Shown: in pieces, positions 1-64,000 of the stretch
How positions within the stretch are numbered: position 1 is the first letter of the stretch
How the letters are laid out: each line of letters begins with the position of its first letter
DNA from: Thelocarpon superellum
Taxonomy: Eukaryota
Assembly: GCA_026025795.1 (NCBI GenBank)
Contig: JAPEUG010000046.1
Span: 1-64,000, forward strand
Reading direction: 5' to 3'
Length of the DNA: 64,000 bases
The notes under the pieces: generated by a model
Seen by the model: the letters and a program-made list of their open reading frames with translations, nothing else
Database searches by the model: none
Told to the model about the DNA's origin: nothing
Program-made: the position numbers and the translations under genes

Positions 1-819
1 CGTTATCCTGGAGGAAAACTTGGGGTTGGTGGCGTCGGAGCCAGTTGTACACTGACACCGGATTGCGCAGGGCTAGGTCGCGGTCTTTTTCGCGTTCGCT
101 GCATGCGCCATGTTTGCTGGAATAGGGGGGTTGGGCCGTCGGGTCGTCGACGGACTGGTCGAGGGCAAAGATGTATTCCTCTTCTTGTGCGGACGAGAGA
201 AAGGTGGGGGGGGGTGGTGAGGATTTGAGGGATTCCGGAATTTGGTCGATTGGGAGGGACGCCAGGGTCGTATGTGGTACGGATAGAAGTGATTTGAACG
301 GCTTGGGTCTGGTCTCCACCAGCGTCGCCTGCAGCTGATCGTAGTCCTCCGCGGAAATGCGTCCAGCTTCAAGATCCGCCGCGGCCTGTCCGAGCTTGGC
401 GCGATCCTCGGCCGAGGTGGATGAGTCGATGTCTGGCTCTAGCGCTGGCACGGCTGAGGAGGATGGCGTTGAGGAGTCGATGCCAAGGTCGTATCGGTGG
501 TGAGGTGGAATGTGGATGGATTCATTCACGTCGAGGAGGAGTTCGAGGAGTTGACTGCCATCATATCAGTCACGAGTCTCGAGAATTGCCCGTCGTGGCC
601 ACCTACTCGTTCCCTTCTGCCAGTCGTCGGGTCGTATCATGAGCTTGTTGCTCTTCCCGGAATAGCTGATCGCCTTCTCGCATCTTTTGCTCGAATTTGA
701 ACTTCATCTTTCGGAACTTCTTCCTGTGACGTTGTGAGACGGAGGCATCAAGGTGACCGTGGAAATACGTACTTCCATGACTTATACGTGGGCCTAGCCT
801 CCATCGCAATGGAGTCCAT
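1..819 (-). CDS. IEC3: INO80 chromatin-remodelling complex subunit Iec3 (3' end runs off the window)
   Basis: Spliced reading MDSIAMEARPTYKSWK|KKFRKMKFKFEQKMRE...ND|QLLELLLDVN...RNPVSVYNWLRRHQPQVFLQDN. ATG at 819, introns at 724-772 and about 555-606. These N- and C-terminal blocks are characteristic of fungal Iec3. Confidence 0.85.
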
Positions 820-1151
820 TGGGGCAGTATCAGGGTGGGCTCCCGCAGCATCACTCTGCATAGTCATCGAGGTGGAGATTCGCACAGAGTCGAGGCGATG
901 TTGCTAGAGTGGTGAGGGAAAGTCCGAGGTCATTTGGACTGAGAGACGTGGCTGAAGAAACGAGGCCGCGGCGGAGCCAACATCACGATCAACCATCCAC
1001 GGTGTTCCTTTGGCGCGTTGTTCCCTAGAAGTACGGGGAACCAGTGAGAGCAACTATACTGCCACTGTGGTTTCAGAGCCCGCCGTATATTTTCGTGGAT
1101 CAGGCGTGAGAAACTCCGGCAGCAATTCGCAAGAATCCCACTTCCGGCGGC
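820..1151. promoter_or_regulatory. Short bidirectional promoter region shared by IEC3 and RRP4
   Basis: Head-to-head start codons at 819 (-) and 1152 (+), about 330 bp apart. Confidence 0.55.
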
Positions 1152-2325
1152 ATGGCCATTACTATTCTACGGCCGGAACCACCCGTGGTCACGGCTTATC
1201 AGAATTCTGCAGATGGTGCGTTACATGAGGATGGCGACGGCGATGGCGACATGGACATGCGTGAAGATCGACGGCTGGAAAAGAAAGCGAAGACCTTGGG
1301 CGATTGTATTGTGACGCCCGGCGAAGTCGTAACGGACGATCCGCAATGGATGAGGTACTCCTACAGACAAGCCGAGAGTGAATTGCTAGAGCTGATCGGC
1401 GAGGTAGGGGCCATGGCACATTCGTATCTCCCGAGGCTACGAGCATCATTGCTACGGTGGCAGGCACGGTACAGAAGACCAACAAGTTGTTGTCCGTCCG
1501 TCCCATCCGTGCTCGATACACTCCAGAGATTGGTGACCTCGTCGTTGGACGTATTGTCGAGGTAGGGTAGAGTTCTCGAGGTTGGCGCTCCCAAATGCAA
1601 CCACTCATGCGCCGCTCCAGGTGCAAGCCAAGCGATGGCGGGTGGATGTCTCGGCGCCACTGTTGGCACAGTTGCCGTTGAGCGCCATCAACCTGCCGGG
1701 AGGCATCTTGCGGAAACGGACGAGCACCGACGAGCTCCAGATCCGGACCTTTTTCGCCGAAGGCGATCTAGTCGTGGCCGAGGTGCAGGCCATTCACCAG
1801 GACGGCTCGGCCTCCTTACATACCCGCAGCCTCAAGTACGGCAAGCTACGCAACGGCGTCTTCATGTCCGTCTCGGGCACCGGCGGCGGTGGAGGGGTGG
1901 TGCGGTCACGGCGGCAGGTCTGGACGGCCAAGACGGCGCATGGTGGAGGTGAGGTGAACGTGGTGTTGGGGGTGAACGGGTATCTCTGGATCGCAAGACA
2001 TGTCTCAAGCGACGTCGGCGCGAACAAGGTCTCGATCACGCGGCTGGAAGAAAGTGTGAGTGGCGCTATGTATTCGTCAGAGAACGACGAGATTCCGCCG
2101 GCGACGCGACGGGAGATGGCCCGAATCCTCGGCTGCATCCGAGCGCTGGTCGAGAGCGGGGTGCGCGTGGACGAAGAGACGGTCATGAAGGCGTATGCTG
2201 CGAGCGTGGAGCTGATGGAGCTGGACGACGCGGCAAACGCCGCAGGTGCCACAGGCGAGCTGTACCTCGGCGGGGCGAAAGGGCAAAAAGTGGTGGAAAT
2301 CGCTCTCGGCGAAATGGCCGAATGA
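1152..2325 (+). CDS. RRP4: Exosome complex S1/KH cap subunit Rrp4
   Basis: [20 protein letters not shown]...[25 protein letters not shown]...[15 protein letters not shown]...[14 protein letters not shown]...[11 protein letters not shown]. Two introns (about 1355-1407 and 1562-1620). Confidence 0.95.
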
Positions 2326-2910
2326 ACGAGCGAGCAAGCAAACGAACGAACGAAGAAGCGAATGATCTCATCAGCCATCACCCTGCTCGACAGGCCTTGT
2401 TTCTTAACTCCGTATTTATCCCAGTGTGCAGATACCGATTGGAGAAAGTGTGCTCCGACAACCCCGTAGCATTACCAATCATGGCCATCCTTTTTCCATC
2501 GACTCATTCCACTTGAGCCAGCGGGGCCGTTTGAGGAAGGCCGGCGTGGCGCACGTACCGAGCTCGAATTATTCCACCTACCGAACGTCGGCAGCTCCAT
2601 CACGAGCTTCACCCACCGCTGCCGAGAGCCAAATCCCTCTCCAATCGCCAGGATGCCCACGTCATGCCGACGGTCCGATCAGTGCACTCCCACGCACGGC
2701 TTGAACCTTGAGCAGTCAATTGGTGCAGGCCGAAATGCTCCCACGGCCAGGCTCCGTCGTGGGCGTCACCGCGGCCGCTCCACGCCGCTCCGGTGGCGCC
2801 TTACAAATAGGCCGTCGCCGCGCTCAACAGGGTACCGTTGGCTCTGTCCATCTTGAAGCTGCAATCCCTCTTCTCTTCTCGCGTACGACACACCCGTGAT
2901 ATCCAGCACC

Positions 2911-4269
2911 ATGGCGATTGACTTGACCGTCTTTAAGGGGTCGAAAGGAGGCAAAGTCGTCAAGTCTGTCGCCCATCGCGATGGTCTGAAGGGCGATGAG
3001 GTTCTAGTCAAGATGACCCACTCGGGGGTCTGTGGCACCGACCTCCACTATCGAGGTGCCGATATGGTGTTGGGCCACGAGGGGGCCGGCGTGGTCCAAG
3101 AGCTTGGCCCCGAGGTCGTGGACTTTCAGGTGTAAGCTCCCTCACCGCCATGGCGTTCCTAGCAGGCGGACGCACACTAACCATGGGGTTCATCGTAGCG
3201 GTGATCGTGTGGGCTTTGGATACCTCCACCAGACGTGCGGGCATTGCCAGCAGTGTCTCCTCGGCAACGAGGTCTTCTGCCCGGAACGCCATATGTACGG
3301 CGGCGCGGAGACGGATAAAGGCTCCTTTGGCTCGCACATGGTCTGGCGTGCCGCCTACCTCTTCCACATCCCCGACGCGATCAAGTCGGAAGATGCGGCG
3401 CCGCTGATGTGCGGGGGCGCCACCGTCTTCAACGTCCTCCACACGTTTGGGGTCCAACCGACGGACCGCATAGGCATCATCGGCGTCGGGGGCTTGGGCC
3501 ATCTCGCCATCCAGTTCGCCGCCAAGATGGGCTGTGAGGTGGTCGTCTTTTCCGGTACGGACAGCAAGAAAGAGCAAGCGCTCCAACTTGGCGCGTCGGA
3601 GTTCTATGCTACCAAGGATGCCACGGAGCTGAAGATTGGCAAGCCGGTCAATCACCTGATCGTCACCACCAGCGCCCAGCCCGACTGGAAACTGTGCGTC
3701 ACCTCCTACCCTGGTCGATGTGCGAGCGACGCTAACCTGATAATGTCAGATATATCCCCACGCTCGCCGCCAATGCGGGCATCTTCCCGCTGTCGGTGTC
3801 GCGGGAGAACTTTGTCATGCCCTACGGTGCGCTGCTGATGCAGGGTCTCCGCGTCCAAGGCTCGCTGGTGGCCAGCCGCGGCGTGCACAACAAGATGTTG
3901 CGATTTGCCGCGGTCCACGGCATCAAGCCGATCATCCAAACTTTTCCCATGAATGTCCAGGGCATCGAGGAGTGCATCGAGACCCTGGACCAGGGCCGGA
4001 TGCGGTACAGGGGAGTCCTGGTGGTCGAGGACGAGGAGAAGGTGATGAATGGTCAAGAGGCGATACCTGCGTACGCGGAGACGCCCGTGAATGGTCATAA
4101 GGCGCCGACAAACGGAGGGGAAAGCTCGAGTAACGCACCGGCGACCAATAGTGTGGAGCCGTCGACCAATGGTCTGGAGACATCGAACACGGCTCCGGAG
4201 ACCTCCACTAATGGCCAGGAGACTGCCGAGGCTGGCCAAGGGGCGTCGGTCGGCTCTCCGCGATTGTAG
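2911..4269 (+). CDS. Zn-dependent medium-chain alcohol dehydrogenase (cinnamyl-alcohol-dehydrogenase-like) with a low-complexity C-terminal extension
   Basis: GVCGTDLH and GHEGAG motifs, structural Zn site CGHCQQC...C, APLMCGGATV, Rossmann GVGGLGHL and terminal RYRGVLV. Introns at about 3132-3198 and 3693-3749. Confidence 0.93.
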
Positions 4270-5030
4270 CATATCATACCATGGCGGAAGCGATTGCAGT
4301 TTCCTGCCCTTAATAGTCTCGAATAGACGAATCAATTCAGCTTTCATCTCAACTGCGGTGTCTTTTCCAACCTATCCTATCAGTCTCCACGATGAGAACC
4401 GCAATCATGAACTTGTCTTTCACGTAAGCCGGAAGATATTTCGGTCGTCGAAATGGCCCAGACGTTCCACATATCCTCTTACCGAACCTCCCTGGGGCCT
4501 TCATACCGAAAGCCGTGGCCAGTTATGGAGAGGGTGGCGGTCGCGTGGCTTGCGAACCCTCCGTAGGCGAGACCTATGCCTTGCTCCACCGCAGCAACGC
4601 CGGATTGGACGACGGATCTTCAGCCCTCATGACGTTGGTTCAGATCTTAACTCAGTTGCGGCGAGGATTCTGACGAAAGATTGCTAGCCTTTCTCTCCAT
4701 TCAGATTCCCTCATCGCTGTCGCGATCAACCTGCATCGCGAGGAATAGGTAATGATGGTCCGTCGGCGTATCTCTCCACCGGCTGTGCCGAGGTGCGTAG
4801 ATCCTCCGGGGCCTCTAACCCATCACGGCCCTTCTCCGCATCCAGCAGGGAGCGGCCAAGAAATGTGACGGAAGTACGCCACTGTCCATCAAGCCCAGCA
4901 ACGTATCCTTCCACGACACAATTAAGCTGAATCGTGCTCTCTGGACTATATACGACGTCGACTGATTCTGCTGCACGGCCCTGACGCTCGTAGACGCATT
5001 GAAAGCCACTCCTTGAAGCTCGCCGCCATC

Positions 5031-6770
5031 ATGGCCCAAGCTGCTGTACCACCATTCACTCACACTCCCGTTGACGCCATCGGCCCCGCCGTCGATCGGA
5101 TTCGAGACACCTTCTTCTCACAGAAAACCAAAGATGTACAGTATCGATTGGTGCAACTCCGAAGGCTGTATTGGGGGTAAGCCTGCTGCATCGTGATGAG
5201 CGTGCACAGAACGGAGGCTGACATGATGGATTGGTAGGGTCAAAGATAACGAGGAAGCCCTCCTCGAAGCCCTCCGACTTGATCTCGGCAAGCAGGCCTT
5301 TGAGTCGTACCTCACCGAGGTCAACTGGGTCGAAGGCGACATCGTCTTCGTGTGTAACAACCTGGAGAGGTGGGCCAAGGACAAGAAGGCCGACGACATC
5401 CCCTTGACGACCTCCATCGTCAGACCCAAGATCCGACATGACCCGCTCGGCGCCATCCTGGTGATTGGCGCCTACAACTTCCCCGTTCAACTTTCCCTGG
5501 GCCCCTTGATTGGGGCCATGGCGGCCGGATGCACGGCCATCCTGAAACCGAGCGAGGGCTCGCCCAACACGGCGGCGGTGATGCAGCGCATCATCGAGAA
5601 CTATCTGGACCCCTCCGCCTACGGCGTGGTCCAGGGTGCCGTGCCGGAAACGACGGCGCTGCTGAACCAGAAATGGGACAAGATCTTCTACACCGGCGGC
5701 GGTGTCGTGGGCAAGATCATCGCCAAGAAGGCAGCGGAGACGCTCACACCGGTCGCCCTCGAGCTCGGCGGCCTGAACCCAGCCATCATCACCAAACACG
5801 CCGATACCAAGTTGGCGGCGAAGCGGCTGCTGTGGGGTAAGACGCACAATGCCGGTCAGGTGTGCATCTCCCACAATTATACCATGGTCGACAAGGAGGT
5901 CCTACCGACTTTCATCGAGCACCTCAAGGCCAGCTTGGGGGAATTCTTCCCCAACGGCGCCAAGGCGTCGCCGGATTACGGACGCATCGTCAACACGCGT
6001 CATTTCCAGCGCATGGAGAAGATCTTGAAGAGCACCAAGGGCAAGGTTCTGGTGGGCGGCGAGCTCGACGAAAAGGAGCGCTTCATCGAGCCGACGGTGG
6101 TGCTGGTCGACAGCATCGACGACTCGATGATCCAGGAGGAGAGCTTCGGGCCGCTGATGCCGCTGCTCGCGGTAGAGAATCTCGACCAAGCCATCCACCT
6201 GGCCAATCAGGTCATGGGCACGCCTCTCTCGCTCATGACCTTTGGCACCAAAGCCGAAACGGATCGGATTCTCCGAGAGGTGCGGTCGGGCGGAGCGTCG
6301 GTCAATGATGCCTACTTCCACGCGGCCATCCCCACGCTTGCCTTTGGCGGAGTGGGCGAGTCCGGCACGGGGGCATATCGCGGCAAGGCATCATTTGACT
6401 GCTTCACGCACCAGCGGTCCATCACCTCGACGCCGACGTGGGCCGAGTCGTTGATCGCCTTCCGCTACCCGCCCTTCGTCGGCACAAACAAGCAGAAGAT
6501 GATGCAGCGCATGACCAAGGTCAAGGCCAACTTTGACCGCGACGGCCGCGTCCATTTGGGCATCATCACCTGGATCCTGACTCTGGGCGGGGGTAGCGTG
6601 CAGAGTGCGCTCGGGCGATTCTTCGTTGCCATCCTTGGTACGTGGCGCTGCCCGTGATAACACGAGCACCCCGGGCGTGATTACGAAGATCTGATTACGG
6701 TGGTTGCTGACGCGACGAAACAGCGGCTTTTGGCATCAAGCAATATATGGACCGGAGCTACAAGGTTTGA
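5031..6770 (+). CDS. ALDH3-family aldehyde dehydrogenase (fatty aldehyde dehydrogenase / apocarotenoid aldehyde oxidase-like) with a C-terminal membrane anchor
   Basis: Exon 1 MAQAAVPPFTHTPVDAI...RLVQLRRLYWG, then IGAYNFP, LKPSE, FYTGG, LELGG, catalytic GQVC, EESFGP and FGGVGESG. Hydrophobic tail; last exon 6724-6770 ends in TGA. Confidence 0.93.
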
Positions 6771-9152
6771 GGGTTGAGGGTTGAGGGTTGAAGTTCGAGG
6801 AATGCTTCCTGGGCGGTGAGGCAACAGAATGAGCATGTACTACGGTACATGTATGTGACGGCACAATGTTAGATTTGATTGATGTACACTATTCACCATT
6901 CACCATTCAGTACGCAGAATCCTTCCTTGGTCAGAATGTACGTCTGAAAGTTGATCTGTCGCCGACGCCGTCGCCGTCGCGGAAGCTGCAACGGCGTCGG
7001 CCGCAGGCATCAGAGTTTTCAAAATCCTGATCCTGGCATGAGTGATGACGGAGTCCGGGGATGTAGACAACGGAAGGAAAGTGGCAGCGTTCGACCCGCT
7101 CAAGCCTCCTAACCGGACCTAGTTTAGTGTGAGCGTTTCCGCCTTTTTCCCCAGGATCTCCAGAGTCTTGTCGCTATGCGAGGGGGAAAATGCGGGGAAG
7201 GAGTCCGGGGGGAGGGACCACACTCAGGGGTGATATTGGCGCGTGTTGCAAGCAAGTACTTGTGATCAGGTCTGTGAGAGTGTTGGAGGGTTAGACTAAT
7301 GGTTCGGGCCTATTTTCCATAGTCGAGAGGCGACGCATAGGGTCGAGGGTCGTCGATCGCGACCGGAGGTCCAGTACCAGTCCGGAGTCAGGATGAGCGA
7401 GCAAGTTTCCATCAACCGTGCACGATGGAAGGTGTGCAGATCGATCGAGTGCGTAGAATAGTGCGATGATGAACGCGTGGGTCCCCCTTTTTCGCTCGCT
7501 GGCTCGATCTCAGTCGCTTGAAGGAAGCCACCAGATTGACCACGAGATCGTTGGCGTGCTGGAGATGCTCATCAGCGTCGTCGAGCTCGTCATCCATGTG
7601 CTCGCACAATAGGCGGGTGCTGTTTCGTGCACTGTCCATGGCTGGTGACCTGACCACCGCCGCGTGATTGGGCCGATGCTAGGATTGTCGATCGACGTCA
7701 CTTTCGAGGCATTTTCCCCGTCTGAGGCCGCACAGGCCTGTGACCCTGACCCTGACCCCTGTCGTCGCTGTTGCTGTCGCCATCCGAATCAAAGGGCCGC
7801 CACCTGGAGGGACTTCATCACGCCATGACCTCAGCAGATGACCTCAAACGACGTAGCATGGGATTTTGGGCCGGAGAGTAGGGCCGCAGAGTAGGGCCCA
7901 TGGCGACAGGACGGCGGAGCCCCGCACCGACCACGAAGAGATTTTCCTGTTGTTCAGTGGCTCCAGCAAACATTGCATGGTCCGTGCCGACGCAAAGCGT
8001 CCAAGTCACGACTCGTCATGGGCCAAGGTGGACCATCTCCGCTCCGGGTGGATCACGATGGCCCGGTGTTAGGTAAGAGGTCATTGGGCGTGACGGGAGC
8101 GGAGGGGCGGAGTGGACCAACTACGCCAATTTGCATGCAGAAGCCGGAGCGCCGGCGACGGATGTGCAGCAGATGAAAAGCGGCGAGGGATTTCCGAGAG
8201 GGGAGACCTGCGGCGTTGCCACATCTCAGACACCTCGGTTTGATTGCCGCTTTACGCAGGGAGCGTGTCCGATTGGCGTTGCCGAGCCTGGACCCCTCGT
8301 TGATTACGAGTACGAGTCATTACTCGTCGGCACCGCGCCTCACGCTTCCATACTTCACGCTTCACCACACCGCTACGCGTGCTCGGCCGGGGCCTTGCCT
8401 GTTTACTCCAAGGCCGTGACCCACTCCTTGTCAGCAGGGTCTGTGCAGTCCATGTCGACCGTCGTAGAAGCGGCAACGTGCCACCAATGAGGCATAGAGG
8501 CCAGAGGCAGAGGGGCATGGTGGAGGCCGGCGGACGAATGTGCTTGGACGATTGGCCCAGGTCAAAGCCTTGGGTTATTTTCCATTCGAGTTTCGGGAAA
8601 GCGCGCATCGCAACGCCCAGGCCACGGGGACCCGGTGTTGGTGCCCGGTGCCCGATGCCCGTTGCCTATGCCCATGCCCGATTGACAGGGCAGTCCGACG
8701 CGGCGCCGCATCCTGACGCGTTGGCATCGTCTGCGGGGCCTAGACTGTGGCGAAGGGCGAACAGTGAGGATGGAACGATCGACCAGGCACGTCGGGGGTC
8801 CTTCCGCCAAGTTGGGGGAAACCCGTCGTCGTCAGATCGACGGGTTCGAGGTTGACGGGGCGCGCGCAGGCCGCCGTAACGGACAAGACGAGCGTCCTGA
8901 ACGGGTTCTGGTACGCTGGGGCTTAGGCGGTATTGGACGAAAGGGAGGGATAGGATCGCCTCCATGCCGGTAGTGGTACGACGGAGGATGCCATGGAACG
9001 CAACACAAGCGACTCGGCTGCAGCCGAGATGGCACCATGGGTTATCCGCATCGGGTCTGATCTGAATCACGGTCAACCGCGAAGCACCGAGGGACCAGGA
9101 CCCGTTGCCGCGCCTGCAAACCCCGACCAAGACCGGTCATGCACCGGTAGTC

Positions 9153-9183
9153 AGTGGGTTAGTGGGTTAGTGGGTTAGTGGGT
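9153..9183 (+). repeat. (AGTGGGTT) x3.9 telomere-like tandem repeat and G-quadruplex motif
   Basis: agtgggtt-agtgggtt-agtgggtt-agtgggt, with four GGG tracts separated by 5-nt loops. Confidence 0.85.
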
Positions 9184-9708
9184 CGTGGAGGTGGTGGCGG
9201 TCGATGGCGTCGTGCGTCCGTGGGCTGTCGCCTTCGCCCAGGCCCGTCGGTGCGCGGCGGGGATACCGCTCCAGCCTTCCCTTCCCTTCCCCACCCCAGG
9301 CCTTGTCAAGTATAAGAAGCTGGGTAGGGTGACGCACGCTTCCGTCGGCTTTTTAGTACCCGGCTCTGATTAAGATGTGATGTGATTTATGTGGATCTGC
9401 TGTCTTGGATCACCCATAGGATTTCAAAGACGTCGAGACACCGTTTCCTTGGAGATCTTGCTTCTCCGTCCATGACGCCTTTTGGCTCTTCTTGGACATC
9501 CTACCTCTGATACATGGTGACCTGGTCGCCGCCTCCCCACCTACAAATACCACTTCCGTGTCGTCGGCAGGCCTTCGATTCTCTATCTTTGCTACTCTCT
9601 CTCCACCATCGCACGCCGCCTCTCATCATATGTGCTCTCGTCCGCCATCACGGTGACAGACTCGACCCCACCTACCTACCTACCACCGCCGCTGCCGCCA
9701 TCAGCACC

Positions 9709-10341
9709 ATGACGTTTACCTTCCTGGAACCCCTCCCGACCGCTCTCTCCTCTCTGTATGCACATTTTGGCCGATCTGGCAGCAACGACGGTGGCGCCGA
9801 GGCTCCCAGTCCAGGCTCGAGCTATCAGTCCAATAGCAACAGCAGCAGTCGAAGTAGCATGGACCTGACCCCGAGCGGTGTCCAACACCAAGCCATACCC
9901 GTTCCCACTGCGACCGCAACGTCAATCATCCACACCACGTACACGAGCAACACGAATGGCTCAAGAACACACCCGACGTCTGTCGTGGACTCGAGACCGT
10001 TCCGCGGCAGTTGTAGTCGAACCACCGCCGCCGCCAAAGTACCCAGCACCGACATCTACCCGGTCAGCCAATGGACGATCTTCGCCTTTGACGAAGAGCT
10101 AGACCATCTTCGCCGCCGCGGAGGCTGCGACAGCCATCGCCGCGTCGCGCCCATCTACCACGTCGGTGGCGGCCGCGGCGCAAGCGGTGCAGCGGCGCGA
10201 GCGGCGGCTGCCGCAGCCGAAGCGTCAAACCACCATCCTTACAGCAGTGGCTCGGACGATAGTGAAGATGACGCGATGGCTCGGTGGCGGAGAGGAAAGG
10301 AACGATATGGCGGTGCAGCGTATCCACATCTAGACTTATGA
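9709..10341 (+). CDS. Orphan Ser/Thr/Ala-rich hypothetical protein (about 210 aa; the ORF is open from 9514)
   Basis: Long stop-free ORF with CACCATG context at 9709, an upstream TATAAG at about 9311, a CT-rich leader and a pyrimidine-rich 3' region. No recognisable domain. Confidence 0.55.
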   Translation: MTFTFLEPLPTALSSLYAHFGRSGSNDGGAEAPSPGSSYQSNSNSSSRSSMDLTPSGVQHQAIPVPTATATSIIHTTYTSNTNGSRTHPTSVVDSRPFRGSCSRTTAAAKVPSTDIYPVSQWTIFAFDEELDHLRRRGGCDSHRRVAPIYHVGGGRGASGAAARAAAAAAEASNHHPYSSGSDDSEDDAMARWRRGKERYGGAAYPHLDL

Positions 10342-10425
10342 TTGCTCTCCTTTCATTCTTTCTTTCTCTTCTCCCTCTCTGGCCGAGTTACGAGTCTCAT
10401 ATCACGTTAGTCTTACCTCATCATA

Positions 10426-10872
10426 TCATATCATAGCATGGCGGGGCTTGGGATCAGGATCTGCATCGGTTCTGGACGGATTGGAACCGGTCCGGACTGG
10501 ACTGGACCAGAACGGTCGAGCCAGGGCGGTGATCTGCAGGTCTTGATTGGATTGGATTGGAAAGGAATCGAATTGAATCGACACGTCAATGGCATCTTGA
10601 TAGAAGAGAGTGGAGCCGCCTATGCGGCGTCTATCAGTGACTAAGACCGAGTGGAGTATTGTGTCGAGTACCTTTACGCCACATCTCCTTTCGAACCGAA
10701 CGGCTTCGCATCCGTACACACTACCACTACCACTATGTGGACAAGTGGGTGCCGAGCTTCCATTGCCCCAACCACTATCACTCCAGGCTGGGACTGGGAT
10801 TGGGACAGCGACGACAGTCATGGAGTAAAGAGTCAGCGCAAGCGCGCAGATGAGTGAGTTGAAGTGCTTCAT
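10426..10872 (-). CDS. Putative small secreted protein (3' structure uncertain)
   Basis: Signal-peptide-like MKHFNSLICALALTLYSMTVVA-VP followed by a Gly/Ser/Cys-rich segment. A possible intron follows ...RRCG (gtaaag...ctgatag). The distal part of the ORF looks UTR-like (CCAAT and CCAGT microrepeats). Confidence 0.45.
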   Translation of the reverse strand: MKHFNSLICALALTLYSMTVVAVPIPVPAWSDSGWGNGSSAPTCPHSGSGSVYGCEAVRFERRCGVKVLDTILHSVLVTDRRRIGGSTLFYQDAIDVSIQFDSFPIQSNQDLQITALARPFWSSPVRTGSNPSRTDADPDPKPRHAMI

Positions 10873-11522
10873 CGCAGAAGGTTGGCTGGAACAGAGGAGG
10901 CAGCGTCTTCTTCCAGGACAGGGATCGTATGGTTATTATTGGGTCCAAGCGATACGGTCAGAGAGCGCGGATGCGCGAGAGCTATATGGGGCATGCTACA
11001 ATGAGAGCTGATGAAAGAATTGACACTCCTCTGTCATCAATCGTGCGAGAACCTATCTTGAGGGACAGCAGGTGAGGGAGTTGTTGAAATGAAACCAACT
11101 CCTCAAGTGGTAGTTGCTGATGTTTGACAAGTAAATAGTTGGTTGCGATGCCGTTGAGCACTCGAGCCTGAATCGTCGGCTGTAGGCATTTGAGCTGAGT
11201 TGTGAATGATGACTACGTAGCTACTAGCTAGTACGAGAGCAGCTACGCGTACATGGTAGGAGTGGGAGATTACTAATCTATTACTTAGTTCATTATACAG
11301 GTAGGCACGAACGCGATGCGGTCATGTGCACGCCCTTACGCGGCTAACTCTGCTATGCTCCGTTGGTCCGTTGGAGAAATTATTCCTTTTCCATCAAGTG
11401 TTCTGCGCCTTTTCTCACATCTGCCATTCCCCGTTGTTTCATCTAGGGTCCATCATATCCACGCCAACCCTATCCTAACTTCGATACAACTCACATCCAG
11501 CAAGGTTACTTTCCAAGATTAA

Positions 11523-11936
11523 CTAGGTGTTTGCCTTCCTGGTACCTGTGTAGCAGGACCAGGGGCCACCAGAGTACCCAGCACCGTTGTAAGTAAAAAC
11601 ACAAGCATTCACAGGTGCGGTTACTGGAACATCAAAGTCGGGAAAGGTCGATGAGACACCGTGAACCTCGTACTGGTTGCCGTTGTAAGAGCAGATGTAA
11701 TGTCCTGGTTTCGACGCCAGTGCTTCCGGAGTACTTGTGCCGTTGCATTCGAGGTAGGGCACGTCAATCTGGCTGCCCCACGGCGGACCATAGTCCCTCA
11801 GATCCTAGTGGGAGAGAAGTGTGTCAGGTCGTCATCGCTGCGGCACGGGACATGAGAGCCGAAGAGCACGTACGGCATGGACCACGACTGCCGATGCCAC
11901 ACTCAGCACGAGGGCATAGACGTTGGTGAAGTGCAT
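11523..11936 (-). CDS. Small secreted Cys-containing protein, 114 aa (effector-like)
   Basis: Exon 1 (11874-11936) is the signal peptide MHFTNVYALVLSVASAVVVHA. Phase-0 intron 11805-11873 (gtacgt...ctgac...tag). Exon 2 (11523-11804) reads DLRDYGPPWGSQIDVPYLECNG...SCYTGTRKANT*. TATATAAA lies about 120 bp upstream. Confidence 0.8.
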
Positions 11937-12840
11937 CTTGCGCAAGAGAAGTTTGAAGAGACTGGATGGCGAGTTAGGAATTTTCAAGGCAAATAGACTT
12001 GACGTGGCAACTTGGCAACATAACTGCTCATTGCGTTCCTAAGCATAGAGCGGCTTTATATATTCTCTCCCCTCAATGTCACTTGCGGACGCGTATTGGG
12101 AGCGGAATGAGAAACGGAAAGGGCAACCCGTGTGAGAGCGCGTCGATACACCTGCCCCATTGATCCGACGCATTGCAGCGTCTGCCTGATGGGCTCCAAA
12201 TCTAGAGGATCTGCCGATGTGGCTAGTAAAATACAGCCGTTGCCGTATTATCTTAGGGCCTAGAGATCAGCAACGTTCGCTCTCCTTCCCCTTTGGTACT
12301 TGCTAGGTCCGGAGGCAATTACGTCACGTCCCGCAACGACAAGTGTAGGAATCGAAGACTGCATAGTGCAACGACGAGATGTGGGTGACGAATCGAAGGA
12401 TAATGATATCAGATATCATGTATCAGCGTCCCCGACGCTCCCAACGCTCCCAATGGCGGAGAAAGAATTCATTTGATCTGAATTTATTTATTCGATTAAT
12501 TCACTATCCTGCAACCGAAGAAACGACCAACGCGATCAACGCGATCATGACCCAGCCGGCCAGACGAATAGACAGACGGTGAAATTGTTTTCTCTCTCCC
12601 TGCAAGTTTCTGCTCCTGCTATGGTTCCGCATTCTCAATTCTCCTTCCTGCCTACCCGCCTAACGTACCAGGGAGATGCTGTCACACTGTCCGTTTGCCT
12701 ATACTAAGTAGGATTGCACCCTTCGTCCTCTTCTCCTCCTCCTTCCCCTCCGCTCTTCGCCCTTCTGCTCGGTGATTCATTCTCTTCTCATCTCTCTCCC
12801 GCTCTGTCCGTTCACGTCCTCTCCCTTGAACGCTCCCACG

Positions 12841-14124
12841 TCACGTGAATTTCGTATGGATGATGTCTGGGTTCTCGTGCCAGTCGTCGATACTGACCCA
12901 CATCTACCGCCCCCCAAAAGTCATCCCGTTAGCCGACCATCTCAACTGTAGAAGATCTAGTCTCTATCAAGAGGATGCACCCACCTTCCGAAACGTACTC
13001 AACCCCGCCAAGATACTGCCGCCAATCCAAGTACTGTATTTCCGCTCAGGTGGCGCAAAGATCTTGATCCGCATATCCTTCACCGCTAGTCGTCGCACCT
13101 CGTGTAATAAGCGGTCGCCGAACCCCTTGGTCAACGTCGAGCCGCCCGAGAGCACAATGTTGCCGTAGAGATTGGCGCGCAGGTCCATGTCCGTTCGCCC
13201 GATGGCGTCCACGATGATTTGCTGGATTCCGGGGTATTCAAGCCCGATGATCTCGGGGTCGAAGAGGATCTCGGGCGCCCGGAATCGCTCGGCGCCCACC
13301 TGTGCTGTGGTCAGCTCTCGAGAGGTGAGTGGTCATGGTGAGCGGAGACCAACCTTGATCTTGCTGCCGTCGGGGAGGGTGTATTCCGTGGCGTTGGGAC
13401 CGCCTCGTCCCCGTGTCGACACGGCACCCCACTCCTTCTCTTCCTTCTTGGGGTCGAGGGCGATGTACGACGTGTTCTCCTTCAGCAGCCGCACTATCTC
13501 CTTCTCGGCGCTGGTGTGAAATACGTAGCCACTCTTCCGCAGCAGCATCTGCATGTACTCGGTCACGTCGCGTCCGGCAATATCGATCCTTCGGATGCTG
13601 CTCGGGATGGCGAAGCCTTCGTAGACCGGCACGGCGTGGGACACGCCATCGCCCGCGTCGAGCACGATGCCCGTCGTCCGGCCCGACGCGTACAGCGAGA
13701 GCACGGCTTGGATGGAGGTGTAGAGGGCCGGCACGTTGAACGTCTCAAAAAGGATCTGTGCGGCCGTGTCGCGGTTGGCGCGCGGATTCAAAGGGGCTTC
13801 GGTGAGGAGGACGGGATGTTCTTCGCTGAGCGTCTTCAGCTCGTCCGTGTAGACGTACTGCCAGATGCGCTCCATGTCGTCCCAGTCCGTGACGATGCCA
13901 TGTTCGAGCGGGTATCGGATCTTCAGCAGGCCTCGGAGCTCCTGCGCCCGCTGGCCGATGAAGATGTCGCCTTCGAGGGCACCGGCCAGCACGCGCGGAT
14001 GCTTGGGCCGGCCGACGTACGAGGGAAAGTAGCATTGGGGGAGGTCCTCGCCGGCAAATCCGGCGCGTATGGTACCGCTGCCGTTGTCGAGCACGATCGG
14101 GGCATTGTGGAGCGTGTCGGTCAT
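12841..14124 (-). CDS. ARP1: Actin-related protein 1 (centractin, dynactin filament)
   Basis: [73 protein letters not shown] and last exon [20 protein letters not shown]. These are Arp1-type rather than actin signatures. Two introns. Confidence 0.95.
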
Positions 14125-14739
14125 GGTGAGATGTCTCTGGTGCCGGAGTGCGACGAGGCGTTCCGGGGAGTGACACAAGGCGAGAGGAAGAGGCAATGGA
14201 TGGCGTCACAGCTCAGGCACGGCATGCCGCCTTGCTGATGTCAAGGGCGCAGCGTCCACGACGGAGGCTCATGGCAGCCGGGGAGGAAGGGCTTCCTAGA
14301 GGGGGGGGCCGTGTGGTTGACAGTGTCGGAGGCTTACTCTTTTCCCTTCCCCGACCCATTTGACTCCCTGTGTCCGCCACCATTATCCACACCGCTTGGC
14401 GCGACGCGACGCGCCCAGCGCCAGACATCCAGCAACACCGCTACAACGGAACTCTTGAATTCGACTACGTCTGTTGGTCCTTCATCAGTGTCACGCCTAA
14501 TCTATTTGGATTAGCAAGGAAGTGAACCGGATCGCTAGACTTTAAGTACAGGGTGGTCCGCCGTCCGACCAAGAAGAAAGCAGTATCCATAAGTGTCATC
14601 CCCTTCGCCGTCCTGCCATGCAAGTAGAAGACCCCGCGAGAAAGACAAGCCGTCCCAAGTTGTACACGCCACTCGAGCGATGCTGGAGCGTGACAAACGC
14701 CCCAATGGAATGGATGACGCCGTGCCGTGCGCCACCTCA

Positions 14740-17077
14740 TCAATGGTCGTAGCCCGCCCCACGTTGCCACGGACTGCCGCTATTCTGTTGGCGATATCCG
14801 TTGCCGTTGAAGGAGTTGTTCGATCGACTGTAGCCATGGTTGGCGTACTGCGGCCGGTTGAGCAACGGGAGATCGCTCCCGGGCTGGCTGCTATCGTTGT
14901 AATTTTGATACATCCCTCGCGAGTTGTCGGCCGGTCGGCCCGAGCGATCACTGGGGAACAGCGGTAGCGACGGGTCAACGGGCGAGTGGGGCGATCCATT
15001 GAACGAGCCCGGCTTGTTGGAATTGGACGTCGACGGGGGCAGGGGCACGCCTGCCGCGTCGTGTTGTTGATGCCGGTGCATCGAGTTGGACGAGAAGGAA
15101 TCATCATCGTCGTCCAGATCGCGTCGCTTGAGGTCGCCTCGCGCCGTCGCGCCCAGCGCGTCTAGCTCGTTGTTGAGCGTCGTGGTCGACTTGATGAATG
15201 AGGCCCGATCGTCCCGCATCGGTTGATAGCGATTGTCGGGGTTCTTCGAGAAGATGGCGTACATGGACGACACCAGCACGAGGATCAACAGGATCAGAGC
15301 AAAGACGGCGTTGATGACGAAGAAGATCACACCCATGACGCCGGTGACGATGCCCTATCGTGATCTCGCGTTAGCAATGCAACCCTACGCTTTCAGGAAT
15401 CGGCATTCTTACCGGTTGGTTGAAGATGGAGGTGAAGACCAGTAGGAAGATGACGTTGACGAAATTAATGGCCGCGATGGAGATGTTGAAAGTATTGGTC
15501 TTCTTATCCATCCACGGACGGAGGATGCTGACGGCCACCAGGACGGCGGCCTCAATCAGGACCAACGCGATCGCCTGCACCGTGCCGCTGCCTTGGGAAA
15601 AGGCAATGAAGGCCGCCTTGAGGAGGATGTAGGCCAGCATCGGCAGGATGAAGTAGTAGGCTGTCGCGCGGAACTGGACGTACAGGAAGCCCCACTTGTT
15701 GAGCGCCGTGGGGTCGGAGTAGAGGATGTAGGCCGGGTTCTTGTGCATGGCGACGGAACGCTTGGCGATGCGGATGACCTTGAGCGAGGCCCAGGCTAGG
15801 CTGAAGGACATGGCGATGAAGAAGAAGAGGGCCAGCACGACCTCGGCGGCTGAGTCACGCTGCGTAAATTCCCACAGGCACAGGATGCACAGTTGCGGAT
15901 AGCCGATGAGCGTCAGGCGGAAGAGGATACCCTTGAGCACCACGAGCCATCCGTTGCGAAATTCCTGAAACTTGTCCGAGCTGAACCAGCCAGCCTTGAC
16001 GGCCACCTCGCAGAAGCCCTTGAAGGCGGCGACGCCAAGGATGACAAACACCACGAAGATGATGAAGAAACCAAGACCCGTCATGAACAAGTTGGTTGAC
16101 TCAATGCCAGCGCGGAAGGCGACCCGATCGATGCCGCGCACGACGATGGTCTCGCTCACCTCATTGACGCCGTTGTTGTTGGAGCGCGCCATGAGCGTCT
16201 CGTACGCACGAAGGAAGAGGCGGTGCGTCTCGGACTCGGATCGCTTCTCCACCTGAACCGACGTGGTGTCGAGATCAAGGAGCACGGTTGAGGGCGTGCC
16301 GCCTGTCGCCATCTGATACCAGGTGAAGATGGTCTGCATAAAGTCGACGTTCATGATGCCCATGGCCCAGTCGAAGTTCTGCGTCCACGACTGTACGATA
16401 GGCGGTAGGGTAACGGAGCACATGCCGATCATGGCCTGGGCTTGGAAGTAGCCGAAGAGGGACAGCGCATTGGCGGCAATATGGGCCGCGGTGTTGGAGT
16501 GGCCCAAGCCTGACGTGACGGCCGACGCCGCGAGACCCAGCCCGGCGATGACGGCCGTACTCCAGCCGACCCCTTTTTGATCCACCGTCTGTCCGTTGGA
16601 CAGCGGCGCCTCAAGACAGGCCAGCGACACATGCGTGGTGGAGTCGTTGACGTGAATGCGCACCAAACCATCTAAATCCGGGACGCTGTAAGCGATGCCT
16701 GGCACTCTGTTGACGACACTCGCACTGAGCTGGGCGTTGCCGGGAATATTGATCTGGCCACTGCTCATGGGACAAAGCCCACCGAGCGTTGCTTTCATCT
16801 GGCAGGGGTCGACTGTCTGTCGCACGGCGGTGTAGCCATACGCAATCACCTCGACCTCGGCGGTAATGAAGCCAGCGATGGACGAGACTCCGATCACGTT
16901 GAAGTTGACGGTGCCATTGTCAGGGGTGAAAGTGACGTCGAAGAGACTGGCGGAGAAGCTGTTGTTCTCTTGGCATGCATTCAGTGATGTTGACTGGATC
17001 ATGCGCATGGACGAGACGTGTGAGACGAGGGCGAGAAGCGCTGTGAGGAGGAGCGAGAAAGGCGAAAAGGACGACAT
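14740..17077 (-). CDS. Flavin carrier / TRP-like (Pkd2/FLC family) membrane protein
   Basis: Signal peptide, ML-like N-domain (SLNACQENNSFSASLFDVTFTP), FGYFQAQAMIGM, WTQNFDWAMG, KNPAYILYSD...KWGFLYVQF and RPWMDKKTN, with multiple TM helices. Intron 15355-15412. Confidence 0.93.
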
Positions 17078-18189
17078 GATGGACGGTTGTGGTGGTCGTG
17101 ATGAACGTGCCGGTGTGGTGGGGGGACGTGCTGGGAGACGACGAGGCGAGTCCGACCAGTGCGCAGAGAGAAGCAGGACTCAGGCGGTCCCAACCAGCGT
17201 GATGCGTCTCTATCGAACACGACACATCTGAACCAGGTGGTGAGCGACGTGGATGTCGTGTCGAAGGTGAAGCAATGCAATTTGGTTGAGGATGACGCGT
17301 CTGCTAGGTCGTCGGTCACCGCGGCGACGGTGGAATTGGGTGAGGAGAGAGAGTGGAATGAACGCGGACCAAACCGGGTCGGTAGCGAACGGCGAGTGTG
17401 GAGAAGACTCGAGTCGACGCGGGCGCCGTGTGGGTGTAAGACGAAGAGCGACCGTCGGACCCAGCACTGCGGCGGGGTCAAGAAGAGGGACAGGATTGAA
17501 GAGAAGAAGGGAGTCTGGTGATGATGGGCCCGTAAGATGAAAGGCGACGGAAAGGGTGAAGGGGTGAGGAGGCAGGTGGTCCGGCCGGGTAGGTGGGAAG
17601 TGCGACCGGTAAGGCGAAAGGAGGACGTGTGTGGATGGTGGGTCGTCGTCCGTCCGTTGGTCAGGGCGATCGTCGTGGCTGAGTGGCCCACCGTGGTCGG
17701 ATTGGTGCAAGTTCCCCCCTCGTAAGAGCGACTTGCGAGTACGAGTGCGAATGCTTGTACAAGTACTTCCTACTCGCTATTTGGTGACAGGCCTGGTGGT
17801 CAGGATCCGTGTGGTACGAGCGGTGAGATGCAGGAATGGGCCTTCGGTCGCAGACTTGCCGGTCGCTTGCCCTGCCAAGAGGATGGGCGTGCCAGCGCCC
17901 GCGGCGCCGCGCGCAGCGACCGAGGGGCGTCAAGGTCACCGCCGGACCGGGCAACGGGGGGGCGAGAGGGATGAGAGGCCTACGCAACCAGCGACTAATG
18001 GTCGCGCCGACACTTCCCTGCTAATCCCATTGCAGGTAAACGGGCGCACGAGTGCGGTGGGAACAAGAAGGGCGAGTAGCGCCTGGTACATGACTTTCAA
18101 TATTGAACACCACCAGCGCGAAGGTTCCGTCGTCTTATTCTGAATCACGCTGGACTAGCCCATATTGCTCGCTTGGTCACTCGTTGGTG

Positions 18190-19102
18190 GTAACGGCAGC
18201 GTCAGGGGAATCCTAGGGTGATCCGTTGGCGCCCTCGACCAATCCGAGTAATCTCTGACGCCTCCGACGTGCCCAGGGGTCTCTGCGATTCATGCTGGAA
18301 CACCCTGCGCGTAGAGCTCCGGCTACTATATGACACTCGATGATCCTGGAGGTTCGAGCCAGGAGATTGCAATGGTTTGGACCTCGCCTCTGACGATGAA
18401 TACCCACAACGTATCTTTATCGTGACCGCGGTCGTGTCGGCGGATCTGCACCGGATTGTGCGACTGCGCGAACCCGTCAGCTTCAGCCGGCTCAGCCTTT
18501 TTTCACTCGGCGTGGCGTTCGGCTCCACGGCTACTACCCCCCATGACTTTATTCGGATGCACCCGGAGTCAGCGTCCCGCGGCCTCGTCTCCTCGTCCGA
18601 CGTGCCTGAACGACCGCTTGCACGAGACGCGCCTACGTTAAAAGGTAAGGAACGTCAACGAACAGGCAACTTGAATCGCGACTCCTCCCACGCGGCTCAA
18701 GTTTGGTTATTACGGCTTGGCGCTTCCATTGTACTCGTACACGGTAGATCGGCCACAGCCAAAAGCACGTGCACCTTTTCGCGTTGCACCATATGAGATG
18801 CTCTGGAAGGGCGACCAGCGACTACCGGGGCATAATGGCCGAGCGGCCGCAAGCTCTGCTTCAGTTGTCAACTCAGTCAGCTCGTTCTCCTGCTTGGCAC
18901 ATTTCGGTCGGCCGGAGTAGTGATTCCGTTGCACGGCCTGCTGGAGGTTTATTTCTAAGGATGCGCGCTTCGTCCGCAGCTGGGGTCAGCATAACCGTGA
19001 AAGGTTGGACCCGGCTGTGGGTCGCATCGGAAGTGCACATTAGAAGGCAGAAAGCCCCCCTCGGACCTGGAGAGGACACAATAGTCCTAAATCTGCAATA
19101 AA
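18190..19102 (+). ncRNA. Candidate structured non-coding RNA(s), family unassigned
   Basis: Series of 6-13 bp helices that rely on G-U pairs on the + strand, a B-box-like GGTTCGAGCC (18351-18360), T6 (18498-18503) and AATAAA (19097-19102). No convincing ORF. Confidence 0.35.
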
Positions 19103-19297
19103 AGCTGCTGTGCCTGGTTAAAGGTAGGGCTCGGGACGTGGTCATGTCTCCCTCGTACATCAAGAAGAAACTGAGAATGACGCACAAGGTGGGCACGTGA
19201 TTAGCTAGTGTCAAATTAATCGTAAAAACACGGAAAAATGAAATACCAAATTCGACGGAAGGCTATCGTATACTTCGATCTCAACTTCAACAAGATC

Positions 19298-21190
19298 ATG
19301 GCTGCGATGGAATCCTCGAAGAAACGCAAACGAAAGCATGCCGCGGGAAAACCAGAGGGTGATCGCCAGGTGGCGGAAGAAGCAGAGCTCCCAACACAAG
19401 TGAAGGCGTCAGTAACCCCGCCTCCTGCGGAACCGATGGACGAGACGTCAACACGGCCGCCGAGTCATGGGCTGATGGAGGGCGAGAAGAACGGAGTCGA
19501 AGTTGAGCCGGACGGCGGCGCGTCACTGACTTCCACGCTGACGCTCCCGAAGACGGGACAAGACCCCCAGAACTTCAGCGATTTGCATCTCTCGGAGAAG
19601 ACGATGAGGGCCATCCAAGATATGAAATTCGAGCAGATGACAGAAATCCAACAACGGGGAATCCCACCCTTGCTGGCGGGGCGGGACGTGTTGGGTGCGG
19701 CTAAAACTGGGTCCGGAAAGACGCTTGCGTTCCTGATCCCGGCGGTGGAAATGCTGAGTGCGCTACGGTTCAAGCCGCGAAACGGTGCGTACTCCATGAT
19801 ATAAGCTGACTGACGTCCGCAGCTGACCCATGACAGGAACCGGTGTCATCGTCGTCTCGCCCACGCGGGAGTTGGCCCTTCAAATCTTTGGCGTGGCGCG
19901 CGAGCTGATGGAGCATCACTCTCAAACATACGGCATCGTTATTGGGGGCGCCAATCGGCGAGCCGAGGCGGAGAAGCTGACGAAAGGCGTGAACCTGATC
20001 ATCGCCACGCCCGGACGCTTGCTGGACCATCTGCAAAATACGCCGGGCTTTGTGTTCAAGAATCTCAAGGCCCTCGTCATCGATGAGGCCGACCGGATCT
20101 TGGAGATCGGCTTCGAAGATGAGATGCGACAGATCGTCAAGATCCTCCCGAAGGATGAGCGCCAGACCATGCTCTTTTCCGCCACACAGACGACGAAGGT
20201 GGAGGACCTGGCACGCATCTCGTTGCGGGCAGGACCGCTCTACATCAACGTCGACTACCAGAAGGAACACAGTACGGTGGAGGGTCTGGAGCAAGGCTAC
20301 GTCATTTGCGATTCGGACAAGCGCTTCCTGCTACTGTTCTCCTTTTTGAAGCGCAACTTGAAGAAGAAGACGATCGTGTTTTTTTCGAGCTGCAACTGCG
20401 TCAAGTACCACGCCGAGCTACTGAATTACATCGATCTGCCGGTGCTCGATCTGCACGGCAAGCAAAAGCAGCAAAAGCGGACCAACACCTTTTTTGAATT
20501 CTGCAACGCAAAGCAAGGCACTCTCATCTGTACCGATGTGGCGGCCCGTGGCTTGGATGTAAGTCTATACCGAACGGCTTTGTGGACGATAGAGCTCATG
20601 CTGACGACCGACGCAGATTCCCTCCGTCGACTGGATCGTCCAGTTTGATCCTCCAGATGACCCGCGCGACTACATCCATCGGGTGGGTCGCACGGCACGC
20701 GGGGCCAATGGCAAGGGCCGAAGCTTGATGTTTCTTCAGCCGTCGGAGGTTGGGTTCCTGAAGCACCTCAAGGAGGCCCGGGTCCCAGTGGTGGAGTTCG
20801 AATTTCCGGCCAAGCGAATTGTCAATGTGCAATCCCAGCTGGAGAAGCTCATCGGGCAGAATTATTATCTGAACAAGGTTGGCCCACATCCTACCCAGGC
20901 AGTCGTCGCGTGCCAAACTGACCCTGATGCTCCAGTCGGCCAAAGACGGCTATCGCTCGTACCTACAGGCATATGCCTCGCACAGTCTCCGGTCCATCTT
21001 CGACGTCCACAAGTTGGACCTGGTCAAGGTGGCTAAGAGCTTCGGTTTCCCCACGCCGCCACGGGTGGATATTACCCTCGGGGCCAGTATGAGTCGAAAC
21101 AAGAAGCCCGAGGGACGACGAGCCTATGGCAGCCAGCCCAAACAAGCATCGCACTTCAAGCGCCGTCGGGTAGACGGGGAGCAGGACTGA
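19298..21190 (+). CDS. HAS1: ATP-dependent DEAD-box RNA helicase Has1 (ribosome biogenesis)
   Basis: Q motif, [47 protein letters not shown] and C-terminal [12 protein letters not shown]...[11 protein letters not shown]. Three introns. Confidence 0.96.
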
Positions 21191-23469
21191 GTGACCAGGA
21201 TGACCGCACGATGCATTACCCGTTCTGGCGTTCTGAGGAAGAAATTGTCTGTATCTACAACTTCTTGTCGTACATTCTGCATCAGAAACGTAGCATTCAT
21301 TTCGAGACTGTTGTAGAGCGTGGCAATCTAAGCCGCGAGTACTTGCGATGATGCGATGATTCATCCGGCGCTACTGGATTTCGGTAGCCGTCGGGCGGGC
21401 GAAGATTTTCGCTTTCGCTTTCGCTTTCGTTGGCGAACCGTGGAAGGGCGAAGCGCGATGCCACGACCTGATCTGTGCGATGACGCTACGGAGCGAGTGG
21501 TGGACACGCTTCGGCGAGCAGCACTTCACCTCCAGCCATCCGTCACTGATGACTTCTCTCGTTGTACTCGCTATGATTCGGGTCTTCTTCCTAACACTGC
21601 CTTGAATGTTGCCATCGACGATGACGGTATGATCGTGGGCTCTCGCCTCGTCGTCGGGCCAACGTGCTGAGGCCGGCGCTCGCCTGGCGCCAGGTCCCGC
21701 TCGTTGCGCCATGGGATTGGACAGCGCTGGCGTGGAAGAAACCCCCGGCGCAGACGCCGGCTCGCCCGCCAAGGCAAGTTTGGCGCACCTCGCCGAAGGG
21801 ACAACGCATGCCTGCATACGCCGTCAAAGTCTCCAACCATGGGAGCATCCAGCGGTAAGGGTCCGCGGACGGCGGACCTGTGGCAAGGCTTGCGCACTAG
21901 CATCGTAGACGGCGTCCACGGGCGAGTTGATCCTCACTTCTCTTGCGTTGCCATGACACTGTTCCCCACCGGCGTCAAATCACAGCGTGGAAGAGCATGA
22001 CCCCAGCCTGTCGACTGCATCGATTGCACGACATGCTGCGCCTTACAAGTGTTCGTCTCGAGACGTTCGGGGACAACTCTTCGTATTTAGACGTGATTAC
22101 CCGTACCCGTACCCGGACTGGTGCCGGAGGACATTGCGCCAGGATGTACCCGAGAGCTTGGCTATCCACCCATCCTCAACGCCTAGTGGACGTTGGACAA
22201 GGTGAGTCTGGCGATGGCAGCAACGCGGCGGCGCAGCTGCGTCCAGGATCTGACGAGCCTCGGCGATTGGCGACGGCCCCCGAGTCCGTGAAGAGGCTCC
22301 GGGCTGTCACTACTCGTCAGGTTGCACGGGCGGGTATTCTGAAGCAGCTACGGGAGGCGTGGTAGCTACGGTGTTATTGAGCCCCGGCCATTGATGCCGC
22401 GCACGCACTCAGGAGAGCGAATAAAGACGCCGTCCTGTTGCCAGGTTCCGTACCAGGTACTCGTACACGTAGCTAAGTCGTATGGTTGCGACCAGCGCTG
22501 GCAGGTACTGCTAGCCCACGGCATTTCGGGACGAAACTTAGCCCTGGAGGACTTTGGCGTTGGTTTGTTGTTCGTTCGTTTCTCCGTTTCGCCCCCGGGG
22601 CAGATCGAGCCTCCCGCAGCGCTGCAGCAGCGCTCCGCACAGCTCAGCCTTGCCTAAGGCGCTCTGCACCGCGCCGCACCGCACCGCACCCCAGCGTCAC
22701 CTCCACTAATCCATCAATCCATCAATCCATCAACCCACCAATCCACCAACGGTAGATCCTCAGCTTCACTCACCCTTCGGATGAGCCAGGACGATCGTCA
22801 TAGATTCAAGGACGCCGAAAGTCCATTGCCCCATCCGCAGCGAGTCGTGTTCATTGCAGACCAGATCCAGAAGAGTGTCCGCTGGATTGGGCGTCGTCGT
22901 GGTCTCGCTCTGGACTCACGGCCGAGACATCTGCCCACCGCTACGACGACTAGGTCCCGGCCGCCCATGCCCACGCGGCACGGCACCGTCCACGATCCCA
23001 CAACATCACTTACCTCTATCACACGCTCACCTCTAAGAGACGCTCGTCAGGTGGACCACTACGAGCTCGTCAGTACGGGCGGTGCTCGAACCACCGTCGC
23101 TCGCTAGGCACCGGACGGACCACGACCGGCCTGCGTCACGACGAGCAACTCCTCCGCCACGCTCGCCACTGTCGCCGCGCCCCGTCGTCGCCGAGATCGT
23201 CGGTCCGTAGTCAATGGCGCCAGTTGTCTGAAGAGCCTCTGCACGCGGCGTCTAGGCCGGTTGGCGCGGCCGACTGTGCGCACTGCGCGAGCGGAGCGAC
23301 GTCGGGCTGGCCATCGCCGCGGCATCGCTTCAAACGCAGCGAAATCCCTCAATCCCTCATCGGCCACGCCACCAGGACGCACGACGTCAACGGCGTCCGA
23401 ATCCTCTGAGACGGGAGGGGTCGGCCGTGCCTGTGCCCGCCTCGATCCTGAGTCTCCCTCCTCTCCAAG

Positions 23470-26400
23470 ATGGGCGTGGATGCTCCGCTTCCGCCCCCCA
23501 CCGACTCGTCCACGCTCGAATCGGCCACCACCGCGCCCACCGTGACCGAGCACAAGGAGCTCGCATCTGATATCTCCCAGCGCACGGATCGCACGTCCTA
23601 TTCCATCCCAGACGACGGCAGTCCCATCACCATCTCCACCCGCCGCAAGCGACCCGGCCGTGAACGGGACGGCGACAGCACCCTGACCCGTGCCTCCCAC
23701 CAGTCTCAGACCTCCCTGCTCATCGAGTACTTTGAGGGCGCGCGCAGCGGCAGTCAGGTCAACGCACGACCCAGCGTCCGTGTCAAGGTCACTCCATCCG
23801 CAGCGCGGAAGATCAAGGACAATCACGACCATATCCAGATCTCCGAGACCGGCCGGAACCGGCAGCCTTCGTACACCAAACGCATTTCCCTCTCGCCCCG
23901 CGTGCACACCGACCCCGCCCACGGCGAGAGCGGCGACGACCGCAGCCTGAGCTCCTACGCCTCCGCCACCGAAGAGTCCATCCTCCCCTCCCGTCGGCCG
24001 CCGGTCGAGATCGAAGTTATGCATAAGGATCCACCCTCACCTCGCGACCGGCGCTACGTACCGCCCAACCCCTCGGAGATCTCGTCCATGCCCCCGGACA
24101 GCGTTCTCGAGACCTCTACCCGAACTCGCACCCCGACGCGCGAGCGCACCCCTAGTCCATCCCAGCCGCGAGGCGAAACCTCGCTCAAGACGCCCTCGCG
24201 CCGACGAAGCCGAAGCTTGAGTCGCGAGCGTATCGCGCAAAAGGTCATTGAGAAGCTCGGCAACAAGCCTGTGGAAAAGATTGTGGAGTCAAGCAGCCGG
24301 CAGAAGCGGCCGAGCAAGAGCCGAAGCCGGAGCGTTAGCAAGGAGCATATCGAGGCCAGTCGACCGTCGCCGCGTCGTCGTTCGAGCCGGACCCATGCCG
24401 AGGAAGATTTAGTGAGTGGAGCCGAGTCGAGTCTGGTCACGCACTCGGGCGTCTCGTCCAACCGTAAGTCGGTCGACCAGAACTCCTTCCGCTCCAACAC
24501 GTCCAAGTCGTCTCTCAACAACCCGCGCCTGCTCGAGGCCGTTGAAGATGCCATCAAGCGATTGCTACCGGAGCTCACAGCCCTGAAGCATGAGCGTCGC
24601 TCTCGCCACGAGTCGAGCAGTGGCCAACGTGTCCGCCGTGACACCGTCACCGATATCGACTATGTCGAGGGAGGCGAGAGCTCACGACGTGTACCGCGCA
24701 AGACCTCGGGTGGCACGGACCGCCCCAAGGTCGTCCTGAATGGTGATGAGCACGGTTCAGGCCTGGTCTTGTCGGGTGATTCGGTCAAGGGCCGGAAGGT
24801 GCGAAAAAGTTCCAAGAGCGCGAGTGCCTCCCCAGTGGACAGCTACGACCGGGGCGTCTCTGAGGACACGGTGGTGGAGGAGAAGTCTCACAAAAAGCGA
24901 AGCAAGGACCGACACACCGCCCGTGACGCCCTGGCCGTCGGTGCGGCCGGCGCCCTCACTGCCGCTGCCTTGCGGCACCACGACTCCAAGTCCAGCGTCG
25001 AGCGACAAGATCGACAAGAACGACAGGAGCGCCGAAAACGACGGAGCAAGAGCCGTAGCCGGAGCGCCAGTCTTGCGGAAAGTCTTGAGTCCCCACGTCC
25101 CCACGAGATTCCGCCCATGCCCATGAGCAGCGACATCCAGGGCTCCGAGGTGACCCGCGAATCTATCTTAACCGTGCGCACCGAGCGCCCGCCATCAGCC
25201 ACGTCGCAGGAACGATATCCCCACGCGCCAGACCCTCCATCCCCTGGGCCCCGGCGCTTGACCAAAGCGCCGCCGCGATCCCCTCGTGATCTCGAGACCG
25301 GTCACGGCCACCGGTCCCGGGGCGACATCAGCCTCGACAGCGTGCCCAGTGACAAGAGCGTGCGGAGGAGTGACCATCTAGGCCGGGCGGTGGCGGCCGG
25401 CCTCGCCGCGGCCGGCATTACCGCGGCCGGCACCCACAAACGTTCAGGTCGAGATAGCGGGGCCCTGGTCGATGACCGATCCCGCGAGGTGGAGACGCAC
25501 GACTATGATACGGGACGTGATGGGGGTCTTAGTCCCATCCAGAGCGTTGCCAGCTCGCGCGAAGACCGGCTCCACGACGATCATTACCGGCAGTCATCTC
25601 GGCGGGTCCGAGACTCTGCGTCACTCGCCTCGCCCACCAAAGACTTTCGTCGGCAGAACTCCGGGCTTTCTACCGATTCCATGTCGTCTGCTGCCAGCGG
25701 ACAGCTCATCGGAACTCAGAAGCACACAGATTCGCCCATAGCGAATGAGGATGACAAAGAGTACTGGCACGAGCAACATCAGGAGAATGAGCGAAATCGG
25801 GCCCTGCAGCAGGGTCTGGCGCGCGACCCAACCATTGACATCAAACACATGACAAATTACACCGACGACAGTATGGACGGAGCCTTTCTCGAGCGCGCTG
25901 CGGCCGGTCAACATGTCGTTGGCATTGGCGCCAATCCCGAATATCGTCACACCCCTGTAGCGGTCTCGTCGGCTGTTGCGTCGCTGCATGAACCGTCGGT
26001 GGTGGATCTGCACTCAACCCGCTCGTACCAGGACTCGCTGGACGATGAACGTTACGATGACGTCACGGATCGTAGCCAACGTCACAGTCCTAGCAAGACC
26101 GGATATCATGGGGGCCAGCGGGAGATCTCGCCGGAGCATGTCACTCTCGGCGCCAGTGGTGTGCCGGTCGCCGATGATCCCATGCCGGAGATCGGGCATG
26201 GGCTGAGTGACGAGTCCGACATCAATACCAATCCCTCCATCATCCAAGGGCCCATCGGCGGCATTCAACATGAGAACCGGGATCACTGGCCCTACGAGCC
26301 CACTCCTCCCCACTCGAACGGAAATCTTCTCGCCGGTGTTGGCGAGGAACGAGAAGTGGCGCTTCTCGGCGCGGCCGCGGGTGTGGGGCTGGGTGCCGCG

Positions 26401-28646
26401 GTGGCGGGACAAAGTCACGGACGTGGGGCGGCACAAGAGGGGTATGGCTACAAAAATGCCGCCCAAGCCACGCCGGTGAAGGACGAGGGTTATATCTCCT
26501 CGGCAAATCCTCGGTCTCCAGGCGGTATCACGCCCGAACCGCGTGGCAAAGGGGTCGACATGTTCGATGCGGGTACGACAGCGGACATGGGCCTGGGTCT
26601 GTCGGCAGATGATCCCTTTACAAGCCAGAGCCACGCGCGTCATCTGAGCGGTAACTCACACGGCATGCCGTCCCCGCTGTATGACAGCGCCACGGGGAAA
26701 GGCGTCGATCGCATCCAGTCACGCGACGTAGTCGCCTTGATGGACCATCTCACTGTTCGGGACGCACAGCGAAACGCGCGCGACACGGAGATCCTGGTCA
26801 CGCTCGTCCGCAGCGCAGCGGAGATGCGCAATTCATTTGAAGACATGAAGCGGTTCCTGCTGGAGCACGAGAACCATATCATCAGCACCACGGAGACAAA
26901 CACGGAACGGTCGGTGCAAAAAGTCTTGCATGGACCTCGACCGTTGCCTTTGGGCAGCCCCCGCGGGCCTCGTCGGAGCTCGGCCGAGGTGGACATGTTG
27001 GAGGATGTGCCGACCAAGCGACGGAATGTCTTCCGGAGGGCCTTGAAGGGGCTTAGCATGCGCAGCACCAACGACTTGACCAAGATCGAAGAGATGTAAG
27101 TGGAACAAGCTGGAATGGGAAGAGGAAGACTGACAGCGCGCAGGCTGGTGCAACTGCTGGGAGACGTCGAAGGGCTCAAAGCGGCGCAGGACCCTCGGCC
27201 GACCGGCGCGCCTACCACCAACCCCAGCTCTTACGATAACCTTCGTACGGTCCCCGAGGGCTACGAACCAGAAGGGCAGGCCGGCACGGGCTCCACAAAC
27301 CCGACGGGATCGGGGTATTTCTCGAACCCTCCGTCGCGCCAGCCCAGTGCGATGCGAGGGATCGAGGGTCGGCGGACGTCGGATCATCGGATCAGCACGG
27401 TGCCAGAAGGAGACGAGGAGATGCACGGCTACGACGACCGACCGGCCACGCCAACGTACGAGAACACGGAACAGGTTCTCACGCCCACACGCCAGAGCCC
27501 ACAGCTTGAGCAGCACGAGCAGTACCTTGCGCCTCAATCCGGGCCGACCCGGGGGGCGTCGCTCCCGCTCGACACGCCGCCGCAAGCGCAAGCAACACCA
27601 GGCACCAAGAGCAATGAGAACACGCCGCGGACGGAGAAGGGGCGGAAGCACAAGTCCAACAGCTCGTCCATCTTCCCCAAGATCTCGCGATGGTCGGAGA
27701 CGACGGCGTCCACGGTCGCGAGACAATTTCGCGGCGGAGCTCGCAAGGGCGCCGTCTACTCGGAACCAGCGTCGCAATCGGGCTCGGAGCAGGATCTCTG
27801 GGGGGATATTCACCACGATCCGCACGGTGCCGACCGACTGCCGGGCCTGTATCATGACCAGCAAACGCCGCCAACCAGCCTCGATCAACGTGCGCCGTCG
27901 CCGCTCATCCCCGAGGTGCCGCCGATTCCACAGGACTATCAAGAAGATCCCAAATACCAGGTCCACCGCGATTCGCAGAATCTCCAACACCCACAGCCGC
28001 GACCGGGACCGACGTATCGGTATCAGAACCGGCTGGAGTCGCACATCGACGAGTTCGGGTACTCGCCGTCGGTAACGTCGGAGCCTGGCCTTTCCAATCC
28101 AACCCTGAATCGTCTGTCGGGCGGATCTGGCACGCGATATAGCGGAGGCGCAGGGAACCCGTCTCCCGTCTCGGACGCGGGATACTCTCAAGCCTCCGCG
28201 GCCGATCAGACGGCGCCTCCACGGCCGCCCAAGATTCCAGACGAGCCACTGGTGCCGGCTCCTTTGGAGCGTGGATCTGGTCAATTGACGCCGCAGCAAG
28301 TCAACAAGAGCCGATTTAGCGACGGGTCGAACTACAGCGGGGTAGGTGGTCATCCGTCTTTGCTCCTCTCGTGAGCCCCCCATGTTGACGTGCCCTCCAG
28401 ATGAACGGATCCCCGCGTTCGGCATCGGGGCAAGTGCCGCAACGCAAACCGACCGGACCTCGACCCATTTCCGCCGTGCCTAATTATGGAACGGACCCAT
28501 CGCCGGGAGGAAGGCAGCGGAACCGCAATCGAGGTGTGTACTGGGCCGCTTCCGCACGAGGAATGAGCACCCCGCTGACATTGATTGACGCAGATACATT
28601 TGGATTAAGCGCGCAAGCGCACCATCCCGACGACGATACTTTCTGA
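23470..28646 (+). CDS. Large (about 1680 aa), mostly disordered conserved fungal protein of unknown function
   Basis: 1209-aa first exon joined through introns at 27096-27143, about 28342-28400 and 28534-28593. Conserved-looking islands SQTSLLIEYFEG, PSVRVKVTP and DRIQSRDVVALMDHLTVRDAQRNARDTEILVTLVRSAAEMRNSF (coiled-coil-like). Confidence 0.85.
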
Positions 28647-29228
28647 GGAATCTTCATCGTCCCGCTTCTCCTAACACTCCTTTTTCTCTCTGTTCCCTCT
28701 TCCGCGTTCGGGTCCACTTCGGCTCTAAAGTCTTGTATTTCTCGGCGAGCGTGAACAAGTGCGTGAGCGGGAGCGGCAAAATCTTCGAGTACGATAGGAG
28801 CGACGTGTGTGCATCAAGCCATGGATGCGTCAATCAATCAAGCATTACACTCAGTCCCGCGTGCAGCGTGCAGTGTCTAATGTGGCGAGGACCACGAAGG
28901 CGAAGATGGAATACACGATTCGAGTCAAGACGCTTCCGCGCCGTGATACTTACCGCTGTCATGGTACTCCAACGCGGCAGGGTCACGGCGCGGAAGTGCT
29001 TCTAAAGTATCAGTGACTTCACGGGTCCCTCCAGGACCCCCCCCATTCCTTTCTTTTTCTTGCCCCGCTTATCTAGCACCCCCCATCACTCTCCGCACGC
29101 CTTCGTCCGTTGCACCTCGCGCAGGTCCTTGACTTCTTCCTCTCTTATGCACATCCTACGCCTTTGACTGTAATATTCACATTTTCGCTATCGAAGCCAC
29201 GCAACGGTCGAGTTCAGCAGCTGGCATC

Positions 29229-30095
29229 ATGCCTGGCTATTGCTTCCAGTTTGCAGAGTCAGGACTATGCCGGTATGGCTATGCGTGCAAATATCCCCAT
29301 GTCTTGCACAAGGAACGTCGCGTCACCTCTTGCCTCGGTCAGGAGAACGAGACTGACGTCTCATCTGACAGGCTCCAATCCCGAACAAGAACAAGGGGAA
29401 GAAGAAGAACATGAATACTACCACCCATACCAACACCAAGCAGAAGACCAGCAAGCCCCGCAAGAAGAAGGCGGTACATGCGGGGCACCTCGACACCTTC
29501 TTTGCAGGATATCCCGAATTCAACTACCGTCGAGGCCAGTCCTCGACGCGCGAATTCTACCGCATGTGTGACTTCTTTGGCTGGGACCGCGACGATCCTG
29601 AGCGGGGCGAGGCCCACGACGACTTCAAAACGGCCTTGGTGCAGCAGTTCAACAGCCTCTATGGCACCGACGAAGAAAGCATCGAGTCGTGGCGTGGCCT
29701 TTGTCTTGCACTGGACGTCGATCCGCTCCCCGACAATGTCAAAGACGCCAAAGAGGTAGGTATCGTCACCGACCTTTCATCCTGCCGTGGCAAGCATGCG
29801 TGCGTGCGCGCGCGCGCGGACGGTATACTTCTCTCAACCCGCGCGAACGTGGAAGATAACGAGCGTGTAGATCTTCAAGGGCATGTTTGTCAACCTCGTT
29901 GACCTCGTCGACACAGCCAATACCGGCGACGAGGTCACGCAGTTCGGCAGCCTCGAGGAATTGAAGGAATATACGATTAACACGGGCAAGTACTTTCCCA
30001 AGGAATCGGCGTACGCGGGCGGCATGCTCAAGCACTTGCTTCGCGAGATCGTGAACAAGTACCACAATGGCGTGTCTGGTCGCAGGCGCCGCTAG
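29229..30095 (+). CDS. CCCH zinc-finger protein with an uncharacterised fungal helical domain
   Basis: N-terminal C-x8-C-x5-C-x3-H (CFQFAESGLCRYGYACKYPH) and a basic linker. The domain reads FFAGYPEFNY...EFYRMCDFFGW...FNSLYGTD...SWRGLC...|IFKGMFVNLVDL...KYFPKESAYAGGMLKHLLREI. Intron 29756-29870 is clear; the first intron acceptor is at 29371 but its donor is weak or uncertain. Confidence 0.8.
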
Positions 30096-30395
30096 ACTTG
30101 TGGGACTTGGGATGGAGGGCCGTGGAAGTGGAGGCGGAAGTATGGGCAGTAGTTGCTCGGGTGTGGACGAGACGAGGCTGACCTGCCTCACCACCACGCT
30201 AATTCATGATTGGGATCAAGTTTTGATCCCGCGGGGAGATCTGACTGGAGGGCTCCTCATGCAGCAAAGAGGGGTCAGATGCATGTCCACGTCAGTAGTA
30301 GCGAGGTAGTAGAATGGACAGCGACGCTACTCCCGCAATCCAGGAGTGCGCCGATAGAGTCCGAAGGGTCAAGAGAGCTGTAGCCCCAACAAACC

Positions 30396-31265
30396 ATGGA
30401 TCCCAAACGCACGATGTAACCGGGCGAGATCTGGTGGCTACGGAAGAGAGATGAGATTGAACCGGCTCTGCTCGCGGGCGCGGACATTGACGATGGCTGC
30501 TTCAATCACCCTGTCGTGATCCTGGCTGCTCGTCTGGAGGACACCACGGCAGAGCTCCTCTTGGTCAGTATCAGCGATGGACAAATCTCAATGACGTGCC
30601 TCGCTCACCTCTCCCAGGTCACGTCAGTCAACGGCCGAAGTGTGCAACAGCGGTTTCGCGACAAGCCCGAGATCCAGCGCCGGTGTCTGCCCATCGAACC
30701 CGCCCCTGGCTTTGATGGCTGCGTCATGCTTCACCTCGATGGCAACGGCGAGCTCCCCAAACAGAGCTACGTTAGCATACAGGAGCACCGGGTGGTCCAG
30801 AAGGACCTTTTGGCTCCCGCCTATCGCGGCCGGCTCAAACTCAATACAGCTTCATTGCAGCACCTGGCCCGCATCGCCAAGGACAGGGAAAGCTTACGAG
30901 CAACTTCTTCCCACATTATTCGACGGCCTTTCGTCTACCCGGTCGCCCCCTCGTCTGTCCAGGGGCACGCGCTTGCCCCGGCGTTGCGTGCGCCGGCCCG
31001 GCCGCCACCCCGAACACTCCAAACACAAGAGGATCGGAGAGCGTCAAGCCAACACAGCTACGTTAGACCTCCGATTGCCCGTCAAGAGCGACAGCAACGT
31101 GCCGCTTCTGTCAGCAATGAGCGAACCCGCTCCTCCCGTTCTACGAGCCCGTTCGTCTTCGATCTTCAACGCCTTGTAGTCCTGTACCTCCTTGGTTGGT
31201 GCCTCGTGCAATTTTCTTTCTTTTTCGGTATTCCATCTATCTCCTCTGTTTACACTACGTGGTAA
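30396..31265 (+). pseudogene. MazF/PemK-like-motif protein with a C-terminal transmembrane tail, interrupted by an in-frame TAA at codon 8
   Basis: ATG GAT CCC AAA CGC ACG ATG TAA(30417-30419) CCG GGC GAG ATC TGG TGG continues in frame as PGEIWWL...CFNHPVVIL...ELLL|VTS...LPIEP...LPKQSYVSI...LKLNTASLQHL. Intron 30564-30617. Hydrophobic C-terminus LVVLYLLGWCLVQFSFFFGI. Confidence 0.6.
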
Positions 31266-31659
31266 GGAAGTAGATGTGGATGTGATATTGCTGGGGCATT
31301 ACGTACATGTATCGAGATGAGATGCGACAAGTTGGGATCTGGTACGATTGGACTAGGGTTGTGAAAATCGCATTCGCGGTCTGCGCTGGGAGATAACAGG
31401 ACTCGCCTTCATTGGGTAGGTGTGCGAGTCCGCTTTGGCCTGTGTACGAGTCGGAACAGCTTAAAGTGCCATTCGCTGCCTTCGACCGAGGTCGTGAACT
31501 GTACGGCTGCCCAACCATCCTGGGCCCTTACCCCGCACGGAACGCGGTCGAAGTAAGCAGAGGCATCAAGCCCAGGACCAAGTGGCACATCATCAGTCTA
31601 CGCAGTCAAAGGCCACGCTCCTCCTCGTCATCTACCTACCTTGAACCCCCATCTCAACC

Positions 31660-32259
31660 ATGGACGCAATGTACAGGCTCCTTTGGGTACGTTGAGGGAA
31701 TCCCATGCCAAGCTCTCGTGCTGGGTAGCTTGGCTCCCAATAGCCTGGCGTTCCCTGGTTAGGAGACATATCCAGCGACGTTGGCCAGTCAGTTCCAGAT
31801 AACCTTCCGCTTACACAGGCGCCATGATAGGAAGCGGGAGCAGCCGGCGCGGCAGCGGCGGTCGAAATAGGACGGTCCCCCGCCAGTCAAGCGGCCGCCG
31901 GCGCCATCGGGAGTGCTAGAGCCGCGGCAATGACGCATGTCGAGAAGAATCCAAAGGCAACGGCGGGTACGGTTGTAATGGTGGTGCTGACGCGGGCTCT
32001 GGGGCCCGCGTGGCTTGTGAGAATTCCAATGGCATCTTTACTGAAATTGGTGGGGTTTGGCGCGAGCGGGGTCGCGTATGGTATGCCCCCTCCAACTCTG
32101 CTAGTGCTTCAAGTGACAAATTGGAGACAGTGGCTGATGATTTGGTGTCGTTCGATGCTAGGGTCGATTGCTGCATCCGACCAGTCGTCGTTTTATGGAG
32201 CTTATGTTCCTGCGGGGAGTGTGTTCTCTTTCGCGCAGTCTGTCGGCATGACTTTCTGA
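31660..32259 (+). CDS. Small hydrophobic ISG12/IFI27 (Ifi-6-16)-motif protein (5' exon structure uncertain)
   Basis: Spliced C-terminus LLKLVGFGASGVAY|GSIAASDQSSFYGAYVPAGSVFSFAQSVGM matches the ISG12 motif GF..G(I/V)..GS.AA..QS..G...AGS.F...QS.G. Intron about 32081-32161. Candidate exon 1 is 31660-31686. Confidence 0.7.
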
Positions 32260-32464
32260 ATTTCGCCGGGGGGTCCGCCCCGGTGTCTGAGGGGGCCCCG
32301 GGTTGACCACGACAACCTCAGTGAAACTATGTCTAGAAACAGCTGAAAAGCCCCTAGCTACGTGTAGGAAATTTGGGTGACTTGGAGGCATATTTCTCCT
32401 GGCTATGCTTCTTGGAGTCCTTCTGCGATTCCAACCTCACCACCAAGAGTCCCTCGATGATGTC

Positions 32465-34582
32465 CTACGCCGGCACAGCTGCGCCGTCGCCCCTTGGATC
32501 ACTGCCTGCGCTATGAATTATAATGCCCGTGTCGGGATCAGTATGGAGCTTGATGACCTGGCCCCTGCCAAACAGGCCCCTCCCCCACCCCGTCACGAAG
32601 CGGACTTGATGACCCCATTCGCGCAACTGCGCCGCCACCGACGGAGAGATGCCCTCTTCGAGATTGATGAGCGCGTCGTTGAGAAAAGGCGCATAGTGTC
32701 CGATGGCTTGGCCCTTCGGGCCCTGCGATTGCTGCTGCTGCTCTTCATTCAGAGGGGGCATGCCGGCGCCGATGCAGACCCGGGGCGCGTCGAGCGCCGC
32801 TTGTGGCGTCTGTCGGAAGGCGAGCATGTTCAGCAGGACTTGTACATGCCCTTGTGGCTGCATGTAGCCGCCCATGACGCCAAAGATGGTGTTGAGCGAT
32901 TGATCATCTGCGTTGGTGACCATGGCTGGAATGATGGTGTGGTAGGGCCGTTTGGCGGGAGCGAGAACATTCGGGTGTGTGGGCTCGAGGCGGAAGCTTG
33001 CGCCGCGGTTATGCAGCGTGAAGCCACATCCGCGCGGTACGATGCCGCTGCCGAAGCCACCGAAGTTGCTGTTGATGAATGACGTGCCGTTGCCCTCACC
33101 GTCTGTCACCGCAAAGTAGACCGTATCGCTGAGGTTATGCGCAGGGGAGCCGTGATCGATGTCGGGGTTAGCTCGACCGGGCATGAAGAGCTTGGCTCGT
33201 TCCGCCAGGTACCCGTTGGAAAGGAGTTCTTCCGTCGGGATGCTTTCAAAGCTCGGATCCGCCACGAACCAGTGCGCGTCGGCAAAGGCGATTCGCAAGC
33301 TTTCAATGACGGCGTGAAGGTGTCTGCGGGCAGTCAATTAGCCTCTTTTACCGGGGACAAATGATCCACTTACTCGGCACTGTTGTGTTCGTGTTCCTCG
33401 AAGCGAGGAATCTTGCCGCTTCGCTCGAGTTCTTCCAGGATGCCCAAGGCCATCAGAGCCACGATCCCCTGACCGTTCGGCGGACACTCCCAGACGTCCA
33501 CTCCTTCATCCCCCTTTTTCGCCGTGTCCTGTCCACCATTTGTCGAGTCCCGTGAAACATTTCCGACGGCTTGTCCGTTGAACCTGATCGAGATTGGCTC
33601 CACCACGTCGCTCCCCTTTTCACCATGATTCGTTAGGTCGCTCAGACTGAGATGACCACCGCGAGCCTGTACGACTTTGATCAACTCTGCCGCCACATCG
33701 CCTTCATAGAACCCCTTCCTGCCGTGTTTCCCAAGCAGTCGGAACGTCTTGGCCAGATTGGCATTCTGAAAGATCTCTCCGGCTCTTGGTGCTCGCCTTC
33801 CACCCTCCGTGTGGATATCTGGCTTCAATATCTCTCCGAAGTTCGGCGACGCCTCGCGAAGGACATGTTCCTCAGCACGCCACTGGAATTGGAGTCAGGC
33901 GGGCGCGTTCATTGACTGAGGGATCCTGCACAGACCATTTCTGAAGAAAGCTCGGCGACGGGGTAGCCCTGCTCTGCAAGCTCAATGGCCGGCATCAGTA
34001 CTTGCTCGAGGCTCAGCTTACCACTGCCGAACTTGTCCACCATGTCGACCCAGCCGGCGGCAGCTCCTGGCGTCGTCACGGCATGGACGCTGTTCATGGG
34101 AATTCGTCCAAGCTGGCCGGGTTCTAGACCGAGCTCCTCTCGGATCCCGTCCAGGGTGATGTCGGACGCCGCTCGCCCAGATCCATTGAGCCCGCGAATG
34201 ATCTTGGATTTGGCAGAGTAGAAGAGAGCAAACATGTCTCCACCAATGCCCGTGGATGTCGGCTCCGTCACATTCAGGGCCGCAGCTAGACATGAGATCA
34301 GCGGCCAGCGGTGTCCTGTGTCTTCCAACACCTACCGACGGCGACCGCAGCGTCCTGAGGATGACACGATTAGCAACGCTTTCCGACTCCTGTCCTCTCA
34401 CTCACGGCGGCGTTGCCTCCCTCGCGCAAGATTCGGAGCCCGGCACGAGCGGCCAAGGGCTGTGTACAGGCGACCATGCCATTGGTGCCATGGACTACAC
34501 TTCTCCGACTGGGAAAGGAAATGAACTCTGGATCTGTGGCGGGGTAAATGGCCGGACTGGTGGTGAAAGGTTTGATTTGCAT
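32465..34582 (-). CDS. Gamma-glutamyltransferase family (Ntn-hydrolase), cytosolic type
   Basis: FPSRRSVVHGTNGMVACTQPLA, EPTSTGIGGDMF, TPGAAAGW, ECPPNGQG, catalytic Thr in SDTVYFAV, KRPYHTIIP, GVMGGYMQPQGH and GSDPRGDG. Several introns and no signal anchor. Confidence 0.95.
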
Positions 34583-35136
34583 GATGCAGAATGGCTCAAA
34601 TGTTGCTGGGTACTAGGGTGGACGATGTTCAAGCTTCAAGCTACAAGCTTCAGCCTCACCCATCCGTGAGGGGTAAGAGGGGTGTGGGCAACAAACGTTG
34701 GAGCTCCGAGCCCGTGGATTACTCATACTCGTACCCGCTTCTACGTGGAACGCGAAGGCCGGTAACGGACCGTGGGACAACGCAGACTGCAGACCGGACC
34801 AAAGCCGACTTGGGCCAACAGGATCGTGGAACCGCTCGTCAGTCGGTAACCTCGAGCGATCCGGTAGCTTCCACTGTGTAATTCGGCGAAGTGAAGAGAG
34901 CATCAAGCTAGGGCCGAGAGAGAGAGCCAGTTCGAGTCAACGCCATAGGGCTGATGTCATGTTGTGGCGCTCTCCTACAACACAGACTTACCCGGCGGAC
35001 AGACGTCGGAGCAGTCCAAAACTTTGACGCGAGCGTTCATTAATTTTGGCGCCGAGTGTTTACGGCGAGCTCCGCACACTCAGAGCCGCCAAGATCTGTG
35101 AAGAGCTCTCAGGCAGACGTTGTGCACGTTCATGAG

Positions 35137-36529
35137 ATGCTGAGAAGCTTATGGATCTGTCACAGATGCCGGATACGTGCCCAATTGCCGGCAAAGCAGC
35201 GACAGATTCGATTGCAAAGCTCCTGTGAGTCTGCAGTCCTGAACGGCTTGATAGTCTTACTAAAGGGGCATCGACGTAGCTACCGCCGATGACATCTCGC
35301 CCGCATTGCTCCGAAGGGCACGGTCGATCGCGCAAGAGCATGCGCGGCTCTCGGAAACAATGTCGGTCGATTTTGACCCTCGAAGTGCAAAAAGGGTGGG
35401 AGAGCTTTCTGCGACGACGAACGCACTGAAAGAATGGGAAAAGTCCACAAAGGTTTGGAGGATGACGAGTAGCGGGGAGCCCAGCTGACCGTTGTCCAAG
35501 TCGTTGGCCGAACTCAATTCTCTCCTACGGGATCCCGATACTGACGAGGAGCTACGCTCGCTGGCGTCGGATGACCTGGACGTGGCCCAGACCGATCTCT
35601 CCCGCTCGGCGGCGGCATTGACATCGTCCTTGGTCCCGGAGCATCCATTTGCACACCTACCATGCCTGATCGAGATCCGGCCTGGGGTCGGTGGTGGAGA
35701 AGCGGCCTTTTTCGCAGGAGATCTCCTACGCATGTATCGAGCCTATTGCTCACGACAGCGCCTCCGAGCGAGTCTCCTCAAATACGAGGATGCCGAGGGC
35801 TCGTCGGAGGGCTCGGGTGCGGAGAGTCCCTTACAAGAAGCCGTGCTCGAGGTTGACGCTCCGGGAGCGTACGGTGCGCTGCGCTCCGAGGCCGGCGTCC
35901 ATCGAGTCCAACGCGTGCCGGCGACGGAGAGCAAAGGTCGAACGCATACTAGCGCTGCCTCCGTCCTGGTGCTGCCCTCGATGCCTGACAGCGGTCCAGC
36001 GGGCGGGGACGGGCATGAGAGTTGGGACGACCCCTCGAGCGACTACTACATCGATCCCAAAGAAGTCCGGACCGACATCATGCGGGCGCGCGGAGCCGGC
36101 GGACAGCACGTCAACACCACCGACTCGGCCGTGCGGCTCACCCATCTGCCCACTAACACCGTCGTGAGCATGCAAGATTCGCGGTCACAACCCAAGAATC
36201 GAGAGAAAGCATGGCAGCTGCTCCGGTCCAAGCTGGCACAGGCCCGACGGGAGGCGCGGGAAGAGGAAATGGTGAGGCTCCGGCGGAGCGTGGTCGGCGT
36301 GGCTCGGACAGGCCGAGGGGACAAGGTGCGGACGTACAACTGGGGCCAGCAGCGAGTGACGGATCATCGCACTGGTCTGAGCGTGCATGACCTCGACGAT
36401 GTGATGGAGGGTGGTGACAGCTTGGTGAAGCTGATGGAGAGCGTAAAAGCCTGGTTGGGAGAAAGGGACGTAGAAGACCTTGTGGCAGATGAGCCAAGCT
36501 CATCAATAGGTCGTGATGCCAAAGCGTAG
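35137..36529 (+). CDS. MRF1: Mitochondrial peptide chain release factor 1
   Basis: Arg-rich presequence MLRSLWICHRCRIRAQL, EIRPGVGGGEA, ESxVHRVQRVP-like EAGVHRVQRVPAT (PxT motif), GAGGQHVNTTDSAVR and VRTYNW. Two introns. Confidence 0.93.
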
Positions 36530-37190
36530 TGGTCGTGCGGATCTTTGCAAGGATCCCGGCGGAGTGCAATCGCTTGACCTGAGACAATTAGTACTCGACC
36601 TCGTAACCGGCGGACCCGAGTCTGCGTCCACCCAACTTGACCATGAAGGACGTGTAAGAAGCAGCCGCTCTGTTGGCCTCGAGACGCATCATGCTCTTGA
36701 AGACAACTGTTCTGGCGCCGGGGGGAGGTGACGCTGACATCGGCAGAAACCACTAGTGCCACCGGTCGTCAGGCACATCCGCCACGTCATAGGTCAGAGG
36801 CGTTCCCCTCGGCCTCCCTGACGAATTCGCCCTCCGGCCTCCGGGACGATCCGGCCGTTGTGACGGAATTCGCTCGTCTCACGATGTTCTGGGACGTCGG
36901 CCGACCAATGACCGTGTCGGATGTCTTTCCAACCTCCCTTACCACTCTGGTTCCAAATGCATCTCGTCGCACCATGTGGGACGGCATGTACTTGAAGAGG
37001 ATGTTTCTCGATCTCACCCAGACCATGACTCTTTGCCCGTGGGCAAAGTCACGTCGGATGTTTCCGTGGGTCTCAGGTCTTTCGAGAGACAGGCCGCAGA
37101 GGCCGAAAGTCCGACCGGGACGTATAACATCAATCGACGATATGGCCGCCCGGTATGTACGGAGTTCTTTTGTCCTTGCTCCTCCTGACC

Positions 37191-39364
37191 ATGTGGACGA
37201 TATACTTTGCTCTTCTGCCTTGGGCTGCCGCGATTCCATCTCATCACGTCCGCGATGCAGGCTTTCCAGACGCATCCCTTCTCACTGCCAAATCTCCCGA
37301 TCCCATCGAGCCCGTCAACCCGTATCACCCTCACAGTACCGTGACTCCCGCAGCTTCCTCTTCGAGTCTTTCCGCCTCTCACCTGCTCGGCCAGGCAATT
37401 GATGCCCTTGGTGGAGCAAGTGCTCTGTCTGGCCTGCGAGGAGTACAATGGCACGCGTAGTAGGTGGTACCCGACATTTATGGCCAGTGATCTGAGCTAA
37501 TCGAGCATCACACCGAAGCTTGTATCGAAGTCAGACGGACATGGAGGGAATGACACCCGGCTGTGCCGACACAAGCATCGCAACGACGGGTACCTCCACC
37601 ATCTCGTATGACCTCAGTGGCACTGCCGCCGACGTCGTCCGACGGGATGATCGACAGTATCAGATCGATCCCTTTTGGTATTTCGGCCGGCCTGAGCTTC
37701 AACCAGTCCAGGCATCCATTGTGACGCGTGGGGGGGAAAACAGCTATGGCTGCTATGTGGAAGGGAACGAGTTCATCTATGAGGATCCTGGCCAAGCCAT
37801 GGGATACACCGTTCGTACGTTTTGGCAGATTGAGGGGCTCAGAGGCGATCTGACGTCTTCTAGCCGCCCAGACCGATATCCTCGTCCGCGAAGCCACGCG
37901 GTTGTCGCCGGCGCTTCTGTTGCTCATGCAAGGACACAATGGCACGCTAAACGCGTCCACTCTGAGCATTAAGGGCACTTCCTACCCGGCCATCACCGAC
38001 CGCAGTCTCAACTTGACCGTGTTCATTGACCCGCAGACCTTCCTTCCGTGCATCGTCCGTGCCAATGAAGACCATCACATCTACGGACCGTCGACCAACG
38101 ATCTTGTTTTGTACAATTACACGGCCGTGGGAGGAGTTCAGTTTCCGCAGCGAATTAAAATCATGTATAACGAGGCCAGCCTCCTTCTGGACATGATCAC
38201 GTCTCCTCCACAGGTCAACCCGTCCTTTCCCAACGGCTTCTTTGATGGCCCTCCAATGCCGGCGCAGGGTCCGAATGAGCCAGTCTCGTCGTCAACCGAA
38301 TATGGATCCGCGGAGGTCTTTGAATTTAGGTATGTATACCATCGTGGTGCCCGGCTGTACTGAGCAGTGGAATAGCATGAATCTGCTCTGGGCGGGAGGA
38401 TACGCTGGTAATCTCTCACGACTGACGGTCACGAAACCGGTCCCCGACCTACCACTGAGCCTGCTCACCTTCGACGACGCGCCAGATTACACCACGCTGG
38501 TCGGCGATTTCAGTGATGGAGTCATGGTGGTGGACTCACCGCCTCACCAGAGTCTCTTGGTAATTCAGTGGGTCCAGGAGAACATTGGAAAGCCAATCAC
38601 GCATTTACTGGTGGGTCCTACCCGTCGGCGGACGAGATATGCATCTATGACCTCCTTGGACTCACCCGGCGGTACAAACAGGTGACACATCATCATCACG
38701 ACCACAATTACGGAGCGGCGGACTTTGTCAAGGTTGGTGCGACGCTGGTTGTACCACATGAGTACACGTATTACTGGGCCTCGATTCCCGGCGTGCAATT
38801 CGCCACTGTAACGTAAGTTGAACCCTCGGACATTCTGAGCTGCTTCAAAGTCCACCCCATCCCCATCTTTCCTGTGCCGACTAACGAAACATCCTTTTCG
38901 GATACTAGGCAAGACCAACCGTTCATGCACCGCGATGGCCAAATGCAAGTACGCGGGGTATGGAACAAGATGAATGCGCACGCGGCCGACTGGATGTACT
39001 TTACGTGGACAGAGAGCTGTCCCCGGGCGGGATCAAGCATGGCCGTTAGCATCGCCGACTGCTGGTCTCCAGGGCTGGTGGGATACGAGTTCGATCAGGC
39101 GGTGGCGACGGCTTATCTTGACATTGCGGTCCGGAATCACCTTCCGAGAGATTATCTGTACGTTCTCTCTTATTTTTCACTATAATTCCGCCCCACGGGG
39201 CGTGAACGAGTCTTCGAGAATTTGACTGACGATTGTGGGCGAATGGCAGGGTCATTCCAATCCACGGCGTACCGACGAATGTCTCCCAGCTGTATGAAGA
39301 CACGGGCTTTGCTTACCCTGATTACAGCATGGCTGATTTTATTCCCGGCGGGGCATGGTGTTGA
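37191..39364 (+). CDS. Secreted metallo-beta-lactamase-fold hydrolase with a long N-terminal region
   Basis: Signal peptide MWTIYFALLPWAAA, VVDSPP, spliced ITHLL|VTHHHHDHNYG (HxHxDH), NAHAAD, IADCWSP and terminal VIPIHG. About six introns; stop at 39362-39364. Confidence 0.85.
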
Positions 39365-40385
39365 TGCTGTCGAGGGTGGGAGGGTGAAGGTAAGCTGGGA
39401 GGATGCACGGACGAAGGGCATACGGGCGAGCGGTTAAGAGAAAATTAGAAAAGATGAAATGAGCAATAGAATCAAAGAAGGAGAGGATAGTCTCAGATAC
39501 TGAGTCAACCTCAGACAGTCTGTACTCTATCCTCCATTACCTACCCCCCACTATACTCCAATTCAGCCAGTCATAGCCAGTCGTTATACTGCGGAGACCC
39601 GGCTCCCCCTGGGGCACGACTGACGCCCCGTCTTACCACAATGCTACAAGCACAGCTCTTGGAGTTCTCTCCCTTTCATAGGTGGGTAGTCCGGAGCACC
39701 CCCTATTATGGAGTGCTCCCCGTTCTGCAAGGGAGTAGTCGGGAGTATCCCCTCTTCCACCAGCATGTTCTCTCCAAAGTCGTACGGGGCCCCCCGAAGC
39801 CTAACAAACGGATGCTGTTGAAGGGAGAGTCGCGCTTGCGCAGACAAATGCAAGGACAAGCTTGGACGTGTAGACGTACGGATGGAGGGATCAAGCTAAG
39901 TGAATCATTTTCATCGCTGGACGCATCTCTATCTATCTGTCCGTCTGTTTGTCTGACTAGCGACTGATTGCAATCGCTGGACTGGGTGGCTTTCTGATCC
40001 GCAATGTTCGCTGGTGTTCCCTTTTCCGTATCCCTCGCGCGGTGTCTCCCGGTGTCCCTCTCGTTCTCCGTCCCATCATTCACCAAATCACGCTTCATGA
40101 CCGGATGACCGGCCTGTTGAATGAGGAAAGGAAAACAAGAACCAGGGAAGAGGCACGGGAAGTTAAGAAAAGGCAAGGTCGAGAGGTGGAAAGGCAAAGG
40201 GTCAAAGAACGAAAGGAAAGAAGGCGAGCTGATAAGACAAATGGTCGAGAAGGTGTTCGAAAAGGTAACTGGAAAGGTGATCGAGAACGTGATGGAGAGT
40301 TGTGAATCGAGGTTGTGGATGGAGCAGCGGGCGATGGAGAGAGAGGCGGATGAATCGCCTGGTGGGTCTGCTCCAACCCCGCCAC

Positions 40386-43300
40386 CTATCTCCGCTCATG
40401 CGCAAACGGACAGTCCGGGCCGCGAGCGCAGGTCCCGGATTCGCGCCAAGAGAAACAGACGCCCCTCGAATACTGTGAGTCCTGCGTCAGCTTGCAATTT
40501 CAGGTTACGCCCACACCGAGCTTCGTCCGTACCTTCTTGCCCTTCTTCGACCCATTCCGACGTCCAGGCTCTGGTCCGTGTTGGTCTCCACCGAGAGAAG
40601 TCGAACGATCCCAGCCGTAGGTATTCGAGTGTTCGCCGCGATAGTAGGCGCTGCTCGCCGCTTGCTCTCCGCCATGGGGCGTCGAGCGTTCCCCTCCGTA
40701 GATACTCGAATGCTCGCTGCGCTGCGTACCCGAGGCCTGTCCTCCACCGTATGGAGCTGGGTCGTTCGCCAATGCCTCGTAGTCCAGATCACCGTCGCTG
40801 GTCGTGTACTTGTCCAGGTCACTGGCGCTGGATTGGGACCGAGACGCTGGCACGTGAGACTGCTGTTGTGAAAAGCCGTAGTTTGGCTGTGTGACCGCAG
40901 AGGCGGCTCCTTGTCCAAGTTGAGCGAGGACGGCCTGGAGATTCTGCGGATCGAAGCCGAGAGACTGCGGCGCCTGGTTTCCGTATCCCGACTGTGCTGA
41001 TATGGGAAATGGCATTGCTGGAGCCTGAGTCGGCTGATGCTGCTGAGCTTGGCGCTGCTGCTGGGCTGGTTGCTGGGTCGCTGCTAGCGCCGACAACACA
41101 TTCTGCAAGGCCGCGGCGGGATTGGTTGGCGCCACCGGGGCGGGCGCGACGGGCGGCGGAGCGGCAGCCTGCCACTTGGCCGCGTGCGCCGCAAAGATCT
41201 TCTCCAGCTCCGTCATCGGTGCTGCAGAAGGTGGAGGCGTAGGCCGCGCCGCTGATTGCGCGTTCAGCGCATCGATTATGGCGGCGATGTCCGGAGTTCC
41301 CGTCGCTTGAGTCGCCGGATTCGGATGAAGAGCATGAGCTTGTGGTGCTGGCTTCTCGGCCGCCTTCTGGGCCGCCTTCTGCGCCTGGCGTTGGGCAAGT
41401 CGGTCAATGTACCATTGATGCGCAGCAGACGGCGCGCCAAAGGGCACCTCCTCCGCCGTCCCAACATCTTCCATCGGTGGAGGCGAGCGCGGCGTGGGCG
41501 GGATGCTCTCCAGATCCGTGTAGACGACCATCAACTCGTTGGCTTCACGTTGCGCTTGAATCAGGCTCTCGGGGCTCTCGACTGGCCTCAGGCCACCACG
41601 AGTGACGACGTTCGCGGCCCGCACCTTTTCGTCAATGACGCTGAAGTCGATGGGAGTCGGCTCATACCAGGGTCGTAGCGTCTCTTCGCGCTGGACCGGT
41701 TCGTCATCTTCGTCGCCGAGATCTATCTCCTTGTGCTGCTTGAACATCAGACCTTCCGACGTGGCATCACCGGCGTCGCGGAGGAGGTTGTCCGGCCGGT
41801 CCACCTCTTCAGCTTGATCGTGGGTGAAGTAGCGAATCTGCTCCAAGCTGTCCGCGGGCTTGAACGTGACTCGGAGCTTGCGGCGTTGCTCCTTGCGCAG
41901 CCGCTTGCGCTTCTCCTCCTCCGTTTCGGGAGGCCCAGGGTTGACGGGCTTGGCCGACACTTCGGGCTCGTCCGGCTTGTTGAGCCGAGCCAGCGTATCC
42001 GACAGGCTGAACACCGGTCGCGGCGCGCTCATCGTGGCTGTCGGCATGGATGGCTTCTTCTCCACCGATGCGCCTGGCTTCAACACGTTTGGCGTCGACT
42101 TCAACTTGGACGCCGAGGCTAAGCCGGCAAAGTATTTGTTGGGCGGTGCCGTGACATGCTTTGCCTTGGATTTGGTACCGTTGGTGGCGCCTTCCGCCAT
42201 CGGCTTTCCATTGGTCGTGCTCTGCACCGGTCGCTTGGCTGTGCTCGAGGGGGTGATCTTCTTGGCCGGCTGCGAATCGCCGGTGTCCGGCTCGGGACGA
42301 AGGCGCTTGGCCCCGGCGAGCGAGGCCGGGGCAGTCGGCGTTCCGGCGGCGGCAGGCTTGTTCGCAGGCTTGACCGTGGCCTTGCTCTCAAGCTTCAGCT
42401 CGGACTTGGGCCCGATCTTGGCCTCTCCTTTGACCGAGGTCTTGGCTTCGGCCTTGACCGCCGCGCCAGCGGTTGTTGTGACGGGTTTGATCGTAGTCGC
42501 GGGCTTTGCAGCCTCCTTGCGCTTGAGCGCCTCGGCGTTGGCTTCGATCTTCTTGACCAAGGCCTTGGTCTGATCCGTCCCCTTCTTAGCGAAGCGCACG
42601 GCCAACTTGGGAAAGGTCAACTTCTCGAGGATGGCGGCCGGGAGGGTGACGAAGCGCGAGAGGAGCTCGAGGGTGTCAGCGGTGATGCTCCCACCATAGT
42701 CCTCCGCCTTGACGCGATCGCGTAGGACCTTTTGGCAGAGGATGTGCACCAGCGGATGAATGTCGCCCAAGCGTTGCACGATGTCGGGATGTCCCTCCTG
42801 CAATGCAGCGGACACCGATGCGGCCACCAAAGCACGCTGCTCGGCGATCTGATCTTTGATGGTGGGGGCGTCGCTGCCCTTGTCGCCGTCCGCTTTCTCC
42901 AGATCATTCCACTTGTCGCGGATGGGCTTGAGCAGGTTCCAGTAGTCGCCCATGGCGGTCTTGATCTCTTCCCCCGTAAGACCACGTCTCGACGATCGCC
43001 AGAGGATCTTGGTGGTGTCGTACTTGACGGCCTCGATGGGGTCCTCGGGCTTGGTGGGAGGCAGCGACGGAAGGTCGGGTGTGACCGTGTCCTCGTCGAC
43101 CGAGTCGTCGTCGGAGTCCTCGTCGGACTCAGCGAAGCTGGAAGAATCCGGCGTGGCAACATTGCCATTCTTGGCGGACTCGGCGATCTTGGCCGGGTCG
43201 AGGCGCACGCGTGCCAGCTCTTTCTTGGCGGTCGGCGCAAGGTGTTTTTTGCTCCGTCGCGACGTCACGGTGAGGTCGGAGTCGTCCCTCTCTACGGATA

Positions 43301-44267
43301 AAGTTTAGTATTACGTGGAAGCCGGCAACTCATCGTGAACACCACTCACCCTCCGCCATGAGGCGTCGAATCTGGTTGCGAGACATACGCGGGACGTACT
43401 TTGGAATCGCGTCTGCAGGCCGGCCTGTAAGTATGGACGCGCTCGCTTAGAGGGCGATGAGGGACTCACTATTTATCACGCCCTCGATGTTAATGGGCTC
43501 GGAGCTCGTGAATACGAAGGCGGCGCGAGGGCGGTGGTCCAATTTGACCACTCTCTCGAGTGCTTCACGGCTCAGCACGGTGAAGTTGCCCACAGTCTGG
43601 CCTGGAGGTGGCCGGGCGCCCACGGTCGCCAATGGTCGGCCACTCAGGTTGCCATCCAGATCTGGGACATTCGAGGACTGCAACGGATGAGCAGTGGAAT
43701 AACGTAGATGGGGGAGGCTCGATGGCTTACCTCTGCAGTCGCGTCCGGTGGAACGTTTTGCAGGGCGCGCGGGGCGACGGTGCTCTGGCCCCGGCTCAGC
43801 TCCGGACCGGATGCCGGTTGGATTGGCTGATTCCACAAGGGAAGAGCCTCGCCGTCGAAATCGAAAGCAGGAGCTTGGTCGGGGTGGATCAACAGATCCG
43901 ATTGATGGGGCAATCCATACGGCTCGCCTGCCCGGGCCAGATGGAGGGCAGAATCTCGGGCAAAGACAGGGGGAGTCGCTGTGAATTGAGCGTTTGCGTC
44001 TGGTTGTTGAGTGATGGGCGTTGCCAAGGGTAGCGCCTGAGGGGAAGCATCCTGAGAGAAAGGCAGAAAGGGACTCTGGTGGTAGGCCGACGGCGGCGAT
44101 GGAAACGCCGTTGGCTCGAGATTCGGCGGATACGGCGAGGCCGTATTCCATCCGACGGCGTAGGATACATTTTGGAGATCAGGATAAAGCGCATCGAACG
44201 GGGCATCATTCGATCGGGATGGGTGGCTCGACCCATCCCCTGACGGCACGTGATATCGGGGATCCAT
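40386..44267 (-). CDS. PNUTS/Ppn1/Ref2-like protein phosphatase 1 regulatory subunit
   Basis: TFIIS-N-like helical segment (LELLSRFVTLPAAILEKLTFPKLAVRFAKKG) and PP1-docking RKLRVTFKP...LEQIRYF. The spliced last exon DSQYSRGVCFSWRESGTCARGPDCPFAHERR* is a C-x8-C-x5-C-x3-H finger. Three introns in the 5' part and one near the 3' end. Confidence 0.8.
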
Positions 44268-45293
44268 GGATACGACAGTAGAGCACGTGAGTCGCCGCTT
44301 TTGGGAGGAAGGTGTGGCGGTGTTGATGTGGCTAAGCGGTGTGGCGCTAGGGAGCTTGATATAATAGCAGAGCGTGGCGGAACGTAGGGGTGACCGTAGA
44401 GACCGTGGTGACCGTGGCCGCGGCCGATTGGTCGAATGCAGTGAATTTCCGTCGCTGCTCCACGAGGCTTAGCTCCGATGGAAACTGGCCTCCCCTCTGT
44501 CACTCGTAGCTGGGGTCCGCAAGCGGCAGCGGTCGCAGCGGCCGCGCAACACACGACCTTCCGCTCTCCATGCACCTGTCAGGTGCGCCCGATGCAGACA
44601 ATGCAGACTCCCCGAACGCGAGCACGGCCTCGACCACGACGAAGCAGTTGACCCCGCGGCTCCAGTATGTACGAGAGCAGCGGCAGCGGGGAACGCCGAA
44701 CGCCCGCGGACGCGCCACGCTCACGACACACCACACGTCCCCTTTCTCCGGCCACCCGGCCTCACCGTGTCACCGTCGGCCCTGTCCGAGCCTCTCTCTT
44801 TGCTTGGCCTGTGGCCGGTCCCCTCCTGGGGGACACCTATGTCATACGCTCTGATGGTACAGATCAGGACCAGGGAAATGTGCTACTAGGCCGACTCATC
44901 TTAGGCGAGTCGCCTGGTGCGTGGATGGTGATGGTCGATGGGGTGGTGAAGGGGGCGATGAAGTGAAGAAGTGAAGTGGAAGGATAATCATGTTGCGCCC
45001 GAGCCGGCAAGCTGTAGAGAAATTGCTGGGACTGGAGCCACGCTAGGACAGACTAGGCAGCAACGATGCTGCTTTAACGTCGACAGCCGTGCGACTGTCT
45101 ACAGCTCAGTAACGATTACGAAGGAACCCAGGAAGCGTGGTGATAGTGGTTTTGGCACGGGGGGGCCTCCCACGCCACATCACGAGGAGGGTGTAGCCTG
45201 CAGACAGCTGGGTCAAAGCTCCAAACTGCCCTCATGATGAGCATTTGAGATGATCTTTGAAGCGTGCGGTGCCTGCAAGATCTGGTCGTGATC

Positions 45294-47754
45294 ATGGCGT
45301 CCCACCACCAGTCCCTCCGAGCACGGCAAATCGGTCAGTCGAGCCGCGCCAGGCGGGCGTGCAACACTGATGGGTGACGTAGCTTCCATCGAGAGAATCC
45401 TCAACCTGAACCATGTTCCCGCCTCGGAGCACGAGCTGCACCATGATCAGATCAGCTCCAATGGTCTAGTGCCACAGTCGACCCCCATCCTCGACGCCGA
45501 CGGGGATCCTATCTGGAAAGTGCTGGTGTTTGACAATTTGGGTCGAGATGTGATCAGCAGCGTGCTGCGGGTCAACGACCTCCGGGGGTGGGGAGTGACG
45601 ATCCACCTCAGCCTGCACGCCACGCGCCACCCCATCGCCGACGTGCCCGTCCTGTACCTGGTGGAGCCGACGGCGGAGAATCTGCGCATCATCACCTCGG
45701 ACCTTTCGCGCGGCCTCTACGCCAGCGCCTACATCAACTTTCTCTCCTCCATCCCACGTCCGCTGCTGGAGGATTTTGCATCACAAACGGCGGCGGCGGG
45801 TACGTCGGAGAGCATCGCACAGGTATTTGACCAGTATTTGAACTTCATCGTCAGCGATCCGGATTTGTTCAGCTTGGGCATGGGCAACGACACGTATTGG
45901 GCACTCAACAGCGCCCAGACCAAAGACGAGGAGTTGGATGCGGTCGTCGATCGGGTCGTGAGTGGGCTTTTCAGCGTGGTGGTGACAATGGGTAAGTCAC
46001 GGAGTCTGTCTCGGCGTGATGGGTGCTGAGTGCGATAGGATCCATCCCGATCATCCGGTGTCCGAAAGGGGGGCCGGCCGAGATGATCTCAGCCAAGTTG
46101 GACCGCAAACTGCGAGACCACATCCTGAATTCCAAGGAGAACCTGTTCTCGGCCTCGCATGCCCGCCCGTCCTTCGCCGCTGGCTTCCCGACTGCCCGAC
46201 CCGTACTCATCGTGCTGGATCGCAACGTCGATCTGATCCCCATGCTCTCGCACTCCTGGACCTATCAATCGCTCGTGCACGACGTGCTCAAGATGAAACT
46301 CAACCGGATCACCGTCGAGACCCCGGTCGACGAGACCGACCCGAGCAAAGGCTCGACCAAACGCTCGTACGACCTGCAGTCGAATGACTTCTTCTGGGCT
46401 AAGAACGCTGGCGTGCCATTTCCGCAAGTGGCGGAGGATATCGACGCCGAGTTGACCCGATACAAGGAAGACGCCAACGAAGTGACGAAGAAGACGGGGG
46501 CCTCCTCCATCGAAGACCTACAGAACGACACGGCATCGTCGGCGCAACATCTCAAGGCGGCCATCACGCTGTTGCCGGAGCTGCGCGAGCGCAAGGCGAC
46601 TCTGGATATGCACATGAACATTGCGACGGCCCTACTCAAAGGGATCAAAGACCGACAATTGGACAACTTCTTCCAGATCGAAGAGAACATAACGAAGCAG
46701 AGCAAGAGCCAGATGTTGGAGCTGCTCAATGACGAGGCCAAGGGGAAGGAACCGCTCGACAAGTTACGATTGTTCATCATCTGGTTCCTGAGCACGGAGC
46801 AGGACGTGTCTCGGGCGGAGATGGAACGTTTCGAAGAGGCGCTCCGACGAGCAGGCGCGGACACTGCTCCGCTGGCTCACGTGCAGCGGTAGGCGATCCC
46901 TCGCCCTCGACTTCCCATTACTGACCTTTGCAGCGTACGAGAAATCACCCGCATGACGATGATGACATCCGCTCCCTCACAACCAGCCGCACAATCGTCC
47001 ACGGGAGGAGAGTTATTACGAGGCTTCAGCTCCATAAGCAACCGCGTAAGCCCCCCCATCCCCCGCCCTCCCCGGCGAGCTGCCACCTCGGCTTCCACCA
47101 ACAAGAAACACTGACTCCATCCCGTTCTAGCTCACGGACCGGCTCAAAGACGGAGCGCTCGGGGCCAACTTCGAGAACCTGATCTCAGGCGTGAAGAACT
47201 TCCTGCCCGTGAACAAAGATCTAACGATCACGAAAATAACGGAATCCTTGATGGACCCGACGTCGGCCTCGTCGTCCGCGATCGCCAAGACGGAAAATTA
47301 CCTGTACTTCGACCCGCGCTCCGCCAACGCCCGAGGCACGATGCCGCCGCCCTCACAAACCCTGCGCGCTTCCACTTCCACGCCGCCGCTCTCGTCGTCC
47401 AATACAGGCGGCATGCCAGGCGGACTGGGCAGCCTGGGGCCAGGAACCGGTGCATCATTCGGACAGCGGCGCCAAGGCTTCAACGACGCGATAGTCTTCA
47501 CTGTCGGCGGCGGCGCCATGGACGAATACGGCAATCTGCAGGACTGGGCGCGCCGGACCTCACCGGGCGGCGGCGCGGGCGTGGGCGGGCCAAGTGGGGT
47601 GGTAGGCGGCGGTGGTGGGGGAGGAGGAGCCGGGAGTGCGGCCGGTACGGCGGCCGGTGCCGTCAAGAGGGTTGTCTACGGCTCGACGGAGATAATAAAC
47701 GCCGAGGACTTTTTGATGGGCGAGGTGCGTCGCCTGGGGCTCGAGGGAGCGTAA
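45294..47754 (+). CDS. SLY1: Sec1/Munc18-family ER-Golgi SNARE regulator Sly1
   Basis: [53 protein letters not shown]...[20 protein letters not shown] and VFTVGGG...EY.NL...VVYGSTE. Four introns. Confidence 0.95.
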
Positions 47755-47756
47755 TC

Positions 47757-47784
47757 TGCCTGCCTGCCTGCCTGCCTACCTGCC
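47757..47784 (+). repeat. (GCCT)n tetranucleotide microsatellite just after the SLY1 stop
   Basis: tgcctgcctgcctgcctgcctacctgcct. Confidence 0.8.
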
Positions 47785-48108
47785 TCGTCTACCTTTACTT
47801 TCACATCCACCTGCCCCCTTGCTTGTCTGTCTAGATAGTACAGCCGGGCGTGTACCATCATATCACGTACGAGCGCTACTCTGTCACTGCTAGATGTCGA
47901 AGACGGCGTATTTACATTGTCCCCATGTTGCTTCTGACCAAGCTACACTATGATTTTGTACTGCCCACTGCCAATGCCACTTTCACGTTGCGCAAACGCC
48001 ATGCTCAGCAAATGCACACAGTCAAAGCCCAAGACGCAGATTGGTGACACAGACAAAGAGGACGAAAGGAAAGGGATGGCGAGGTGGGCCGGTTGTGAGC
48101 AGCTGCTC

Positions 48109-51100
48109 TCAGTTACTACATCCCGTTAGTGTCGCTCGAGGAATGTGACCTTGGGACGGGAAATGGGGAAGGGGAGGACGTACTATATCTCCAGCGGTGC
48201 CAGCTGGTCAATGCTATAAAGCCAATTCCCGCCCTGTTCTTCCTTGACAAGCCTGTGTGGTGATCCCCAGATCAGTTTCGGGGACAAATCGTTTGCTAGA
48301 GGGAAACCTCGGACGGAGGGACTCACCACTCATGAGGCCAAACGACCAGATTACCCTGCGTCAACTTCAACATCTCCTCGGCGTCGCCCATGTCGATGAT
48401 GTCGTCCGACGCGTGGAACTCCCGACGCGATGTGCGCGTCCCCGTTCGTCGACGTCGGCGTTGCGACGACGAATTCATGTTCGTGTTCGTGCCGTCCGAG
48501 TAGGCCCCTGATGCTGTCGACTGCCCGGTTTGGATCCGCTGAGCCTTTTCCGCGTCGATGGTGTCGTGAAGGTGTCCATTCCCATTTCCATTCCCGTCCC
48601 CGTCCCCGTCCCCGTTGGAGACAGGCGGCGAGGGGTCTTTGGTGAGTGCCTCTGGGGCGATGGTCGCGTCCTTCTCATTCAGCACCTCATCTGGCACCGC
48701 TTCGCTCTCCTGAACCTGTCGCTCCTTCTGGGCGCGCGTGGCATCGTCCGCCCAGTCCTGCACCCGCCCAAGGCCCGACTCGCCGCTCTTCTTGCCGAGC
48801 GTGAGATTCAGCGTCTTCTTGACGTCCTGTTCGGCCTCGGCCGCCTTCTCCCCAATCGGCCCCAGCATGCCCATCTTCTCACCCATGCTGCTCTGCCCCG
48901 GTGGCCCGCTCTTGCCCTGACTGTCCTGCTGCATGCGCGACTTGCTCCTCCCGCCCTGCGCTTGAGCAAACCGCTCGGCGTACGCCGCGTATTCCTTGTA
49001 CTCCTTCCACGTCTTGACCTCGCTATCCGGCATACATCGGAACACGTGTCGGTAGATCTTTGTGTTGTTCTCCGCGACCGCGTGCCACGTGTCCAGGTAG
49101 AAGGCATCATCCAGAGGATCCTTCATGCAGTCTCTGTCCACCATCGGCCGACGAAGATCCGTCAAGAACGGGTTGAGACGCTCGGCCGTGTCGGCCGAGA
49201 AGACGGGCGGGCCCCCAATGTCACTGTCGTCGCCGACAGGTAAGGCCGGTAGCTGCGACACCGTGGGTAGGCCATGCTCCATCGTGATGGATCGCGGCGC
49301 GGTGGGCGCGGTGGGTGTCGTCGTTGCCAATTGCGGCGTCGCGTCCGGGGCTGTCGTGGAAAGGTGGAGGTGCTTCGGAGCGTCGAGCGTGCCGTGCCCG
49401 TCGGGAGCGAGCGGGCTCACCAGCATCTCTTGGTTCTCCCTGACCACGGCCGAGTCTCGCCCCACGACCAGCCCTGCGCGCGCGGCATCGCGCAGGTGGT
49501 CGGCGCCGAGACCCTCAACGTCGGCCTGATGCTTTGCGTTGCCCGTGACGCGCACGTCTTCGGTCTGCTTGGTCCCAACGCGCGTCATGTTGGGGTTATT
49601 TGCCTCCTCCCAGTTGGCGTCGTGGTTGAAGCAGAAGATCTGCTCCGACTTGGCGAGGATCTCGTCCTGGGCCCGATGCTGCGACCGCAGCAGCCGTCGC
49701 TCCGTCTCCCGATCCGCCGAGCTCGAGTCGTGGTCCGTCGTCTCGGCGTCGTGCGTGGCCATGCGCCGTGCCGTCTGTGCCCAGGCGGCGTCGTGCTGCG
49801 CCAACGCCTCATGCCGCTCCTGCTCCATGATCTCGTCCACGTCCAAGCCGAGATGCTCGCGCATGAGACGCATGCGCAACGTGTGGGGGAAACGACCGAC
49901 CCGATAGGGCGCCCCGTTCATGCGGGACCAGATCATGTCGGCGTCGCGCACGATGGCGGCGCACTCGGAGTCGCGCACGCCCAGCATCGAGCGCTCGTTG
50001 ATGTTGGCCGACCCGATGATGGCGACGCGGTCGTCAACAACCATGCACTTGGCGTGGATATACAGCTGCTCCGTCACCAACGTCCTGCTCGGCCCGATCT
50101 TGCCCCACGTGCGCAGGCTGTAGAACTGAATGTAGTCCTCGGGCTCGATGTCTTGCGCTCGCAGCCGGCCAAAGACCGACGTCTCGCCGCGGCAGATGCT
50201 GCGGTATTGACACTGCATGATCAGCCGCACGCTGGTGCCGTCGGGGCTATCCACGGTATTCTGGAAGCCCGGCATCAGCGGGATGACGAGCACCGCGCGC
50301 CAGTCTTCACGCTGCCGACTTGCGCGCACGATGCGCTCCACCAATGCGTCGCCGACAGTGTTCTCGATGCGTGTGCCCTCGACCACGCAGCTGCTGATGA
50401 AGAATTGGTTCTCGATGTACACGAAATGTTCCGACTGCTCGATCGACTTGACGTAAGCATTCATGATGCTGTGCTCCGTCTTGTCCGGGGTGCCCATGGA
50501 CCACCAACAGCACGACCGTAGGATCTGCACCTCGCACGTCCCCTCCAGCCCCAGAGCCTCGAGGTCCGCCGGGTTGAAGTCGGGCGGCGGCAGAAGAAAG
50601 GGCGTGGGCCGCGTCGGGCTGCGCTGGCGCAGGATGAAGTTCCAGCGCTGCACAAAATGCCGCGTCAGGTCCCGCGCCGGCTGCCCGACGATCTGCATGG
50701 CGACGTCGTGCCAGGGCATGCGTGGCACCTTGGTGCGGTCGTACATCTCCTCGTAGGGCTTGTCCAGCGCGTAGAAGTCTTGCACGCGCGGGTTCGAGTA
50801 GTCCTTCCCCGGCCAGAGCTGGCAGTGGTCGGCATCCTTGGGCGCGTCCGAGGCCTCGAAGCCCGTCAGCTTGTCATCGGCTACCGAATGCTGCGGCGTG
50901 TCCCAGCGGCCAAAGCAGAGGTCGATGCCGCCGACAAAGGCGACGGTGTGGTCGACCACGCAGATCTTCTCGTGGTGGGCCCAGAAGAAGGTGTTTTGTC
51001 GGATCTGGTTGGGCGAGCGCTGGACGAAGACGTTCGGATGGAGGTCGAGGAGCGAGAATTTGGTGTAGCTCGAGTCGATGGGGATGGCGGAGTTGATGTT

Positions 51101-53683
51101 ACGGTAGACGATGACAAAGACCTTGACGCCCTCGTTGGCCTTACGCTGCAGTAGCCGGTCCAGCCGCCACTTCTGGCTGATGGCGGCGGGCCGGCGCATG
51201 TAGAGCTCGGGGCTCAGCCACCAGTCGTGGATGTAGATGACGTCGCGGGCCATGTTGATGGCCCGTGACACGTTCCACATGTAGTCGCGCCCGTCCACCA
51301 GCCACTGGGCGTGCACGCCGGTGCGGATCGGGGCGAAGCTGTCGAAGCGCTGGGCCTTGGACCAGATGGTGTTGGCGGTCATGAAGCCGATGGACTCTTC
51401 GAACTGATGCAGTTGCCGCTCGTTCTTGGCCAGGAGCTTGAACTTCCGCTCCGAATTGCGGATGCGTAGCAGGTGGTGCTGCGGGTGGGCTGCCGTGTTC
51501 TTGGCGCTGATGGCAAGATCCTTGGGCTTCTTGTCGCGCAAGCGCCGCTTTGTCGGCTCGAGCGCGAAATCGGGATCGACGAGTAGGACGTCGTAGATGT
51601 TCATCTCTTCGGGCGAGTCGACGCAGGCGATGTAGCTGTGTCGGACGAGGAACCATTTGGGCGAATGCCTCTTCTTGACGAGACTAGGATTCCAGCTGCG
51701 GCGGAAGTCGAGCCCCTTGGATGACTGAATGACCATGGAGCCCTCCTTCCCATGGTAGCCTCCTTCGGCGGCGAGACGCACGCCGAGCGCAGACAGCTCC
51801 AGGAACTTGCACAGGCGATTGCTGTCGGGCCGGAACATGAGGTGGCGGATGACCTGCTGCAGGTAAAGCTCAAGCTTCTTGCGCTGGCGCTCGACATACG
51901 TCTCCCGTCGACCAGCCGCGGCCGGGGCGGTGACGATGGCGGCGGTGACGCCGCCGGCCACGGGGGCCGCTCCATTGACCGCATCCTCCGGGCCAGCACC
52001 GAAGAAGCGGGAGCTACGTCCGCCCTTGGTCAAAGACGGGCGCCGCTTCTTCTTCCGCGGGGCTCGATCGGTACCGCTCGTGGCGGCGTCGGTGCCGCTG
52101 GGCCCCGTCTCGTCGTCGCCCATGCCGGTGCCATCACCGTCGTCCTCGTCATCGTCGCTGCCAAAGCCGCGGGCACCGCGAAGATAGGGAAAGGCGGTGC
52201 GGGGAAAGCGTGGAAACTTCTGCTTGAACAGGTCTTCGTGGCCGTACAGCTGCTTGTACTTCTCGCTCTTCGCCTGGAGCTTGTAGTGTAGGTGGAGGTT
52301 GGTGAAGTCACGCAGGGCACGGTGGATGACCCACTTCATCCGGGTCAAGCCGCTGCCGTACTCGAGCTCGATGCGGAAGATCTGATGACGGTCACCAGCG
52401 GAACGGCTGTCCGATTTCTTGCTGTCGGTTAGGCGCACCTTGAGCTGCTCGAGCAGGATGGGAATCCGTTTATGGCCCTTGTCGTCCCGCTGGAACATGC
52501 TGGCGACCATGAGCGCGGCCGGGGTGCCGGCAGCGAGTTCGGCGAGGAGTTCGGCTGACTTGGCGTGATCGACCTTGCTCTCTTCCTTGCGCCTCTGTCC
52601 CATGAGTTTGAGGCCGGCCTTGAGGGAGCGCCACTTCTGGGCGCTCAGAGTGGTGGTGCGACCGGCGCGTTGACGCCAAGGGGCTGGGGAGCCGGGCTGA
52701 TCGGCGTCGGCACCGGCGACGAAGCCCGTGAGGCGACGCAGATTGCTGGGGCGGCGGCCATCCGGAGTGCCCTGGGTGCGGGCAGCGTGAACCCACTCGC
52801 GTCCGCGGCGCCAGGGGCTCTCTCGCTCCAGACGCTGTCGACCTTCATCCTCGGAAAGGCCGGCGCGGCGGTTTTCAGGAATATCGGTCATGGTTGACCT
52901 CCTCACGGGCTGCCTGGGGGGTGTAGCGGCGGCGGCGGCGGCGGCGGTGCGGGTGGAAGGGACAACGCCGGTGGCACTCCGGTTCGTGAGTGTGGTGGTC
53001 AGGGGCTGGGTAAGGGAGGGGCCATTGATGGGCCTCCGGGTTGGCCTTCGACGCTTTGTGCCAATGCGACCGTTCTCCGACTCCTCCGTCGCGCTTTCCT
53101 CGGCATCCGCGTCGGCCTCGGAATCCTCGCCGTCCTCGTGGGATCCATCGAGATTGGCTGCGTCGTCTTGCTCGGCAGGTTGCGAGTCGTTCACACGGTC
53201 AATGGCGGGCCCACTTTGCGAGCGGGCATGACCATAGGATGTAGTTGGTCCAGCGAGCGCTTTGAGCTTGGAGAAGAGGGCGAAGGCTTTGCGTTCCTTG
53301 GTCGGGGTCTCGTCCTCGGGCTCCACGGGGTCAGCAATAGGCTGACCTTGGCTCCGATCCGTTGGCTCCACGGCCGAGGTAGGTCGGGCGAATTGAACGC
53401 TGCGTCGATTGGGAGGAGTCGATGTGCCACTGGATTGTGCGAGAGCTGGGGCCGCATCGGCAGGCCCAATTGGGATGGAGGCAGGTGGTAAGGGATCGAG
53501 CACACCATTGGACGTGGGATGTTCTCTGCCCTTGGGTGCTTCTGTAACTCCTCGGAGCGTACCCTCCCATCGATGTTCGGCCGACAAGGGCGGCTGAAAG
53601 TGTCGAACGTGTATATCGTCGATCGGCTGGAGATTGGATGAGGTGGGGTCTGTGCTGGCCGTGGCCATCCCATTGGCTTCCAT
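48109..53683 (-). CDS. PLD1: Phospholipase D1 (Spo14 type; PX, PH and two HKD domains)
   Basis: PX region (IFRIELEYG...WVIHRALRDF), PH region (KWFLVRHSY), HKD1 AHHEKICVVD, PRMPWHD and HKD2 YIHAKCMVVDD...GSANINERS. Two 3' introns leave a 7-nt final coding exon (48109-48115). The start codon is approximate. Confidence 0.96.
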
Positions 53684-56069
53684 GATGGCCGTGGGCGCGG
53701 GCACGGCGACCGGACTCCTTCTCGAGAGATGTCCCGATCCTTAGAATATTTGCCGTCAATGATGAGTAGGGCTTTTCGGCATAGTGACCACGATGTCCAT
53801 GGCGGTGGCGGCGCGGTCACTGTCCCTAGCCTGTCGAGAGTCGTTTCGTTCACCCTTGCGAGAGGTGTCGCCGCGTGGCTGTGCAATGGCCGATGCCTCA
53901 CAGAGCTGGAGGTAGAGCACGGACGGGGGGCATAGAGCGCAGCTTGAAAAGCAGCCAACTGAGGGTACGTAGGCCCGGTGACCGGACGTCAAGGGCGAGA
54001 TGTCGCCGGTCCGTCGGGGTTCAATTTGTACGGACTGATGGAGGATCGGCGGAAACGAGAGACGAGGAACGATGGCAACTAAGTTGATGTATGGTAGCAT
54101 ATGGGTATGGACGCCGGCCGTTGGATGGTAGCCAATGGGATTGCACTCCCAGACAGGTGCACTGACTCGTTGGTACCGAGGCGTAAGCGGCCCAAGACTG
54201 ATCCATACACCTCGTGCCAGCACCCGCGGGCTCTACCACAGAAGCTGGCCGGCCACCGTGCACGAGGTGTGTCTGTAGAGGTGGTAAACATTACTGAACG
54301 CGCCCAACTTCAAGCTCCATTTCGACTTTACTCCGCGTTCAATTCCAACCCGCTCGTTCTCCGTCCCAACATCCGTGGGAGGGGTTCATTTCGGTTACTA
54401 GATTCCACTCCTGTTCCCGGAACATCAATGAGATCCGAAGAGAACACCCCAATAATCAGTCCCATCTCAGAATGTGCGGATCGCAGAGCCCTGTGGCGGC
54501 TTCATATCGGCTCCGAGCCCCGCCCGCGATCAGCTGCTGGGTGTGCGTGTTGGGCTGAGTGCCAGACGGGCTGGTTTTGGCCGCGACCCTGGTTGGAGTG
54601 GCTGGTCACCCAAAAGAAGCACTCTGGTGCAAGGAAGACATCGACTACAGCACGTCTTGAAAGTAATGATGTCTGGATTTGGGCGTGATACCTCGAGTGA
54701 TCTTAGCACCAGAGGCAGTCGCTTCAGGGCGAGAAAATGGCGAGGAAGGACTCATGTAGACCACCGCCGTTGATCTCGAGCGATCAGGGACGAAGTGAGG
54801 TGGAATGTAACCGTCAGGCTTAGATGACACGGTAATATTGTCCTTTGGGTAGGCCGACAGCAGAGTCTCCGGCAGCGTTGCTGGATTCCGAGCAGGACGA
54901 GGAGTTACAACGCGACGCACATCTAAGGTACCGCCGGTCTCGACGCCCAATACTGGCAGTAGAAGCACAACGGGCTCGGTCGCTGGGTAGCGACGGGTGT
55001 TCCTGGACGAGGTAGAGGCGAGGAGGCACCTGTAAGAACGGGTTTTAGACCGGGAGCCGCTGAATTCGATAGGCGGGGGGGGATGTCATCGCGGGGCCGG
55101 AGTGCCGAAGCGTCCGCCTAAGCCTGAGTCGCTCTGTGACCATGATGGCGAGCTTTTCGCAGCCTCTGGAGAATGGTGGAGACACGTCGCGCCAGAGACG
55201 AGCTGCCTTTCTGCTCCTTTCTCTCCGCCACGTCAAGCGGTGGTAGGACAAAGTCTAGTAGACGCGATTGGGGGATGGCAACTCGGCAGGCCACTCTACC
55301 TCAAAGAAATCGTTCGTCATGAGGGAGCCTGTACTGATGGATCGATTAGAGCCTGAAGTGCGTCCTACACCAGCCCACTCGACCCGGCCCCGATCGCTCT
55401 TGGACCCCACAGCTTGATGCTGTTGCTGTGAATAATGCCCCACGGCCGTCAAATCTGTAGCACCAGCAGGGATCGCCAGCAAATGTGACCTTTGAGGCAA
55501 GCTGCCGCGCGACCAGTCGACACCGCGGCGGGGTTTGCCGTAAGGCGCTGCGTGAGTGGTCGGTGGGCAGAAGAACGCAGGGCGCAGCGGCTCGAAATTT
55601 CTCAGGATGCAGCCCTTCGAGACGCGATTCACGAGCCGGACTCGCACAGGTTGTATCTAACAGCATATGCTGTCCACGATGAATCACCCATTTGTTGATG
55701 AATGAAATGGTCTTCGAGTACTTGGACGGTTCTGCACTTCGGCTTTCGATTGGATTCCTCCAGGTGGATTCGTTGCACCCGATCGATCACCCAAACAGTT
55801 TATCAATTTCTAGACCGAATCACTAGTTCCAGCCGCAGGCCATGCGTGAGAAAATATGTATGCTTCAAGTGCCGAGCTTTCTGTCTTATGAAAATGAAGG
55901 AGGCACTTTCTGCGCCTGATTGGGCGTTGTGTTGGTGGGGCTGCGTTGCCTCGATTGTATCCTCCGCGTCGACGAGTCCGAACGTACAATACCGCACAGG
56001 ACCCAAATTATCGTTTGATCCGCCAATAGTACTGACCATCACCAGGTGTCGGTGCAAGCCATCATCCCG

Positions 56070-57195
56070 ATGGCGACTCTTAACCCCATTGCATGCGCCT
56101 TTGACCAACCCTCGGCGCACATCTCCCGGCACGAGTACGAGGTGGGCGGCATCTCGCTGACCGTTCATGGCCAAGATGAGCTCCTCCCATCCGTAGGGGA
56201 CGTAGTCTGTCTCTGGCTGCACCATCCACGGCTGCAGAACCAGAGCAGCATGAACCCCCTCGCCGCGCATGTCGTTACACGATGGAATGCGCAAACGGCG
56301 GCCCACGATCTGGGAGAGAAAGGCCGGGGTCTCGTGGCTGTCTCGTTCGACGCGCGAAATCATGGGGCCAGGGAAGTCTCACCACGAGCCAATCAGGCGT
56401 GGAGGGAGGGCAATGACGTGCATGCGCAGGATATGTATGCCATCTATCGTGCGTTCCCCTACCGTCCCTTGTCGAGACACTCTGGTTGATGACGCCCGCC
56501 AAGATGGAACGGTCGTGGACACTTCCTTTCTAATGGATCACCTGGAGTCCTATATCTTCCGCACCGGACGCCGTCGGCTGGTCGACCATCTGGTCTTGGG
56601 CGTCTCGCTAGGGGGCCACAGCGCCTGGCAGCTCGTGGTCAACGAGCCCCGCATCTCGGCGGCGGTCGTGGTCGTAGGGTGCTGCGACTACACCCGGCTG
56701 ATGCAGGATCGTGCAGCCAAGTCGCGGCTGCCCAGCTGGACCTCGACTGATCCACCTGGCGCCGCGTTCATCGGCTCCGGGGACTTCCCGCCGAGCTTGA
56801 TGCGGGCCGTGGCAAGACACGACCCAGCCGGACAGTTGACGCGGACCACCCCTGAGGACAGGTGGGCCGTGGCCCTTGAGGAGGACGAAGGTGGGGTGCA
56901 ACTGATGATTCGACGTTGTTTGGGCGACAAACGAATTCTCAACCTCGCGGGCGGGGCCGATAAGCTTGTGCCGTACGCCTGCTCTGCGCCGTTTCTGCGC
57001 CTGCTGCAGCAGTCGCACTCACGAACCCGCGCCCCACGCGAACTACGAGACCGCGTCTTTGAGGGCGTGGGACATGAGTTGACCGCTCCCATGCTCGACG
57101 AGGCTACGGCTTTCATCCTCGCCGCCGGAACAGGTCTGTGTGATACGTCTGTGGATGTGGCGTCGTCCGGCCGATCTCCACACTCAAGGATGTAG
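56070..57195 (+). CDS. Alpha/beta hydrolase, probably peroxisomal
   Basis: LHHPRL, VSFDARNHG, nucleophile elbow GVSLGG, GGADKLVP and GVGHE, ending in the PTS1-type tripeptide SRM. Intron 56449-56503. Confidence 0.88.
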
Positions 57196-58372
57196 TGCCG
57201 CCATGTACTCGTACTTCCCATCTAGAGCGACTCTGGAGGATGACCGGCATACCAAAGTACTACCTTGGTAAGCCATTGCAGCGTCCTCACCATCCGTAGG
57301 TCTTCATTTGCTTGTCAAGATACTTGCCGTGCTGCACAAGGAACAAATGCGTCGACGGGCACAGGCCCGTGGGCCTTGAACACCGATCCTCGTAGGCCAT
57401 CTACCGTGGGTTGACATTGGAATCTTGCGTCTTCGTTATTCAGGTGCATGTCGCGTAAGGCCCGCACGGGAACTCTACCGGCCGATCCTTGCCCCCGAAC
57501 ACGCGCAGCTTGCAGGACGGTCGTCGTTGCGTACGTTTGCACGCTGCGGGTCACAACTTTGACTGTGCTTTGCACTCTAATCGGCGGAGCCCGGCACGAG
57601 CACTTCGTACTCCAACCGGGGCCCAGGCGACTCCTCAGCCGCTTCCCTTGTGTCCCACGGTCGTCTATGCTGACTTGTCCCACCTTGCAGCCATGACTCC
57701 ACGATTCCACCTCCCCCACGGCCCCATCATGACCCGATGGTGCCAAGGCCTGCCCCCCGTCCTCATCATGCGTGATCGGTCTTCGGAGGGGTCCTTCGCA
57801 GTCGGCCCGCCCAGAAGGAGACTAAGACCTTTTGATCGGGACCGACCGTTTGCGTGGCTGCATCCGGAAGCCCCGAGGAATGATCGTTGCCCCGACACTA
57901 ACGAAGGATACGCTAAACGACGATCAAGCTGCATGGCCGGCGCCCATGTTCCTCGACCCATCGTAGCTGCCTGTGAATGATTCTATTCGCTGAAGCTCCA
58001 AGGGATCGTCGGGCTTATCAGAATATCGGTCCATCGCACCATCGCCCCATGCCGACCACCGCACCCTTCAGCGTCCATGCTGGTTGCACAGGTCCTCTTG
58101 CTGCAGGCCCGCACATGTTGTGACGGTCCCTTCAGGACGCTGTGTATGCCATGTCTCTCGCGTCCCGCATGTCCGAGTGTGGCGATACCCCACGTCCGGG
58201 TTCCCATTGACCCGGAGATTCTCTGTGGCCGGACGGCACTTGACCGTCCAACCTTCGTCTGAAGCAGCCGTGGACGGCGTCATACAAAGGATGGCTGCCC
58301 CCTCAGGGGTCGGGCTGGTGCGCTGCCCCTCATCCACGTGGGTCTCGTGTGCTGCTCCTCGCGTCCGCGGTC

Positions 58373-60057
58373 ATGCGTATTCTGTCATTCTTTCTCCTGG
58401 CCAGCCAGGTATGCCTTGGCCAGGCCGCGATTGGCGGCTCACGAAGCGGTCAACACGTGGGGAAACAGTTGCCCCAGGTGCGACGTGATGCGCCGTCGCC
58501 ATACGCGCCCAAGGCTGCCGTGATGCCCCGTGGGCCCCTGGTTCCGCGCGCTGCCGCAACGGAGGGTACATGTCTCTTCCACCGCCTGCAACGGCTTCAC
58601 GCTGACCCCCAACCTCTATAGCTTTCAAGGTGAACGGCACCAACATCCCCGACGTCGACTTCGACATTGGCGAATCCTACGCCGGCCTGTTACCTGTTTC
58701 GTCCAGCCCGAACGAGACGCGCCAGCTCTATTTCTGGTACTTTCCCTCGTCCAATCCAGCCGCGACGGACGAGATCACCATCTGGCTCAATGGCGGGCCG
58801 GGATGCAGCTCTCTGGAAGGGCTTCTGCAGGAGAACGGGCCGTTTCTATGGCAGGTTGGCACGTTCAAGCCCGTGGCCAACCCCTGGACCTGGACCAAGC
58901 TCACGAACATGATCTGGGTGGAGCAACCGGTGGGCACCGGCTTCTCCCAGGGCACGCCCGACGCCACGTCCGAAGCCGACGTGGCTGCGGAGTTCTTGGG
59001 CTTCTGGAAGAACTTCCTCGATACCTTTGGTCTCACGGACCGCAAGGTCTACATCACGGGCGAGTCGTATGCTGGCTACTACGTACCGTACATTGCCGAC
59101 GCCATGTTTGCCCGCGGCGATACGAAGTACCACGACGTGCGAGGCACGATGATCTACGACCCCAGCACAAGCACGAATGACCTTCAGGAGCAAGGTTCGT
59201 GATCCGCCAGGCACGAAGGGTCTTCGTCCCCATGCTGATCGCTTCTAGTGCCAGTGACGGCCTTTGTCGAGGCCAACGCCAACCTCTTCTCCCTCAACCA
59301 GAGTTTCATGACCGACATCCAGTGGCGGGCGAACAAGTGCGGCTACACCAAGTTTCTGGATGAGCAGCTTGTCTATCCTCCTACGGGCCTGCTGCCGACG
59401 CCGCCCAGCAGCAAGGCGCCGGGGTGTGACATCTGGGACGACGTGTTCGCTGCGGCGTCATTGATCAACCCCTGCTTTGACGTCTACCAGATCGCGACGA
59501 CGTGCCCGTTGCTGTTTGACCCCCTTGGCTTTCCCGGCAGCTTGCCCTATCTGCCTGACGGGGCCAGCATCTACTTCGACCGGGCGGACGTCAAGAAGGC
59601 CATCAATGCGCCAGAGGTGAAATGGACCGAGTGCACCAACACGAATGTCTTTGTCCACGGCCTCGACAAGAGCCCGCCCTCCGGCCTGAGCGTGCTGCCC
59701 GGAGTGATTGAGAAGAGCGAGCGCACGGTGATTGGACATGGCTTGCTTGACATGATCTTGATCGCCAACGGCACGCTGCTGATGATTCAGAACATGACGT
59801 GGCACAATGACCAGGGCTTCTCTCGCGAGCCGGCGTCGAACTTCTACGTTCCTTATCATAGCGCGGGACCGCTGTCGGGCTTGGCGGGAGCCGGGGTGTT
59901 TGGGACGACGCATACGGAGCGCAACCTGACGTGGGTGGCGGTCAGTCTGTCGGGACATATGATCCCGCAATATGCTCCCAGTGCCTCCTTCCGCATGTTG
60001 GAGTACCTGCTCGGGCGCATCGACGAACTCACGAGCACAGTCCCATTTACGGCCTGA
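58373..60057 (+). CDS. Secreted serine carboxypeptidase (family S10)
   Basis: Signal peptide, [20 protein letters not shown], catalytic GESYAG, GLLDMIL and SGHMIPQY. Two introns. Confidence 0.96.
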
Positions 60058-60336
60058 GGTGGAGGGGGAAATAGTAGACGCGTGGAGGGAGGATAATGGT
60101 TTAAGCTTGATGACCTAGCGTTCATCAATCGTGAGGTATTTGTGGGACCAATCGAGGATATTATCGTCGAGGACGAGTCGTGTGAGAGGTGGTAAGCGTT
60201 GGGTCCGTGCCGATGTCGGCAGTGGGATATCGAGGTTGAGAGGCTGCCCGGCTGCGCGGCGTCGGGCATGACGTTGTGTGGTAACGTACTTCGTACTATC
60301 GTTGGTGTCCGGGACGGGCTGGATGCATGTGAAGAA

Positions 60337-60363
60337 CTCGCTCTCGCTCTCGCTCTCGCTCTC
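60337..60363 (+). repeat. (CTCGCT)n hexanucleotide microsatellite
   Basis: ctcgctctcgctctcgctctcgctctc. Confidence 0.75.
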
Positions 60364-61487
60364 ACTCGCGAGGCGTGGCCCAAGTGCTGTCGCCACACCT
60401 CGTCACGAGAGGAAGTAAACGAGTCGGACGACTGGCAGCGGGCGGTGGCCTGGTCGAGTGAGGGTCTTTCTACGAATAGACCACTAGCGGTCAATGCAGG
60501 ACGGGAACTTCCTGGAACCGCTCGTCGGCGCCGGTCGCCGTCTCGGCAGGGCCAGGCGAAAGGCCGAGATCCTTCACTGTCCAGCTTGGGGATGTGGGCG
60601 AGCCCTCGGACAGATCGTGGAGATGGCGAGAGAGGCGTGAGACTCGGCTGCGGTTGGCAACCTGCTCCATTCGGATCTCGTCCGACACCACGTCCTCTTG
60701 ACGAGGCGTATCAACCGAGGAGGACACGGTCCACTCGGTGTCGTGACGACCTTCGTGACGAGCGGTCTATTCAGCTCTGACCAGCCCGGTCCCTCGGACC
60801 TAGGCGATGCCTGACCCCTGTGTCGCGAGGCATCGCAGGCCTGGGAGGCCCGTGAGGTCCACCAGATCCTGTTGGCGAGCCGGCGCCATGCCTGATGATC
60901 ACTGGCATCCCGAGCCTCTGGCTGACCCACCCTTTCACCTGCTTCATCACGACAGCTCGCCTACACAAGCCTTGGGACGCGGCGACGGACATTGCACCGT
61001 GACCCCCCGCACGCCCGAACGTTCCTTCCCTTCTCCGCATCTTCCGTGGCTGATCGATCCAGCGCGCGCCCTCATGTGCCCTTCCCACGCCCCCGGCCCC
61101 GCCGGCCGGCCCCGAGCAGTCGACACGACCCGATGTCATGTCATCGCCTGTCTCAGTCGGGCAGTTGATGAGATTGTGAGAGGGTCTGGATCGTGTTGCC
61201 AGCTTCCCTTGCCACGCACCGACCTCATAAGCTCCGATGGATCATCGCCGTCACCACCTCGGCTCAGGACGCCTCTGGGTATGGACGAGCTTGGCGTAAT
61301 AGTGAATGCATCCTTTTAAATGAGCTCGTCCGTTGCTGTGATGATGACCCAGCAGTCATCCCCACCTCTTTTTCTGCTGCTGTTTGTTCGTACCCCGTCC
61401 ATTCTGAGCGCCCACAGTTGATTCCTTCGCGTCGTTGCGCACGCTTTCCCTCCCGTCGCCGCATCCGCTGTGACAGTCCGTGACACG

Positions 61488-63368
61488 ATGCGGTCCCTCT
61501 CCAGCTTCCTCATCGCTCTCTGCACCGTCGGCCCGCTTGTGGCGGTGCAGGCCGCACCAGCCGTCCCCATCGAGATCTTCGAGCAGCTGCGTGCGGTGCC
61601 CGATGGATGGAGCCGTGTCGGCGATGCCCAGCCGCAGCAACAGATGAAGTTTCGCATCGCTGTCAAGTCCCCGCGCCAGGCGGAGTTCGAGCAGACGCTC
61701 CTGGACGTCTCGACGCCCGAGCACGCCAAATATGGGCAGCACCTGAGCCAAAGCGAGCTCAAGGCTATGCTCCGGCCCCGCGCAGCCTCGACTGAGTCCA
61801 TCGTGAAGTGGCTCAGCGGCAGCGGGATCTCGGCCATTGAGGACGATGGCGAGTGGATCAACTTCAATACGACGGTCGGCAAGGCCGAGGATCTTCTCCA
61901 CACCGACTTTGCCTGGTACCGCAACTCGATCAATGGCGCGCAGCGTGTGCGGACCCTGCAATACTCGGTGCCCAGCCGGCTCCACGCGCACATTGACATG
62001 ATCCAACCCACGACGCGCTTCGGCCAGATCCGCACGGCGCGCTCCCACGTGCACCACGACAAGAAGCTAGGTCCGGCTGGAACCATGAGCGAGATCGTGG
62101 CGAGCCAGGCAGCGACCAACACTTCGAGCTTCGATCTCTCGTCGTGCGACGACAGCATCACGCCCGCGTGTCTCAAGGCGCTGTACAACTTCACGGACTT
62201 CACGGCGGATCCGACGAACGGCAACAAGCTGGGGATCGCTGGGTACCTGGAGGAGTACGCCAAGTACGACGATCTGGCCGCCTTCCTGAGCGAATACGCG
62301 CCGGACGCGGTCGGCGACAATTTCACCTACGTGGGGATCAACGGCGGTCTCCTGACGCAAAATGACACCACCCACGACGATGTGGAGGCCAACCTCGACG
62401 TGCAGTACGCCATGTCGCTGTCGGCCCCCGTGCCCGCGACCTATTACAGCACCGGGGGTCGCGGAGAGCTGGTGCCCGATCTGGACCAACCCAACGCCAG
62501 CGCGGACAACAACGAGCCTTACCTCGACTTCCTCACCTACATGCTCAAGCTGGACGACAAGGACCTGCCGCAGACGCTGTCGACCTCGTACGGCGAAGAC
62601 GAGCAGTCGGTGCCGGAAGCCTACACACGCACGGTGTGCAACATGTTTGCCCAGCTCGGGGCCCGCGGCGTGTCCGTCATCTTCTCGAGCGGTGACACCG
62701 GCCCCGGATCCGGCTGTCAGACGAACGACGGCAAGAACACGACGCGCTTCCAGCCCACCTTCCCCGGCGCCTGCCCCTGGGTCACATCTGTCGGCGGCAC
62801 GTACCACGTCGAGCCGGAAGAAGCGATTGACTTCTCGAGCGGCGGCTTCTCGGAGCGGTTCCCGCGCCCGTCGTACCAAGAAAGCGACGTGAAGAGCTAC
62901 CTGGGCCTGCTCGGCTCCACGTGGTCGGGGCTGTACAACCCCGCCGGCCGCGGCTTCCCGGACGTGTCCACGCAGGCGTCCAACTTCCACTACCTCGACA
63001 AGGGCCAGGAGGGACTGGTGGGCGGCACGAGTGCGGCGGCACCCACCTTTGCGGGTCTGATCGCCAACATCAACTCGGCGCGCGTGTCGGCCCATCTCCC
63101 ACCCATGGGTTTCCTCAACCCTTTCCTCTACGGCGCGGGCAAGGCCGGCTTGACGGACATTACCAAGGGCACGTCGCGCGGCTGCACCGGCCGCGACATC
63201 TACAGCGGCCTGCCGGCGCCCAACATCCCCAACGCCGGCTGGGCTGCCGTGGCGGGATGGGATCCCTCGACGGGCCTGGGCACGCCGAACTTTGGCACCC
63301 TCTTGCATCTGGCCCTGACCAAGTCTGCGCCTTCCTATTCCAACGCGGAGGCTTCTTCAGTTGCGTGA
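61488..63368 (+). CDS. Secreted tripeptidyl peptidase / sedolisin (family S53) with a pro-domain, intronless
   Basis: Signal peptide, pro-domain (YGQHLS), ITPACLKALY, catalytic EANLD, SSGD oxyanion Asp, GRGFPDV, GGTSAAAP and Ca-binding GWDPSTGLGTPNF. Confidence 0.96.
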   Translation: MRSLSSFLIALCTVGPLVAVQAAPAVPIEIFEQLRAVPDGWSRVGDAQPQQQMKFRIAVKSPRQAEFEQTLLDVSTPEHAKYGQHLSQSELKAMLRPRAASTESIVKWLSGSGISAIEDDGEWINFNTTVGKAEDLLHTDFAWYRNSINGAQRVRTLQYSVPSRLHAHIDMIQPTTRFGQIRTARSHVHHDKKLGPAGTMSEIVASQAATNTSSFDLSSCDDSITPACLKALYNFTDFTADPTNGNKLGIAGYLEEYAKYDDLAAFLSEYAPDAVGDNFTYVGINGGLLTQNDTTHDDVEANLDVQYAMSLSAPVPATYYSTGGRGELVPDLDQPNASADNNEPYLDFLTYMLKLDDKDLPQTLSTSYGEDEQSVPEAYTRTVCNMFAQLGARGVSVIFSSGDTGPGSGCQTNDGKNTTRFQPTFPGACPWVTSVGGTYHVEPEEAIDFSSGGFSERFPRPSYQESDVKSYLGLLGSTWSGLYNPAGRGFPDVSTQASNFHYLDKGQEGLVGGTSAAAPTFAGLIANINSARVSAHLPPMGFLNPFLYGAGKAGLTDITKGTSRGCTGRDIYSGLPAPNIPNAGWAAVAGWDPSTGLGTPNFGTLLHLALTKSAPSYSNAEASSVA

Positions 63369-64000
63369 GTGAGTGAGTGAGGGAGGGAGGGAAGCCTCAC
63401 CGGGAGGAAGGGCCTTATTCCTGTTCCATGAGTGGCGTCTGGGTCTGGGAGAGCATGACTGGATCTTTACGGAGTGATGGTTGATGTGTGACTGACAGGA
63501 GGGACTACGCATGCACGCACGGTTTTTTGTATCATAGTGAGCTGGCTGTGCAGTGCAGGATGAAAGCACATCATCGCTTGACCTCTCAATCGGTCCATGG
63601 TTCAATGAAACCAATGAACGAAATCAAGTCGATTCTCTGTTCTTCATCATATGTACATGTTCGTCGTACGTACTACGTAACCGGTGTGGATGTGCAAGAC
63701 CCGCATGGAGAAAAGTAAAGAAAAGTAAAGAAAAGGAGGAAAGAAAGGTAACAGACCGCCGCCCAATGCGAGCCCTCGCCATGCAACCCGATAAACCCAA
63801 GAAACTCCAGCCCAGTCATGAACCGTCCTGCGATTGCGACTCCCATTGCATTCGTATGCTCGACTGGGAGAAGTTCACATGTCCCAGGTTGTCGAATCCC
63901 TCTCCCTCTCCCGCCCCTTTCTCCGTGTCGTTACTTCCATTACTCCCACCCAGTGAAGGATCCCCCTCGGTGGTGTTTGTGTGAGCCAGACAGCGACCAT

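What the first reader, a model, noticed from the sequence alone, without database searches (positions are those of the whole stretch)
30420..30900. Fungal protein whose motif order matches the bacterial MazF/PemK toxin fold
Seen: PGEIWWL - loop - NHPVVIL - ELLLVTS - LPIEP - LHL - LPKQSYVSIQEHRVVQKDLL - LKLNTASLQHL. Established: the MazF/PemK pattern is RGDIW(W/Y)V - loop - RPA(L/V)V(L/I) - V(V/A)PITS - P...L...S.....Q.RTIDK.RL...G.L....M. The order and spacing agree, with His at the catalytic Arg position and the TS dyad retained. Inference: this is a eukaryotic MazF-fold RNase or RNA-binding domain, followed by a disordered linker and a single C-terminal TM segment.
Basis: inference. Interest (0 to 1): 0.7.

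Follow-up and report, generated by a model that had tools for sequence, protein, structure and literature searches.

The report
Fungal membrane-anchored MazF-fold protein, broken copy
Filamentous fungi carry an unnamed family of proteins with the same fold as the bacterial RNA-cutting toxin MazF plus a membrane anchor, probably an RNA-cutting enzyme of their own, although the copy in this genome is interrupted by an early stop codon.

Summary
The fold call holds. The motifs lie at 30420-30887 across a 54-nt intron whose position is shared with homologues. The predicted structure (pLDDT 85) ranks MazF/PemK/Kid/CcdB/ToxN toxins at the top 15 of 48,161 solved chains (best Z 9.7; first unrelated chain 4.6). 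An intact homologue gives the same top hits with a thinner margin. Sequence support is weak (no Pfam hit; hhalign probability under 10%), but two alignments set His opposite E. coli MazF Arg29 and Thr-Ser opposite Thr52-Thr53. These residues are 39/39, 38/39 and 39/39 conserved. The family (73 representatives) spans five Pezizomycotina classes, has no signal peptide that I could see and mostly ends in one hydrophobic segment. Best reading: a tail-anchored, metal-independent endoribonuclease with His replacing Arg (activity inferred, about 50%). It is not a MazEF module: I saw no antitoxin-like neighbour. This copy is broken: an in-frame TAA at 30417-30419 separates the likely start codon from the domain, and known fungal editing does not rescue UAA. 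The interest lies in the family, not this allele. DUF6590 is a related fungal family. No paper on either turned up.

The parts
30396..30416 (+). Likely start codon (context caaacc-ATG-g) and seven codons, in frame with the domain
   Evidence: homologues have 2-83 residues before the conserved Gly, and this reading gives 9
30417..30419 (+). In-frame TAA: the break in this copy
   Evidence: a contig of run X1 (29916-30793, depth 134) matches with 0 other letters and 0 gaps, but X1 may be the source of the window
30314..30454 (+). Upstream 46-codon ORF in another frame; alternative N-terminus if the lesion is a frameshift near 30417-30424 rather than a nonsense change
   Evidence: its last residues score 4.9 bits against the family's N-terminal pattern, the ATG-30396 frame -1.3; chosen after the fact among three readings; its codon usage is poor
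30420..30563 (+). Exon part 1 of the MazF/PemK-fold domain: strand 1 (GEIWWL), long loop, His38 (30507-30509) opposite E. coli MazF Arg29, strands 2-3
30564..30617 (+). 54-nt phase-0 GT-AG intron at a position conserved in the family
   Evidence: pLDDT<50 at residues 54-66 of the unspliced model
30618..30887 (+). Exon part 2 of the domain: Thr58-Ser59 (30621-30626) opposite MazF Thr52-Thr53, family-specific helical insertion, LPIxP, K/R-x-S-Y (30759-30770), C-terminal helix
30888..31175 (+). Pro/Ser/Arg/Ala-rich linker, probably disordered, not conserved in sequence
31176..31232 (+). Single C-terminal hydrophobic segment (tail anchor); stop codon at 31263-31265
   Evidence: mean hydropathy 2.04; 31 of 45 homologue tails reach 1.6

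Best explanation
The locus is a recently broken copy of an unnamed Pezizomycotina family descended from the MazF/PemK/ToxN toxin superfamily. Intact members are inferred to be tail-anchored proteins: the C-terminal helix sits in an organelle membrane, and a flexible linker holds the barrel in the cytosol. There it cuts single-stranded RNA without metal, by 2'-OH attack leaving a 2',3'-cyclic phosphate as MazF does. The invariant His would take the acid/base role of MazF Arg29, and Thr-Ser would hold the scissile phosphate. Shown: fold, residue correspondence, conservation, hydrophobic tail, family range, the stop codon. Inferred: common ancestry (about 0.9), membrane topology (about 0.8), catalysis (about 0.55), loss of function of this copy (about 0.8). 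The substrate and the control of activity are unknown; tethering and the family-specific insertions around the site are my guess for restraint, since no antitoxin is apparent.
For: Fold: VIA-align top 15 of 48,161 chains are toxin-antitoxin toxins, best S. aureus MazF Z 9.7, rmsd 3.2, 107 aligned; first unrelated chain 4.6. Homologue P0050: all 8 chains at Z>=8 are such toxins. Foldseek probability 1.00 to MazF; BFVD: 2 hits at E 9.6e-4, a PemK/MazF toxin and an 'endoribonuclease'. ESM Atlas: PemK cluster at cosine 0.90-0.91 and TM 0.52. One of 44 members hits Pfam PemK_toxin at E 0.0054. Site: His/Arg29 and Thr-Ser/Thr52-Thr53 aligned; His 39/39, Thr 38/39, Ser 39/39, Lys/Arg104 40/40 at about 30-40% overall identity. 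Arg29 is acid/base and Thr52 stabilises in E. coli MazF (PMC8887465, passages); ToxN uses Lys33, Thr52, Ser53 (PMC8860590, passages), so the basic residue varies while Thr-Ser persists. Domain net charge median +5. Tail: 31 of 45. Broken copy: TAA; 6 of 32 conserved columns changed, while 35 of 39 homologues change 5 or fewer; net charge 0; codon pattern still gene-like, so the loss is recent.
Against: No PDB Foldseek hit reaches E<=0.001. For P0050, unrelated SH3/KOW barrels reach Z 7.9 against 9.7. hhalign probability is 4.5-8.8%, and the score (19.8) is only just above the best of 30 column shuffles (17.7). An HMM of the family found no MazF among PDB sequences at E<=10, and nothing in PHROGs or NCBIfam (0 of 52 members). 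Arg29 is at least 90% conserved in the 15 prokaryotic toxins aligned and is never Arg here. The MazF-specific G-x-E-Q loop motif is absent. CcdB has the fold without being an RNase (PMC7180214, passages). I could not inspect model coordinates, so His-Thr proximity was not measured. 14 of 45 tails fall below the hydropathy cut-off.
Confidence: 0.5

Rival explanations
1. Same ancestry, but the domain binds rather than cuts: a membrane-tethered RNA-binding module, or a CcdB-like protein-binding module.
For: Arg replaced in 39 of 39; CcdB shares the fold (Z 8.1) and binds gyrase instead (PMC7180214, passages); no antitoxin-like neighbour, which a harmless protein would not need; family-specific conserved residues (Arg76 37/39, His88 36/39) could form another surface.
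Against: The most invariant polar residues are exactly at the two catalytic positions; CcdB uses another surface; His is a common general acid/base in RNases (own knowledge).
Confidence: 0.27
2. A generic SH3/KOW-like barrel that resembles MazF by convergence.
For: Low sequence identity to MazF (6-21%); unrelated barrels at Z up to 7.9; weak profile scores.
Against: MazF-family chains align over 87-123 residues including the C-terminal helix, against 65-73 for the best generic barrels; catalytic positions coincide; sequence-feature search also returns PemK.
Confidence: 0.08
3. This copy is functional: the stop is bypassed in some condition (stage-specific RNA editing, leaky readthrough, or reinitiation at a near-cognate codon after a tiny upstream ORF), which would keep an RNase off until needed.
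For: The rest of the frame is open for 281 codons with an intact intron, His, Thr-Ser and tail; codon-position GC 0.71/0.42/0.71 and 0.69/0.40/0.73 resembles the neighbouring GGT gene; it is the only copy found in G000.
Against: Fungal premature-stop correction is UAG to UGG, editing of UAA gives UGA and keeps the stop, and editing is reported only in Sordariomycetes and Pyronema (PMC11156358, passages). The host label falls outside these. Trp occupies that position in 1 of 72 homologues. The first in-frame ATG after splicing lies beyond His and Thr-Ser. Conserved residues are already eroding.
Confidence: 0.1

Closest known systems
MazF/PemK/Kid endoribonuclease toxins (Pfam PF02452; e.g. S. 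aureus MazF 4mzm, M. tuberculosis MazF-mt3, Kid 1m1f)
   Same: Barrel plus C-terminal helix (Z 8.4-9.7, about 95-107 residues aligned); order G-x-I-x-W, loop, x-P-hydrophobic strand, Thr-Ser/Thr; catalytic positions coincide.
   Different: Eukaryotic, intron-containing; His instead of Arg; domain about 140 rather than 110 residues, with insertions; long linker and C-terminal hydrophobic anchor; no antitoxin gene seen; below the Pfam cut-off.
Type III toxins ToxN/AbiQ/CptN (PF13958)
   Same: Same superfamily; CptN aligns over the most residues (117-123, Z 7.7-7.9); Thr-Ser dyad as in ToxN Thr52-Ser53; similar enlarged size.
   Different: His instead of Lys; higher rmsd (3.9-4.5); no RNA-antitoxin repeat array was looked for or noticed; membrane tail.
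CcdB
   Same: Fold (Z 7.6-8.1).
   Different: CcdB poisons gyrase and is not an RNase (PMC7180214, passages); the fungal family keeps the RNase-site positions.
DUF6590 (Pfam PF20233), fungal
   Same: Closest named family by ESM features (0.92) and model structure (TM 0.59-0.60), above PemK; Ascomycota.
   Different: No member of this family scores against PF20233 (0 of 44 at E<=0.1). A sister family, itself of unknown function. I could not read Pfam's or InterPro's text for it, so whether its fold is already noted there is open.

Membership tests
MazF/PemK/CcdB/ToxN structural superfamily | SH3-like barrel with C-terminal helix, best structural matches within the superfamily | tested here: met
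   (predicted models; Z up to 9.7)
MazF/PemK (PF02452) | Score above the Pfam PemK_toxin cut-off | tested here: not met
   window protein no hit; 1 of 44 members at E 0.0054 only; no match in G000
MazF/PemK (PF02452) | Catalytic Arg in the strand 1-2 loop (E. coli Arg29) | tested here: not met
   His in 39 of 39 aligned homologues and 78 of 78 motif matches among 81 proteins; position
MazF/PemK (PF02452) | Thr (Thr-Ser/Thr) in the strand 3-4 loop (E. coli Thr52) | tested here: met
   Thr 38/39, Ser 39/39; aligned to Thr52-Thr53
MazF/PemK (PF02452) | Homodimer with RNA groove at the interface | tested here: inconclusive
   see Tried and rejected
MazEF/PemIK type II toxin-antitoxin module | Adjacent antitoxin gene (AbrB/MazE or ribbon-helix-helix) | tested here: not met
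   flanking ORFs are a CCCH-finger/unnamed protein and a gamma-glutamyltranspeptidase; no antitoxin family among 23 window stretches scanned; an unlinked or unrecognised partner is not excluded
MazF/PemK (PF02452) | Sequence-specific, metal-independent RNA cleavage | not testable with these tools
   needs an assay
DUF6590 (PF20233) | Match to the Pfam model | tested here: not met
   0 of 44 members; window protein none
Type III toxin-antitoxin (ToxIN) | Upstream tandem-repeat RNA antitoxin | not tested
   no repeat search was run; none was evident on reading 28500-33500
Fungal pseudogenes rescued by A-to-I editing | Premature UAG at a conserved Trp, in a lineage with sexual-stage editing | tested here: not met
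   stop is UAA; Trp in 1 of 72 homologues; PMC11156358 passages

The most novel reading that the evidence does not exclude
Fungi inherited or captured a MazF/ToxN-type toxin early and expanded it into a eukaryotic superfamily (this family, DUF6590 and unnamed basidiomycete clusters). This branch is a membrane-tethered His-dependent RNase of fungal innate immunity: it cuts viral or cellular RNA at organelle membranes, where RNA viruses replicate, or triggers cell death when released or clustered. Near-identical copies in Letharia and decayed copies here and in L003 would then reflect birth and death under conflict.
Probability: 0.2. Interest if true: 0.85.

Novelty: new variant of a known kind. 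Interest (0 to 1): 0.62.

Why it matters
MazF/PemK toxins are treated as prokaryotic, and my searches found no paper on a fungal counterpart. A widespread, intron-containing fungal family with the fold, the two catalytic positions and a membrane anchor would extend the superfamily to eukaryotes. It would add a candidate RNase to fungal RNA decay or defence, where several bacterial immune modules already have counterparts (own knowledge). It also gives a testable function to hundreds of 'hypothetical' proteins and, by structural kinship, to DUF6590. A His-based MazF with a new cleavage sequence could be a useful RNA tool. The test is cheap: one small domain, two point mutants. The allele in this window matters little by itself.

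Tried and rejected
Homodimer prediction for P0050 residues 5-150: no answer (score 0.00, alignment not used, controls not folded); not counted for or against. Word-index search of longer proteins with the window domain: 0 of 2551 candidates, a sensitivity failure. PDB sequence search with the family profile: one tail-only hit at E 0.33, no MazF. PHROGs and NCBIfam: 0 of 52 members. PF20233 search of G000: nothing, and nothing in the controls either, so uninformative. HMM cross-searches between the fungal and prokaryotic sets: best E 0.022 and 0.041 in tiny databases. Sequencing runs: no RNA holder listed; runs X2, X3 and X5 do not cover the stop codon. Search for a close relative to date the stop: 3 loci from 186 candidate stretches, best 41-49% identical. 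Splicing around the stop: a 13-nt GT-AG is too short, and a 49-nt candidate (30380-30428) has a poor donor, branch point and GAG acceptor and would drop a Gly kept in 35 of 37 homologues; rejected by reading the sequence. RIP as cause: no local signature (TpA/ApT 0.62). A second copy of the 3' end in G000: none. Nature of the lesion (nonsense or frameshift): unresolved. Literature: DUF6590 0 papers; PF20233 / 'eukaryotic MazF' / 'fungal MazF' / 'eukaryotic PemK' / 'MazF-fold' / one locus tag: 1 irrelevant paper; searches listed nothing on a fungal MazF (listings only). Earlier scan notes: none relevant.

Full report
Setting. The window is contig C401 of a 19.2 Mb fungal assembly in 797 contigs. 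A neighbouring gamma-glutamyltranspeptidase exon is 100% identical to a protein labelled Thelocarpon superellum, with the next hits at 65%; NCBI places this species in Thelocarpales, Pezizomycotina incertae sedis. The surroundings are housekeeping genes: release factor, phospholipase D, Sec1, an actin-family protein, a DEAD helicase, a TRP-like channel and dehydrogenases (8 of 15 ORFs scanned had a family).

Observation. The Thr-Ser dyad is reached across a 54-nt in-frame GT-AG intron, 30564-30617. The intron is real by three signs. Spliced homologues join at that point. All 3 metagenome loci have an intron there. The only stretch under pLDDT 50 in the unspliced model (residues 54-66) lies within it. 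After the domain come a Pro/Ser/Arg-rich linker and one hydrophobic segment ending 10 residues from the C-terminus.

Family. A search of 1.84 billion representatives gave 73 relatives at E<=0.001; a profile search added 8. Named members come from Sordariomycetes (Podospora, Xylaria, Ilyonectria), Dothideomycetes (Phaeosphaeria, Periconia), Eurotiomycetes (Cladophialophora, Fonsecaea), Lecanoromycetes (Letharia, Lambiella) and Geoglossomycetes (Glutinoglossum); genus names are, class assignments are my knowledge, and every name given is 'hypothetical' or 'uncharacterized'. I looked up 20 of the 81 proteins by cluster. Many short hits are first-exon fragments called on unspliced DNA. For conservation I aligned 40 of the 81, those that were spliced or mostly spliced; 39 cover the first half. 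His38 is in 39/39, Thr58 38/39, Ser59 39/39, Pro81 and Pro84 39/39, Lys/Arg104 40/40, Ser106 and Tyr107 38/40. Of 47 longer homologues, 2 had no tail and 31 of the other 45 have a 19-residue window of hydropathy 1.6 or more near the end. By eye none has an N-terminal signal peptide (no predictor was run), which implies a tail anchor with the domain in the cytosol (inference). Pfam gives the window protein nothing; 1 of 44 members touches PemK_toxin at E 0.0054; PHROGs and NCBIfam give 0 of 52.

Fold. The window domain folds with pLDDT 85.4 and pTM 0.80. Against 48,161 solved chains, the top 15 are toxin-antitoxin toxins: 11 titled MazF, Kid, CcdB or type III toxin, and 4 titled only 'toxin' or 'endoribonuclease', which I recall as PemK/MazF. 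The best is S. aureus MazF at Z 9.7 (rmsd 3.2, 107 aligned) and the first unrelated chain scores 4.6. An intact homologue, P0050 (pLDDT 92.6), has all 8 chains at Z>=8 among these toxins, again 9.7 at best. Here unrelated ribosomal and KOW barrels reach 7.9, though over 65-73 residues rather than about 100. Foldseek lists MazF first with probability 1.00 but no E<=0.001 (3.1e-3 and 3.2e-3); in BFVD two toxin-type hits reach 9.6e-4. The ESM Atlas returns unnamed ascomycete and basidiomycete clusters, DUF6590 (cosine 0.92, TM 0.59-0.60), PemK (0.90-0.91, TM 0.52), a cluster with some ToxN members (TM 0.51) and an unnamed 152-residue cluster that is 57% bacterial. So the fold is well supported, at scores typical of remote homology.

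Active-site mapping. I fetched E. coli MazF and 14 PemK/MazF genes picked from 40 listed plasmid hits and aligned them. Profile-profile comparison is weak: score 19.8, probability 4.5%, above all 30 column shuffles but narrowly (best 17.7); score 24.3, probability 8.8% with another alignment. Both place the fungal His opposite Arg29 and Thr-Ser opposite Thr52-Thr53. Arg29 is described as general acid and base and Thr52 as stabilising in E. coli MazF, while Kid and MoxT are reported to use other residues including His (PMC8887465, passages). E. coli ToxN has Lys33, Thr52, Ser53 and Lys55 at its site (PMC8860590, passages). MazF's site lies on the strand 1-2 and 3-4 linkers, it leaves a 2',3'-cyclic phosphate, and CcdB shares the fold but binds gyrase through another surface (PMC7180214, passages). 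That the family's most invariant polar residues fall on these two linkers is the main argument for catalysis. I could not inspect coordinates, so the spatial closeness of His and Thr is assumed from the fold.

This copy is broken. An ATG in good context at 30396 is followed by six more codons and then TAA at 30417-30419, immediately before the first strand. A contig of run X1 spanning 29916-30793 at depth 134 agrees letter for letter, so it is not a consensus slip, but X1 may be the window's own source, and the other three runs laid do not cover it. Two histories fit. One is a nonsense change: the closest metagenome homologue, L002, has Met at the same place followed by a sense codon. The other is a frameshift from an upstream ORF starting at 30314, whose last residues fit the family's N-terminal pattern better (4.9 against -1.3 bits; 72 homologues after dropping 2 mis-anchored rows). 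I cannot choose. Editing is unlikely to rescue it. Fungal premature-stop correction is UAG to UGG, UAA editing yields UGA, and editing is reported in Sordariomycetes and Pyronema but not in Aspergillus or Botrytis (PMC11156358, passages); Trp occurs at that position in 1 of 72 homologues. The copy also departs at 6 of 32 conserved columns, including Arg76 and His88, where 35 of 39 homologues depart at 5 or fewer, and its domain has net charge 0 against a median of +5. Codon-position GC and codon usage still look like a gene, so the loss is recent. It is the only copy found in G000 (an incomplete assembly searched with one protein). L003 is another decayed member, with a frameshift and stops.

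How it most likely works. Intact members are inserted by their tail into an organelle membrane and present a MazF-type barrel on a flexible arm. The barrel cuts single-stranded RNA at a short sequence with His as acid/base (about 0.55 for catalysis; 0.5 for the whole account). The binding-only reading gets about 0.27, convergence 0.08, and conditional bypass of the stop in this copy 0.1. With no antitoxin gene beside it, restraint must come from elsewhere: tethering, a long recognition site, the helical insertions next to the site, or tight expression. All four are guesses. A defence role is the bolder reading. It rests on ancestry, on sporadic loss, and on three near-identical gene models in Letharia columbiana, which may be assembly duplicates.

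Comparison and novelty. It is built like a MazF/PemK/ToxN toxin and probably works like one, but it is not a member of PF02452 or of a MazEF module: below cut-off, His for Arg, no antitoxin seen. It is not DUF6590 either, though that is its closest named relative. Ten paper searches (listings only, apart from the four papers read in passages) showed no description of a fungal MazF-fold family. The library lacks most subscription papers, I read no supplements, and large structure-clustering tables or InterPro's entry for DUF6590 may already note the fold. Interest 0.62.

Noticed in passing
window 29229-30095 (+): Upstream neighbour: a short exon with a CCCH zinc finger (Pfam E 0.00028, under cut-off) followed by two exons of a domain with no Pfam match. 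A possible RNA-binding protein 300 bases before the MazF-fold gene; linkage in other fungi not tested.
   Followed up: partly
window 31136-31287: Run X1 holds a second version of the anchor-coding segment with 5 substitutions at depth 53 against 111; no second copy was found in G000. A minor haplotype, second strain or unassembled paralogue.
   Followed up: partly
window 30797-31004: A low-depth contig (2.7) from moss metagenome X2 covers the domain end and linker with two listed substitutions and an in-frame 3-base deletion; too thin to show selection.
   Followed up: no
L003:439-760: Another member of the family with a frameshift in the first exon and stops after the Thr-Ser motif: a second pseudogene.
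   Followed up: partly
P0009 cluster: Letharia columbiana has three near-identical gene models of this family (247, 281, 299 aa): recent duplicates, alleles or assembly copies.
   Followed up: no
ESM Atlas rows: An unnamed 152-residue cluster (83 members, 57% bacterial, phylum known for 7) scores 0.92-0.93, above PemK; unnamed basidiomycete clusters score 0.93 and TM 0.61. Leads for a prokaryotic sister group and a wider fungal superfamily.
   Followed up: no
window 23452-28374 (+): Two long Ser/Arg/Pro-rich ORFs in the same frame separated by a single TGA at 27097-27099; probably one gene with the stop inside an intron; no convincing Pfam match.
   Followed up: no
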